In this document: piece by piece, positions 1-64,000 of the stretch
Layout of the letters: every line of letters starts with the position of its first letter
How positions within the stretch are numbered: the first letter of the stretch is position 1
DNA from: Torpedo marmorata
Lineage: Eukaryota
DNA: 64,000 nt
NCBI GenBank assembly: GCA_977017645.1
Contig: OZ360223.1
Coordinates: 204,352,001 to 204,416,000 of the forward strand
Reading direction: 5' to 3'
Translations under genes and position numbers: made by a program
Notes under the pieces: model-generated
The model's input: only the letters and a program-made list of their open reading frames with translations
What the model was told of the DNA's origin: nothing
Database searches by the model: none

Positions 1-400
1 GGTCATCCACTTTCATACACAACAGTAAAGCAAAAGATTTGTTAAATGAAGCAGTGTTGATACTGAAAGGGCATTGGTGTGCTTGTACTCACTGAAAATT
101 AACATGCACGTGCAGCAAGTGATTAAGAGGGAAAATGCTATGATTCCGTTTATTACAAGAAATTTGATTACCGATAGAGAAGTCTTATTACAATTGTATA
201 GAGCCTTGGTAAGACCATACACTAGGATACAGCATTTAGCTTTGGTCCTCTTACCCAAGGAAGGATGCACCTTCTAACGGGGAATGTGAAGATTAGCGGG
301 ACTGATTCCAGGAATGGCAAGCTTGCTCTACAAGGAGAGATTTTGGATTGTATTCATTCAAGTTTAGGAGGATGAGAGGAGATCTGACAAAACTGACACT
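1..400 (+). mobile_element. Degraded CR1-type LINE fragment (3' part of ORF2)
   Basis: ORF 74-277 has EVLLQLYRALVRP, typical of the CR1 ORF2 C-terminal region; many frameshifts. Confidence 0.7.
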
Positions 401-2222
401 GTGAAAGGGCTTATATACAGCACAGAACAGGCCCTTCTGCCTAACTTGTCTTTGCTGACCAAGTTGGCATTCTGGACTAGTCCCATTTGCCAGAATTTGT
501 TCCATATCCTTCTATGCCCTTCCTATCCATTTATCTGTCCAAGTTTATTTTGTGCTTGTACCTACTTCTATAACTTCCTCCAGCAGCTCATTTCAGGTAC
601 AAACTACACTGAGTGGAAAAGTTGTCCCTCAAGTACCTCTTCAATCTCTCTCCTCTCACCTACACCTTCCAGATCTAGAATCATCTGCACAGTACTCCAA
701 GTGTGGTCTCTCCAATGCCTTGTACAGCTGTATCACGAGGTCCAAACTTTTGTACTCAGCACCCTGCAAAATGAAGGCAAGCATGCTGAATGCCTTCCTC
801 ACCACCCTGTCCACCCTAGTCACCACTTTCGTGAAACCATGCAGCTCTACCTCTCGGTCTCTCTGTTCTTCAATACCGTGGATCTTCCAGTGGCCACCCA
901 TTTCAATTCTCCATCCCATTCCCTTGCTGACTGTCTGTCCATGGTCTCAAGCACTGCCAGACTGAGACCACCCGCAAATTGGAGGAACAACACCTCATCT
1001 TCTGACTGGGCACCCTCCAACCGGGTGGCATTAATAGCGACTTCTCTGGCTTTTGTTAACCCCCCCCCCTTCTTCCCCCATCACCTTTCCCTATCTCTGT
1101 CTCTCCATTCCATCTCCTTTCGCACAAACAGGATAAATTCTTACCTCCTCCCTTATCATATCCAATTAACACCTTTTGTTGGTCTGGATTCCTCCCCCAG
1201 CCAGCATTGTCTGAATTCTGAGCCTTTCTGAGATTTCCTGCTTCTGGCTTATTCCTTGAAGAAGGGCTCAGGCCCGAAAGGTCGGCAATATATCTTTATC
1301 TCCTATAGACGCTGAAAAGGTCGGCTGAGTTCCTCCAGCATTTTGGTGTTTTTTTCTCTGTTCTACAACATCCTCCAGGGTCCTGCTATTTACTGTGCAA
1401 GTCCTACCTTTTTGACTTACCAAAGTGCAACAACTCATACTTGTTAGAGTTAAATTCCATTTGCCACTCCTTGGCCTATCTTCCCAAATGATCCAGATCT
1501 CATTGTAAACTTGGATATCCTTTCTCACTGTCCACTATACCCCCAATTTTAGTGTCATCTGCAAATTTACTGACCACTTTAACTTCATTGCCATCCAAAC
1601 AAGTAATCCAGATAATAATCAACAATTGACCCAGCACCGACCCCTGCAGGTCATGGGCCTCTTTCGAAAAGCAATCTCTACTGCTACCCTTTGCCTCTAT
1701 CCACAAAGTAAATTTTGAATCCAATTGGCCAGCTCACCCTGGATCTGATGTGATCTAGCTTTCCAGATTAATCTGCCATACCAGTGGTCACCTATTCAAA
1801 AACATTCTTGTCAGATTCATGGGACACAATCTCTGATACACAAAGCCATGCTGACTACCCCCAATCAGTTCCTGCCGATACAAATGCTGATAGATCCTGT
1901 TCCTCAAAACCCCCTCCAGCAACTTTCCCACGAATGATGTCAGGCTCAGAGTCCTGCAATTCCCTGGCTTGTCTATGCTACCCTTTTTAAATAAAGGCAC
2001 AAGAACCACCATCCAGTCTTCCAATACCCAAAGTTATGAAAATATTTCTGCAAAGGTTTTTAATTCCCACAAGGTCCCAGGATGCACTTGATCAGATCCT
2101 GAGGATTTGCCACCTTATTGCACCCAAGGTTGCCAATACCATCTCCCTGGTACTTTGTACATGGTCCAGGACATCACAACATATTTTCTTCAAAACCTTT
2201 GCTTCCATTGCCTCTTCTGCAA
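401..2222 (-). mobile_element. Degraded CR1-type LINE (RT region to 3' end), interrupted by a Penelope-like insertion at ~874-1354
   Basis: Minus-strand ORF pieces VPLFKKGSIDKPGNCR, QGSVLG...SKFADDTKIGGIVDSE and QLYKALERPHLEYC. Confidence 0.85.
874..1354 (+). mobile_element. Penelope-like element 3' fragment (GIY-YIG C-terminus plus terminal repeat)
   Basis: DLPVATHFNSPSHS and RKLEEQHLIF segments match the copy at 62.7-63.6 kb; flanked by near-perfect duplication TCTCTGTTCT(T/A)CAA at 860-873 and 1355-1368. Confidence 0.8.
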
Positions 2223-3210
2223 CTTAAAACATACTAGTTTTCTAACTTTATCTATTCTGAACAGGTCACACACCAGCAGAGTTAACTTTGTTTCTTTCTC
2301 CACAGATGATAACTGAAAATTTTCATACATTTCTGTTTTTATTTCTGTGAGTGAACAACTTAAATCCTCATGCAACAGAGATTAGGAACATGAGCAGCAA
2401 CAAGATGAATAAAAGGACAAATTAACCGAGAGTGAAAAAGTCATACTTTGAAAGTGTACAAATGGGAAAGATAACGTGAAATAGACTTAAGGTCCTGCCA
2501 TCATATATGCATCAAAACTGCTGTTATACAATTGCTAATTGAGCTCCAAATCCGGTTTTCGCTCAAATACATGAAAACACATAAAATATCTTTGTCGATT
2601 CAACAGTTGCAATCATAACATTAGTCCCTTAAAAAAAAAATGACTGTTGTGAAAACTAGAACCTGCAGATGCAGGAGATCTGAAATAAAAACAGGAAATG
2701 ATGACTTGCTCAACAGGTTAACTTCAGGTTGATGAACCTTGTCAGAAAATTGCATTCTATTGTTCTTTTCTTTTTAATTTTATTTATTGATTTTTAAAAC
2801 AAATAAAGTCAAATAATACAGAGGCAGTCAGTGCAAGAGTATACAATAATTACAATACAAGGATAATAATAAAGAAAATTATAATTACAAATGTCATTAA
2901 GTCCCCTCTCAGAAGTAATAATACAAGGAAAGAGCAATCAAGGAATGGCCACATAAAACTGACATACCCCAAAACATAAGAGCAAAGGAAAAAGAAAGGA
3001 AAAGAAAAAAAAAGGAATCTAAACTACAACTAACTAACAGAAAAGGGGAGGAAATCTAAACCCTAATCCATGCGTGTCTGAAACTGGCTAAGATAAAGAA
3101 AAAAAGAGAGAAAGAATGTTATAAAGCCCGTATTACAATGTCGGAAAGAGGCTCATAAACGAACCCCATATCCTCTGAAAATTGAGATTCTTATCAAGAT
3201 TAGAACAACA

Positions 3211-5847
3211 CAAGTTTCTAAAACTATAAATGCTATAAAGAAAAGTAATGGAGATATAACTTATAAACCTCAAGAAATAAACAATTCTTTTAAAGAATAT
3301 TATCAAAATTTATATACTTCACAAATGAGTCAAGATGTTGTTAAAATTGATGATTTTTTATCTAAAATTATGTTGCCTAAATTAAATAGTTCTAATAGAG
3401 ATTTGTTAGATCTACCAATTACAATGAGAGAAGTAGGTGAAGCTTTATCTTCATTGAATAGTGGTAAATCTCCGGGTGATGATGGATTTCCTGTAGAGTT
3501 TTATAAGAAGTTTAAAGATTTATTGATACCTATATATATGGAAGTATTGACTCAAATAAAGGAAACTCAGTTATTACCGAAAACATTTTTAAATGCTGTT
3601 ATTACAGTTATACCGAAGAAGGATAGAGATGTATTGAAAACTGAATCGTATAGACCTATATCATTGTTAAATGTAGATTATAAATTAATGGCAAAAATAT
3701 TGACAAATAGATTAGCTAAGTTTTTACCATTTTTAATACATTCAGATCAAGCAGGATTTATTAAAAATAGATATTCAAAGGATAATATAGCAAGATTAAT
3801 AAGTTTGATTAATTTACAAAAAAAGAAACAGGATTTACCGTTAGTGATAGCATTAGATGCAGAAAAAGCATTTGATAGATTAGAGTGGAAGTTTTTATTT
3901 AAGGTTTTAGAGAAATATGGATTTGGAAATACGTTTATAAATTGGATTAAAACTATATATAAGGAACCTACAGCTAAAGTAATCACAAATGGTCAAATAT
4001 CATCTAAATTTTCTTTGACACGGTCAACAAGACAAGGGTGTCCATTGTCACCTGCTTTATTTGTATTGGCAATAGAACCGTTGGCGGAAATGATTAGGAA
4101 AGATATGATTATAAAAGGGATAAAAGTAGGTACAGAAGAGCATAAAATTAGTTTGTTTGCAGATGATGTATTAATATATATGACAAAGTCTATTGAATCA
4201 CTTCAACAATTGGATAAAATATTGAGGGATTATGGTGAAATATCTGGATATAAAATAAATTCGGATAAAAGTGAAATAATGGCTTTATCTCAAGGAGATT
4301 ATACTAAATGTAAAGAAGTTACAAAATTTAAATGGGCTAAAGAAGCTATTAAATATTTGGGAGTAAAAGTGGATACAAAGTTAGAAAATTTATATAAATT
4401 AAATTATATACCTTTATTTCAGAAAATAAAGAAGGATTTAGATAATTGGAAAGATTTACCTATAACTTTAATAGGAAGAGTGAATTGTATTAAAATGAAT
4501 ATTTTTCCAAGAGTTCAATATCTTTTTCAATCTATACCTTTTAGTATTCCTCAAAAATTTTTTAAAGATTTAAAAAGTATTATCAGAAAGTTTTTATGGA
4601 AAGGAAAACTGGCAAGAGTAAGTATGGATAAATTAACTTGGGAATATGAAATGGGTGGATTACAACTTCCTAATTTTCAATATTATTATAAGGCAGCACA
4701 ATTAAAGTTTATAAATGAATTATTTGATTTAACTAAAAATACGGCTTGGATTAATATAGAATTAAATAATATAGGAGAAAGAAATAAAGAAGATATTATT
4801 TATAAATGGAATTCTAAATTATTATTGATTAAAAAGAAAAAGTCACCGATTATTAGACATTTATTAGAGATTTGGAATCAACTAGATAATGAAATAGGGC
4901 GAAAAGGATCAATTTCTTTAAATATGCCATTATATCAGAATTTATTATTACCATTTTCTATGGATAATCAATTTTTAAAAGTATGGCATCAAAAAGGAAT
5001 TAAGAAGATTAAAGATTGTTTTGAGGCAGGACGATTTGTTACTTTTTCGAGATTGAAAGAAAAATTTGGAATAATGGATAATACAATTTTAGCTTATTAT
5101 CAAGTTAAAGGATTTTTAGTTGAGAAATTAGGGAATCAATTAATATCCCCTAGACAGGATGGGTTAGAATTATTAATTACTAATGGAAATGTCAATAAAT
5201 TTATATCGCAAATGTATAAATTATTTCAGAAAAAGATACCTAAAGTAGGATTGCATAAATCTAGATTAAATTGGGAATCAGATCTAAATACTAATATAGA
5301 TGAACAACATTGGAAAGAATTGTGTAAATTGAGTATGACTAAGATTATTAATGTTAGATATAGATTAGTACAGTATAATTTTTTCCATCAACTATATATA
5401 ACACCTAAAAGATTAAAGAAATTTAACCCGGCATTGTCAGATATGTGTTTTAGATGTAAAGACGAAATAGGTTCTTTTGTACATTGTACATGGTCGTGTT
5501 TGAAAATTAAAAATTTTTGGTCTAAAGTTAAAGATTTTTTAGATAGAATTTTTAATATTATGATTCCATTGGATCCCATGATATTTCTATTTGGAGATAT
5601 AAAAAGAATTAGTATTAGAAATAGATTAAATATGTATCAAATAGAATTTTTAAGAATTGTGTTAGCTATATCAAAAAAATGTATTGCTATTACTTGGAAA
5701 TCAGATTTAGATTTGAATTTAGATAGATTACATGCAGAGTTACGTTCATGTATACCTTTGGAAAAAATTACTTATAATTTACGAGATAAATATCATTTCT
5801 TTTTGAAAATTTGGAGCCCATATATGAGAATTATGGGTATGAATTAA
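3211..5847 (+). CDS. L1 ORF2 remnant: reverse transcriptase and C-terminal CCHC region, endonuclease missing (first ATG at 3325)
   Basis: Open frame from the 5' junction; motifs KSPGDDGF, YRPISLLNVDYK, LDAEKAFD, TRQGCPLSP, LFADD, KYLG, CFRC...H....C. Confidence 0.9.
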   Translation, partial: QVSKTINAIKKSNGDITYKPQEINNSFKEYYQNLYTSQMSQDVVKIDDFLSKIMLPKLNSSNRDLLDLPITMREVGEALSSLNSGKSPGDDGFPVEFYKKFKDLLIPIYMEVLTQIKETQLLPKTFLNAVITVIPKKDRDVLKTESYRPISLLNVDYKLMAKILTNRLAKFLPFLIHSDQAGFIKNRYSKDNIARLISLINLQKKKQDLPLVIALDAEKAFDRLEWKFLFKVLEKYGFGNTFINWIKTIYKEPTAKVITNGQISSKFSLTRSTRQGCPLSPALFVLAIEPLAEMIRKDMIIKGIKVGTEEHKISLFADDVLIYMTKSIESLQQLDKILRDYGEISGYKINSDKSEIMALSQGDYTKCKEVTKFKWAKEAIKYLGVKVDTKLENLYKLNYIPLFQKIKKDLDNWKDLPITLIGRVNCIKMNIFPRVQYLFQSIPFSIPQKFFKDLKSIIRKFLWKGKLARVSMDKLTWEYEMGGLQLPNFQYYYKAAQLKFINELFDLTKNTAWINIELNNIGERNKEDIIYKWNSKLLLIKKKKSPIIRHLLEIWNQLDNEIGRKGSISLNMPLYQNLLLPFSMDNQFLKVWHQKGIKKIKDCFEAGRFVTFSRLKEKFGIMDNTILAYYQVKGFLVEKLGNQLISPRQDGLELLITNGNVNKFISQMYKLFQKKIPKVGLHKSRLNWESDLNTNIDEQHWKELCKLSMTKIINVRYRLVQYNFFHQLYITPKRLKKFNPALSDMCFRCKDEIGSFVHCTWSCLKIKNFWSKVKDFLDRIFNIMIPLDPMIFLFGDIKRISIRNRLNMYQIEFLRIVLAISKKCIAITWKSDLDLNLDRLHAELRSCIPLEKITYNLRDKYHFFLKIWSPYMRIMGMN

Positions 5848-6142
5848 TTCTCTAAAAGTTAGTACTGCTGACAAAAGTAACCTCCATATATAATTAGAGT
5901 TAGTCTGAAATAGTTTTCTCCTCATACTAACATTCTTAACTTTATTTCTCATTCTATTTCTTTCCTTTTAACTAACACTTCTATATATATATATTTTTTT
6001 TTTTTTTTTTATCTTTCTTTATTAGAATAGTGTGGGAGGGTTGGGGAGGGGAGGGAGGGAAGGGAGGGTGGTAAATGTATCACATGTATTTTGAACAATA
6101 TATTATTTTTGACTATGTATTTTGTGATTTTAAAAATTAAAT

Positions 6143-6172
<30 letters not shown>
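3211..6172 (+). mobile_element. Young 5'-truncated L1-clade LINE nested in the minus-strand L1
   Basis: 15-bp TSD AAGATTAGAACAACA at 3196-3210 and 6173-6187; 3' UTR, AATAAA and pure poly(A) at 6151-6172. Confidence 0.95.
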
Positions 6173-6174
<2 letters not shown>

Positions 6175-8967
6175 GATTAGAACAACAAATTTGTTCCAAC
6201 GTCAAGCATGACATCACACAGTTGAGCCAGTGGCGATGTGAAGGGGGATCAACGTCTTTCCAGTGTAAAAGAATATTTTTCCTAGCAATAAGTGACGTAA
6301 ATGCTATCACATGCAATTGCGACTTCGTAAGTTTAGAGTCATTCACTTTATAAATCCCGAATAAACCCATAAACGGGTTAGGAGTTAAATTGACATCAAG
6401 AACACTGGACCACGTCTGAAAAATACTAGACCAGTAATTATATAACGAAGGACATGTCCAAAACATATGGTATAAGGTACCTTCCTCGATTTTACATCTA
6501 TCCCAAAGGGGGAAAGATTTGGGTAAAATTTAGCTAATCGAGACTTAGAATAATGAGCTCGATGAACAACTTTAAGCTGGATAAATGAATGGCGAGCACA
6601 TAAAGAAGAAAATTAATAGCTAGGAGCACCCGTTCCCATACGGAAACAGAAATCTCCTCTTGAAAATCTAGCTCCCGCTGCTGTTTAACCTTTCATAATA
6701 TATCCTCCCTGTAACTAGAACGAGTCAATAATAAATAAAAGAGATAATTTCCAAATTTAATGCTTGAGGGAGGCACAATTTAAGCGAAATTAAGTAGTTC
6801 CTGACTTGAAGATATCGGAAAAAATGTTGAGCAGGTAAGTTAAATTTAGTAACTACGGTAATTGTTGAAATGTTGCAAGATTACCATCCACATATAAATC
6901 CAGGGAAGTCCTAATCCCAAGTGTTGACCATCTGCGGAAACCGCTATCCATTGTTGATGGGAGAAAAAAAGAATTATACAAAAACGGGACTATTCAATAG
7001 AAAACCATGCGCACCTACAAACTTCCTAAATTGAAACCAAATTCGTAAAGTATGTTTAACAACCAAATTAGTCACAAATTTAGAAACAGAGAAAGGCAGA
7101 GTGGCGCCCAAGACCGATATAAGTGAATGTTTTTTAATAGAGTTTAATTCAAATTCCAGCCATGGACTAACCAGTCTGTCTCCCACCGCATGAACCCAAA
7201 AATTAACATATTTAATATTAGCGGCCCAGTAATACAACCTAAAGTTTGGGAGGCCAAGACCACCCTCCTTCTTGGATTTTTGTAAAAAGATCTTCCTGAC
7301 ACGGGCCACTTTATTATTCCAAATATAAGATATCATTGAATCTAGTTTATCAAAATAAGATTTAGGTAAGAAAACGGGAAGCGCCTGAAATACATATAAT
7401 AATTTAGGCAAAACACTCATTTTAACCAAGTTTACCCTTCCCACAAAAGAAGTGGAAAGGGGAGACCATTGAGCAAGTAATTTTTTAATTGTGGTTAATA
7501 AAGTGAGATAATTCTCCTTATACAAGTTACCAAATTGTAAAGTTAAATTCACTCCCAAGTATGTAAAGAAATTTGTAACAACCTTAAACGGTATATCAAA
7601 ATCTAAGGTATGAGGGGGTTTAAGGACAAACTGAGTTTATAACCGGAAAATTTACCAAATTTTTTAAGCAACAATAATACCGCTGGAATAGAACGTTCAG
7701 GGTTAGAAATATATAATAAATATCTCATCATATTGTCGAAAGGCAGTCGCTAAAGGTTCAAGAGCTCGGTCAAACAATAACGGGCTAAGAGGGCAGCCTT
7801 GCCGAGTACCATGATATAATCTAAAGGGGGAAGACTTCTTAAAATTTGTGACCACAGAAGCTGTGGGAGATGAATACATTAATTTAATCCAATTTATAAA
7901 CTAAGGACCAAAATTAAATTTATTTAATACAGCAAATAAATAAGCCCACTCCACCCTATCAAATGCCTTCTCAGCGTCTAATGAGATAATACATTCTTTT
8001 GGAGATGCGCTAGTAGAATAAATGATGTTTAAGGTCCTTTGAATATTAAACTGTAAATAGCGACCTTTAACAAAACCAGTCTGATCATCAGAAATTATAT
8101 TGGAATCACCTCTTCTAATCTGTGAGTAAGAATTTTAGACAAAATTTTTGCATCCACATTAATAAGACAGATGGGGCGATAGGAAGCACAGTCAGCAGGA
8201 TCTTTATTTTTCTTAAGTATTAAAGAAATAGAAGCTTCATAAAAGGAGTTAGGCTGCTTACCCGCCACCTTAGCCTCTTTCAGTGTCAATTCTAAATAAG
8301 GAAGTAGGAGATCTTTGAATGTTTTGTAGAATTCTACAGAAAATCCATCTGGGCCGGGGGCTTTACCTGATTGTATAGAATTAATAGCCTTTAAAATCTC
8401 ACCCGAAGAAATGGGCCTCTCCAACCCCAATTTAATTTCTGCCGATAATGTAGGGATATCTAAATTATCCAAAAATTGATCTATTTCTAAAGGATCATCA
8501 GGCGCCTCAGAACTGTATAACACTGAATAGAATTCCCGAAAAGCATCATTTATCTGATCATGATTCGTAGTTAAAATACCATCCTTCTTTCGAATCTCCG
8601 TAATAAATTGATTAACATTATGAAATTTAATTTGATTAGCAAGTAATTTGCAAACTTTATCCCCATGAACATAAAAATCTGATCTACTCTTTAGCAAATA
8701 GGGCTCAATAGGATAGGTAAAAAGCATATCATGTCTCGACTTAAGCTCACAGCCAAAGTTAGGAGAGATTCTGTTAAAGAACGCAACAAGTTGCTGTCAG
8801 ATATTAGGCTCACAGAACAACAATGTGCTTCGCAAACAGATTAGGCTCTTTTTAAAAGACGCATTCTATTGTTCTTACAGAATATATTTTTAGACTATGC
8901 AATAAGAATAACACATCACTATCAAAGTTCCAGAGAAAGGGAATCTGTGCCAGTTGCTGCAATTACC

Positions 8968-11133
8968 AGATTCAGAATTTATTGTCATGAACGAGTCATG
9001 AAATTTGGTGTTTTGCGGCAGCATCATAGTGCAATTAACATTCATATTAACCATCTTACGACATTACTATAAAAAATTATAAACAATAGTGCACGAAAAG
9101 TAAGGCAGTGTCTTTGGTTCATTGATTATTCAGGAATCTGATGGCAGCGGGGAAGTAACTGTCCTTGTGCTGTTGAGTGCTCGTCTTTAGGCTCCTGTAC
9201 CTTTTTCCCGATGGAAGCAGAGTGAAGAGGGCATGGCCTGGGTGGTGGGGGTCTTTAAGAATAGAGGCTGCTTTTTTAAGCCACCGCCTCATGTAGATGT
9301 CCTCGATGGAGTGAAGTTTGGTGCCTGTGATGTCACAGGCCGAGTTAACAACCCTCTGGAGTTTACTCTTGTCCTGGGAGTTGGCGCCTCCATACCAGGC
9401 AGTGATGCAACCAGCCAGAATGCTCTCCACGGTACACCTGTAGAAGTTTACGAGAGTCTTCGGTGACATACCGAATCTCCGCAGACACCTCACAAAGTTT
9501 AGCCGCTGACGAGCCTTCTTTGTGATTGCATCCACGTGGATGCTCCAGGACAGATCCTCGGAGATGTTGACACCCAGGAATTTGAGGTTTTTGACCGTCT
9601 CCACTACTGAGCCCTCGATGAGGACTGGGTCGTGTTCCCCTGTCTTCCTCCTGAAGTCCAAAATCATCTCCTTGGTTTTGCTGACGTTGAGCTCAAGGTT
9701 GTTGCCATTACACCATTCAACGAGCTGATCTATCTCCCTCCTGTACGCTTCCTCATTGCCGTTTGTGATTCTGCCGACAACTGTGGTGTCATCGGCAAAC
9801 TTGTAGATGGCATTGGAATTGTGCCTGGCCACACAGTCATGGGTGTATAACGAGTAGAGCAGTGGACTAAGCACGCATCCTTGGGGTGCGCCTGTGTTGA
9901 TAATCAGTGAGGAGGAGACGTTGTTTCCAATTTGTACTGACTGTGGTCTTCCGATGAGAAATCAAGGATCCAGTTGCAGAGTAGGGTACAGAGGCCTAGA
10001 GTTTGTAGCTTCTTGACCAGCACTGAGGGAATAATGGTATTGAAGGCCGAGCTGTAGTCGATGAAGAGCAGCCGTATGTATGAATTGCTGTTTTCGAGGT
10101 GATCCAGAGCTGAGTGGAGAACCAGCGATATTGCATCTGCTGTGGAGCGATTGTGACGATAGGCGAATTGCAGTGGGTCCAGATCTTTGCTTAGGTACGT
10201 GTTAATTCTGGCCATGACCAGCCTCTCAAAGCATTTCATCACAGTAGAAGTTAGTGCTACTGGGCGGTAGTCGTTGAGGCAGCCCACACTACTCTTCTTG
10301 GGTACCGGGATGATAGATGCCCTTTTGAAGCAGGTGGGAACTTCTGACTGCCGCAATGAGATGTTGAAAATGTCCGTGAACACTCCGGCTAGTTGGTTGG
10401 CACAGATTTTCAGTACCCTGCCAGTTACGCCGTCAGGGCCTGACGCCTTGCGAGGGTTCACCCTCTTGAATAATGTTCTGACGTCACCCTCAGAGACAGA
10501 TATCACAGGGTCCTCAGCCTTTTCAGGGATTCTAGTAGGCACTGTTTTGTTCTTCTTCTCAAATCGGGCATAGAAGGTGTTCAGCTCATCGGGTAGTGAA
10601 GCATCACAGCCGTCTATAGTGTTTGCCCTCGCTTTGTTGGCTGTAATGGCCTGCACTCCCTGCCATAGCTGGCGTGTATCTGTCTATGTCTCTAGCTTCC
10701 TCCGGAATTGCCACTTTGCTTCAGAGATGACCTTCCGCAGGTCGTGCCTGGACTTCTTGTAAAGATCCCGGTCCCCGGACTTAAACGCCCTTGTTCTCGT
10801 CCTCAGCAGGTAGCGAATTCTCTGATTCATCCAGGGCTTCTGGTTGGGGAACACCCGGTATTTGCGCGTGGGCACACACTCATCCACGCAGGTCTTGATG
10901 AAGTCGGTGACACGGTTTCATATTCATTTCGGTCTATGGCTGAGTGCTTGAATATGTTCCAGTCCACCGATTCAAAGCAGTCCTGCAGACGCTCCTCTGC
11001 CCCCCTCGACCATACTTTCGCCGTCCTCACCACTGGTGCTGTGATCTTCAGTCTCTGCTTGTACGCCGGGAGTAGAAGCACAGCCAGGTGATCAGACTTG
11101 CTGAAGTGCTGTCGTGGTATGGCTTGGTATGCC
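8968..11133 (-). mobile_element. Rex1/Babar-type LINE, 5'-truncated, copy 1
   Basis: SDHLAVLLLPAY (end of endonuclease), [35 protein letters not shown]; tail AATAAATTCTGA; several frameshifts. Confidence 0.88.
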
Positions 11134-11352
11134 AGGTACCTATAGTTAAAATTTGACATTGAAACATGATACTTGAGCTAATATTGTTCTTGACCAAGAA
11201 ATTGACCATTCAGCTACTTCAAATTAGCTCAGTGTTCATGCACAATTTCTTTCCCTTCCCTGCCTGACCAAAGACATGTTCACTCTTTATAAATGTCGTC
11301 ACTTTTTTCTTTTATAAAAATATGATTATTCTATAGCCTCCAATTATCATTC

Positions 11353-12710
11353 CAGAATCAGAATTTATTGTCATGAACACGTCATGAAATTCGGTGCTTT
11401 GTGGCAGCATCACAGTGCAAACATTCATATTATAACCATCTCACGACATTACTATAAAAAATATAAATAATAGTGCACGAAAAGTAAGGCAGTGTCTTTG
11501 GTTCATTGATTATTCAGGAATCTGATGGCAGCGTGGAAGAAGCTGTCCTTGTGCCGTTGAGTGCTCGTCTTTAGGCTCCTGTAAATTTTTCCCCGATGGT
11601 AGCAGAGTGAAGAAGGCATGGCCTGGGTGGTGGGGATCTTTGAGGATAGGGGATGCTTTTTTAAGACACCGCCTCATGTAGATGTCCTCGATGGAGTGAA
11701 GTCTGATCCTGTGATGTCACAGGCCGAGTTAACAACCCTCTGGAGTTTATTCTTGTTCTGAGAGTTGGCGCCTCCATACCAGGCAGTGATGCAACCAGCC
11801 AGAATGCTCTCCACGGTACACCTGTAGTTTACGAGAGTCTTAGTCTTCTGTGACATACCAAATATCCTCAGACACCTCACAAAGTATAGCCGCTGGCAAG
11901 CCTTCTTTGTGATTGCATCAACGTGGAGGCTCCATACAGATCCTCGGAGATGTTGACACCCAGGAATTTGAAGTTCTTGACTCTCTCCACTACTGAGCCC
12001 TTGATGAGGACTGGGTCGTGTTCCCCTGACTTCCTTCTGAAGTCCACAATCATCTCCTTGGTTTTGCTGACATTGAGCTCAAGGTTGTTGTCGTTACACC
12101 ATTCAACGAGCTGATCTATCTCCCTCCTGTACGCTTCCTCATTGCCGTTTGTGATTCTGCCAACAACTGCGGTGTCATCGGCAAACTTGTAGATGGCATT
12201 GGAATTGTGCCTGGCCACACAGTCATGAGTGTATAACGAGTAGAGCAGTGGACTAAGCACGCATCCTTGGGGTGCGCCTGTGTTGATAATCAGTGAGGAG
12301 GAGACATTGTTTCCAATTCGTACTGACTGTGGTCTTCCGATGAAAAAGTCAAGGATCCAGTTGCAGAGTAGGGTACAGAGGCCTAGAGTTTGTAGCTTCT
12401 TGACCAGCACTGAGGGAATAATGGTATTGAAGGCCGAGCTGTAGTCGACGAAGAGCAACCGTATGTATGAATTGCTGTTTTCGAGGTGATCCAGAGCTGA
12501 GTGGAGAGCCAGCGATATTGCATCTGCTGTGGAGCGATTGTGACGATAGGCGAATTGCAGTGGGTCCAGATCTTTGCTTCGGGACGTGTTAATTCTGGCC
12601 ATGACCAGCCTCTGAAAGCATTTCATCACAGTAGAAGTTAGTGCTACTGGGCAGTAGTCGTTGAGGCAGCTCACACTACTCTTCTTGGGTACTGGGATGA
12701 TTGATGCCCT
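11353..12710 (-). mobile_element. Rex1/Babar-type LINE, 5'-truncated, copy 2
   Basis: Closely similar to 8968-10322; ORF 11877-12674 contains [10 protein letters not shown] and KFADD. Confidence 0.88.
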
Positions 12711-12888
12711 CTTCCATATTTAATATGCTCTTCTACTTTAAAGATACAGGAATATCATCCTGTTCCAAATTGATTAAAAGCATTGTTGGCATGAGTGGAG
12801 CAGGGGAAGGGTAATACTTATCAGCATTTGCTGATAAAAATCAAAACATCCTGTTGTCTAACAATGCATTATGAAATATTGGGCCATG

Positions 12889-13638
12889 TTTAATAGGAAG
12901 GGTAAATTGTATCAAAATTAATGTCTTTCCAAGAATTCAATATCTTTTTCAATCAATTCCTTATGAAATTCCTCAAAAGATTTTTAAGGATTTAAATTTA
13001 ATTATTAGGAAATTTTTGTCGAAGGGAAAGTTAGCTGGAGTAGGTATGGAGAAATTAACTTGGAATTATGAAATGGGAGGTTTACAACTTCCCAATTTTC
13101 AAAATTATTATAAGGCATCTCAGTTAAAATTTATTAATGAAATGTTTGATTTTGAAAAATCTTCTGCTTGGATTAGAATAGAACTAAATAATATAGGAGA
13201 GAATTTGAAAGATGAAGTTATTTATAAATGGAATTCTAAATTATTATTAAGAGGAGGTAAAAACTCTCCTATTTTAAGGCATTTGTTAGAAATATGGAAT
13301 AAAGTGGATAGGGAGATAGGAGGGAAAGGGTTAATTTCTTGTAAAATGCCTTTATATCAAAATAAACATTCCATTTACTATTGATAATCAATTGTTTAAA
13401 ATTTGGTTTCAAAAAGGGATTAAAAAAGTAAATGATTGTTTTGAAGCTGGTAAATTTATCATTTTTCTAAGAATGAAAGAGAAGTTTAATGTATTAAATA
13501 ATACACACTTTGCTTATTATCAAATAAGAGCATTTTTGGTTGAAAAGTTAGGGCATAGTTTAATATTACCAAGACAAAGTGAATTGGAGCTACTAGTTAT
13601 TAATGGGAGTATAAATAAATTCATTTCTCAAATGTATA
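12889..13638 (+). mobile_element. Internal fragment of an L1 related to the 3211-6172 element
   Basis: ORFs 13016-13384 and 13392-13766 align with the 840-aa ORF (EMGGLQLPNFQ, IYKWNSKLLL); ends abruptly at the Penelope-like element. Confidence 0.88.
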
Positions 13639-14661
13639 GCAAGAGGGGGAGGAGGGATGGCTGGGTGGGTGGAAAAAAACTGAAAGGACAGGTAAGGGGG
13701 GAGGGGGGAAAGGATTTCCAGCATTTGTGTTTTTTTACTTCAAAAAGACACTGTTTGACCTGCTGAGTTTCTCCAGCATTTGTGGTTTTTTTTTTACTTC
13801 AAATGCTTGCCTTTTCCTTCCCCTCCCCCTTACCTGTCCTTCCAGTTTTTTTCCACCCATCCAGCCATCCCTCCTCCCCCTCTTTGCTGCTGTCCCCTCC
13901 CTCCTTTCTCCACCTATCATCTCCTGCCTTTGCCACCCCCCTTCCCCCCCTCACTCTTTTGTTCGAACGCCTGCCGGCATTTTCTCATACTTTGATGAAG
14001 GGCTCAAGCCCGAAACGTCAGTTATGTATTTCTACCTTTGCTACATAAAAGACACTGTTTGACCTGCTGAGCTTCTCCAGCATTTGTGTTTTTTACCATC
14101 TCCAACCTCATCACCTTCGGTCACCTCCCCTCCACGGCTACCAACCTCATTCTCTCCCACCCCCGCACTGCCCATTTCTACCTTCCACCCAAGATACACA
14201 AACCCAACCATCCGGGCAGTCCCATTGTTTCTGCCTGCTCCTGCCCCACCGAACTAGTTTCATCTTACCTTGACTCCATCTTTTCTCCCCTGGTCCAATC
14301 CCTCCCCACCTACATCCGCGACACCTCACATGCCCTCCATTTCCTCAATGACTTCAGATTCCCTGAACCGGATCGCATCACCTTCATCATGGATGTCCAA
14401 TCCCTTTATACCTCTATCCCCCACACAGAAGGTCTGAAAGCACTTCACTTCTTCCTGGACCAAAGACCCGACCAGTCACCCTTTACCACCTATCATCTCC
14501 TGCCTTTGCCACTCCCCCATTCCCCCCCTCACTCTTTTGTTCGGACGCCTGCCGGAATTTTCTCATACTTTGATGAAGGGCTCAAGCCCGAAACGTCGGT
14601 TATGTATTTCTACCTTTGCTACATAAAAGACACTGTTTGACCTGCTGAGCTTCTCCAGCAT
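13638..14661 (+). mobile_element. Rearranged Penelope-like element: inverted terminal-repeat piece, terminal repeat, RT fragment, terminal repeat
   Basis: PKIHKP..PG.PIVS and MDVQSLYTSIPH (PLE RT) at ~14095-14480; direct repeats ~13910-14083 and ~14486-14661; 13638-13713 is the reverse complement of ~13810-13890. Confidence 0.85.
13985..14027 (+). ncRNA. Minimal hammerhead-ribozyme-like motif in a Penelope terminal repeat (also ~14563-14605, ~63513-63555, ~1250-1290, ~37420-37460)
   Basis: TTGATGA - stem GGGCT/AGCCC - GAAA - CGTC; core deviates from CTGANGA at the first base. Confidence 0.55.
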
Positions 14662-15345
14662 ATGAAGACCAAAAACTTTGCAGAGAACTCCAAGTGTGGT
14701 TAATCAGGGTTCAACATAATTTGAAGGTCAACGACCTTCAACTTGAACACAATTTGCAGGTGAAGGTCAATGACCTGAAACTTTAACCCTATTTCTCTCT
14801 CCGCAGATGCAACGAGTCCTGCAAATATTGCCAGCATTTTGATTTTATTTCAAATTTTGAATCATTTCAAATCTGTTTTTTAGTTAAATAAAAATTTCAA
14901 TTCTACTTTTCTGTATTAATTTCCTGAGGCTTAGTTTTCTCTATGATCTCTTTAAAACTCAGTTCATTAATTGATGTGGTGGCAGACCTACCATTAAATA
15001 CAAATTAAATTTTAAAAAATCATGCCAAAACCGACCACAACATTTTCCTACTGTTCACAAAACAACAAGCTCTTGGTTCACAAAGATTAATCTTGGGCTG
15101 GAGATGCACAGAAATATTTTTCTTGCAGAATGATTGAGATATGCATGGTCTCCTGGCAGAGCTAACTTTTATAGAGTCATGAAATCCTCTAAAAATTACT
15201 GCTTACTTGACATGTACTGGGATTGAAGGTCATAAAAATATATTTAGGCGTGTATGTCAGTCCAAGAATATTTGGATGAAGTTTGCTGATTACCTTTTTA
15301 GAAGCTTATGTAGTTTAAAATTGCTTTCTTTTGCAGTGGTAAATA

Positions 15346-16161
15346 TGTTACGTCGCAGACCAGCAGTAATAGAAATTCACCAAGAGAGTGTTATTGTTTT
15401 TCTTTTAAAACAATATATTTATTAATAACTACGTGTGCATGCGCGTGCATGTGTGATACCCAAACCATTATAGCTTACGCACAATTCTGGAAAGTCATTC
15501 CAAATTTCAGTCTTAGAAGTCCATAGTTGAAACGCAGACTTTTAAACTGATGCCCAGAAGTAATCACGAAGGAAGTAGGAGAGACTGAGTGACCGGACTG
15601 CTGAAAACTCACGAATCCTTGTTGAAATATCCTTTCGGACGAACGGTTGTCACACCTCCCCTTTTCCTTGCGTAGAGTAACTTCCACGATGCTTCCAAAA
15701 CCCAGGCAAGGGTCAGTCGAAATGACCATTACTTTGGTCACAATCCAATGCAGCAATTCTTCTGCTTTCAAAACCCAGATACGGGTCAAGCAAAGTGACC
15801 TTTCCTTTGGTCACGGTGGTTCAATAATTCCCCTGACAGGGAGAATCAGCCGAATTGTCCATTTCACACAAAGTCACTCCACCTCTGTGTTCATCAGATG
15901 GCTGGTGGTCACTAATGAAAACCTGTTTCTTTTAAGTGTCCCACACACATGACTCTCTGTCAGTGTCCCACTCACATGACTCTCTCACCACCTGTTTTCC
16001 TGGATAAACCACCATTGTTCTTTCTCTTCCTCCAGAGCATCAACTTTGTTTATAGTTTGTACTTGATAATGCCATCCAGTCTCACCACAACTGTGAATGG
16101 TTGCAGCCTGTATTAACCCATAAAGTGACAGTCACACTAAATGAAACGGGAGCTCGTAATA
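15346..16161 (-). mobile_element. Solo LTR (probably gypsy-type)
   Basis: Termini TGTTACG...CGTAA(T)A, imperfect 4-bp TSD AATA/AATG, minus-strand AATAAA near 15420, 3' end resembles the other two LTRs. Confidence 0.65.
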
Positions 16162-16799
16162 AATGAAACCACTGCAGTGCAATTACTGGTGCAATGAGCT
16201 TGAGGTGGGTCAAGTGTTGTTTCTCATTCCAAACTTATGTATCCATCTAACCGGCCCGCAAGTCATATTAGATGGCTGATTTGGAAAATGAAAATGTCAG
16301 ATTGATACAGTTGGACATCAGAGTGCCAAGGTTGGGCAATAGAGACAAATCTTTTCCAGTGTTTAACATTGTTTAACCTGGAAATGGTTAATGCTGACAG
16401 AAGTAATTTAATTCCGATAGAGATCGTTCTTTCTGTGATACGCAGAAGAGGAAAGACTTCAAATATTCTTTAATGGTGAATGAAAGGTAATGGTGCACAG
16501 ATCACACTCCTCAAATCACTTGAGATTACAGACCACCTACAGTTTCAACCCAAATACTAAAACAAAATTAGTAAATCAAGACTTCGAGTTAGATTTCAAT
16601 CCAGGTCATCCTTAAATCACAAAGTGACGACACATGCTATTTACTTTCTTATTTCACAGAAGCACAAGAGAAGTTCTAAGGCATAGTTTGAGGCTGATAA
16701 GAAAAAATAATGATGGAAAATATAAAGTTGACAGAAATAGCAGTACACCTGAAGGACCAAGAACTTGATTAAAAAAAGATTGAATATGAAAATAAGTGG

Positions 16800-17180
16800 C
16801 AAGAAACAAAAACGCATTAAGAGCTTTTATAGGTACTTAAAAAGGAAAAGATAAGTGAGGGATCTTTAGAGGCTGGGGAATTCATAGCCTGAAAAAGAGG
16901 AAATGGCAGAAGAAATAAACAAATTACTTTGTGTCTGCTTCACAGAAGATACACAAAACGTGCCGTATATATAATCAGTGGATCAAGTGGGAATGAGTAA
17001 CCAAAGGTACCAACAATTAGTGAAAAAAACAGTATTAGAGAAGTTGATGATTTTGAAAGCAGATACCAATTCCATGGATCTTATCAGCTTCAAACTTGGG
17101 GTACAGATCATAGTTTTAGGAATGGTGGATATTCTAGTTATCAACTTCCAGTATTTCTGGAATTGTTCCCATGAGCTGAA
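16800..17180 (+). mobile_element. Old CR1 fragment
   Basis: Degenerate EMAEEINKYFVS and VLEKLMILKAD coding remnants. Confidence 0.55.
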
Positions 17181-17192
17181 GTAGAACAAATG

Positions 17193-17282
17193 AAGCAATC
17201 CCTTACTAATCACAGAGCACTTATAGCATAAGGATTGCTTAAGGTGGAATGTGAGTTTAGGGGGGCAGTTTGAAAACCACTG
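17193..17282. mobile_element. Partial hAT-type MITE
   Basis: Internal inverted repeat AAGCAATCC...GGATTGCTT; terminus TTGAAAACCACTG followed by ATCTAGA, the NTCTAGAN-type hAT target. Confidence 0.6.
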
Positions 17283-17939
17283 ATCTAGATGAAGGATTTT
17301 GACCTGAATTGTTGAATGTTCCTCCCCCGCCTCTCCAACACTGATGCTGCTTAACCTGCTGTGTTCCTCCAACATATTTTTTTGCCTCAATTTAAAAATT
17401 AACTGTCCACCAGGCTTAATGTCAGTTGGAGAACGAGCTATCTTAAGCCAACAAACATCAATAGCTTGTACATCCTACAGAAAAAACCAAACTCCTCGTA
17501 ACAACACAGGTGTAGCCATCAGTACTGATGCAACCACCCCCAGGGCGTTGCAGCAGATGCAACTTGCAAACCATTATAGTGGAGTCAACATGGGAACTGA
17601 GAGTCTTCTATAGGCAAAGGGCTTACAACTGTGGCAAGTAGCATTCTGTACAACATATTTTGATCTGTTCCCTGCTCAAGGTTAGTCCTTGTATGGATCA
17701 GGATCATGCCATGGCCATCACATGAACTTTGCATTATGAATAGGCACACAAAGAAATCAAAAGGTTTGCTCATGTGATTAAGACCACTTGAATTCTGGCA
17801 TCAAATTATAGCAACACAGCTTCCTGTGTTAGTTTTAGGATATTTTCTATAATTCACAAGAGCAAATGACCAGTATTCCAAGACTGCAACATTCATTATT
17901 CAAACTTTATAACCCTTTCATCTACTTCAAACTCTATCA

Positions 17940-18238
17940 GGTACCAGAACCGGGATGCGAGGGGGTGCTGAAGGCACTGAAGGGTTCCTGACCGTGTCGG
18001 AGGTTCGGATCTGGAGTTCGGGTTGCCAATGGTTTGGACTGGACTCTGTGTGGCTGCGGAAGTGCTGGAGGTGAATCTACGGACACTGGGTGACTCTCTT
18101 TTGCTTCTCTTTCTCTGACTGTAAGAGGCGCTTCAGGCAATTTCTGCCGATGGCGAATCTGTCTGCCTTCCAGCAGGCAAAAGCAATTTTGTGTAATATG
18201 ACACTGTTTTATTGCATGACAATAAATTGAATCTTGAA
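17940..18238 (+). mobile_element. Non-coding retroposon 3' fragment (same family as 39150-39490)
   Basis: Ends CATGACAATAAA plus a short tandem tail as in Rex1/L2-type 3' ends; similar to the reverse complement of 39150-39490. Confidence 0.6.
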
Positions 18239-18349
18239 TTTACATCACACACCATTTTCATCAGAGTGGATTATCATTAGACGCCAAACCCGTTGCATTG
18301 AAATGTTTTCTGAAACTCACAGGAAATAAGTACGTAGTTAGATAAAGAT

Positions 18350-18596
18350 GGCATGGTTAGCATAGTGGTTAGTGCAACACTATAACAGTGTCAGCGACCC
18401 GGGTTTGAATCCGGTGCTGTTTAAGTAGTTTATATATTCTCCCCATGACCACGTGGGTTTCCTCTGGGTGTTCCGGTTTCCTCCCACCTTCCAAAAAAGT
18501 ACAGGGGTTGTAGAGTATTGGTGTATTTTGGGCAGCATGGGCTCATGAGCCAGAAGGGCCAATTATCAGTCCGAATCTCTAAATTTAAAAAAAATA
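18350..18596 (+). mobile_element. tRNA-derived V-SINE (HE1-like)
   Basis: A/B-box-like head, V-domain core GTGGGTTTCCTCTGGGTGTTCCGGTTTCCTCCCAC, A-rich tail. Confidence 0.85.
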
Positions 18597-20730
18597 AACT
18601 CATGGAATCAACACTGGGCTCACTTTTGTTCTACTCATTAACAATTTTCAAAGTTAGACACCACAAGACCATTAGAAATAATTGTAAGCCCCACGAGCCT
18701 GCTCTTCCATTCAATAACACTGCAGATGATCCTGTACCTCAAATCCACTGAGACCTGGTCCCCATAGCATTCAAAAGTCTACTGATCTCAGTGCAGAATA
18801 TTCTCAACTACGAATGATTTTTACTCCTAAGGTAGAAAATTTCAAAGATGATTCCACAGAAACTTTGCCGACTGTCAATCCTAAATAGCCATACTGTTAT
18901 CCTTAGAATATATCACTTAATTTTCTAATTTAGCTTGAAAAGTCTCTTGGCATTTACCCCATTAATTAATTCACTCAGAAGCTTGTACGTCTCAATGAGT
19001 CTGAGACCCTTGGATATCAAAGCTTCCCCTATTTGGTCATGCGAACTATCACAAAAAATTAAGAATGCCTAGCACACTAAAAAAGATGAACATGGGAAAG
19101 AAAGCTTAATACAATAAGGCATGGGGTAGGTCATCTAAGGGACAGAAATGTAATTTAAACAGCAAATTTGTCAATGTGATATGGGGAGAAATGGCGCACC
19201 TTTACAAATATATACAGGTGCTTGGATCAAGTTATTGAGAAAATGCCAGCAAAGACATTTACAACAATGAGTACACAAAAATCAGGATTATAACAGCAAA
19301 ATGGTCACAATGGCTGCTCACAAAACTATACCTATTACATCTGAATATAGTTTGTTACCAAAAGAACAAGATCAAAAAAGGAAATGCAAAATAATTAAGT
19401 CACATAGCACAGCTGGACTGTCAATGGTTGGACTACTCCAAGACGTGGGCAGATTTGATTAAAGTGTTCAAATAAAGGAAACAGACAAGATAATTTCTTT
19501 AACAAGTCAGTCAAAAACAAGGTCATTATAAGAATGGATAAAAGCAGATTCATCTAAACTTCATGCAGAGTTATTAAAATATATAATGCTTTATTCTAGT
19601 GGTGATCGATAATAAATCAATTACAACATCCAAAGTAACACTGGATGATTGCTTGAATACATAAAAAGTAATGCAGAGTGAAAGACTAGTTTGAAAGCAA
19701 CATCACGATTTCTGTGCAAACTCCTTGTGCCATTAATATTTGTAAATAGATTGGCAGATTTCAGCATTCCACTGATCACATTAATTCGTGGAGATGTTGT
19801 TTCATGATATTTGCTTCAAATGGAAACTATGAAATAGACATTTAAAGATTTGTACATCTTGAGATTTTTAAATCATTATCAGGTCATCTATGCTACAAAC
19901 TCACAATGGATTAGACATCTGAAAGTGTATGAAGTACAACTCAAATATAATACAGTAACTCAGACATCAGCATTAAATGCATTAACAGTGTCCTGACATT
20001 TTTTTTTTAAATCACTGTTTTATGATAATTTAATTGGCTTCAAATATCAAGAAAATTAAGTAATTGTGGATTTGTTGAAAATTAGGGTGTTGAGATCCTG
20101 GAATACAGAAATAGAAACTGCACCCTTCTTTGAGAAAATAGAGCATGGATCTATAGAGTGTATCAAGAAGGACTGATGTCTTGAAGTCAAGAAGGTTAAG
20201 GAAGATATTTTGTACATCTTGGAGTTGAGAGGTTTGGGGATTGATAAATACTGGTAGAACTGAACAGAGGAGAATTATTTCAATTTATCAAAGTTTTAAT
20301 TTGCTAAGACATGATTCCAATGGTAAACTAGAAAACACAGGAAATGGATGAATAGAAGTGTGGGCTTTACCCAATTTTTATTAAATAAAAATATAGCCAG
20401 TAAAATTCCATTTTTGAAACAGACTACTGTTTAAAATGCTGAGTAAAAGCATTGATAGCAACTAAAGACTGTTCCATGACAATTCTTAATTGTGCTTAAT
20501 ACTTTATTCTAAGGCAGGGGTGGCTAAACTACAGCCCCCGGGCCAACTGCAGCTCGTTGCCCATTTTTAAGTGGCCCAGAGTGAATTTTAAATATAAAAT
20601 GGAATATGGCCCGTTCGAACATAGTCTCTAACAATAAATTGCCCCGTATGTACATTGCACTTCTTACATTCGACACTAGATGTCGCTGCCATTTTGAACA
20701 ACTACTAGACCAATCATTGCAATGAAAATG

Positions 20731-20925
20731 CTTACCTCAGTTAAAAAAGAACATTTACCTCAGTTATAAAAACTTTTACCTGTTTAAAAAGTTTACCTCA
20801 GTTATTAAAATAAAACGTTTACCTCAGTTAAAAAAAACATTTACCCCAGTTAATAAAAACGTTTACATCAGTTTTTTAAAAAAAGGTTTACCTCCGTTTA
20901 AAAAAAAAGTTTACTTCAGTTGATT
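20731..20925. repeat. Imperfect tandem array of TTACCTCAGTT plus A-run units inside the hAT element
   Basis: About 9 units of ~18-26 bp read directly. Confidence 0.85.
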
Positions 20926-21202
20926 AAACATGGCGGAATTGAAAAGACGGAAAATAGCAAAGGAGTGCCGAAAATTTCTAACACAGTGGGAAAATGAATA
21001 CTTTTTCACAGAAGTCAAGAAGAAGTGTGTTTGTTTGATATGCAAGGAATCTGTTAACTTTAATAGCCTATCTACAGATTTACACATTGCATCATAATCA
21101 TTAAGATGGACACTTGGGCCATGAACTGTATTCACTGAGATTTGTGGAGAAATGTTGGAGACTGCCTCATCCCTTTCTTGATATTTTCTCCTGTTCTTAT
21201 TT

Positions 21203-21440
21203 TAGTGTAGCGGTTAGCGCAACGCTGTTACAGCGCCAGCGACCGGGGTTTGAATCCGACGCTGTCTGTAAAGAGTTTGTACGTTCTCCCCATGTCTGCG
21301 TGGGTTTCCTCCAGGTGCTCCAGTTTCTTCCCATCGTTCAAAACGTAGCAGGGTTGCAGGTCAATTGGGTGTAATTGGGCGGCACGGGCTTGTGGGCTGA
21401 AAGGGCCTGTTACCGTGCTGTATGTCTAAATTTAAAAAAA
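21203..21440 (+). mobile_element. V-SINE (HE1-like) nested in the hAT element
   Basis: Same head, V-domain and tail as the copies at 18350 and 58582. Confidence 0.88.
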
Positions 21441-21620
21441 TATTTTGCACCCAGCTTTTTTATTTTGCACTGCTTTTTGAATGAGAGTCTTAAAGAGTTT
21501 TATTGTATTCATTTAAATTAAAGAGCAGCAAATACAGAAATGCCTACTGTAATATGTGAGCACATCAATAAACTAATGTAACATCAACAGTTAAACTGTT
21601 CAGTAGTGGAGTATAGTTAT

Positions 21621-22478
21621 TGTTATGGACCATGACTGACCATTTGTACTGCGGACGGTCAGCAGGAAGGATGAAGTCTTTTGGAGTACACACTGGGACC
21701 AGGTACTGAAAGAGTTAACTTGCCCAGGACTGGGTGTACTCATAGAGAGAGACACAGAGAGAAAGAGACAGGCTGTGGAAAGATTCTTTGTAGCACTTCT
21801 GCAAAAGCAGGTGCAAACCTCTGCAAAAAGCATTCAGATTTAGTTTTTGGAGTTGCAAGAGGCTGGAACAACACAGCCAAATCCAGGCTTGTTCATTCCA
21901 GGGGAAAAGGCTGGGAGAATAGCACATGGCCTCCTGTATCAGCAAAATCCTTAGTTAAAACAACTTTTGTGGAGAACAGGCATGAGATCAGTGAGACAGG
22001 CTGTGAGATCCAAGTATACGCCTCAATCAAAACTGATTTGGAATTGCAATCCTCGTGTACTTACCAAAAGGGAAAGTCATCAGAGAAGAAAAGCAGGCCA
22101 AGCATTCGTAAGCTTAAACAGTCATTGTCTCTCTCCAACGTTCATTAAGAAGTCCTTCGTGCCAGCACACAGAGCTGAATTTGGACCCTGAACATAGAGA
22201 GTGATTTTTTGTGGACTGTATTTTTGGGACTGACTTATTTTTATGACTGACCTGGGGTTTTGGGGAATGTTTTTCCATTTTTACATGAAGGTTGGGCACA
22301 GACTGTAATGGTCTGGGCTTTACACACACACTCTTTAGATAAGAATAGTGTTTATAGACGTTTATAGTGGGGTTAATTGTTAAGAAATTATATGTTTAAT
22401 TGTCTTTAATAAATATAAATTTCAATTTTACCCCTTTTGCATTGCGTCTTCTGTCGTTGCTGGTTTGAATTTCTAACA
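21621..22478 (+). mobile_element. Solo LTR nested in the hAT element
   Basis: TGTTA...TAACA termini, AATAAA near 22408, colinear with 53828-54737. Confidence 0.85.
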
Positions 22479-23836
22479 TTTAGACAGAAAATGAATTTTC
22501 GATGGCACAGGAGTTTTCTGGTATAAAAACACCATTTTCTTGCAGTATAACTAACTGGTTGAAAACTGCAGTGTTTAATACTGTTTGGCCCGTGACTCTA
22601 TATTTTTATGTATGTGGCACACAACCAAAAAAAGCTTTGCCACCCCTGTTCTAACGTAATCTCATAAGTAAGTTAATTTGTTATAAAGAAGTTCCTTTAT
22701 GGATGGTTGTAAGGTGAGGCAGCATCACAATATAGTGTGATTGAAATGCTTGACATTCTCAAGATTTTCATTACATCAATACTAAAAAAAACAATAAAAT
22801 GACACATACAAGTGTCATCAAATTACAAATGTTAATTTCAAGATTTCAAGGACTGAAGTTGCTAATTCTTTTTGCCAAATCATTTCCTACTATCAATTTA
22901 CTATATATTTTAATCTGGTTTTGAGAGAGGGGTGGTGATAGTTGAAGGTCAAACAGAACAGTTGTGAAAGTACAATAGCAAAACAACACAGATGCATGAA
23001 ATAAATACAGAAAATGGTTCAAGTATTCAGCAAGTGAGGCAGCATCTGTGGAGAGAGACTCAGTGTTCCAGGTCCATATCCGTTATTCCAGTGTTCTCTT
23101 TTCACGAGCAAAGTATACTGTAACTACATTTAAACAAACTAAATTTGCGAAAAAAGTCTCGACCACATTTAATGGCATGTATTCAAAACACAGGAAGAAA
23201 TAAAATAATGAAATTGCATATGTGGTAAAGCCGTCTGGGCGAAATTAAACATTAAGCTTTTGCGCCAGAGATTGAAATAAATCAAAACCCCAAGACTAAT
23301 ACAATCACCGTAAGGAATGTACATTTCAGAAGCAAAAAGTATTGGTAAAGACAAGTTCTGGCGCGAGAATTAGATTCATGCTTGCTATGTTGCCTTCCAA
23401 CAAATTCACCTTCCAAAATAATCGACACGTTTCTTGTGTAAACGTTGATTTATTAACTTTCGCTTCAAGTTGCATTTTACAAGTTAGAAAGACACCACTG
23501 GCCAGAAGCGGCATTTCGCCCTCCAGGGAGTATATTCGACTGAACTGAAGCAAGACAAAGCTTGAAAGGATGAACTGGGAAATAATTAACCGAACAAAAC
23601 CTTTAAGGCCATCAGAACTGCCAGTGCCCAGCAACCTCACGCCCGGTCTCTGAACAAAAGTGCAACTTTCATGCACATCCAACCAAAAGTTTATTTCTGT
23701 TGTCGGAGTCTCCCCTCTATTGAAAGGTGTGTGCATTGCCTGACGATTGACAAACACCAGACGTTTTTCCACAATGAAAAACACAACAATAAACCCAAAC
23801 CAGCCAGTTTCAATCATCGGCCTCGGCCTTACTCAC

Positions 23837-24030
23837 CCTACCTATCCTGCTTGGTGAACCTCACGTTTGACCCGAATCATTATTGACAACTGCACTGGCC
23901 ATTCAGAGCCCAGGCTTTGTCCGGAAGACCGTGAGCACAACCGATGGGCTTGCAGAAAGGCGGGCCTCGCTGCTCTGGAAACAGGTTTGGTTGAGAGAAC
24001 AATATGGTGGCTCTTCTCCCGTAACACCGC
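23837..24030 (-). other. Candidate first exon of a divergently transcribed gene (ERI3 by mammalian synteny only)
   Basis: GC/CpG-rich segment just downstream (minus strand) of a ZNF143 motif, ending in AGG|GTGAGT donor (plus-strand ACTCAC at 23831-23836); no recognisable protein match. Confidence 0.35.
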
Positions 24031-24050
24031 GGCATTCTGGGAGTTGTAGT
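24031..24050 (-). promoter_or_regulatory. ZNF143/THAP11 extended motif ACTACAACTCCCAGAATGCC
   Basis: Near-perfect match to ACTACANNTCCCAGAATGC. Confidence 0.85.
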
Positions 24051-24440
24051 CGCCAGGGCCGAATCATCCACCTCCCGGATCAGAACCGAAATGTGTCAGT
24101 CCACCCACGGTCCCACCCTCTTGAAGTTAGTTGGGAGCGGATAGTAGCCCTAAATATTTGGTGATAGTTTTATTAAACCGGTCAGTTGCACTAACAATTT
24201 TACCAACTTCTTTTTTACAAATTTTGTAATGAACTGAAGTGACTGAGCAAGATTGACCAGTACAGACCTCTATAGTAGCCGGTGGCCTGCTCACAACCGC
24301 CCCACAAAAAATGTTAATGCTCAATGGTAAAATGCAATTACATATCTTCCTGTTTTGTGTCACAAATGTATCACGTTTCCCACTGCATACGCCGGACTAG
24401 AGATGTCTGAAGTCTTCAGCGCCTTTGATTTTCTGGGTAA

Positions 24441-24460
24441 AGGACACTGGGAGTTGTAGT
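24441..24460 (-). promoter_or_regulatory. ZNF143/THAP11 motif ACTACAACTCCCAG
   Basis: 14-bp core identical to the 24037-24050 core. Confidence 0.75.
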
Positions 24461-26322
24461 TTTAATCCACATTCCATTCAACAGGCTTGCGAGCGCAGTG
24501 AATTGCAACGCGCTGCATTTAGTTTTCCTGTAATATACCGTGAACTTTCAATTAGTTTTAATTTTATTGCCATTTTACAATTCTAAAAAAAAATGTTTAG
24601 GGTTAAATGTAAGTTTAAATAATGTTTCACCCCCTTTGATAGTAACATTAGTTGAACGATTTGAAATCATATCACGATATGAAATATGCCTTTTTTACTG
24701 TTGTTATTAGAATGAGGCAAACGATTCCTGTCGTATTATTAACATAATTTTGTTTGTCACTTTGGTTTTCATTGAATCCTTAATCGTGGCCAAATCTGAT
24801 GAACCTAGACTTGATATTTATGCAGTAATAAAGTAAAATACAATATGGAAATAACTGTCATTAAAAAACACTTCTCTCACCAGTTGGATTCCCGCTGATG
24901 CTTGGATTAAACTGTACCGTTGTTAGCTGGGTAACGTTATTTTGGATTTTCTTTGCCTCTACGAGCTTATGCATCGATTTTTTTTTAAATAGTTGAGATA
25001 AATCTAGATGCGTGTTTTTTTGTGGCTGGTAATATATTTGTATTGTCAGAAAGTTCTTTGTCTGAGCTCTTTGGTCACCTTAAGTTGTTTATGTTCAATT
25101 GGAAACTGAGATAATTAACGTTAGGTATTGATTTTTTGGTGTTCGTTGATTCGCAGGTTTATGTAGGCCGTCAAAGGGCTTGGTGTAATAATAGGTACAC
25201 AAACGGTGCGAGTTTACCAATCTTGGAATGACATTATTTTACCTATGTTTTTGTTCAATTAGTTGATTTATTTTAGAATTGATGCTTCTCGTTGTCTTTT
25301 CAAGCCCAGGATTCTTTCGATGAGCAACCCTGTCTGGGACCTTCGTTCACCGAACTTTAAAAAAAAATAACCGTGTTCTTGTTGAATGCTTCCTTTCCGT
25401 TATTAATTTGGGCCGGTTATTGAAACTAGAAGAAGCGATCCGAGTAGGATGAGGAAAATACTACGTTCCCGAATAACGATGACTGTTTAAAACGGGAATT
25501 TGCTGTATTTAATAATAAAACAAACGAAACGGTGAGCAGATCAAATGGGAGCGAACGAAGGTATTCGAAAAGACAAGAGAGTGACTAGCAAGAAAAGTAA
25601 CACGGAACCAAGAACGCTCCAAAAAATAGCGTGGGGAGAAAATGTTCACAAATCCGGGGAAGTTGTAGAGAGAAGAAACAAAAAGTACACTGTAGTGGAT
25701 GATGCCGAAACTATTTCGTGCACGGTAAAGGGACCGGAAAGGTTTCATTGAAGGCGAAGCTGGGGTGGGGGAGTTGGAAACATGAATGGATCAAGTAGAG
25801 AATCAAAAAGGCAAAAGGTCGACAAGTCCCATGTGAAAAAAATACGGAGATACTTCAGAAATAAAATAAACACAAGGATCCGAATTGTAAATCAGAGAAA
25901 GAATGCAGGTGAAGAGAGAACAAATAGCAAAATGTAAGCACAAAATTAGGTGGAATGGTTATAAAATAACACCAAAGACATACAAAGAAAACAGTGTCCC
26001 AGTATAAAGGGTAACATCAAAGGGATAGATCCGGTGGATCTAAATACTCTTTACATGTAGAAAACTATTTCAGAGTAACATTTTTTTACTCACGCGAACA
26101 AAAGAAAGGGAGAATAAACAGAAATTAAGCAAGTACAAAGACCGATGCATGCGAACAATATCTCAAATAAAAAAGAAATCGAATCGATGAAGCGGAACCT
26201 AGAAAAGCAAGGGGGAAATAAGAGAATACGACCAGATACATACTTAAGATGAGCAAAGAGAGAGGGACAGGGGAAAAAGTCACAAGAGCAAAAAGGAAGA
26301 GCGGGAGATGAAATGATACTGG

Positions 26323-26366
26323 ACTACAATTCCCAGGTGCCAGTGTGTGGCCAATGCGATTGCGCA
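26323..26366 (+). promoter_or_regulatory. Promoter module: ACTACAATTCCCAG, CCAAT box, TGCGCA
   Basis: Motifs at 26323-26336, 26351-26355 and 26361-26366. Confidence 0.75.
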
Positions 26367-26405
26367 GTAGGTTGTCGGGGACTGCGCTGGTATATTGCTG
26401 TCCCG
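26367..26405 (+). other. RNF220: Candidate non-coding first exon of RNF220 (start uncertain)
   Basis: CCG|GTGAGT donor at 26406 right after the promoter motifs, 1.4 kb upstream of the acceptor at 27847. Confidence 0.45.
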
Positions 26406-27847
26406 GTGAGTGAGTTCTGAAATTGACGCGTAACACACTCTCTCTCTCTCTCTCTCTGACTGAGCCAAGCGGCAGCAGCGGAGCAGCAGCACAACATTCC
26501 TTCTCTGATCGGACTCGGGATAGGGATCCCTCTGTGCACGTAATCAACACCATTCTACAACAGCAGACTTCGTTCATTCATTCAATCACTCAAACACTCT
26601 GTATTCCAGACTTCCACTCCACAGCCCTTATATACTGAAGGAGAGTTTTGCCAAAAGAAATAAACCTTTTATTTTCGTGTATATATGTTCTATTATAATA
26701 AGTGAAAGCATCCTTGGGAATTAAAGTAAGTACTGTAATAAGAATGTATCTGTGATGTGTTGTCTCCAACTTTGTCCGGAAGTCATTGTTTACATACTTC
26801 ACCGTCTGTGTGTGCCGATGCATGCACCTTGCAATTAAAAAAATACTGTAGTAAAGTACTTAATCCAGAAAATTTGTGTTCATTGCCTGCGTTGCAATGT
26901 ATCGCCTGAACTATTTGAAGCCTTGTTTAGAAAAAAAATGCACTGTGATGATGATAAATTATATGTGCGAACTGTATTCATAGTGACTTGTACAATGTGC
27001 TTTTATACAGTAATATTTGGGTTGTTGTTAATTCTATACGGCACAACTGCTTTGCTTTTCGTGCTCTTATTTTTATTCCTTGATGATTGCTACTAAGTAT
27101 CATTAAATTAGCTGTTTAATTGACCCCAGTTTCAAAGTTGCAATGAATTATCCGGTACTGGATGTTATTAATCTTGATAGTTGTAACAAAAGTAGCAACT
27201 GGGTTTTTGGTGTCTTGATGTCTGACGACTAGGAAAGTACGAGATGATTTAGTGCTGGTACATTTCGATTTTTGGCTGGAGTCCTGCTTTCTCTCCTTTT
27301 TACCAGCCATGTCATTCGTTATTAGTTACTATTGATCGCTTTGCAAAGTGATAACTGAACTAAAATTAATGTCAATTCTACCGCTTAAATCAATACCGTT
27401 AAAATATTTTAATCTGTATTTTTGCCACGTGCCAAATTACAAATCTGAAAAGTAAACATTTGTATAAAAACGTAATAATATACCTTTATTTCTTTGGTGA
27501 GCAGCATTTTGAGGGGAAAGAATGCTTAATCAGTAACCACCTCTTGTGATTTCGGAGCAATAAATGTATTTTTGATCACAGGGCTGTAGAGGTTCTGTTA
27601 TTTGGGGTCAGTCTTTAAGCCCGTGACTTTTTGACATTAGAGTGTATTAAGTATAGATTTTCATAATTACTGTGGTCAAATAGAACCTCATCTATAAAAG
27701 CGTCAGAATCCTTGTAATAAGATGCAAATTTATATGTGTGCATTTTGTGTATGTGCCTATTTAAGAGGATAAAGGAGATGAAAATTGTGTATTTGTGTGT
27801 GCGTATATGTGTGTGAATACTTATTTTTGTTCTCTTTATTAATACAG

Positions 27848-27959
27848 AGTCTATCAAGCTGTGGTGTTAATGATGTCACCCTGCTCTTTATAAAGCCAGC
27901 CTTGCCTACATTTGAGAAGGTCATATACAAGTCTGGTACGAGTGAGCAAAGAGTTTCCA
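27848..27959 (+). other. RNF220: 5' UTR portion of the first coding exon of RNF220
   Basis: Polypyrimidine tract plus TACAG acceptor ending at 27847. Confidence 0.75.
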
Positions 27960-28587
27960 ATGGACTTGCACAGAACAGCTTTCAAGATGGAGAATTCTTC
28001 CTACCTCCCTAATCCCCTTGCATCTCCAGCTTTGATGGTCCTTGCCTCTACAGCAGAGGCTAGCCGAGATGCCTCCATCTCTTGTCAGCAGCCTAGACCT
28101 TTTGGAGTACCCGTCTCAGTGGACAAAGATGCCCACATCCCCTTCACCAATGGTTCATACACCTTTGCCTCAATGTACCATCGTCAGGGTGGGGTGCCAG
28201 GGGCCTTCCCAAACCGCGATTTCCCCCCTCAGCTTTTGCATTTGCATCATCAATTTGCACCTCCGAATCTGGACTGTACCCCCATCAGCATGCTGAACCA
28301 TAGTGGTGTTGGGGCTTTCCGGCCCTTTGCCTCCGCTGAAGACAGAGACAGTTATCAGTCTGCCTTTACACCTGCTAAAAGACTAAAGAACTGCCATGAA
28401 ACTGAATCCCCCCATCTGAGGTTTTCAGACTCTGAGGGCAAGGAATATGAGTTCACAGCCCAGCTCCCGTCCAGTTCCCCCAGCTCACTAAAGCTAGATG
28501 ACTCTGGAAAAAAGGTCTTTGCTGTGTCAGGTCTCATCTCTGACCGAGAAAATTCTGCAAGCCCTGAAGAAAGTCGAAACGAGAGAT
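27960..28587 (+). CDS. RNF220: E3 ubiquitin ligase RNF220, first coding exon (209 codons + 1 nt, phase-1 intron)
   Basis: MDLHRTAFKMENSSYLPNPLASPALMVLASTAEASRDAS...SYQSAFTPAKRLKNCH is nearly identical to the vertebrate RNF220 N-terminus; GTGAGT donor at 28588. Confidence 0.96.
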
Positions 28588-31500
28588 GTGAGTGATTGTT
28601 TTTTTACTTGATTTTGTTTTATTTTTGTAAATTCAAATGTTCCATTTATTGTATCATATGAGTTCTGATAGCTGTTTCACATTAAATTTGAATCTAAGCT
28701 AAATTATCTTACTGAAGAGGTTACTTTAAAATTTAAATTACTTGAACTCAGAATTGTTCCACTTTTAATTGAGAACTGAGAATTATGTGGACAACATCTA
28801 AAGTAATCGTTCTTGTCAGTCTTTCACTTTTCATCTAGTGCATTTTAATTTCAGTTGCCGGTTTGTTTGCTCGAGAGCAGGGTTTTAATGGTGTACAGTT
28901 TAAAATAAAACTAAGTAAAACAAACAGAATTGCACCTTCCAGTGATTAAAATCATTCAAAGGAATTAAGATAAGATCATCTTTCCGTGGAGATCTAATGC
29001 TATAAATATTCTTTTAAAGAAAGCTCTTCACTAGCCCTTCTCATCAGCATCACTCTCATCCCCACCCCCAGCACAATCAACCAAATAACTTCTGAGAAAA
29101 GAGAAACGACCCTATAACTGAGAGGAAGCCGATCCTCGCATCTGCATTGTGATGTTTGTTGAGTTAGATTGCAATTCCAGAAGTTTGTGGGGCACATCAG
29201 TGGTTCGAGAAGAAAGGTGCTGCTTAGAAGATGAGGTGTTAATGGGTGATAAGTTAACAATCCTCAACTGTGGGAAGCTACTGGCTTTTGTTGGTGTTTT
29301 GGTTGAAGAAAGAGTAAGAGGTGGCAAGGGAATCAAGAAGTAAAGGTGAGAATAAAAGAGAGGGAGAAAGTGAAAGCAAAGGGATGCAAAACAAAGTGAG
29401 TGATAAAGAGGGCATTAAAAAACTGTTGGTGAGGAAGAAAGGCGAAAAAAATTGAGTACGAGGACAGATCATTTCAAAAGTTTGATTGCAGTAGGGAACA
29501 CAGATGGGCGATATTATGGTTAAGAAGCAGTAATTAATCTGCAATTGTTGAGTCAGAATCCAGGCCCCTATCTTCCTTCCTGAGCTGTTAACAAAAAAAA
29601 ATTAAAACAACAAAACGTGGATGTCTTTGCTTCCTTCCTGACAGGACCAACCTGGTTGCTTTTCTTCTTCATAAATGTCTTCTGATTTATTGAGCAAACA
29701 AATTGGAACAGTGTTGGTGGGATGGTAATGACAGGAGAAATAGTACAAATTGAAACCTATATTAATATTCTTTCCATTCGCTGCAAGTAAACTTTCGCAA
29801 GGATGTTCTTATAATCATGTGCCAATTGGTGTGTTTTGCATTACTTAACCAGATGTGAAAACACTGATCTTTTCAGTTCTTCCCACTGGATTTCAACTGG
29901 CATCCTTTTCACATTTCTTTAAATACTTCCCTCCCCTCTTTTCCTCTACCCTCTTATGGTAATGATAGGCACTAATATGGAAAAAAAATTGCAAGGAAGG
30001 CAGTGGCGGATCAGCTTTGAGCAGTTACTGAGAGCTAGTATTATACAACCTCAGTCTTTAAGCCTGCAGTGTAGAAAAAGGATTTGAGGGTTGTTGGAAT
30101 GAATATTGAGGTGCGAAAGAGATAAGAGAAGGGACAATTGGACTCTATAACACAATGCCATTTGTTATAAGGCAGAGGTGTGAGCTGCCACACTTTAAAA
30201 AAAACTACCTCGCAGTATGTTTGTATTAAATTGCATGCAGCTGGACTAATACATCTTTTAAACAGATAAATGTACAATGGCAGCTTTATAGGATTGTAAA
30301 TACAAATGCTAAAGAAAAGCTGATGGTGTGGAAAACTGATGAAAATCTACAGTTTACTTTCATCCAAATATGGCTTTTAAAAGCTGAATTGATGAATGAT
30401 GAGTTGCTAGACATTAACATTTTTTAAATAAAAGCAACATTATAAACATTTTCTTCAATATTTCAGGCCATCTGTTTTTATTTTAGAAATTCTTTATATC
30501 CAACAGTTAAAATAGGTTAATCATCTATCTCCATTTTGTGCATGATGACAAAAAAACACAATAACAATATAAACCTGATTTGTTATGAATAACTTTGCAC
30601 TATATTTCAACAGCAATTGAAATTACATTAAATTTAACTAGACATTCCTCTACTTAATATCTAATTTTTATCTAGCAGATATTAATAAATATGCATTACA
30701 AATTTAGTTTTTAAGAGTGGCACTATCATACATGAATGCCTCGTGTGAATTACTTACACATATTCTTTTTTAAATGATACTTTATTTTTTTTTATATATA
30801 GTAATGTGTAATTTCTACAGATATTTATTATCAAGATTGTTATGATGTCAGTTAAACAATCTATACATTTATAGCTTTATCTATTGGTCTGTCTATGTAC
30901 TACTATTTATTGCTTTAGCTACTTTTAGTTAACACTGATTGCATTGCACTAGTGTGTAGGATAAATGGTTGATTTATAAAGTGGAGTTTCATTACGAAGG
31001 CTGTAGCTTGAAATATTGCAGCTAAATGGTAATATGTATGGAATTTTTGGGGCTGCCAGAGGCTTAGTACGCAGATCTGTCACTTTCCCTGAGCAACAAC
31101 CCTGACGACCTCTATTCAAAGTGCCATCGATTTCCTTTCTTTATTTCTTCCCAAAAAATCTGTTACAAGACTGCTGCCAAGGGAGTACCTGCTCAATTGC
31201 AGAATAACACTTATTCACTTTTAAATACTGTTTCTTAGAAATAAAATTGAACCAATTCAAACTTTGAACATTTTCTTTTAAACTGATAAAACTGAATATA
31301 TTGCACAATGCTACAGATTTTGTGGGCTCTATTATTTTAAGTGATTTAGACATTGAGTGTCTGAAATAAAAGAAGCCTGTTTAAAGGGGTTTATTTATTA
31401 ACCTATACTTTATGATTGGCAAATGTAGCAAGATAAATATTTAGAGTTGTTGCTCAGAGTCAGAATTTCCATTTGTTAAAAATGTATTATGTGCGATTCG

Positions 31501-34500
31501 GGTCTTGAGCAAATGATTCAGAAAGAGGCTCATGCTACCAGCTTAAAACCAATTTTCTGATTTGCTTCAAGCTTTTTATTTTGATTAGTACAGTTTAGCA
31601 AAATATTACCTTTTACCGGTCAAGTACAATTTATGAAGTACAAAAGGATGAATTAGATAGTCAATAAATTAATAGACAGAAAATAATCCTTACTTAAGAA
31701 AGCGGTTTTGAAAATGAATACTGCAAGGAGGGAGAAAAATTATGAACGAGTTAGAGAAATCTGAAGATGCTTTGACGTAATGACTCATCTTAAGATTTTA
31801 TTTGATCTTTCATGCAATCATGCATATTCAACTTGCCACCGTCTCTGAGACTAGAAAAGAAACTTTGTGTACTCTTGCATGTAATTAATGGTTTTTGAAC
31901 ATAGGATCAGCCAACATATGTTTAACTAAAAGTTGGGAAGCAGGAGTTCCAGGAATTTGAGAATGATCACTGACCGTTGTTGAGAAAATATAGTTTGGAT
32001 TGGCTAGTCGCAATATCTTCTCAAACCCATAGTCTGTGCAAGGCTTTGCATATGAAATCTTGGCTTTGGGTTAAAAACAAACAGCTCCTCAGATACTAAC
32101 AATCAATGGCAATGCCGTTTGGACTACATTTTGTTAGTCCCTGTGCAGCATTTTTTCATGATAGATCTTTTTTCTTTATTTTTCATTTCAAAGTCTTCTG
32201 TTCACAGTTAGTGGCCCAATTTAAATTTTTGTTGTAGAATCCATAGCAAAGTGAGGCGCCTGTCTTGTCTATCCTTATTTTATTTGTAAATACCTCATTT
32301 CTCTGTAGGGGTACTATCTCTGTCTGGCAAAACATCTTTATTCTCATCAATTACTGCTCATTTGCCCTCTGTCTACATTCGTGCAATGTGTCTGGTCCAT
32401 AGAGGCTGAAGGGGAGCTTGACGTTCAGTCAGTAAACCTACAGGGAGACTTGGTCAGTATCCTCAGCTCTCTCCGACAGCATGATAGCACATACAACAAA
32501 GCGGACTACTGTCAGAATGCACGCTGGCGTAATACCACATGGTTGTAACCACTTTTGCCTTTCAAATCCAAATAATATTCACTGTCATAATTTTTTTAAC
32601 AAATTGTTGATACTTACCAATTGTTTGAAACTCCTGATTGGTGAGAGCACACATTTTACATTTTTGATAGCCAAATTATTATAGTTAACAGTTTTTAAAA
32701 TAAATATGGTAATTTTTAATGATTTTCTAAATAAAAATATATATTTATAGATGAAGTAATTTAATTAAATTTGCTGCAAATAATGGATACAGCTTTTTAC
32801 CATTTACATTTTGTAAATTCTCAGTTGTACAATGCTGGAGAAAGAATAAAAGTGCAAGCTGAAAATCTTTTATCTCAACATGATTTTACACTGTTGCTCA
32901 ATATGAAACAATGTGATAAATTGGTAACAATGAAAGGAGAAAATATGTCTTGTTCCATTTTTCCATTTAAAAAAGAATTCTTTATTTTTGCTGCCAATGT
33001 AGATTTTCGCACAAACAAGTCATTGGATTGAAATAAAGTGCATTTTGCAATATTAAGAAAATATGTCACGTCTTTTCAAAAAAAGAACCTTTAGCAGGAA
33101 CATTTCTAAGCCAAACTGATAAACTATCAAAATGTAAATATTTTCAAAGCAGAAATATTCAGTTGTTGTGGAACAGATAAATATAATGGGGGTAGAGAAA
33201 CATACCAAACCTTGCAGGTTACTGACTGGGTGGAAGAAAAGCCATGCTCAAAGTAGTAATGAGGGTCCATCAATGAACAGAAAAATACTAATCTTGGCCT
33301 TTAAAAGGGAATGAAATTAACGAGAAATGTACATTTTTAAGTGTTAATAAACGTTACATTTCAAAAGCTAAGGATCTTTGCAACAGGTTTGCCTGTTGCT
33401 TGCCAGCTATTTTTTTTTATTCAGCAAGTATCTTGTCCTTTTTTTGTGAAAAATGGGTAGCAGCTGCTCTGGTGGGCTGTGTACCGTAAGTATAATTCAG
33501 TGTCTCAATTGTGTCTCCCTGCTTGTGTGCGAGAGGGAGAGAAAGAGCCATCCCTTTGTTTCCTTTGTGAGAGCCAGGTGACAGAGCCAGTGTTGAGAGG
33601 GCAGAAAAATAGCAACCGGCAGTTCTCTGGCAGTCGAGATCAAAGAAGAAGGCAGGAGGTCTTTTCAAATTGGGGGCCCTGGAGTTGAAGCTATAATCAC
33701 AGCTTACAGCCAACCAGTTTCTGAAAGGTACTAGCCTGGAAAAGAAAAAAAACTTTCCAGGAGCTAAGATAGTTAATTAAAACCAGCAAACAGGTGCCCT
33801 AACAGCAGCAGTGAATCAAATCATAAAGTTTTACAATGGAACGGTTTCTTTAAAGGCATGGGCAGAAAAAAAAAGAGCAAAAGATTTGCCTTCACCTAGC
33901 ATATGGCACATGCCATTTACAAGCTCAGAAGCTTTTTGGAAGAATATAAACACTTACAGTTTGTTCACAGAGTCTTGCAGATTTAATATATTAAAATGTC
34001 CCTTTCGCTTCTGGTACAAGTCAAGCAGCTGTTTTAGTTTATTAAAAAAAATCTGTGGTTAATGCAAAATCAGCAGTGGCACAGGGCTTATAAGAAAAAG
34101 ATCAATCATGGAGTGGGGTGATAAATTAGACACATCAACGAAAGAGAACACCTTAAATCGAGCTGGCTTGGTGACGGGGGAATGTGTGTTGAAGGATGGT
34201 GGCTGCTTGTGTTTTTCAATAAATAGAATCATCACAATGAATGGTGCAAAGCAACCATTTGAGTTTACAATGTGGCAAATCTCTTCAAACCCGTTTTAAT
34301 GTTATTTTGTACAACTTCTTCATTACTGTGAATTAATAACAGAAAGGCCCAATAGAGTTCCATTTGAAACTTGAGAATAAGTAAAAGTCCGACTGTTTAA
34401 CAACAAAAAAAATTTTGATCTAGATATTTACTTTTAAAATTTCTGAAATTACTTAAGCGATTATATGTTGGATTTTATCCCCTTGTGTAAATAGTTGATT

Positions 34501-36584
34501 TAGAGTCTGATTTAATCAGTTCAGGAGTTTTTTATAAAAAAAGTAGTATTCTTGTTGATGATAATTATGTAAAGTGGAAATTTAAAAGTAATTAGACCAA
34601 GGACAACAGGTCACTGAGTTGTTAATCACACAAGAAACCCAGTGAATTCACCCTCGCTAAAATGCACTCATCCATTTCCCTCAGGAAGACAGCTCATCAT
34701 TTACATTTCTGATAGACAAGATTTTCTGTCCTCTTCAGCCCAACTGTGGAACAAGCATAAGAAAAGTTGGCATCCATATTAACCAGACTGTCTGTTCATC
34801 CTTAACAGATTGCCATTTGGATTATTGATTGAGAAAGTGAAAACATCAGGTTATAAATGGAAGAGGGAGATCTGTGGTTGGAAGCTGGTGATGGGGGTTT
34901 GTGGTGATGTTGGCAGGGGTGGAGGGGGGCTGGATTGAAGAAATAAAAATAAAACATTTGATCAAAAATACCTCTCTTTTTTATGCTTCATTGCAATCAA
35001 TGAAAGAAAATAAAAGGTCAATCCATTACAGCATGGGTTGAATCACTTAACATTTTTGCCAAGAAATTAAGGAAATTATTTATTAATGAATGTTTTTGTG
35101 CTCAAGTAGCTGAACAAATCATTCCCTGTTTTTCCTACAGCCTTTATAGTACCAATTATTGAACTGTCCTTATGACCAGGAATTAATTTTTGTGTGGCCT
35201 AAAGTATTCTTTAAATTTATTTCCATCGCAATTTTAAACAGGGAATAAATCAGTAAAGAGAAAGTGATAAAGGGTTACCTGTCTTGATATCATAGTATTA
35301 ATCCCAATAGTTGTGCTCTTTTCAAATTAGTGGATTATGTTTTCTCCCTGTGACAAATTAATTTTAATGATGACTAGCTTTATTATGAGATCTGTGTTTG
35401 TAATCTGTGCAACAGTTTTAGGTCTTTTTTCTGTTTTTGTTTAATTTAAAGTGTCCTGTAATTACAGGGGTGTTAGCATATGTGGAGAGGGTGATATGAT
35501 TTATCCTGCACGGACAGCCATGACACAGCTGTTTGGAAGATAAAATAGTATAACTGTGTAGCTACAAAATGCTCTCCTTATTATACCTCATTAAAAACAG
35601 GCTGTGATAAGTCAGCCAGGCAATGAATAAAATCTATTGCCTGTGTAGAAAATAGATATACAAGTACCATCAGGAGGGTGGGGGAAGTGAAGGGGGAAAC
35701 AGGCAGGTAGGTGTGTGTGTTTGCAAAATAAATAATGCCTTCTTTTCTACTCTTCCGTCTGCCTGTGAGTAGATGCCAAGAGGATATAATGGTTCCGAGT
35801 AATTAGTAAACTTTTCAGGTATGACACAAAGAAACAAATACTTGATTTCAAATATTGTTCTAAGTACAGGTGTATTGTCATGTGTTACTTTAACCTTTTA
35901 GTTATTTTTATTACCTAAAATCATGGCCTCCTTGATCACATCTTTCCACTATCATCAATGGATCGTAGTGAAATCCGGAAGACAGGTTAAAGTTCTTTGT
36001 CATTGATTGAATTTTATGTCACAGTTTCATCATCATTATTTTTCCTGATATTATGATATTCAGGGTTGGGCGGTAGCCGACTCTGCTCTTTTTGAAAAGT
36101 GGGAAACTGAGTTTTTTGCAGAGTGACTGGGATGTTAAGAATCTGAAAATCTTTCAGTATAATTTCAATATTTAATGTGGCATCTTATGAATTTTCTCTC
36201 CTGTGTTATTTGAATAAAAATTGTAAATGGTGGCCTTGGAATTATTACCTAACTAGTTTGTCATGAAATTGTGAAATCATTTTGCTTTAGATAGAATTCT
36301 TGGTAATGCATACCAGTAAATCTCCTTCTGTTGTGGTATGTCCTGTGTGAAAATACACTGCATGGATACAAAGCATGACTATTATTGTGCTAAGTGTAGA
36401 ACCTATGTAAATTTTACACCATTTTAATGTAAGGGAAAAAAGAATTGCTTCCTGCCACATTTGGTGAATTGACTTTTTTTTCTAAAAGGATACTCAATGA
36501 ATAAGGACAGTTGATGAAAGTTAAAAAAAAAGTTTTTTAAAAAAAGTAATAAAGTATCTTAGAGAAATATTTACAGCAAAATAA

Positions 36585-37178
36585 CACTGGACAATGAAGA
36601 TTTTGCTTCATGAACACGGATGGGTGTATTTTATGGATTTTGGGCTATTGATCACGAAAATCACCTTAAAATTTTCCGATCATGTACCATTTTTTAGATA
36701 TAACCTATTTTCGTGATTTCCTGTCATATTTTACTTCAAGCATACAAAACCATGCAGTGCAACATGTCATTGAAAATTCATTTTCTGCATTCGCACTTGG
36801 ACTTCTTCCCTGCTGATCTTGGTGCAGTCAGTGATGAACATGGTGACATTGCGACCATGGAAAAGCAGTATCAGGGCAACTAGAATCCATCAATGCTGGC
36901 CGACTATTGTTGGATACTGACCCAAGAGGCATCAGATGCTGAGTACAAACGAAAATCAACGGCAAAACATTTTTAGGTTAGTTGAACTAATGCAATGTGT
37001 CAGCATCACTATGTAATTAAACATGCTAAATTAAATAAAAGTTAATTTAATGTTTCTCCAACTTCCTACGTGATACAGCAAATCTGAAGTTATCTTTGTG
37101 TTCAGATAGAAATTGTCTATCATAATCCCCAATTTCTTTTCAGGAAACAAACCTTTTGAAAAACTTTGTTGTCCAGTG
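36585..37178 (+). mobile_element. Non-autonomous Chapaev3-like DNA transposon
   Basis: TIR CACTGGACAA...TTGTCCAGTG, 3-bp TSD TAA on both sides, transposase C-terminal remnant MSLKIHFLHSHLDFFPADLGAVSDEHG...SMLADYCW at ~36734-36976. Confidence 0.82.
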
Positions 37179-37411
37179 TAATCGGCTTGGATAAGGATGA
37201 GGTGAGTGAAAGAGAATATTTTCAGTAGATAAGAATGAGAAAGGAACCAAGGTACTCCGTGGACTGAATAGAGACAGAATGAGTATGAAAATATAAAATA
37301 ACAAATAGTACATGGATAGAGTTAGATAAAGTCAGAGTCCATACACTGAAAAACTATCACAAGATATGATTTCACATAGTCAGGAAAGCACACACAAGAG
37401 AAGTGGAGTAG

Positions 37412-37562
37412 ATTCTGCTTATTCCTTGAAGAAGGGCTCAGGCCTGAAACGTCGGCAATATATCTTTGTCTCCTATGGATGCTGAAAGACTGGCTGAGTT
37501 CCTCCAGCATTTCAGTGCGTTTTTACTATGATCACAGCGTCTGCAGACTTTCGTGTTTCACT
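37412..37562 (+). mobile_element. Penelope terminal-repeat fragment
   Basis: Matches 1245-1350, including the GGGCTCAGGCC...GAAA core. Confidence 0.75.
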
Positions 37563-37599
37563 TAAGTAAGATTAACCCTGTGAAGTACACACAAATATA

Positions 37600-38600
37600 T
37601 GCAATAGAGAAACAGGCCATTCAGCCCAATCAGTCTGTATCATGGGTTGCACATCTGGAAGCAAATATTTGTAATAATATTTACCCACCTTGTTCCCTTA
37701 TCCCTTTATCCTCTTTTTGTTCATCTATCTATCTGACTCAGTCTCAAATATTGACATAGTTTCTGCCTTAACCACTAACCCTGAAAGTGAATTCCACAGC
37801 CTTATAACTCACCGTGTAAAGAAGTTTCCACTGGTCTTTGTTCTTAATCTTGTATCATGGTCCTTCACGGTTGACCCCTCAACGGTTGCAAGAAGTGTAC
37901 TTCTGTCTGTCCTTTGAGACACTTTCATAATTTTAGACAGTACTATCTTATCTACATGTAATTTGTATTCTACTCAAATTGATGACATTTTAAAATCTTT
38001 CTGCCCATTTATATATTTTCTTATCAGGTACCATCCAGTGATTCTGTATTTTAGCTGAAGACAAAAGCTTTAATATCCTGCTTATAGTTTGCAGCCCAGT
38101 ACTTTACACAGTCATCTAATTTAGATCCTATTAAATTTTTAAATAGGTTATCATTATCTCTTGTCTTTTATATCCCATACCTTGTGTGATAAAATCTAAA
38201 ATTGCATTAGCATTTTTTTTTTTACAGCCTCATCAACCTGAGATACTGCCTATTTCATCTTGTGAACCTGTTTTCCAACCCCACCAATTGCCTCTGCTGT
38301 GCCACAGTTCTAAGCCTGCTTCCATTCAGATTATAATTACTGGTGTTATTCACTTTTTTTACAAACTACATTTCCTCACACTTAGTGGCATTGAAATCCA
38401 CCTGTTGCAGCTTAGCTGTTGTTTTACTTTATTATAATTTCTTTTGAGTTTCATTTAGTCTCCTCTTGAATTAACAATATATCCTATGCTGATATCCTGT
38501 GAAGGTTTTAATACCTTATTGGGTGATATCCAAATTACTGATTTATGCAATGAACAAACATGCCCCCAGAACCAAAGAGTGCAAGATAGCAGTGATGATT
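37600..38600 (-). mobile_element. Old, heavily degraded CR1-type fragments
   Basis: CR1 3'-end signatures (ACAGGCCATTCAGCCC; GAATTCCACAG...GTAAAGAAGTT). Confidence 0.5.
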
Positions 38601-39149
38601 TGTAACCACTCTGAAGCAACTGTGACTGAGGAATTACAAAATAAAAAGATGAATAAGAGGAAAATTGGAATTAACGCCATGCCTTAGGGTGTATAGCGTC
38701 TGAAAAGGTGAGAACAGATTGTTTAAAGGTTTGTACTGTAAGGATAATCAGTAAATTATATTTGATATGTGTAATGGATTTCTGAAAAGGAGCATGCTGG
38801 TGAGTATAGGTTCAGGGAATAGATTATTTTCTCTGTTAAGTTATCAATTACTAAAAAATTACTATATAGAAAACAAGATAAATCAGATCTTCAGTATTTC
38901 ATTGACATGGATTATCTAATGTTTCTCGGATAATGTGTATGACCTTCCTAAAGATGTCAGTGGAGTGCCAAAATACACGGCTTTGCGCCGTATCTCTTCA
39001 GATCACTATCACTAAGGCTGATGGCTAAGGCTGTTACCTACAAGCTACTCTGATCTGTAGCTGTCGTTTTACCTCTGCCCTCATTCTCCAGCCAAGACCT
39101 TGCCAAACTGGGATGTGGAGTAGCAAGCACATGGCAATGGACAAGATGA

Positions 39150-39490
39150 TTGAAGATACAAGATTCCTTTATTGTCATGTAACAGCACAGAACATGTAAT
39201 ATTATACATGACATTGCCTTCTGCATTCCGTAAGGCAGACAAAGAGTCGGCATTAGTGTCGCCTAGCGCCCGTACAGTACGAGAGAAAGCGAAGCAAAAG
39301 AGAGTCTCTTCAGAGTCACTGAGTGTCTGTGAATTCACCTCCACTGCCCCCGCAGCTGCGGCAGCCGCACAGGTTCTTGTTCAAATCATTGGCAACCCGA
39401 GCTCCAGATCTAAACACGATCAGGAAGCCTTCAGTGCCCAAGGCCCTTCGGGATCCCTTCTTGCCCTCAGTGCCCTCTCGAATCCCGACA
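39150..39490 (-). mobile_element. Non-coding retroposon 3' fragment
   Basis: TTTATTGTCATG tail in reverse; similar to 17940-18238. Confidence 0.6.
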
Positions 39491-39844
39491 AGCTGTAGAG
39501 AGGGGAAAAATCAAAACTGTGAATCCATCAAGTCACTATTTGCTTTGAGAATGTGTAGAACGAAAGTAGACATTGTTGGCCCTGTTGAAATCCTTGTGTA
39601 CTTTTGCCATCTCCAGACTCCACTTTTTTTATTGATCAATTTGCTGGTTTCTGCCCTCCTTTAAAGTGAAGTTTATCTAAAATACTATTGGTTGTTGGCT
39701 GTATTCCTATTCCACAAATCCCATACATGTATTTTTTTTTAACTCTTTCTCAACTCACCCAAAAGAAAATAACAAAAAACATGTGTGAGACTATCGGATT
39801 TTAGAAACAATGGAATATAAGAACAATCTTCATGAATCACTGGT

Positions 39845-40400
39845 TCAACCCCAGCTAGAATATTGGGCCCAGATGTGGGCAGCATATTTGAGGAAGGATG
39901 TGAAGGCCTTGGAGTGATTGTGAAAGCAATTTACTGGAATGATTCCAGGAATAAATGATTGCAGAGTTACGCAGGTAAACTGGAAAAGCTGGGAATATTC
40001 TCCGTGACACAGAGGAAATTGAGAAGGGGATTTGATAAAGGTACCGGTATTTAAAATTTTGACGAATTCATGAAAATCATGAACCATGAGGAGGAGGTAA
40101 AATAAACTGTTCATATTGACATGAGTGTCAAGAACCAGGGGACACTGGACAAAAGTGATTGGCAGAAGAACAAAGAGTGATATAAGAAAAGATTTTGATG
40201 CAGCAAGCAGTTAGAATCTGGAATGCACAGCCTAGGGTAATATTGGAAGCAAATTGATCAAATAAGGGAACAGGATGTGTACCTGAAAGAAAAGAAAATG
40301 CAGGGCTGTGGAGGGATGGCAAGTGTGGTATGAGCTGGAGTGCACTAGCATAGAGTCCATATGGACTCAGTAGTCTGAGTGGTACCTTATCTACTGTAAA
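39845..40400 (+). mobile_element. CR1 3' fragment
   Basis: PQLEYWAQMWAAYLRKDVKALE coding remnant followed by a CR1-type 3' region. Confidence 0.7.
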
Positions 40401-43400
40401 AACCCTGTGTTCTCTGATTAAATTATACTCTTTCGTCAATTTGGCCTCCTAAACTTCATTGGCTGTCTGTCTTCTTTTGCCTAAAATTGAGAACCATTCT
40501 TATCTACAAATCACTGAAATGGTATGATCTATAGATTACCACTGGACTTCTCAATTACTTTACAATCCATCCCATCAATACTTCATAAGTAAATCACGAA
40601 AATCTGTAGACACCGTGGTTGAAGTAAAAAACACAAATGCTGGAGAAATTCAGCAGGTCAAACAGTGCCTTTTATGTAGCAAAGGTAGAAATACATAACT
40701 GACGAATACTTCATCTTTGGTGTTCTGCGTGTGCCTTTCATCTTTATTGTCTTTCAAGAGTGTGAGGAAGAGAGCAAGCACTTGCGGCCAGGGCAAAGAT
40801 CTGTGTCAGAACCCCGACATTGCAGAATTAACACTTATTGCAAATCACAGTTTAGGTTAGGCTTTAATGATGACCTTTCAGGCTATGTACTCTGAATGCA
40901 AGTTATGGTGCAAAAAATTACTAAATAAGAATGTATGGAGTAAAGTTATGGCCAGAAAACCTCTAGAAACTGGATATGTTCAATAACTGGGGAATTTTTA
41001 ATTAATGGTGCACAACACAATGGTTCATAGCATTTTCAACAAACATTCCTTACTTAATTTTAATCAAGCAACTTGCTCTTTTTCATTCAAAGCTGAGCAG
41101 ATCCAACAATGAAATGTAAAATTCATCACATATATTATCAAACACTCTGGTATCACAAGCAGACATTTTAACAATCCAAGTTCATGTTAAACTCCATTTT
41201 TGCATTTTTTAAAGCAGTTCTCATTTAATGGAAGTTAAGATAATTGCAAATTCATGTGCTCTGCTTTATATTTTGCACGTTATAGATTCAATCTCATAAC
41301 CTGCCTATTTTTTTTCCAAATTCTAAAATGACCTTGTTATTCAACACTGCCAAGGATGGAGAACAGATATTAGAAAAACCTAAGTGACCTGAGCAGTGAT
41401 GAAAGGCCTTGCAGGGTTAAACTGATCAACCTTGCATTTGGTGATTCATAGGAGTAACCAGAACAAACCACGATTTGACTCATTGTGCAAATTCATCTTT
41501 GTTCTGTAGATTAGGGTTCTGGAAACCAGTAAGAATTGAATGTTACTGGTTCCAAATAAATGCAGCTTTGTTAAGTCGGTGGTTAACTCTGAGCATTCTT
41601 TGAGATTGACAATTTCATGAAATTAAAACTTAATCAAGCATGGTTGTGTTATATCTTTGAATAATTTAAAAGTCAACCGTTCCCTTAAAAGTGTGGACTC
41701 ACAATGTGGATAAGATTGATGTTGATTTAGCCAGTCATTTTAAATCTTTACTCTATCAAATACAGCTGTTTGAGTTTATAATATTTTAAGAAAGTATTTT
41801 AAATGTTTTCTCTCAAGTTTGTCATTCAGAAAAGAGTTTAGAGATGAGATTTAAATAGACAAAACATAGCTTTTTCAAGGAGCCGCATCAAGCTACACTG
41901 AATACACCCTCTGTAGTTGGAATTAATCTGCAGGCCGTTCAAACCTTTGTCCCTAGCTGTAAGTCTGTGGTTTTATTAACTCTGTTTGGAGAGTGTCAAA
42001 AGAGTTTTAAAGACATTCCACTGAACTTAAATTGGCTTTAACACCACATGTCATACAGTAGCAACATTACAATGCACTGCGGCTATAATATGGTAGATCG
42101 AGTCAACAACTCCAAATTTGAAGAAAACTTTCAACAAAGGGAAAGAAACTTGAAGGTAAGTTAAAAATTTGTCCACACAATCTTCTTAAATTGCTCACAG
42201 TAAATATGCTTAGTGAACCAATTAATTTTGTTAACATTCACTACTGACTGCATCTATGATTGGGGAAAAAAAAGTTTAGTTCTTGAATGCCGAGTACTGC
42301 ATTTTCACAGACAGTTACATTTTCACTACATTCCATACAATTCAGGAGTGACACGTTTGCATCTTGAGGTATGCTTTTAAAATACTGCATCGTCACATAA
42401 TGATGTTACCAATGAAATAAGTTATTTACGACTAGTTTTTATGAAATCATTTTAAAATTGCTTTTTAGCCTTTTACATTGCTGTGATGCCTCTTTCTGTG
42501 TTGTAAATGTGTATAATTCCATGCATTTTGATGAGGAAATGCAATAATCCAAGAGATATTCCCCTGGCCATTAGGTAATTAGTCTTTAAATACTGTATAC
42601 CTCCAAAATTCTTTCTAATTCAATATTAACAAGTAATAGATTATTTTTGTTTGTTTCTTAATTAATTTATTTTTTCAGAAATACTTTGAAGTTTGGGCAA
42701 AAAATATTGATATAATTTTTTTAATAATTTTTTTTTGCTTAACATAGTGTTTAACATATTTCAGATGGCCACGAATGATAATTTTTAAGACTGTATTATC
42801 TTAAAAGATTTCCAGTAAAGATACTTCAGGGAATTTGTCCAACTTACTAAAATGTGGAGCTTATATTTTAATTAACTGATCATCAATCTAAAAAGAGGAT
42901 GAATATGTATTATTATAATGATTATCAGCTTTGCCTTGTCCTTAATATTATCACATGTAACAAAAGTTTCTTGTACCTCCTATTTGAAAGAAATGAGGTA
43001 TCACAATTTTCTTCAGAAAAGTCAACAGAAGAATTAATTTTCATTCCACACAATTTAATGAAGACCATGCAGGATAAGAAATAATAACCATACTTTTCAT
43101 TAAAATTAGGTTGGTTAAATTAATGGAGTTTTCAAAATGAATATAGGCTTGCTGTCTGATACCATTGAGTTCATGACCAGTTCAATAATGGCAAGACTAA
43201 AACAGCTTTGCCTTGAAATTAGATCATGTTGCACTGTGTATTTTAGTGCTGTGCTATTGAAAATGAATTTATGTTGGAGTGGAACACAATAACCATCATT
43301 TCCAGGTCATGTTGCATCGCTCTGGGTAGTTGAACTGGCTCTTGCTGGTGTGCATCACGCGCGCTCATCTGATGTGATTTCTGCATCATGTACGGATCAG

Positions 43401-46400
43401 TCATATCATTCTCCATGCAATGCCCCTGGTTGATCATTAGAGGAGAAATTAAATCAAGTTATCCTGCAAGTGACCAACACTTCACAGTACTGCCCACAGC
43501 CACTGCCGAACCCCTAATCACCCACAGTACCCATAAATGATCTCCCCATCCCCAAATTTCCACCAATTTTGACCGTGTCCCAATGGATGCCCCAGTCTCC
43601 ACTCCCTGGGCATCTATGTGACAATTGCCTTTAAAGGGGCCTCTCCTGTCCCACCATCAGCCATTTATCTTGTCACAAACTCCGCCCCCAATTGGCCTAC
43701 AGCTGCTGTTACCTTCTACTGACATTGGTCCCAGGTGACACATTTTTGCTCCAGAGAAAAGTTCATTATGTATCAGTTAAGGTTGTTGGCGCTTCAGTGT
43801 TACACCCACTTATGGCACATTAATATTTCTAAGGCCCTGAACTTTACAAGAGCAGTGACCAAAATAAATGTAAACTGTCCATTGAAAACTTGGAGGAATG
43901 ATTGCAAAAAAAAAATCCTATGTGCAATATTTCATTAAAAACTTTCCTAAACACATTTGACAAACTTAGAGTGTTATGGTTTGACTTCCGATTCAAGGCC
44001 ACCGTCACTGACATGCTTCTAAAGAAGGCATTGAAAGTTGAGGAGCCTTCAGTTGGCTTTGGGGTTGAAATATTTCCTGCTGTTTATTGTGAGTGTAGAT
44101 TGGATTGTAGAGGTTGTTGCTACCTGAAGCAAGTTAAAGATAAGACATAGTTCAAGACCTGGACTGAAGATCCAGTGAAGGTTGCAGGACACAGAAGCTG
44201 GGCACTATCTGAAACCTGGAGCAGTTATGAATTGTTAGATCAAAGGAAGTATTAGTGTTGTCAATCGGAAAATTTAGAATTCAGTTCTGCAGTTGATTAA
44301 TGAAATAATCAAAATTAATCAATCAAATTTAATGATCATGTTTGCTTGTTAGTTATTGGAAAGTTTTTATTGGTTAATCAAACAGTACAATTTCTGAAAA
44401 CCGAAATCTTCCCTTTGAGTAATGAAAAATTTGGCAGTTCTAGTAGGGATATAAATAATCAAAAAATGTTTATTGCATTCTGCATGGGTGGCTAGGAAAA
44501 AAATATGAAAATAATAAAATTAAATGGATTTCTTCTTGAATTTGTGACACAAGTGTGACTGAAAATCATAAGCCATTTGCTAGCAGCTTCTTGGTTTGTA
44601 AATTGCAGGAGGATTCAAGAGTTAAAAATAACATGTTGGTCTGTGCTGTGAATCTGAGATGTTGGCTTATGAAGCTCAGCTCTCATCTCTTTGAACACGG
44701 AGAGAAATCCTGAAGTTCTAATTTCTTGCTCACTTGACAGATTGGAGAGCAGTGAAATACTGGGACGGACTCCCACTGAGACAACACAACTATAACCAGG
44801 AGATAGTTTGTGTAGCAATTGTTTGAGCTGACCCTCAAAAGCTCCTGATCTGCAACCGTGAAATCTCTAATCTCATGGTGGAAGGAGGGAGGAGTAGAAT
44901 TCACACATGCCCCCGACAAAAAAATTATTGGAATCATGGCTTATCTTGTCTATTCATATGCCTTCATCTGAAGCAGAAATTTAGTGTATCATGGATTTGT
45001 TCTTTGTTTATTTTTAAGATATTCTGTGAACAAACTAAAAAATTCAATACGTTAAGTAGATTAGAATTTACTAAAAGCGTATCTGTATCTTTAAAGAAAA
45101 GTTTAGAATGAAAACATTGCTATTCAAATATATTGGATGTGCAAAAAGGCACAAAGAAATTCTAAATTATTAGATTCAAATTATTCAGGATGAAAATAAT
45201 AAATAATTTATTTAAAGTTCTTTATCTTTTGATTCATTTTGATCAAACATAAAATCTAAGACAATAATAAATATGTAATTGGTAGTTTGGCAATGATTCA
45301 GAGGTCAAAGTTACCTTATAAGGTTGTAAAAAAAACAATCCAGCAGTAATACGATTTTCATCCCAAAATCTTTAACCATGACCAACATTCAAGATCATCA
45401 TCTGGTTGCATTGCGTCTAAACATTAAATTCTTGTCTATATATTTATTTCTATTCAACCATTTTTATATAAAATCACTTCTCTCTGTTGTGTAAACAAAT
45501 GTTTGAGCTGTTGAGTGAAAAAAAAAGAAGAAAATAAAGCTGACTGCAGATGGTGTGGTGTTTTTGATGGCCTTCATGCAACCAAAGGGTGTTTCCCCTC
45601 CTCTTCCTCTATTGTGCAGAAGTTTCTTGAGTGGGTGTGAACGTTTTCCCCTGTCTCACTTTGTCTTTTTCTCCTCAATGCACACTTTCAAGCCTTTCCC
45701 CTTGTTAAATCCAGTGTGCAGTGCTGTGAATTAAAAATGAGTTGGGAGAGATGCTATAAAATAAACTCCCTGGAATTGTGGGTGGTCATCAATAACTGAG
45801 ACAAAGGTAAACCTAAAAAACAAGACACAGAAAAAAAAACCCACAATTTATAAGAAGAGAAAAGATCTGCCTGAAATGTATTTTGTTTGCAGCTAGAATT
45901 ACTTTCAAGGATGTTTCAATCTTAGTCTGGCATTAACATGCAATATGCCATGGATTGAGCATCAAAAGGTTTTTAAGCACAGAATTTCAGTGGGTGTTTT
46001 GTGTGTGTCTGCAGCATAAATAATGGTAACTTTATGGTTATTAGGTGCATGTGAAGACACAGTGGCATACAAGCGAAGAACACCAGCTCGCCTTCAAAAG
46101 AAACAGCCTGGCATAAAATGTTCTGATAATTGCATTACTGTGGGGTTTAGTCTTTTTTTTGTGTCTGATTTGTCCCTTAAGCCAGCGTAACGCTTCTGCT
46201 GCTGAAGGAGAATGTGAACTGCAAATCGTAGGCAGAGCGTGAATGACACTACATGGTACACTGCTGCTTTCTTTTTTTTTTTTAAATTTCTCTCTGGTTT
46301 CTCTCCACCGCCACTCAGCTTCAGATAACTCCCTATTTTATTTCCGAGTTCTTTCTTGCTATTTGCCCACATGCAAGCAAACACAAAATAAGAATCTTCA

Positions 46401-49400
46401 CAAACTGGGTATGTGTGATTCAGTGTCAAGTTGAACTTGTATATTACAATTGGCAGCTACCTCAACCTCATAACAAGGAGATATTGCATCTCTCATCTGA
46501 AGAGGGTTCCTTGCATTTGAAGTGTTGGTTTTGGGATAGGTTAAGAGGGGCCACAACAACATGAGGATTTCAAGCCACCTATCCATCTATAATGTGACAA
46601 GCTGTTGATTTTTCTTGCAGGCCATGTGAATTTATTCAACAAGGCTTTTCCCAAATCTTTTTGCACCAGAAAAGGATTATCAAAATTTATTAAAAGTTTG
46701 TAATAGGGCAAATTATATTTGAAGATTACAATTAGTAATAATTGAAAGAATCTTAGAATAGAAATCTTTGTCTTTTAATAGGTTCGTGAAATTGATATTT
46801 CAGTATAATTTCTGTGCAAGTATTTCTACTAATTTTAATTAATTTGCTTCATGCTTCCCGAACAATGAAAGGAAAATCAGGAAACTGATGACTGTTAAAT
46901 ATAAATTATTTTCCTTAAGTAGACAAAGTGTAAGATATGCTGTACATTATAACAATTTCATTTATCGCACAATAATTACTGAAGCTTTCAGGGTGGTGTC
47001 AATCCATGTAGAACTGGATACTCCCAAAGTGAATACAGGAAATTTGAAACTAGCTGATTTCAATATGGGTGGTTGTGGGAATACTATAATAGCCTATCAA
47101 AGCCCTATGCTAGGATAAATACCATCCAACTTCCTGCCTCAAATTATTGTTTAGGAAAGAGAATGTGCATAAATTCAAATTGGGTACAATGGTCAAATTT
47201 AATTAGCTTGGCATCTTTTACTGTACAAAATCACAAATAGTGAATGGCCATTCTGTATGGTGCCAGAGCCTATCTATGGAAACACAGCACAATATGAGTG
47301 GTTGCATTGAGACCAGAAGGGAAGAAAAGAAGAAAAGGCTGTGTATTTCAATTTAAACATTTCTGCTGTCAATAAGTCATGCTATAAATCAACTTGCATT
47401 ACTGACTGAATGTTTTAGATTTCTTGTAACATTGAATCAGATATATACTTTATATTCATGCACAGCATGTGGCATCACCAGGAGGGCTACCACTTATTGC
47501 CCATCCTTAATCACCTTTGAGAAGATAGTACTGAGCTCCCTTCTTGAATAATTCTAGTTCTTGTGCTGAAAGTGCTAATGAGAGAATTGTTGATTTAAAA
47601 AGCAATGGACACAGCATAATATTTTCAGTTGTGTGGAGCTTCAAAATTGGAAGAGCATTTTTAAAAATTTCATAAGACTGATTAAAACTCCAAGCATTTA
47701 GACCCATTTCCCCATTACACTTCTTGCTTTTTCTTAATGTTGACATCAGATTTGCTTTATCTTAACCACTGATTTCTGCAGGTTAAAGCGTTGACGTAAA
47801 CTGTTACATGCTGTCAGACATTGTCCGCCACTCAACCAGCACCACCACAGAGATACACGGGTAATAATGTTTCATTCATTCCATTTCAATATAGTTCATG
47901 CTTGCATGATTTGTAAAATGTGGCAGATTACTTTCAAATGCAGGCCAGACTTTGAAAGTACTGTTGATATTTTTTTACTGATTTATAAAAAAAAATGAGT
48001 AGCTACAATACAGATTGATGCCATTAATGACAAAATATAAATGCTTAAAAATTGCACTTTATTTATTCAAAATTTTATTCTTTTTCACTCTTTCACTTTT
48101 TCACTCTGTTCCAAACACTCTAATGTTATATCCATTAAAATAATTTAACAGTTAGAATAATAAATTTTAAAAAAAGAAAGAAGACATGGAATATTTGTGA
48201 GTGTGTTGGTTATGCTCTACTCCAATAACATCTGCAATCATAAGTCAAATTTGAGAAACAAACTATCATTCTATTTCTTTGAATAAAGTTATGTTCTGGA
48301 AAAATAATCGGACCACATACTGGATTGTGTGTATTTAAGGTTAAGGTCTATAATCAGAGTGGATTGAAGATTATCAAGTCAGAGGGTGCTGAAATGCCAC
48401 CAAAGTTTTCTGCCAAAGTGGCCATCACGCCTTGACAGTCATAATGTGGCCTGTCTTCTGACCCTTAAATGCACTCAAAAGGATCAGGTTTTCTGTATTA
48501 TCCAAGAGCTTGAAAAGGACCAAGTAAAATGGGGCTTTTGTCAATTCTCTCGCTTTCTCTCTTTTTAAAAAAAAATCTAGTGATGACTTCTGTTTTTTTA
48601 TTGGTATGGAGACAGTAGTGACTGACTGTTAGCGAGCCATCTGTGCCAGCGTTTAGGTCACTGCATGTAAAAACTGTACAGTGCTTGGAAAAGAAATCTT
48701 TTTAATTGCTCAAATTTAATGCATTAATTCTTTTGTTTGCCCCTTGCTTTTTGTGGGCAAAACACTAAATTTCAGCTTGTCAAAAGATTATTTTATTAAA
48801 TTTGCATTTATTTTACTTCCAATTTTTGTTATTTGTTTCATTCCCCTCCCTCTTGTGCCCTATTTTATTTGTCGTTGCAGACAATTCACTACAACATGTG
48901 CTCTTCCAACAGGCAGTGCTGGGTGATATGGGATTTTGTTAACTTCTCCCTGACTAACAATGCTCCCCTTTGTCAATAGGCTTATGAGATAGATAGAAAA
49001 TCTTACTTTTTGCTGAATCTAAATGCATTGGCTTATAAACACCAGTACACCTTAATATTCACATTAGATGGTCACAGCAGCATCCCACCAATGTATTGTT
49101 AGTCATGGGTCGACAAGAACTAATTTCAGTGGTGCCTGAGACTGCACTGAATGGGTGTTACATTCTCTCACATTCAAACATGTGCTGCCTGACCCAGTGG
49201 ATTGAGGAATAGGAGTTGTTTGCTGAGGATTAAGGCCTCTTATCCCAGGCATCATTTTGGAGAGCACATAGTAGCCTCTAAGGCCAAATTACATCTTCCT
49301 TTTAGGATGGAGATCAAAACTGCACATGATGCTGTAAATGTGATCAGCTCAAAGTCCAATATGTTTGCAACAAGATTTCCATATTCTTGCACTCCAACTC

Positions 49401-50699
49401 CTTGGGACCAAAGAACAATATACATTTTACATAGAATAAACACGACAGCACAGGAACAGGCCCTTTAGCCCATGATGTCAAATTAAACTAATCCCATCTC
49501 CCTGCATGTGATTCAATGCCCTCCATTCCCTGCATGTTCACATGCCTATCTAAATGCCTTTGTTTTCCTAATTACTTGACATACCTGCTCACTTTCTGTG
49601 AGCAGGTGGCTGGGTACCCATATTGCCCTGAGCAGGAACATTTAATAGTTCCACATCATTTAACTGTTTTCTCCAGTTCTTCCTAACAAAACGATTAACC
49701 ATTTATCTCCAAACACATATACATTAATGATTTAGTTTTAGTAGAAAGGACAAAGTATAATGAAGTTTACATTGAATCTTTTGATATCTTACTTATAGCA
49801 ACCTGCCAAATGACGGCTTTATTCTGTTTTCTGTCCCTTAACCAATCCTCCCCAAACATTAATGCCTATTTTCTCAATCCTGCAAATCCTTATATTGCAT
49901 CAATGGCTTTTCACTTTAATGAATGTTTTTTATAAATCTTGATTTACTGCATTCCCTAATTCCGTCCACCATGCTGTTACATCCTCCGAAAACATTATTA
50001 TTTTGTCAAGCTAAGTTATTCCTTCAGAGAACCATGCTGACTCTGTCCAATCAAATTATGATTTCTTCGTGCACTGATTTCACTTCCTTAACAATTATGA
50101 ACTGGACTGCAGTTCACTCTCTATTTTCTCTTTCCCTCCTTTATGGATTAGCAGTGCTGCATTTGGCACATTTAAATGGTTCAAAGATAAGGAATTCTGG
50201 AAGATTATCACTAATGCATAGATTCTTTCTGCAACCACCTCTTTTAAAATCCTAGGATGTTGGCCATCAGATCCAGTAGATTTAATGACCTTAATGACCT
50301 TACATTTCTTTATTATCTACATTTTTTGACGAATATTATTTTCTTTAACTACCCAACTCTTGGCTCTTTGACTCCTCAACATTTCTTGTATGCTATTTGT
50401 GATCGTCCAGACATATGCAAATATTTGTTTAATGTCTCAGTCACTTTCTTATTTTCTAATATCATATCTCCTCTCTCAAATGGGAAGAGATCCAAGTTTG
50501 ATTCCACTACTCTTACAATCTATATACTTGTTGAATTTCTTAGAACCTTTATTCTTCTGGCAACTTACTCTTGCAGTTCCTCTTGAACCATGGTGGTATT
50601 TATTGTAAAGGCATTCTGGTATTGTCATGGCTAGGAATTCTAGGATTTAAACCCAACAATAAAGAAGGAATGACAATACATATTGAAGTTGGATGATTT

Positions 50700-53640
50700 G
50701 TGACTAGGAACAGAACCTGTAGGAGTTGGTATTTTCATGCACCACCTGTCTTGTTTTTCTTGGTGCTGGAGATCATTGTTTTGCACAATGATGCCAGAGC
50801 AACTGAAGCGAATAACTGCAGTGTATTTTGTCGATGGCAAATACTGCAGCCTCTGTGTTCCAGAGATGGAGAATGTGACTAGGTGGTGGATAGGATGCTG
50901 ATCAAGGGGGATACATTGTCCTGGATGCTGCTGAGCTTCCTAAATCTGTTGGTACTCTATTCATCAATCAGACTCTTGGTATATGCCTTTTCGATGGTAG
51001 AGAAGCTTTGGGAGATCCGGATATGCAGCATTCCCAGATTCTGACCTGCTGTTCAGACACTACTTAAGTCCATTTGAGATTATACTCAATGGTAACCACT
51101 GGGACATTAATGGTTATGCCATTGAATATCATGACTACAAGATTAGAAATGGTAATTGCCTGACTGTTTAGTGACACAAATATTATTTGGTGCTTACATG
51201 GTTGAATATTGTCGAGGTCTTACAGTGAATACAATTGGACTTCTTCAAACCTGTGGTGTTGCGAATGGAATCGAACATTGCATAATCAGCAGTGAACATC
51301 CCTGCCTCTTGTTATAAAGGGAAGGTTATTGGTGAAGGAGCTGAGATGGTTGGCCCTGGGAGACTGTCCTGATGAACTCCTACAGTGATATTCTGGGACT
51401 GAACTTCAAAAACCACAACCAGATTATCTTGTGCAAGGTATGACTCCAACTACAGGGGTCTTTCCCCTTTCATGTTCATTGACTTCAGGTTTACCTGGGT
51501 TCCTTGGTCTCATATTCAGTATCATGGTGCCTCAATGGCAAGGGCTATTCCTCTCGCCTCACTTCCTGTTTTCTCCTCTGAGATCTGGAGCAGAATGTTC
51601 TTGGTTCAGAAACCCAAACTGGGCATCAATAATCGGTTTATTGGAGGGTAAATGCCTCGACAACCATTTATTGCCAACATTGTCTATCATTTTTCCTGGA
51701 TGAGTGTAGTTTCAACAATACTCAAGAACCTTGAAACCATTTAAGACAAAGCAGCCTTATCGGCAAACACTAAAGCTGCAGATGCTGGAATCTTGAGCAA
51801 ATAAAGGATTGTTGGAGGAACTCAGTAGATCAGACGGCGTCCATGGGTAGAAATGTTCAGTTAACATGTCTAGACCCTTTATCAAGATTATGACAAAATA
51901 GGTAAAATTACATACATAAAGGGGGAAGGAAGCCAGGGGTGATAGATGAAGGGTTAGGGCCCAAAATGTTAACTGTCTATTGCCTTCCATTGATGCTACC
52001 TGATCCACCAAGTTCTTCCAGCATTTAGTGTGTTCCTCCAGATTTTAAGCATCTGCTGTCTTTCTTGTTTATCTGCATGTTTCCCTGCAATGTCACACAT
52101 CATTCTGACTGAGGAATATATTGCTGTTCCATTATCATTGCTGAAACTAAATCCTGAAACTTCATATCCAGTGTAATTGAGGGAGTACTGTAGAGGTTCA
52201 AAATGGTGATAGTTAGGGATAGGCAATAATTGCTGGCCTTGATGGAAAAGCCCTGGTCCCAAAAACTGACAATAGATTGATTAGTCAATGTTTAGCCAGT
52301 TTTAATTTCTTAATATGGATAGGAGAAGCCTGGTAATTTTTCGCACTTTGTCTGAATGTCAGTGTTGTATCTTTATTGAACAGTTTAGCCAGAGGCATGA
52401 ACACAAAAAAGTGCTGGAGAAACTGAATAGGTCACACAGCATCTGTAGGAAGGAAAGGCAGTTGACGTTTTGGGCCTGAGCTATTTGGCCAGACACAAGG
52501 GTAGTTTTCAAGTTTAAGCCTCCATTGCTAAAACTGGGATATTGAATGCACTGTTCAAAGTTCAGATTTATTGACAGAGTACATACATGACATCACATAT
52601 GACCCTGAGATTCTTTTTCCTGCGGGGCAGGCAGAATTTCTACTTATCTGTAGTGCAAAAAAACCTGTACCCAAGAAAAGATAAGTATACAAAAGTGAGA
52701 AATGTAAACAAATAAAATTGCAAACAAACTGTGCAATACAGAAAATAAATATTTAATAATAAATAATGTGCAAAGTAAGAATACAGTACTTAAATGAGTC
52801 TCTGATTAAGTTTGTTGTTTAAGTCCGATGGTGAAGGGGTAGCAACTGCTCCTGAACCTGGTGGTACGAGTCTTGTGGCACCTATACTGATGGCAGCAGC
52901 AAGAACAGAGCATGTCCTGGGTGGTGTGGATCCTTGATGATTGCTGCTGCTCTCTGACATCAGCGTCACATGTAGATGTTCTCGATGGTGGGGAGAGTTT
53001 TGCCTCTGAGGTACTGTGGAATTGCTGTTCATATGCTTAGCCATTTCTTCATTTCACCTAGAGTGAATAATGACTAATGATGGTGGAGATTGCAGGATGT
53101 CGAGATCAACCATTGGCTTGATAAATCTGGCTGAACATGTTGCAAATGCTTCAGTGTGGTCTTTGGGCCTCACATGCTGGAGCCGGAGATGTTCTTGCTG
53201 CCTCCTTTAATTGTTCAGCACCATTTGTGACGAGACATGGTAGAGATGCTGAGCTTTGTTGAGGGATTGCCTATTGTACACTTTTTTTTTTGCTGTTTGG
53301 CACACAGGTGATCTTCTGTTACAGCATGTCCTTCTGCACTCCTATTAAGCATCGGCATAGCGAGAGATGTACTGGGCCATGAGGAAACAGATTATGGTGA
53401 TATATATTTCAGCCGTGGTGGCTGACAATCCCTAACATCTCATCGTGTCCAAGGTTTCAGATTCCAGATCAGAATTGGATCTCCCCCATTTAACATGGTA
53501 ATACTGCCTTACAACATGATTCAGGGTGTCCTTAATATGAAGAAGTGACTTTGTCTCCAGAATAACTACACAGTAGCCAGCCACTCTGATTACGCTACTG
53601 TAGACAAATGTGTTTATAACAGATGCAATGGTGAGGACTA
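50700..53640 (-). mobile_element. Ancient degraded LINE interrupted by younger fragments (inverted Penelope-type repeats ~51775-52060, ~52400-52485; Rex1/L2-type 3' end ~52555-53005)
   Basis: Pattern recognition of repeat-like sequence; TTCAGATTTATTG tail at ~52560; boundaries approximate. Confidence 0.45.
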
Positions 53641-53827
53641 AGATCAAGATCATCCTATTTTAAGATTATTTTCTTTTCACTTTTTCTCAAGGTAGTGACA
53701 AATTTGTGGACATTGTGTCACAGATTCTTACTAATTTCTTGCCCAAGTTGCCAATTTTCATGTACACTGACAGGTTATTCAACCATACAATGTGTTACAG
53801 CTTCACTTTATTTGATTCACTTAGTAT

Positions 53828-54737
53828 TGTTATGGACCATGACTGACCATTTGGACTGTGGTCAGTCAGCAGGAAGGATGAAGTCCTTTGGAGTACACAC
53901 TGGGACCAGGTACTGAAAGAGTTAACTTGCCCAGGACTGGGTGTGCTCACAGAGAGAGAGACAGAGAGAGACAGAGAGAGACAGAGAGAGACAGAGAGAG
54001 ACAGAGAGAGAGAGAGAGAGACAGGCTGTGGAAAGATACTTTGTTGCACTTTTGCAAAAGCAGCTACAAACCCCTGCAAAAAGCATCCAGTTCTGAGTTG
54101 CAAGAGGCTGAAGCAACAACAACAAAATCCAGGCTTGTGCATTCCAGGGGAAAAGGCTGGGAGAATAACACATGGCCTCCTGTATCAGCAAAATCCTGAG
54201 TTAAAGCAACTTTTGTGGAGAACAGGCGTGAGATCAGCGAGACAGGCTGTGAGATCCAAGTATACGCCTCAATCAAAACTAATTTGGAATCGCAATCCTC
54301 GTGTGCCTACCAAATGGGAAAGTCATCAGGGAAGAAAAGCAAGCCAAGCATTCGTAAGCTTAAACAGTCATTGTATCTCTTTCCAACGTTCATTAAGAAG
54401 TCCTTCGTGCCAGCGCACAGAGCTGAATTTGGACCCTGAATATAGAGAGTGATTTTTGTGGACTGTATTTTTGGGACTGACTTATTTTTATGACTGATCT
54501 GAGGGCTTTTGGGGAAGATTTTCCATTTTTACATGAGGTTTGGGCACAGACTGTAATGGTCTGGGCTTTACACACACACACACACACACACACTTTAGAT
54601 AAGAATAGTGTTTATAAACATTTATAGTGGGGTTAATTGTTGTGAAATTAAATGTTTAATTGTCTTTAATAAATATAAATTTCAATTTTGCCCATTTTGC
54701 ATTGTGTCTTCTGTCGTTGCTGGTTGAATTTGTAACA
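53828..54737 (+). mobile_element. Solo LTR (probably gypsy-type)
   Basis: TGTTA...TAACA termini, perfect 4-bp TSD GTAT (53824-53827, 54738-54741), internal GA/GACA and CA microsatellites. Confidence 0.9.
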
Positions 54738-55031
54738 GTATCCATATGTATCACTTTCCATCTGAAGGAATACACAAAACCTGGATTACCAACTTCTTTT
54801 TATAAAATCCCAAGTTCTTCTCAGGTACACATTAGTTAACTTACCTTTGACTGTAAATCAAAACTGAAATCTCTTTAGTTTACTGGGCCTTTAACCCGTT
54901 GGCCATTGGAGGAGAATGCTCATCCAATGCTCATCAGTTTATTCATCCATGTTTGAAGCAAATACTCAGGAAATCCCTTTTTTGTCTGTGAATCAGCAGA
55001 AGTTGTTAACATATGGCATGAAAAATTAGTA

Positions 55032-55390
55032 CAGGTGCCTAACCTTTTATCCGAAAACCTTGGGACCGGACACTTTTCGGAATTTGAATTTTTTCGGATT
55101 ATAGAATTATAGAGGCCGTCGTCTCCGGTGCTGCCGGGAGTCCGACGTCCCCGCTGCTGTCGACCCGGGAGGCCGACGTTACCGGCCCCGTTGTGATTTG
55201 GAACTCCGATTCAGGATCTTACCTGCCGGGAGGCCGATGCTGGATCCGCTCCTGCTGGGAGGCCGATGCCGGTCTTCCTCCTGACCTGCCGGGAGGCCGA
55301 CAACGGCCCCTTTCCTGCCGGGAGGCCGATGCCGGTTCTGCTCCTGACCTGCCGGGAGGTCGACGCCGAACATATTCCTGACCTGCCAAA
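55032..55390. repeat. Tc1/mariner(pogo)-like terminus followed by a GC-rich minisatellite (CCTGCCGGGAGGCCGA core, ~29-34 bp units)
   Basis: TA|CAGGT start at 55030-55036; at least 5 repeat units at 55222-55387. Confidence 0.6.
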
Positions 55391-56969
55391 ACCTAACTTA
55401 ATAATACACTTCCATGCTTTATAGAAATTTAACCAGTAAAGAATGGCAAGTTGCATTTACTAAATCCTAAAATTGTAAATTGACCCGCTGCCTGTATTGA
55501 ACATTGAGTCATATTTCATGGAAACAGATTTCACGGAAGGACTGGAGTGATTTGACCGAACCTTAGGATTGCTGAATTACTCCAAACTGTCTTACGAGTG
55601 CCTTTATTACTCCTTTTGTTTGTTATTTAAATCGTGACAAGAGAGCATTCAGAAGAGAGACCAGAGGACTACGTTGTGAACTGGCATGAGGAACAATGAG
55701 GCTGAAGTACAATATTCAGACAACATTAAAATATGGATTGATAGATCCTTTTTACATTACACATTAACAGCCTAGCTTCTTCAATTTATTTTTACCTCGC
55801 ATCCTGATAAAAGTACCGTAACTGATTTTTTTTTTCAAAATATTCTGCAGGATTCTCAGGGTGAAGATTGAATTGTATTGATGAAGTTGGGAATATTAAA
55901 GTAATCATTGTAAGGAATTTTGGAATTAAATTGTTTCGCTTCATTCACCTATTTCTGTAATAATAGCTAAAGCTGTAAGTAGGCTTTATACAAAACAAAA
56001 CTCAATGTGAAAAGAAACATTGTGATTTAGTAATTGCTTTTCTGTTTTGATTTCTGCATTTTATGAATAGAAGCACAATGTTGTATTGTCAAATAAAAAT
56101 ACAATTACTGTGGTTTTGTAGCATTGAAAAGTTTTCTTGTTGTTCAGAAAAACATCTTTTGTATGGACTTGATTAAGGAGCGGAAAATAATCACAGAAAT
56201 TTCTTATCTGCATATTGATTTTTTAAACATCTTTTTGAAAAACAAGAAAACATTTTAATACCATTCATTTAAAAAAGGCAGTATCCCATTAATAAGGAAT
56301 GACAATATGTTTTGGGATTCTTTTACTTTTTTGAATGGCCTTGCAAAAATTTTTTTTTTTAAAGTAAATTCAGTGATAGGATCCCGCTGATCCAAATGGA
56401 ATGCAAGTATCTAGAGGGTTAATTCTTTACGAAGAAATGGTTTCTTTCTTTTAGTATTCTGAGTCATTCGTTTGCATTTGATGGCACCAGACTTAAGTTT
56501 TACAATTCAGCTGTTTTTTAACATGATGGACTGAAAGTGTGTGTAGATTATAGCTCTCCCATTTCTGCTGGCTATCAGGCCGTCAGTAATGGAAGCCTAG
56601 CTACTGGCATGATGTGAAACTAATGGTCATAATTGCCCTCAGTGTTTGACAGGGCCGCTATCACAGCTCTTGAAAACTCTGTATTTGAAGTAAAATTTAC
56701 AGTAAATTACACCATACTGGCAAAATGAGCAGTGAATCCACACACATATACAACCAGTCTTCCTGCTTCACTCTAATTGTATCTATCCACTGCAGAATTT
56801 GGCTATATATCTAAATGATATGTGGGTACAATGTTTGACAGTTATTATATTGTTAAATGCTGGAGTGAATTTACACTTCTTGCCGAGCAGAAAAGTAGGA
56901 TTGGTCTTCTGGAGTTAAGAAAATAAAAACGTAGTATCACCTGAATGTAACCTTTTTTTGAAAACCACC

Positions 56970-57900
56970 CAGATAAAGTCCCAAGTGCCTGGAAGATGAT
57001 TGACAATAAATAAACTTGTAAAACAAATAGTCAACTATGGACCCATTAGTCTTGCTTCCACTCCATGTAAAATACTGAAATCAATTATCAGGAGTAAACT
57101 TAAGTACTTTCTGTACAACCATAATGTAGCTAACATGATTCCAGATGGGGATGATTCTGACTAACCATCCTTCCTCAGGAATTAACAAATGATGATCTGT
57201 TTTTTAGTATTTGAACATGTCTTGCAAGAGTTTTTGGTAAACTTCCACTAAAAATAGTTTTTAATTGAGATGAACATTTTGAAGATTTAAATTAATCTCA
57301 AAGATTAAATCATAAAACTTGCTGATGGAACGGAAACAAACTTTATAAATGAGTTAAATTAGAGTATGCAGAAAAGCCAAATTAGTAGGCTAGTGATGGG
57401 ACCATTGATATTTCGAATTTCCAAGTTGTTATATTTGTGGATGATTACCATCTTGGAATGACACCAGCATCATTTCAAAAATCACAGGAATTGGGGAGTA
57501 CATGCAAAAGAGCAGGACAATTTATTGCAGACAGGTCAAGTGCTGTAAGCAGGAAGAAGAAATAAAGAATACCCCCATCCCTGTGCATGCTGTTAAAAGA
57601 ACCAAAGATGGTTTAAAAAAAAAAGTGGCATAAGGTGCATAATCATACATACTCAAAATATTGACATACTTCAGGAGGTGATGATCAAACTTTATGTTGT
57701 TTAGTCAGAGTCCATCCTGAATATCCATCAGTTCTGCTCACCAAGAAACAAGTGAGACATTCAAGCACTGGAAGGAGTTCGAGCAAGAATCACAAGAGTG
57801 GTCACAAGGTTCAGATACCCGACTTATGAAAGGAGTCAGGAGAAATATGTTTTTCAGCCTAAAAAGGTGTTTTTAATATAGATTAATGTATGTATCATTA
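56970..57900 (+). mobile_element. Very old CR1-like relic
   Basis: Scattered remnants NYGPISLAS, FVDD and LVRVHPEY. Confidence 0.45.
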
Positions 57901-58581
57901 TTTTTAGTCTGATTTCAGGAATTATTTTATAGTCAAGTTGTGATCAACTGTTGACCTTTTGATAAAGTAGTGGCGGCAAATGCCCAGAATCATTTGATGG
58001 TGTAAAGGGGAAACATTTGGCTTTCTGGATGAATGAGTTATGTTGGATCAAATGGTCTTCTGGCCCATGCTTACTTTGTGCTATTGTGGCAAAAAAATCA
58101 CGGAATTCAAATATTAAAAAAACTGAGTATAAAGGAAATTCATTCCTATTAAATTCTTACCCTGACCCAAACTCTGTAATAAAACCCAAAGTTGGGGCAC
58201 TAGATTATGCATTAGAATACGTTTGTTGTATTCCTGAAAACAATGCAGAGATTGGCTCCCTACAGAAGCACTGTCTGTTGGAGACCATCCTGCAAATGTA
58301 TAATACCAAAGCCTGACTTTACTCTGGCATCAGGTTTGCACAGATGGAGGATTGGAATGGTTGCTCTGGCTGCTCTGAGTATGTTTCAAGTATGTATTCT
58401 TTCTGCTGCAATGATTCCATATCAGGGTGTGTCTGTGAGGAAATGAAGGATGATGAAACTTGTGGAGATATGACTGTTATTAAATCTGAGCAAGTTAGCT
58501 ATTTCAAAAGCTAGTCAGAACAGCAAAATAGTTAATGAAGTGAATATTATCTAATATCAGGTTAAGTTGAACAGAAAACAA

Positions 58582-58809
58582 GGCGGCACGGTTAACACAA
58601 CGCTGTTACAGCACCAGCGAGCGGGACTGGGGTTCGAATCCCACTCTGTCTGTAAGGAGTTTGTCTAGTGGGTTTCCTCTGAGTGTTCCGGTTTCCTCCC
58701 ACCATTCAAAAACATACCGGGGATGTAGGTCAATTGAGTTTATTTGGGTGGCACGTGCTCGTGGGCCGAAAGGGCCTGTTACCGTGCAACATGCCTAAAT
58801 TTAAAATTT
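58582..58809 (+). mobile_element. V-SINE (HE1-like)
   Basis: GGCGGCACGGT head, GGTTCGAATCC B box, V-domain, possible TSD AAAACAA. Confidence 0.88.
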
Positions 58810-59556
58810 AAAACAAATACAGTTTTAAATTGCAGAACTGTGCTCATATGGACATTGTCAAAATGTAATACCATTTCAGTAAGCTGGCAAATGCAATCTG
58901 TATCTAAATAACCAGTCTTGTATGTGCAGGAATACTTGATACAATATAGTTCATGAAAGATCCAAATTCTTGAACCTTCAAGGATATCAAGCCAAAAATA
59001 ACACACCCTGCTTTCCCTGTCTGGGCAGAGGCTGACCGGTTGGTCATCCTTTCATACAGCGGACCGACAGCTTTGTTTGGTTAATGCAGATCCCTGGCCC
59101 ATGAGAATGTTTAGTCTGGATGACTTCAATGACTCTGACATCCTGTGCATCACGAACATCTGCAAAACTAATTTCTTCTTACAAAGGCCCCAGAATACTT
59201 GTAACCAAAGGAAAGTCTTGACACCACATATAATATAGCATCGTAATGACTGTTAATTGCTATCACAAAGTTAAACGGGCTAAGAGTCAGAGGTGCAGAG
59301 CATGTTTTGTTTAATGTATTTCTGACTTAAGGTAAATTTCATATATTTTATCCAAAAATTGGTGATTGTGTTTCATTAAAAGTGGCTTTACAGATTCTGT
59401 AAGCCAAATGTAACCAATTTCTAAATGAAAAAGAAATTGCATTGAAATAACTCAGAACTTCAAAGGTTTGAATTTTTATGTATGATGGGCAGCAGTAAAT
59501 TGTTTTCACATCTTTCTCCTGCACCTTCTTCTGCTCCAAAGCTCCAACTCGCATAA

Positions 59557-59825
59557 GGGTGAAAGGGGAAAGGTTTAGAGGGAACATGAGGGGGAGCTTC
59601 TTCACACAGAGAGTGGTGGGAGTGTGGAACAAGTTGCTAGCTGAAGTGGTGAATGCGGGCTCAATTTTCATTTTTAAGAAGAATTTGGACTGGTACATGG
59701 ATTGGAGGGGTATGGAGGCCTATGGTTGTAATGCAGGTCAGTGGGACTAGGTAGAATAATAGTTCAGTACGGACTAGAAGGGCTGAAGGGCCTGTTTCTG
59801 TGCTGTATTGTTCTATGGTTCTATA
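59557..59825 (+). mobile_element. CR1 (HER1-like) 3' end
   Basis: FFTQRVVGVWNKL ORF end; tail GAAGGGCCTGTTTCTGTGCTGTA followed by TTCTATGG repeats. Confidence 0.88.
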
Positions 59826-60700
59826 GGCAAAAACTGCATTCCCTTGCTTGAGAATGCATGTTGACTTTAAAAATAATCATTAAATATATTCAGAATGGAA
59901 GAAGAACCTTTGGCTTCTTTTGCTGAGACAAGCTCTTTGTACGAGAAATCCAAAGCTTCTCCCATTGCCATCCACTTTACCCCTCACCTTGGAGAACCAC
60001 TTAAAGCCCCCATGATATAGGTACCTGTATTTGGAATGTTTTGAAACTTATTCCTTCAGTATCTCATCAGTGAAGTTCAAAATGAAAATATTTTGAGTGT
60101 GGAATGCTTTGATGCAGAATTTCTAGGGAAACTTGAACTTGTAAAGATTTCTGAGTAAAGATTGTGTTTTACTCCTTTCAGAAAGGTAGATCGCATTGGG
60201 AAAATTTTGTCAGTGTTTATACCCATGTAACACAATATTAAAACCATTTGAAAATATCCTTCCAGTCACGTTGACACCTATTAGCCGTTACTTCCTGACA
60301 TTGAACACATTTTAGAATCAACTTGCCTATTTTCTTTGATTCTCTTGTTATTTTACTTTTCTAATCAGTCTGCCATGTGGAACTTTGTCCAAAGTCTTGC
60401 TTCTATCCAGGCCCAATTGCACTTTCCTCAATAAACCTCCTGTTATATCTTCAAAATTTTCAAAGCAATTAGTCAGCCAAGAGTTTCTATGCTGGTGGCA
60501 TTTGATTAATTTTTGCCACTCTAAATAAGGTTGACCAATACTGCTCAAACTCAACCCAGAGCTTAGCCCGACAGGCCAGACTCAGTCTATCCCTTTCTCC
60601 CACTTTTTAAACAATTGAGCCATGTTAGCTGCCTCCCAGTGTTTCAGTAATTTTCCTGGAGTCAAAGAAGTTTTGAAAATGATAGACAGAGCCTCTGAAA

Positions 60701-60986
60701 CCAAAAATTACAAAATATATATAACCTTCAGGATAAGCTGCTCAGCTGTTTTTTGTTAGTTTTTTTTTATTAGAGTAGGTGAGGTGGTTTTTTAAAAATA
60801 AATATAATACTTTTGATGGTTTTTTTTCATTGTCACCTATTGCAGTAGAGGGGGGAATCGAATTTATACTATTTGAAGTTTTATTTTAATATATATATAC
60901 ATATGTGATATTGTGTTTTCAATTTCATTCCCTTTTCTTCATTGTATTGTATTTCTTATAAAAATTAATAAAAAAGATTGAAAAAG
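60701..60986 (+). mobile_element. Short L1-type 3' UTR insertion inside a CR1 relic (~60330-61050, minus strand)
   Basis: 17-bp TSD AGACAGAGCCTCTGAAA at 60684-60700 and 60987-61003; AATAAA and A-rich tail. Confidence 0.8.
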
Positions 60987-61055
60987 AGACAGAGCCTCTG
61001 AAATTTCCTACGCCTTGGCTTAAAAACCTGGGATATCTTTTAATATACTGGGCAA

Positions 61056-62613
61056 TTCAGAATCAGAATTTATTGTCATGAACAAGTCATGAAATTCGGT
61101 GTTTTGCGGCAGCATCATCGTGCAAACATTCATATTATAACCATCTTATGACATTATAGAAAAATAAAATATATAAATAATAGTGCACGAAAGGTAAGGC
61201 AGTGCCTTTGGTTCATTGATTATGTAGGAATCTGATGGCAGCGGGGAAGAAGCTATCCTTGTGACTTTAGGCTCCTGTACGTTTTTCATGATGGTAGCAA
61301 AGTGAAGAGGGCATGGCCTGGGTGATGGGGGTCTTTGAGGATAGAGGCTGCTTTTTTAAGACACCGTCTCGTGTAGATGTTCTCGATGGAGTGAAGTCTG
61401 GTGCTTGTGATGTCACAGGCCGAGATAACAACCCTCTGGAGTTTATTCTTGTCCTGAGAGTTGGCGCCTCCATACCAGGCAGTGATGCAACCAGCCAGAA
61501 TGCTCTCCACGGTACACGTGTAGAGCTTTATGAGAGTCTTCGGTGACATACCGAATCTCTTCAGACACCTCACAAAGTATAGCCGCTGGCAAGCCTTCTT
61601 TGTGATTACATCAACGTGGAGGCTCCAGGGCAGATCCTCGGAGATGTTCACACCCAGGAATTTGAAGTTCTTGACCCTTTCCACGACTGAGCCCTCGATG
61701 TTCCCCTGACTTCCTCCTGAAGTCCACAATCATCTCCTTGGTTTTGCTGACGTTGAGTGCAAGGTTGTTGTCGTTATACCATTCAACGAGCTGATCTATC
61801 TCCCTCCAGAACGTTTCCTCATTGCCGTTTGTGATTCTGCCGACAACTGTGGTGTTATTGGCAAACTTGTAGATGGCATTGGAATTGTGCCTGGCCACAC
61901 AGTCATGGGTGTATAATGAGTAGAGCAGTGGGCTAAGCACGCAACCTTGGGGTGTGCCTGTGTTTATAATCAGAGAGGAGGAGACGTTGTTTCCAATTCG
62001 TACTGACTGTGGTCTTCCGATGAGAAAGTCAAGGATCCAGTTGCAGAGGGGGGTACAGAGGCCTAGAGTTTGTAGCTTCTTGACCAGAACTGAGGGAATA
62101 ATGGTAATGAAGGCCGAACTGTAGTCAATGAAGAGCAATCGTATGTATGAATTGCTGTTTTCGAGGTGATCCAGAGCTGAGTAGAGAGCCAGCGATATTG
62201 CATCTGCTGTGGAGCGATTGTGACGATAGGCGATGTGTACTGGGTCCAGATCTTTGCTTAGGTACGTGTTAATTCTGGCCATGACCAGCCTCTCAAAGCA
62301 TTTAATCACAGTAGAAGTTAGTGCTACTGAGCGGTAGTCGTTGGGGCAGCTCACACTACTCTTCTTGGGTACCGGGATGATTGATGCCCTTTTGAAGCAG
62401 GAGGGAACCTCTGACTGCCACAATGAGAGGTTGAAAATGTCCGTGAACACTCCGGCTAGTTGGTTGGTGCAGATTTGCAGTACCCTGCCAGGTGCGCCAT
62501 CAGGGCCTGATGCCTTGCGAGGGTTCACCCTCTTGAATGATGTTCTGACGTCACCCTCAGCGACAGATATCACAGGGTCCTCAGCCTTTTCAGGGATTCT
62601 AGTTGGCACTGTT
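61056..62613 (-). mobile_element. Rex1/Babar-type LINE, 5'-truncated, copy 3
   Basis: Colinear with copy 1; catalytic FADD mutated to FANN. Confidence 0.88.
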
Positions 62614-62713
62614 TGTTCAGTTATGAAGGTGATAATCCTTTAATATTTCCCCCCACTCTCTATTTTCATCCTGACTAATACTTCACACTATTCTACCTTT
62701 AACAACAAAGTTT

Positions 62714-63622
62714 GCATCTACAGGATCCCACCACCAGGCACATTTTTCCTTCTCCTCCCCTTTCGGCCTTCCGCAGGGACCGCTCCCTCCGCGATTCCCT
62801 CGTGCACTCATCCCTCCCCATCCATCGCATCCCCGGCACCTTCCCCTGGGCACGCAGGAAGTGCAACACCTGCGCCCACACCTCCCCCCTCACCATGGTC
62901 CGGGGCCCCAAACAGGCCTTTCAAGTGAAGCTACACTTCACTTGTATATCCAGAGAACTTATTTACTGCATCTGGTACTCCCTTTGTGGCTTTCTCTACA
63001 TCGGAGAGACCGGTCGTAGATTGGGGGATCGCTTTGCTGAGCACCTCCTCTCCGTCCGCAACAACAGCGACTTCCCAGTAGCCAGCCATTTCAATTCCGA
63101 GTCACACTCCCACACTCGCATGTCTATCCATGGCCTTATGTACTATCCCACCTGGTCCTGGAGAAACACTATCTCGTCTTACTGTGTATATGGTAATGAA
63201 CGACAAATAAAGGTGACTTGACTTGACCCAGACTACCCGCAAATTGGAGGAACAACATCTTATTTTCTGTCTGGGCACTCTCCAGCCAGATGGCATTAAC
63301 ATTGACTTTTCTGCTTTCCACTAAACCTGCTTGTCTTTTCCTTCCCTTCCCCCCTCACCTGTCCTTCCAGTTTTTTTCCACCCACCCAGCCATCCCTCCT
63401 CCCCCTCTTTGCTGCTGTCCCCTCCCTCCATTCTCCACCTATCATCTCCTGCCTTTGCCTACCCCCCTTCCCCCTCCCTCACTCTTTTGTTCGGACACCT
63501 GCCGGCATTTCCTCATACTTTGATGAAGGGCTCAAGCCCGAAACATCGGTTATGTATTTCTACCTTTGCTACATAAAATACACTGTTTGACCTGCTGAGT
63601 TTCTCCAGCATTTGTGTTTTTT
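62714..63622 (+). mobile_element. Penelope-like element 3' part: GIY-YIG endonuclease remnant plus terminal repeat
   Basis: LIYCIW.SLCGFLYIGETGRRLGDRFAEHL; terminal repeat matches 13805-14093. Confidence 0.9.
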
Positions 63623-63744
63623 GCATCAACCCCTTCTTTTGTGGAGTCAGGCCCAGAGTATTCATTTACCATGCCTGCATGTTCCACCTCAGTTAATGTA
63701 TTATTTTCCTGGTCTCTGTTGGGCCCAACTCTTATTGAAATTAA

Positions 63745-64000
63745 AAGATTACAGATGCTGGAGTTGGGAATGGTGAATAAACTCAGCAGGTCAAGCAGCA
63801 TCCATGGAAGTTAAAGTGTAAGTTGACATTTCAGTTCGAAATGCTGAATTGGGATTGAAGCAGAAGAGGAAAAATTGCCAGCATATAGCAAAGCAGGAGG
63901 CCAGAGTGTTGGGGAGGGGCTTTTGGGATAGTGGCTGGTCGGTGATAGGTGGAACCAGATGGGGAGGACATGATGATAAGTAGATGGAACCAGGTGGGGC
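63745..64000 (-). mobile_element. Penelope-type terminal-repeat fragment, running off the window
   Basis: CAGATGCTGGA...ACTCAGCAGGTCAAGCAGCATC signature shared with other copies. Confidence 0.6.

What the first reader, a model, noticed from the sequence alone, without database searches (positions are those of the whole stretch)
8749..8876. Twin-priming-type 5' inversion in a non-mammalian L1
The minus-strand L1 begins ...ELKSRHDMLFTYPIE at ~8748. The next 112 bp read on the PLUS strand as TAKVRRDSVKERNKLLSDIRLTEQQCASQTD*ALFKRRI, which fits as the ORF2 linker segment directly preceding it. The whole element is bounded by a perfect 16-bp TSD, and the TSD start (GCATT) continues the L1 frame, the microhomology expected from internal priming by the second target strand. 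This structure is documented mainly for mammalian L1, so a clean case in an apparent cartilaginous fish bears on how old the mechanism is.
Basis: partly seen in the sequence, partly recalled or inferred. Interest (0 to 1): 0.7.

Follow-up and report, generated by a model that had tools for sequence, protein, structure and literature searches.

The report
Front-flipped L1 copies in cartilaginous fish
A dead L1 jumping-gene copy in a shark-or-ray genome has its first 114 bases back to front, likely because both ends of the cut DNA started copying the same RNA ('twin priming', known from human L1); about one in six sampled copies of its family show the same flip, while none of 82 copies of a younger L1 family in the same genome do.

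Summary
Confirmed, with one correction. Window 8749-8862 is a 114-bp antisense piece of the same L1, exactly contiguous with the sense part in 29 of 29 other copies. The element (2768-8860, split by a younger nested L1) is bounded by a unique 16-bp TSD. The host is an elasmobranch. In a position-ordered sample, 10 of 64 TSD-bounded family copies are 5'-inverted (16%, CI 8-27%; human germline 18%). Their microhomology is above chance at both junctions, and 12 of 13 TSD-verified cases have under 40 nt lost or doubled. A younger L1 family (37% amino-acid identity) shows 0 of 82 (p=2e-4). A third, older family had 1 inversion in 20 breakpoints, so lineage and age are not separated. No reads cover the locus. 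The scan already noted single twin-primed L1 copies in this and other cartilaginous-fish genomes; the family-level rate and the contrast are measured here. Known mechanism, new host lineage; I found no paper reporting it there, but key papers were not held.

The parts
2752..2767 (.). Outer target-site duplication, copy at the element's 3' end (16 bp)
   Evidence: exact match to 8861-8876, unique in window
2768..3195 (-). 3' piece of L1 family A: end of ORF2 (stop at about 3133-3135), 3' UTR and short A-rich tail without a long poly(A)
   Evidence: 97% to family mapping reference positions 5236-5679; sequence
3196..3210 (.). Inner TSD of the nested L1 (15 bp), first copy
   Evidence: identical to 6173-6187
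3211..6172 (+). Nested, younger, 5'-truncated L1 of family B with poly(A) tail; inserted after the outer element
   Evidence: 98% to natural copy L234; RVT_1; 37% aa identity to family A
6173..6187 (.). Inner TSD, second copy
6188..8748 (-). Sense (poly(A)-end-primed) part of L1 family A: ORF2 from the linker through RT to the C-terminal region, broken by stops and deletions
   Evidence: 93% incl. gaps to reference 2549-5250; ORF fragments
8749..8753 (.). Inversion junction: 5 nt that fit both the 5' end of the inverted piece and the start of the sense piece
   Evidence: null P(>=5)=0.0065
8749..8862 (+). Inverted (internally primed) piece, 114 bp of the ORF2 linker, reference 2437-2550
   Evidence: 95.6% to family, 5 substitutions, no gaps; contiguous with sense part in 29 of 29 copies
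8861..8862 (.). 2-nt microhomology shared by the TSD and the L1 RNA at the internal priming site
8861..8876 (.). Outer TSD, copy at the element's 5' end, flush with the inverted piece; target reads CTGT/AAGA on the element's strand

Best explanation
This is a 5'-truncated L1 copy whose first 114 bases are inverted inside an intact 16-bp target-site duplication, likely made by twin priming during its insertion. Inferred steps: (1) the L1 endonuclease nicked the bottom strand at TCTT/AC and reverse transcription began at the RNA 3' end; (2) the top strand was cut 16 nt away, and its 3' end paired with 2 nt of the same RNA at the point the first cDNA had reached; (3) it primed a second cDNA of about 112 nt; (4) the two cDNA ends annealed through up to 5 complementary nt and were sealed. 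A younger L1 later inserted into the 3' end of ORF2. Shown: the architecture, the contiguity, the microhomologies, and that about 16% of TSD-bounded copies in the family sample have this structure.
For: Unique 16-bp TSD flush with the inverted piece. Exact contiguity in 29 of 29 copies and in contigs of 3 of 4 runs. Family survey: the first 100 of 984 pattern matches, in position order on C1, gave 99 loci. 64 had a TSD (63 by script, whose chance rate was 1 of 288, plus L151 by eye); 10 of the 64 are 5'-inverted with the TSD flush (CI 8-27%). Over 13 TSD-verified inversions (these 10, the window copy, L039, L040), microhomology at the TSD junction averages 2.2 nt against 0.71 by chance (p about 2e-5). 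At the inversion point it averages 1.7 against 0.72 (n=15, p about 8e-4). 12 of the 13 have under 40 nt lost or doubled between the pieces. TSDs of 9 script-called inverted copies are 16-19 bp. This matches the human pattern in PMC2912911 (passages: about 70% of inverted L1 with 2-5 bp at the 5' junction, less at the inversion junction).
Against: For this single copy the 2-nt match at the TSD is weak: 180 of 5671 reference positions match as well or better. No reads span the locus and no empty site was seen. Four further inverted loci lack a recognisable TSD (L108, L124, L133, L159/L160). In one search the script mis-placed the TSD in 2 of 13 rows and scored a third as negative; by-eye values give the same mean. 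The sample is one chromosome and one sub-lineage, because the pattern carries a variant absent from the majority reference.
Confidence: 0.92

Rival explanations
1. A normal 5'-truncated L1 inserted first, and its first 114 bp were inverted later by DNA repair or recombination.
For: Family A is old enough (median pairwise identity 95.5%) to carry secondary damage: nested insertions and internal deletions are common. The youngest family has no inversions, as accumulation with age would predict.
Against: One breakpoint would have to fall exactly on the TSD edge; this holds in 10 of 10 TSD-verified sample inversions plus the window copy. No inversion confined to the interior of an element was seen in the 99 loci. 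The microhomology at the TSD junction is with the RNA sequence at the priming point.
Confidence: 0.04
2. Assembly error, or two separate fragments of one family that abut by chance.
For: No reads cover the junction.
Against: One TSD encloses both pieces. The pieces are contiguous to the base in the family. The structure recurs with different breakpoints at ten other loci. A family with 99% identical copies, more prone to mis-assembly, shows none in 82.
Confidence: 0.02
3. The inversion arose during integration but not by RNA priming from the second strand, for example by fold-back or host end-joining of a first-strand cDNA.
For: Some junctions carry extra bases or larger losses (L154 insert, L084 558-nt loss). 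Family A also has many microhomology-bounded internal deletions, which suggests error-prone 5' resolution.
Against: Near-zero gap between the pieces, excess microhomology at the TSD end, and inverted pieces that run to the RNA's first bases in 5 of 10 cases (L089, L093, L109, L115, L151) fit copying from intact RNA. Sequence alone cannot fully separate the two routes.
Confidence: 0.1

Closest known systems
5'-inverted (twin-primed) human and chimpanzee L1 (model of Ostertag and Kazazian 2001, not held; as described in PMC2912911 and PMC12016303, passages read)
   Same: TSD of about 15-19 bp flush with an inverted 5' piece; 2-5 nt microhomology at the 5' junction and less at the inversion point; small gap or overlap; rate of the same order (16% here; 18.4% of germline polymorphisms in PMC12016303; about 30% of lineage-specific TSD-flanked copies and about 10% overall in PMC2912911).
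   Different: Host is an elasmobranch. The element is a fish-type L1 of about 5.7 kb with a short 5' UTR starting like zebrafish L1 (PMC5381506, passages), a T-rich sense strand and only a short A-rich tail. A coexisting L1 family shows no inversions in 82 copies.
De novo LINE inserts in chicken DT40 and HeLa cells (Yamaguchi et al. 2014, PMC4245944, passages read)
   Same: Concludes that 5' inversion depends on both LINE species and host, and goes with 10-20-bp TSDs.
   Different: There, inversions were confined to human L1 in human cells apart from one zebrafish Nimb-2 insert. Here a non-mammalian L1 inverted often in a non-mammalian germline. Family B has 15-17-bp TSDs yet no inversions, so TSD length alone is not sufficient.

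Membership tests
L1 clade non-LTR retrotransposon | ORF2 with N-terminal APE endonuclease and RT, closest solved relative human L1 ORF2p | tested here: met
   Sister copy L031: Exo_endo_phos and RVT_1; human ORF2p E=1e-126, R2 proteins only 1e-20. Two window ORF2 fragments outside these domains gave no Pfam hit.
L1 clade non-LTR retrotransposon | ORF1 plus ORF2 in a 5-7 kb unit with vertebrate L1 5' end | tested here: met
   Mapping reference 5687 bp with two frames; first bases match the zebrafish L1 5' consensus quoted in PMC5381506. ORF1 domains were not scanned.
L1 clade non-LTR retrotransposon | TSD of about 10-20 bp at a T-rich/A-rich endonuclease site | tested here: met
   16-bp TSD, CTGT/AAGA; family TSDs 10-24 bp. 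The motif variants are as listed in PMC12016303 only approximately (TCTT/A is not among its three).
L1 clade non-LTR retrotransposon | 3' poly(A) tail | tested here: inconclusive
   Family A copies end in a short A-rich tract, not a long poly(A); family B has one.
Twin-primed 5'-inverted L1 | Antisense 5' piece and sense 3' piece inside one TSD, flush at the 5' edge | tested here: met
Twin-primed 5'-inverted L1 | Pieces adjacent in the source RNA (small gap or overlap) | tested here: met
   0-5 nt here, depending on assignment of shared bases; 12 of 13 cases within 40 nt
Twin-primed 5'-inverted L1 | Microhomology at the TSD junction and at the inversion point above chance | tested here: met
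   2 and 5 nt here; family means 2.2 and 1.7 against 0.7. The 2-nt value alone is not significant.
Twin-primed 5'-inverted L1 | Empty pre-insertion site holds one copy of the TSD | not testable with these tools
   No relatives of this genome are held; no run covers the flank.
Twin-primed 5'-inverted L1 | Second reverse transcription primed on RNA by the top strand (biochemistry) | not testable with these tools
   Needs a retrotransposition or in vitro TPRT assay.

The most novel reading that the evidence does not exclude
Twin priming is an ancient ability of jawed-vertebrate L1, at human-like frequency in a cartilaginous fish, and its rate is set by the element, not the host. Two L1 lineages in one genome, with equally long TSDs, differ from about 16% to under 5%. 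That gives a natural pair in which to map the ORF1p, ORF2p or RNA feature that decides whether the second strand primes on the RNA.
Probability: 0.35. Interest if true: 0.72.

Novelty: new member of a known kind. Interest (0 to 1): 0.5.

Why it matters
5' inversion is described almost only from mammalian L1, and a cell-culture study found none for human L1 in chicken cells, which suggests a mammalian host context. A family-level rate near the human one in an elasmobranch shows that neither mammalian L1 nor mammalian cells are needed. That makes the ability either very old or easily re-evolved. The contrast between families A and B in one genome makes the open question of what controls second-strand priming testable. 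The single copy itself is dead and of no evident function.

Tried and rejected
GCATT as a 5-nt microhomology: rejected (0 of 29 copies). Read support: 6 runs listed, none holding half the words, no RNA holder listed; 4 laid, none covers the unique flank, so the junction and empty site could not be tested. Rex-like LINE control: only 13 pattern matches, one being the window's own; no inversion seen within 1.5 kb, too few to use. Splicing as the cause of family A internal deletions: not supported; the 10 junctions shown mostly have short homologies rather than GT-AG ends. Strict lineage specificity (only lineage A inverts): not supported, because family C, a B-like lineage of about A's age (96.2% pairwise), has one inverted locus (L321, TSD outside the fetched stretch) among 20 breakpoints, against 6 of 48 for A (p=0.66). 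Position pairing of listed matches gave 38 same-strand pairs and that 1 opposite pair; C could be examined only within 1.5 kb of one pattern. Closeness to human ORF2p does not separate A from B (427 vs 414 bits). Papers not held: Kojima and Okada 2009, Ichiyanagi et al. 2007, Ostertag and Kazazian 2001. Term look-ups in PMC5381506, PMC5389967, PMC6007223, PMC3747384, PMC13174262, PMC7245038 and PMC5470649 gave no statement on non-mammalian L1 inversion. L127 was not extended and L128 was extended instead (coordinate slip).

Full report
Observation. The region was read. A 16-bp direct repeat lies at 2752-2767 and 8861-8876 and is the only long match of that region in the window (chance about 4e-5). 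Between the copies, on the minus strand, lie the sense part of an L1 (8748 down to 6188) and its 3' end (3195-2768). They are separated by a plus-strand L1 of another family (3211-6172) with its own 15-bp TSD and poly(A). The stretch 8749-8862 is on the opposite strand.

Contiguity. A search of the genome (6.22 Gb) with 8749-8865 gave 835 candidates, of which 40 were scored and 30 cut as loci, one being the window's own. In all 29 others the piece is followed, after five bases, by the start of the sense part; 28 read GCTGT there and none GCATT. The overlap with the TSD is 2 nt, and the five bases 8749-8753 fit both the end of the inverted piece and the start of the sense piece (chance of 5 or more is 0.0065). 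Contigs from 3 of 4 public runs hold the family in the colinear form; none covers the unique flank, so the locus itself is not read-verified.

Identity. A sister copy has endonuclease and RT domains and its best solved relative is human L1 ORF2p. A working mapping reference made from natural copies is 5687 bp with two frames and begins like zebrafish L1. An RNF220 exon at 27957-28592 is 97-99% identical to shark and ray proteins (rays rank first), 95% to chimaera and at most 90% to tetrapods among 120 listed. The host is an elasmobranch, probably a batoid.

Family rate. A 25-nt 3' UTR pattern has 984 exact matches; the first 100 are listed in position order on C1, blind to 5' structure. Two fall in one locus, leaving 99 loci. 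The pattern marks a sub-lineage, since it is absent from the majority reference. A tolerant TSD finder (chance rate 1 of 288) found TSDs in 63, and L151 was added by eye. Ten of these 64 have an antisense piece flush with the TSD (16%, CI 8-27%). In five of the ten the inverted piece runs to the first bases of the element. Three more inverted loci lack a visible TSD (L108, which shares its junction with L109; L124; L133), and L159/L160 is a head-to-head pair. Over 13 TSD-verified cases (the ten, the window copy, and L039 and L040 from the first, biased sample) microhomology at the TSD junction averages 2.2 nt against 0.71 (p about 2e-5; three rows were mis-scored by the script, and by-eye values give the same mean). 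At the inversion point it averages 1.7 against 0.72 (n=15, L108 dropped, p about 8e-4). Twelve of the 13 have under 40 nt lost or doubled; L084 lost 558. Published human values are 18.4% of germline polymorphisms (PMC12016303, passages), and about 30% of lineage-specific copies with about 70% having 2-5 nt at the 5' junction (PMC2912911, passages).

Controls. Family B (the nested element; 37% amino-acid identity to A; 738 pattern matches) was sampled the same way. None of the first 82 copies is inverted, and 81 have a TSD match of 10 bp or more (Fisher p=2e-4 for 10/64 against 0/80, upper bound 4.4%). B copies are longer (median 3.7 vs 1.7 kb), so length does not explain the zero, but B is much younger (99.4% vs 95.5% pairwise). 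Family C, B-like and about as old as A (96.2%), gave 19 truncations and one inversion among 20 breakpoints in 30 loci, the TSD lying outside the locus; A gave 6 of 48 by the same measure (p=0.66). The A-B contrast is firm, but whether it reflects the element or a change in the host over time is open.

Mechanism. Shown: the architecture and the statistics above. Inferred, following the twin-priming model as described in PMC2912911 and PMC4245944 (passages): bottom-strand nick and priming at the RNA 3' end; top-strand cut 16 nt away; pairing of that 3' end with two bases of the RNA where the first cDNA stalled; about 112 nt of second cDNA; annealing of the two cDNA ends through up to five bases. 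Later inversion is unlikely because one breakpoint sits on the TSD edge in every verified case. An end-joining route during integration cannot be excluded from sequence.

Novelty. Ten paper searches (listings only, 40 of 106 'twin priming' papers listed) showed no report of genomic L1 5' inversion in fish or cartilaginous fish. PMC4245944 reports inversions only for human L1 in human cells plus one zebrafish Nimb-2 insert. The papers most likely to hold such counts (Kojima and Okada 2009; Ichiyanagi et al. 2007; Ostertag and Kazazian 2001) were not held, Ichiyanagi and Okada 2006/2008 were seen only as citations, and no supplements were read, so absence from print is not established. Earlier notes of this scan describe single twin-primed L1 copies in this genome and in other cartilaginous-fish genomes; they are unchecked and were not used as evidence.

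Verdict. A real twin-priming-type insertion: known mechanism, new host lineage, here with a measured family rate and a within-genome contrast. Interest 0.5.

Noticed in passing
window 3196-6187: Young family B L1 nested in the 3' end of the family A ORF2, with a perfect 15-bp TSD. Family B is 99% identical among copies; 15 of 80 sampled copies are full length and several have both frames open, so it is probably active or recently active.
   Followed up: yes
L087, L090, L100, L104, L120, L131, L134, L147, L149: TSD-bounded family A copies with internal deletions of 60-3300 nt, mostly at short homologies (up to 7 nt) rather than splice sites; not seen in the 82 family B copies. They may be the same-orientation counterpart of the inversions, or later decay.
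   Followed up: partly
L159/L160 (G000:C1 about 315,348,200-315,361,800): Two family A copies fused head to head with 2 nt shared: a near full-length one and a 5'-truncated one lacking its tail. No TSD found. Could be priming on two RNAs at one break.
   Followed up: partly
L108 and L109 (G000:C1 about 164.995-165.022 Mb): Two inverted family A copies in opposite orientation, about 27 kb apart at their 3' ends, share the same inversion junction but have different 3' flanks; probably a local duplication or conversion of one event.
   Followed up: partly
L041 and L044: Two further inverted family A copies in the first (biased) sample; L044's inverted piece reaches the element's 5' end, and its 3' end lay outside the fetched stretch.
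   Followed up: partly
L210 and L177: Two family B loci 50 Mb apart gave the same 16-bp A-rich TSD string; not examined further.
   Followed up: no
window 8961-12720 and 61286-62640: Several minus-strand copies of a Rex-like LINE (RVT_1 plus PF09004; the name Rex is recalled, from no call), two of them about 2.4 kb apart directly beside the L1.
   Followed up: partly
window 27957-28592 (+): First large coding exon of RNF220a; the L1 lies about 19 kb upstream of it.
   Followed up: yes
window 12889-13638 (+): Older fragment of a B-like L1 (77% to family B); the genome holds many B-like subfamilies at 55-83% amino-acid identity to B.
   Followed up: partly
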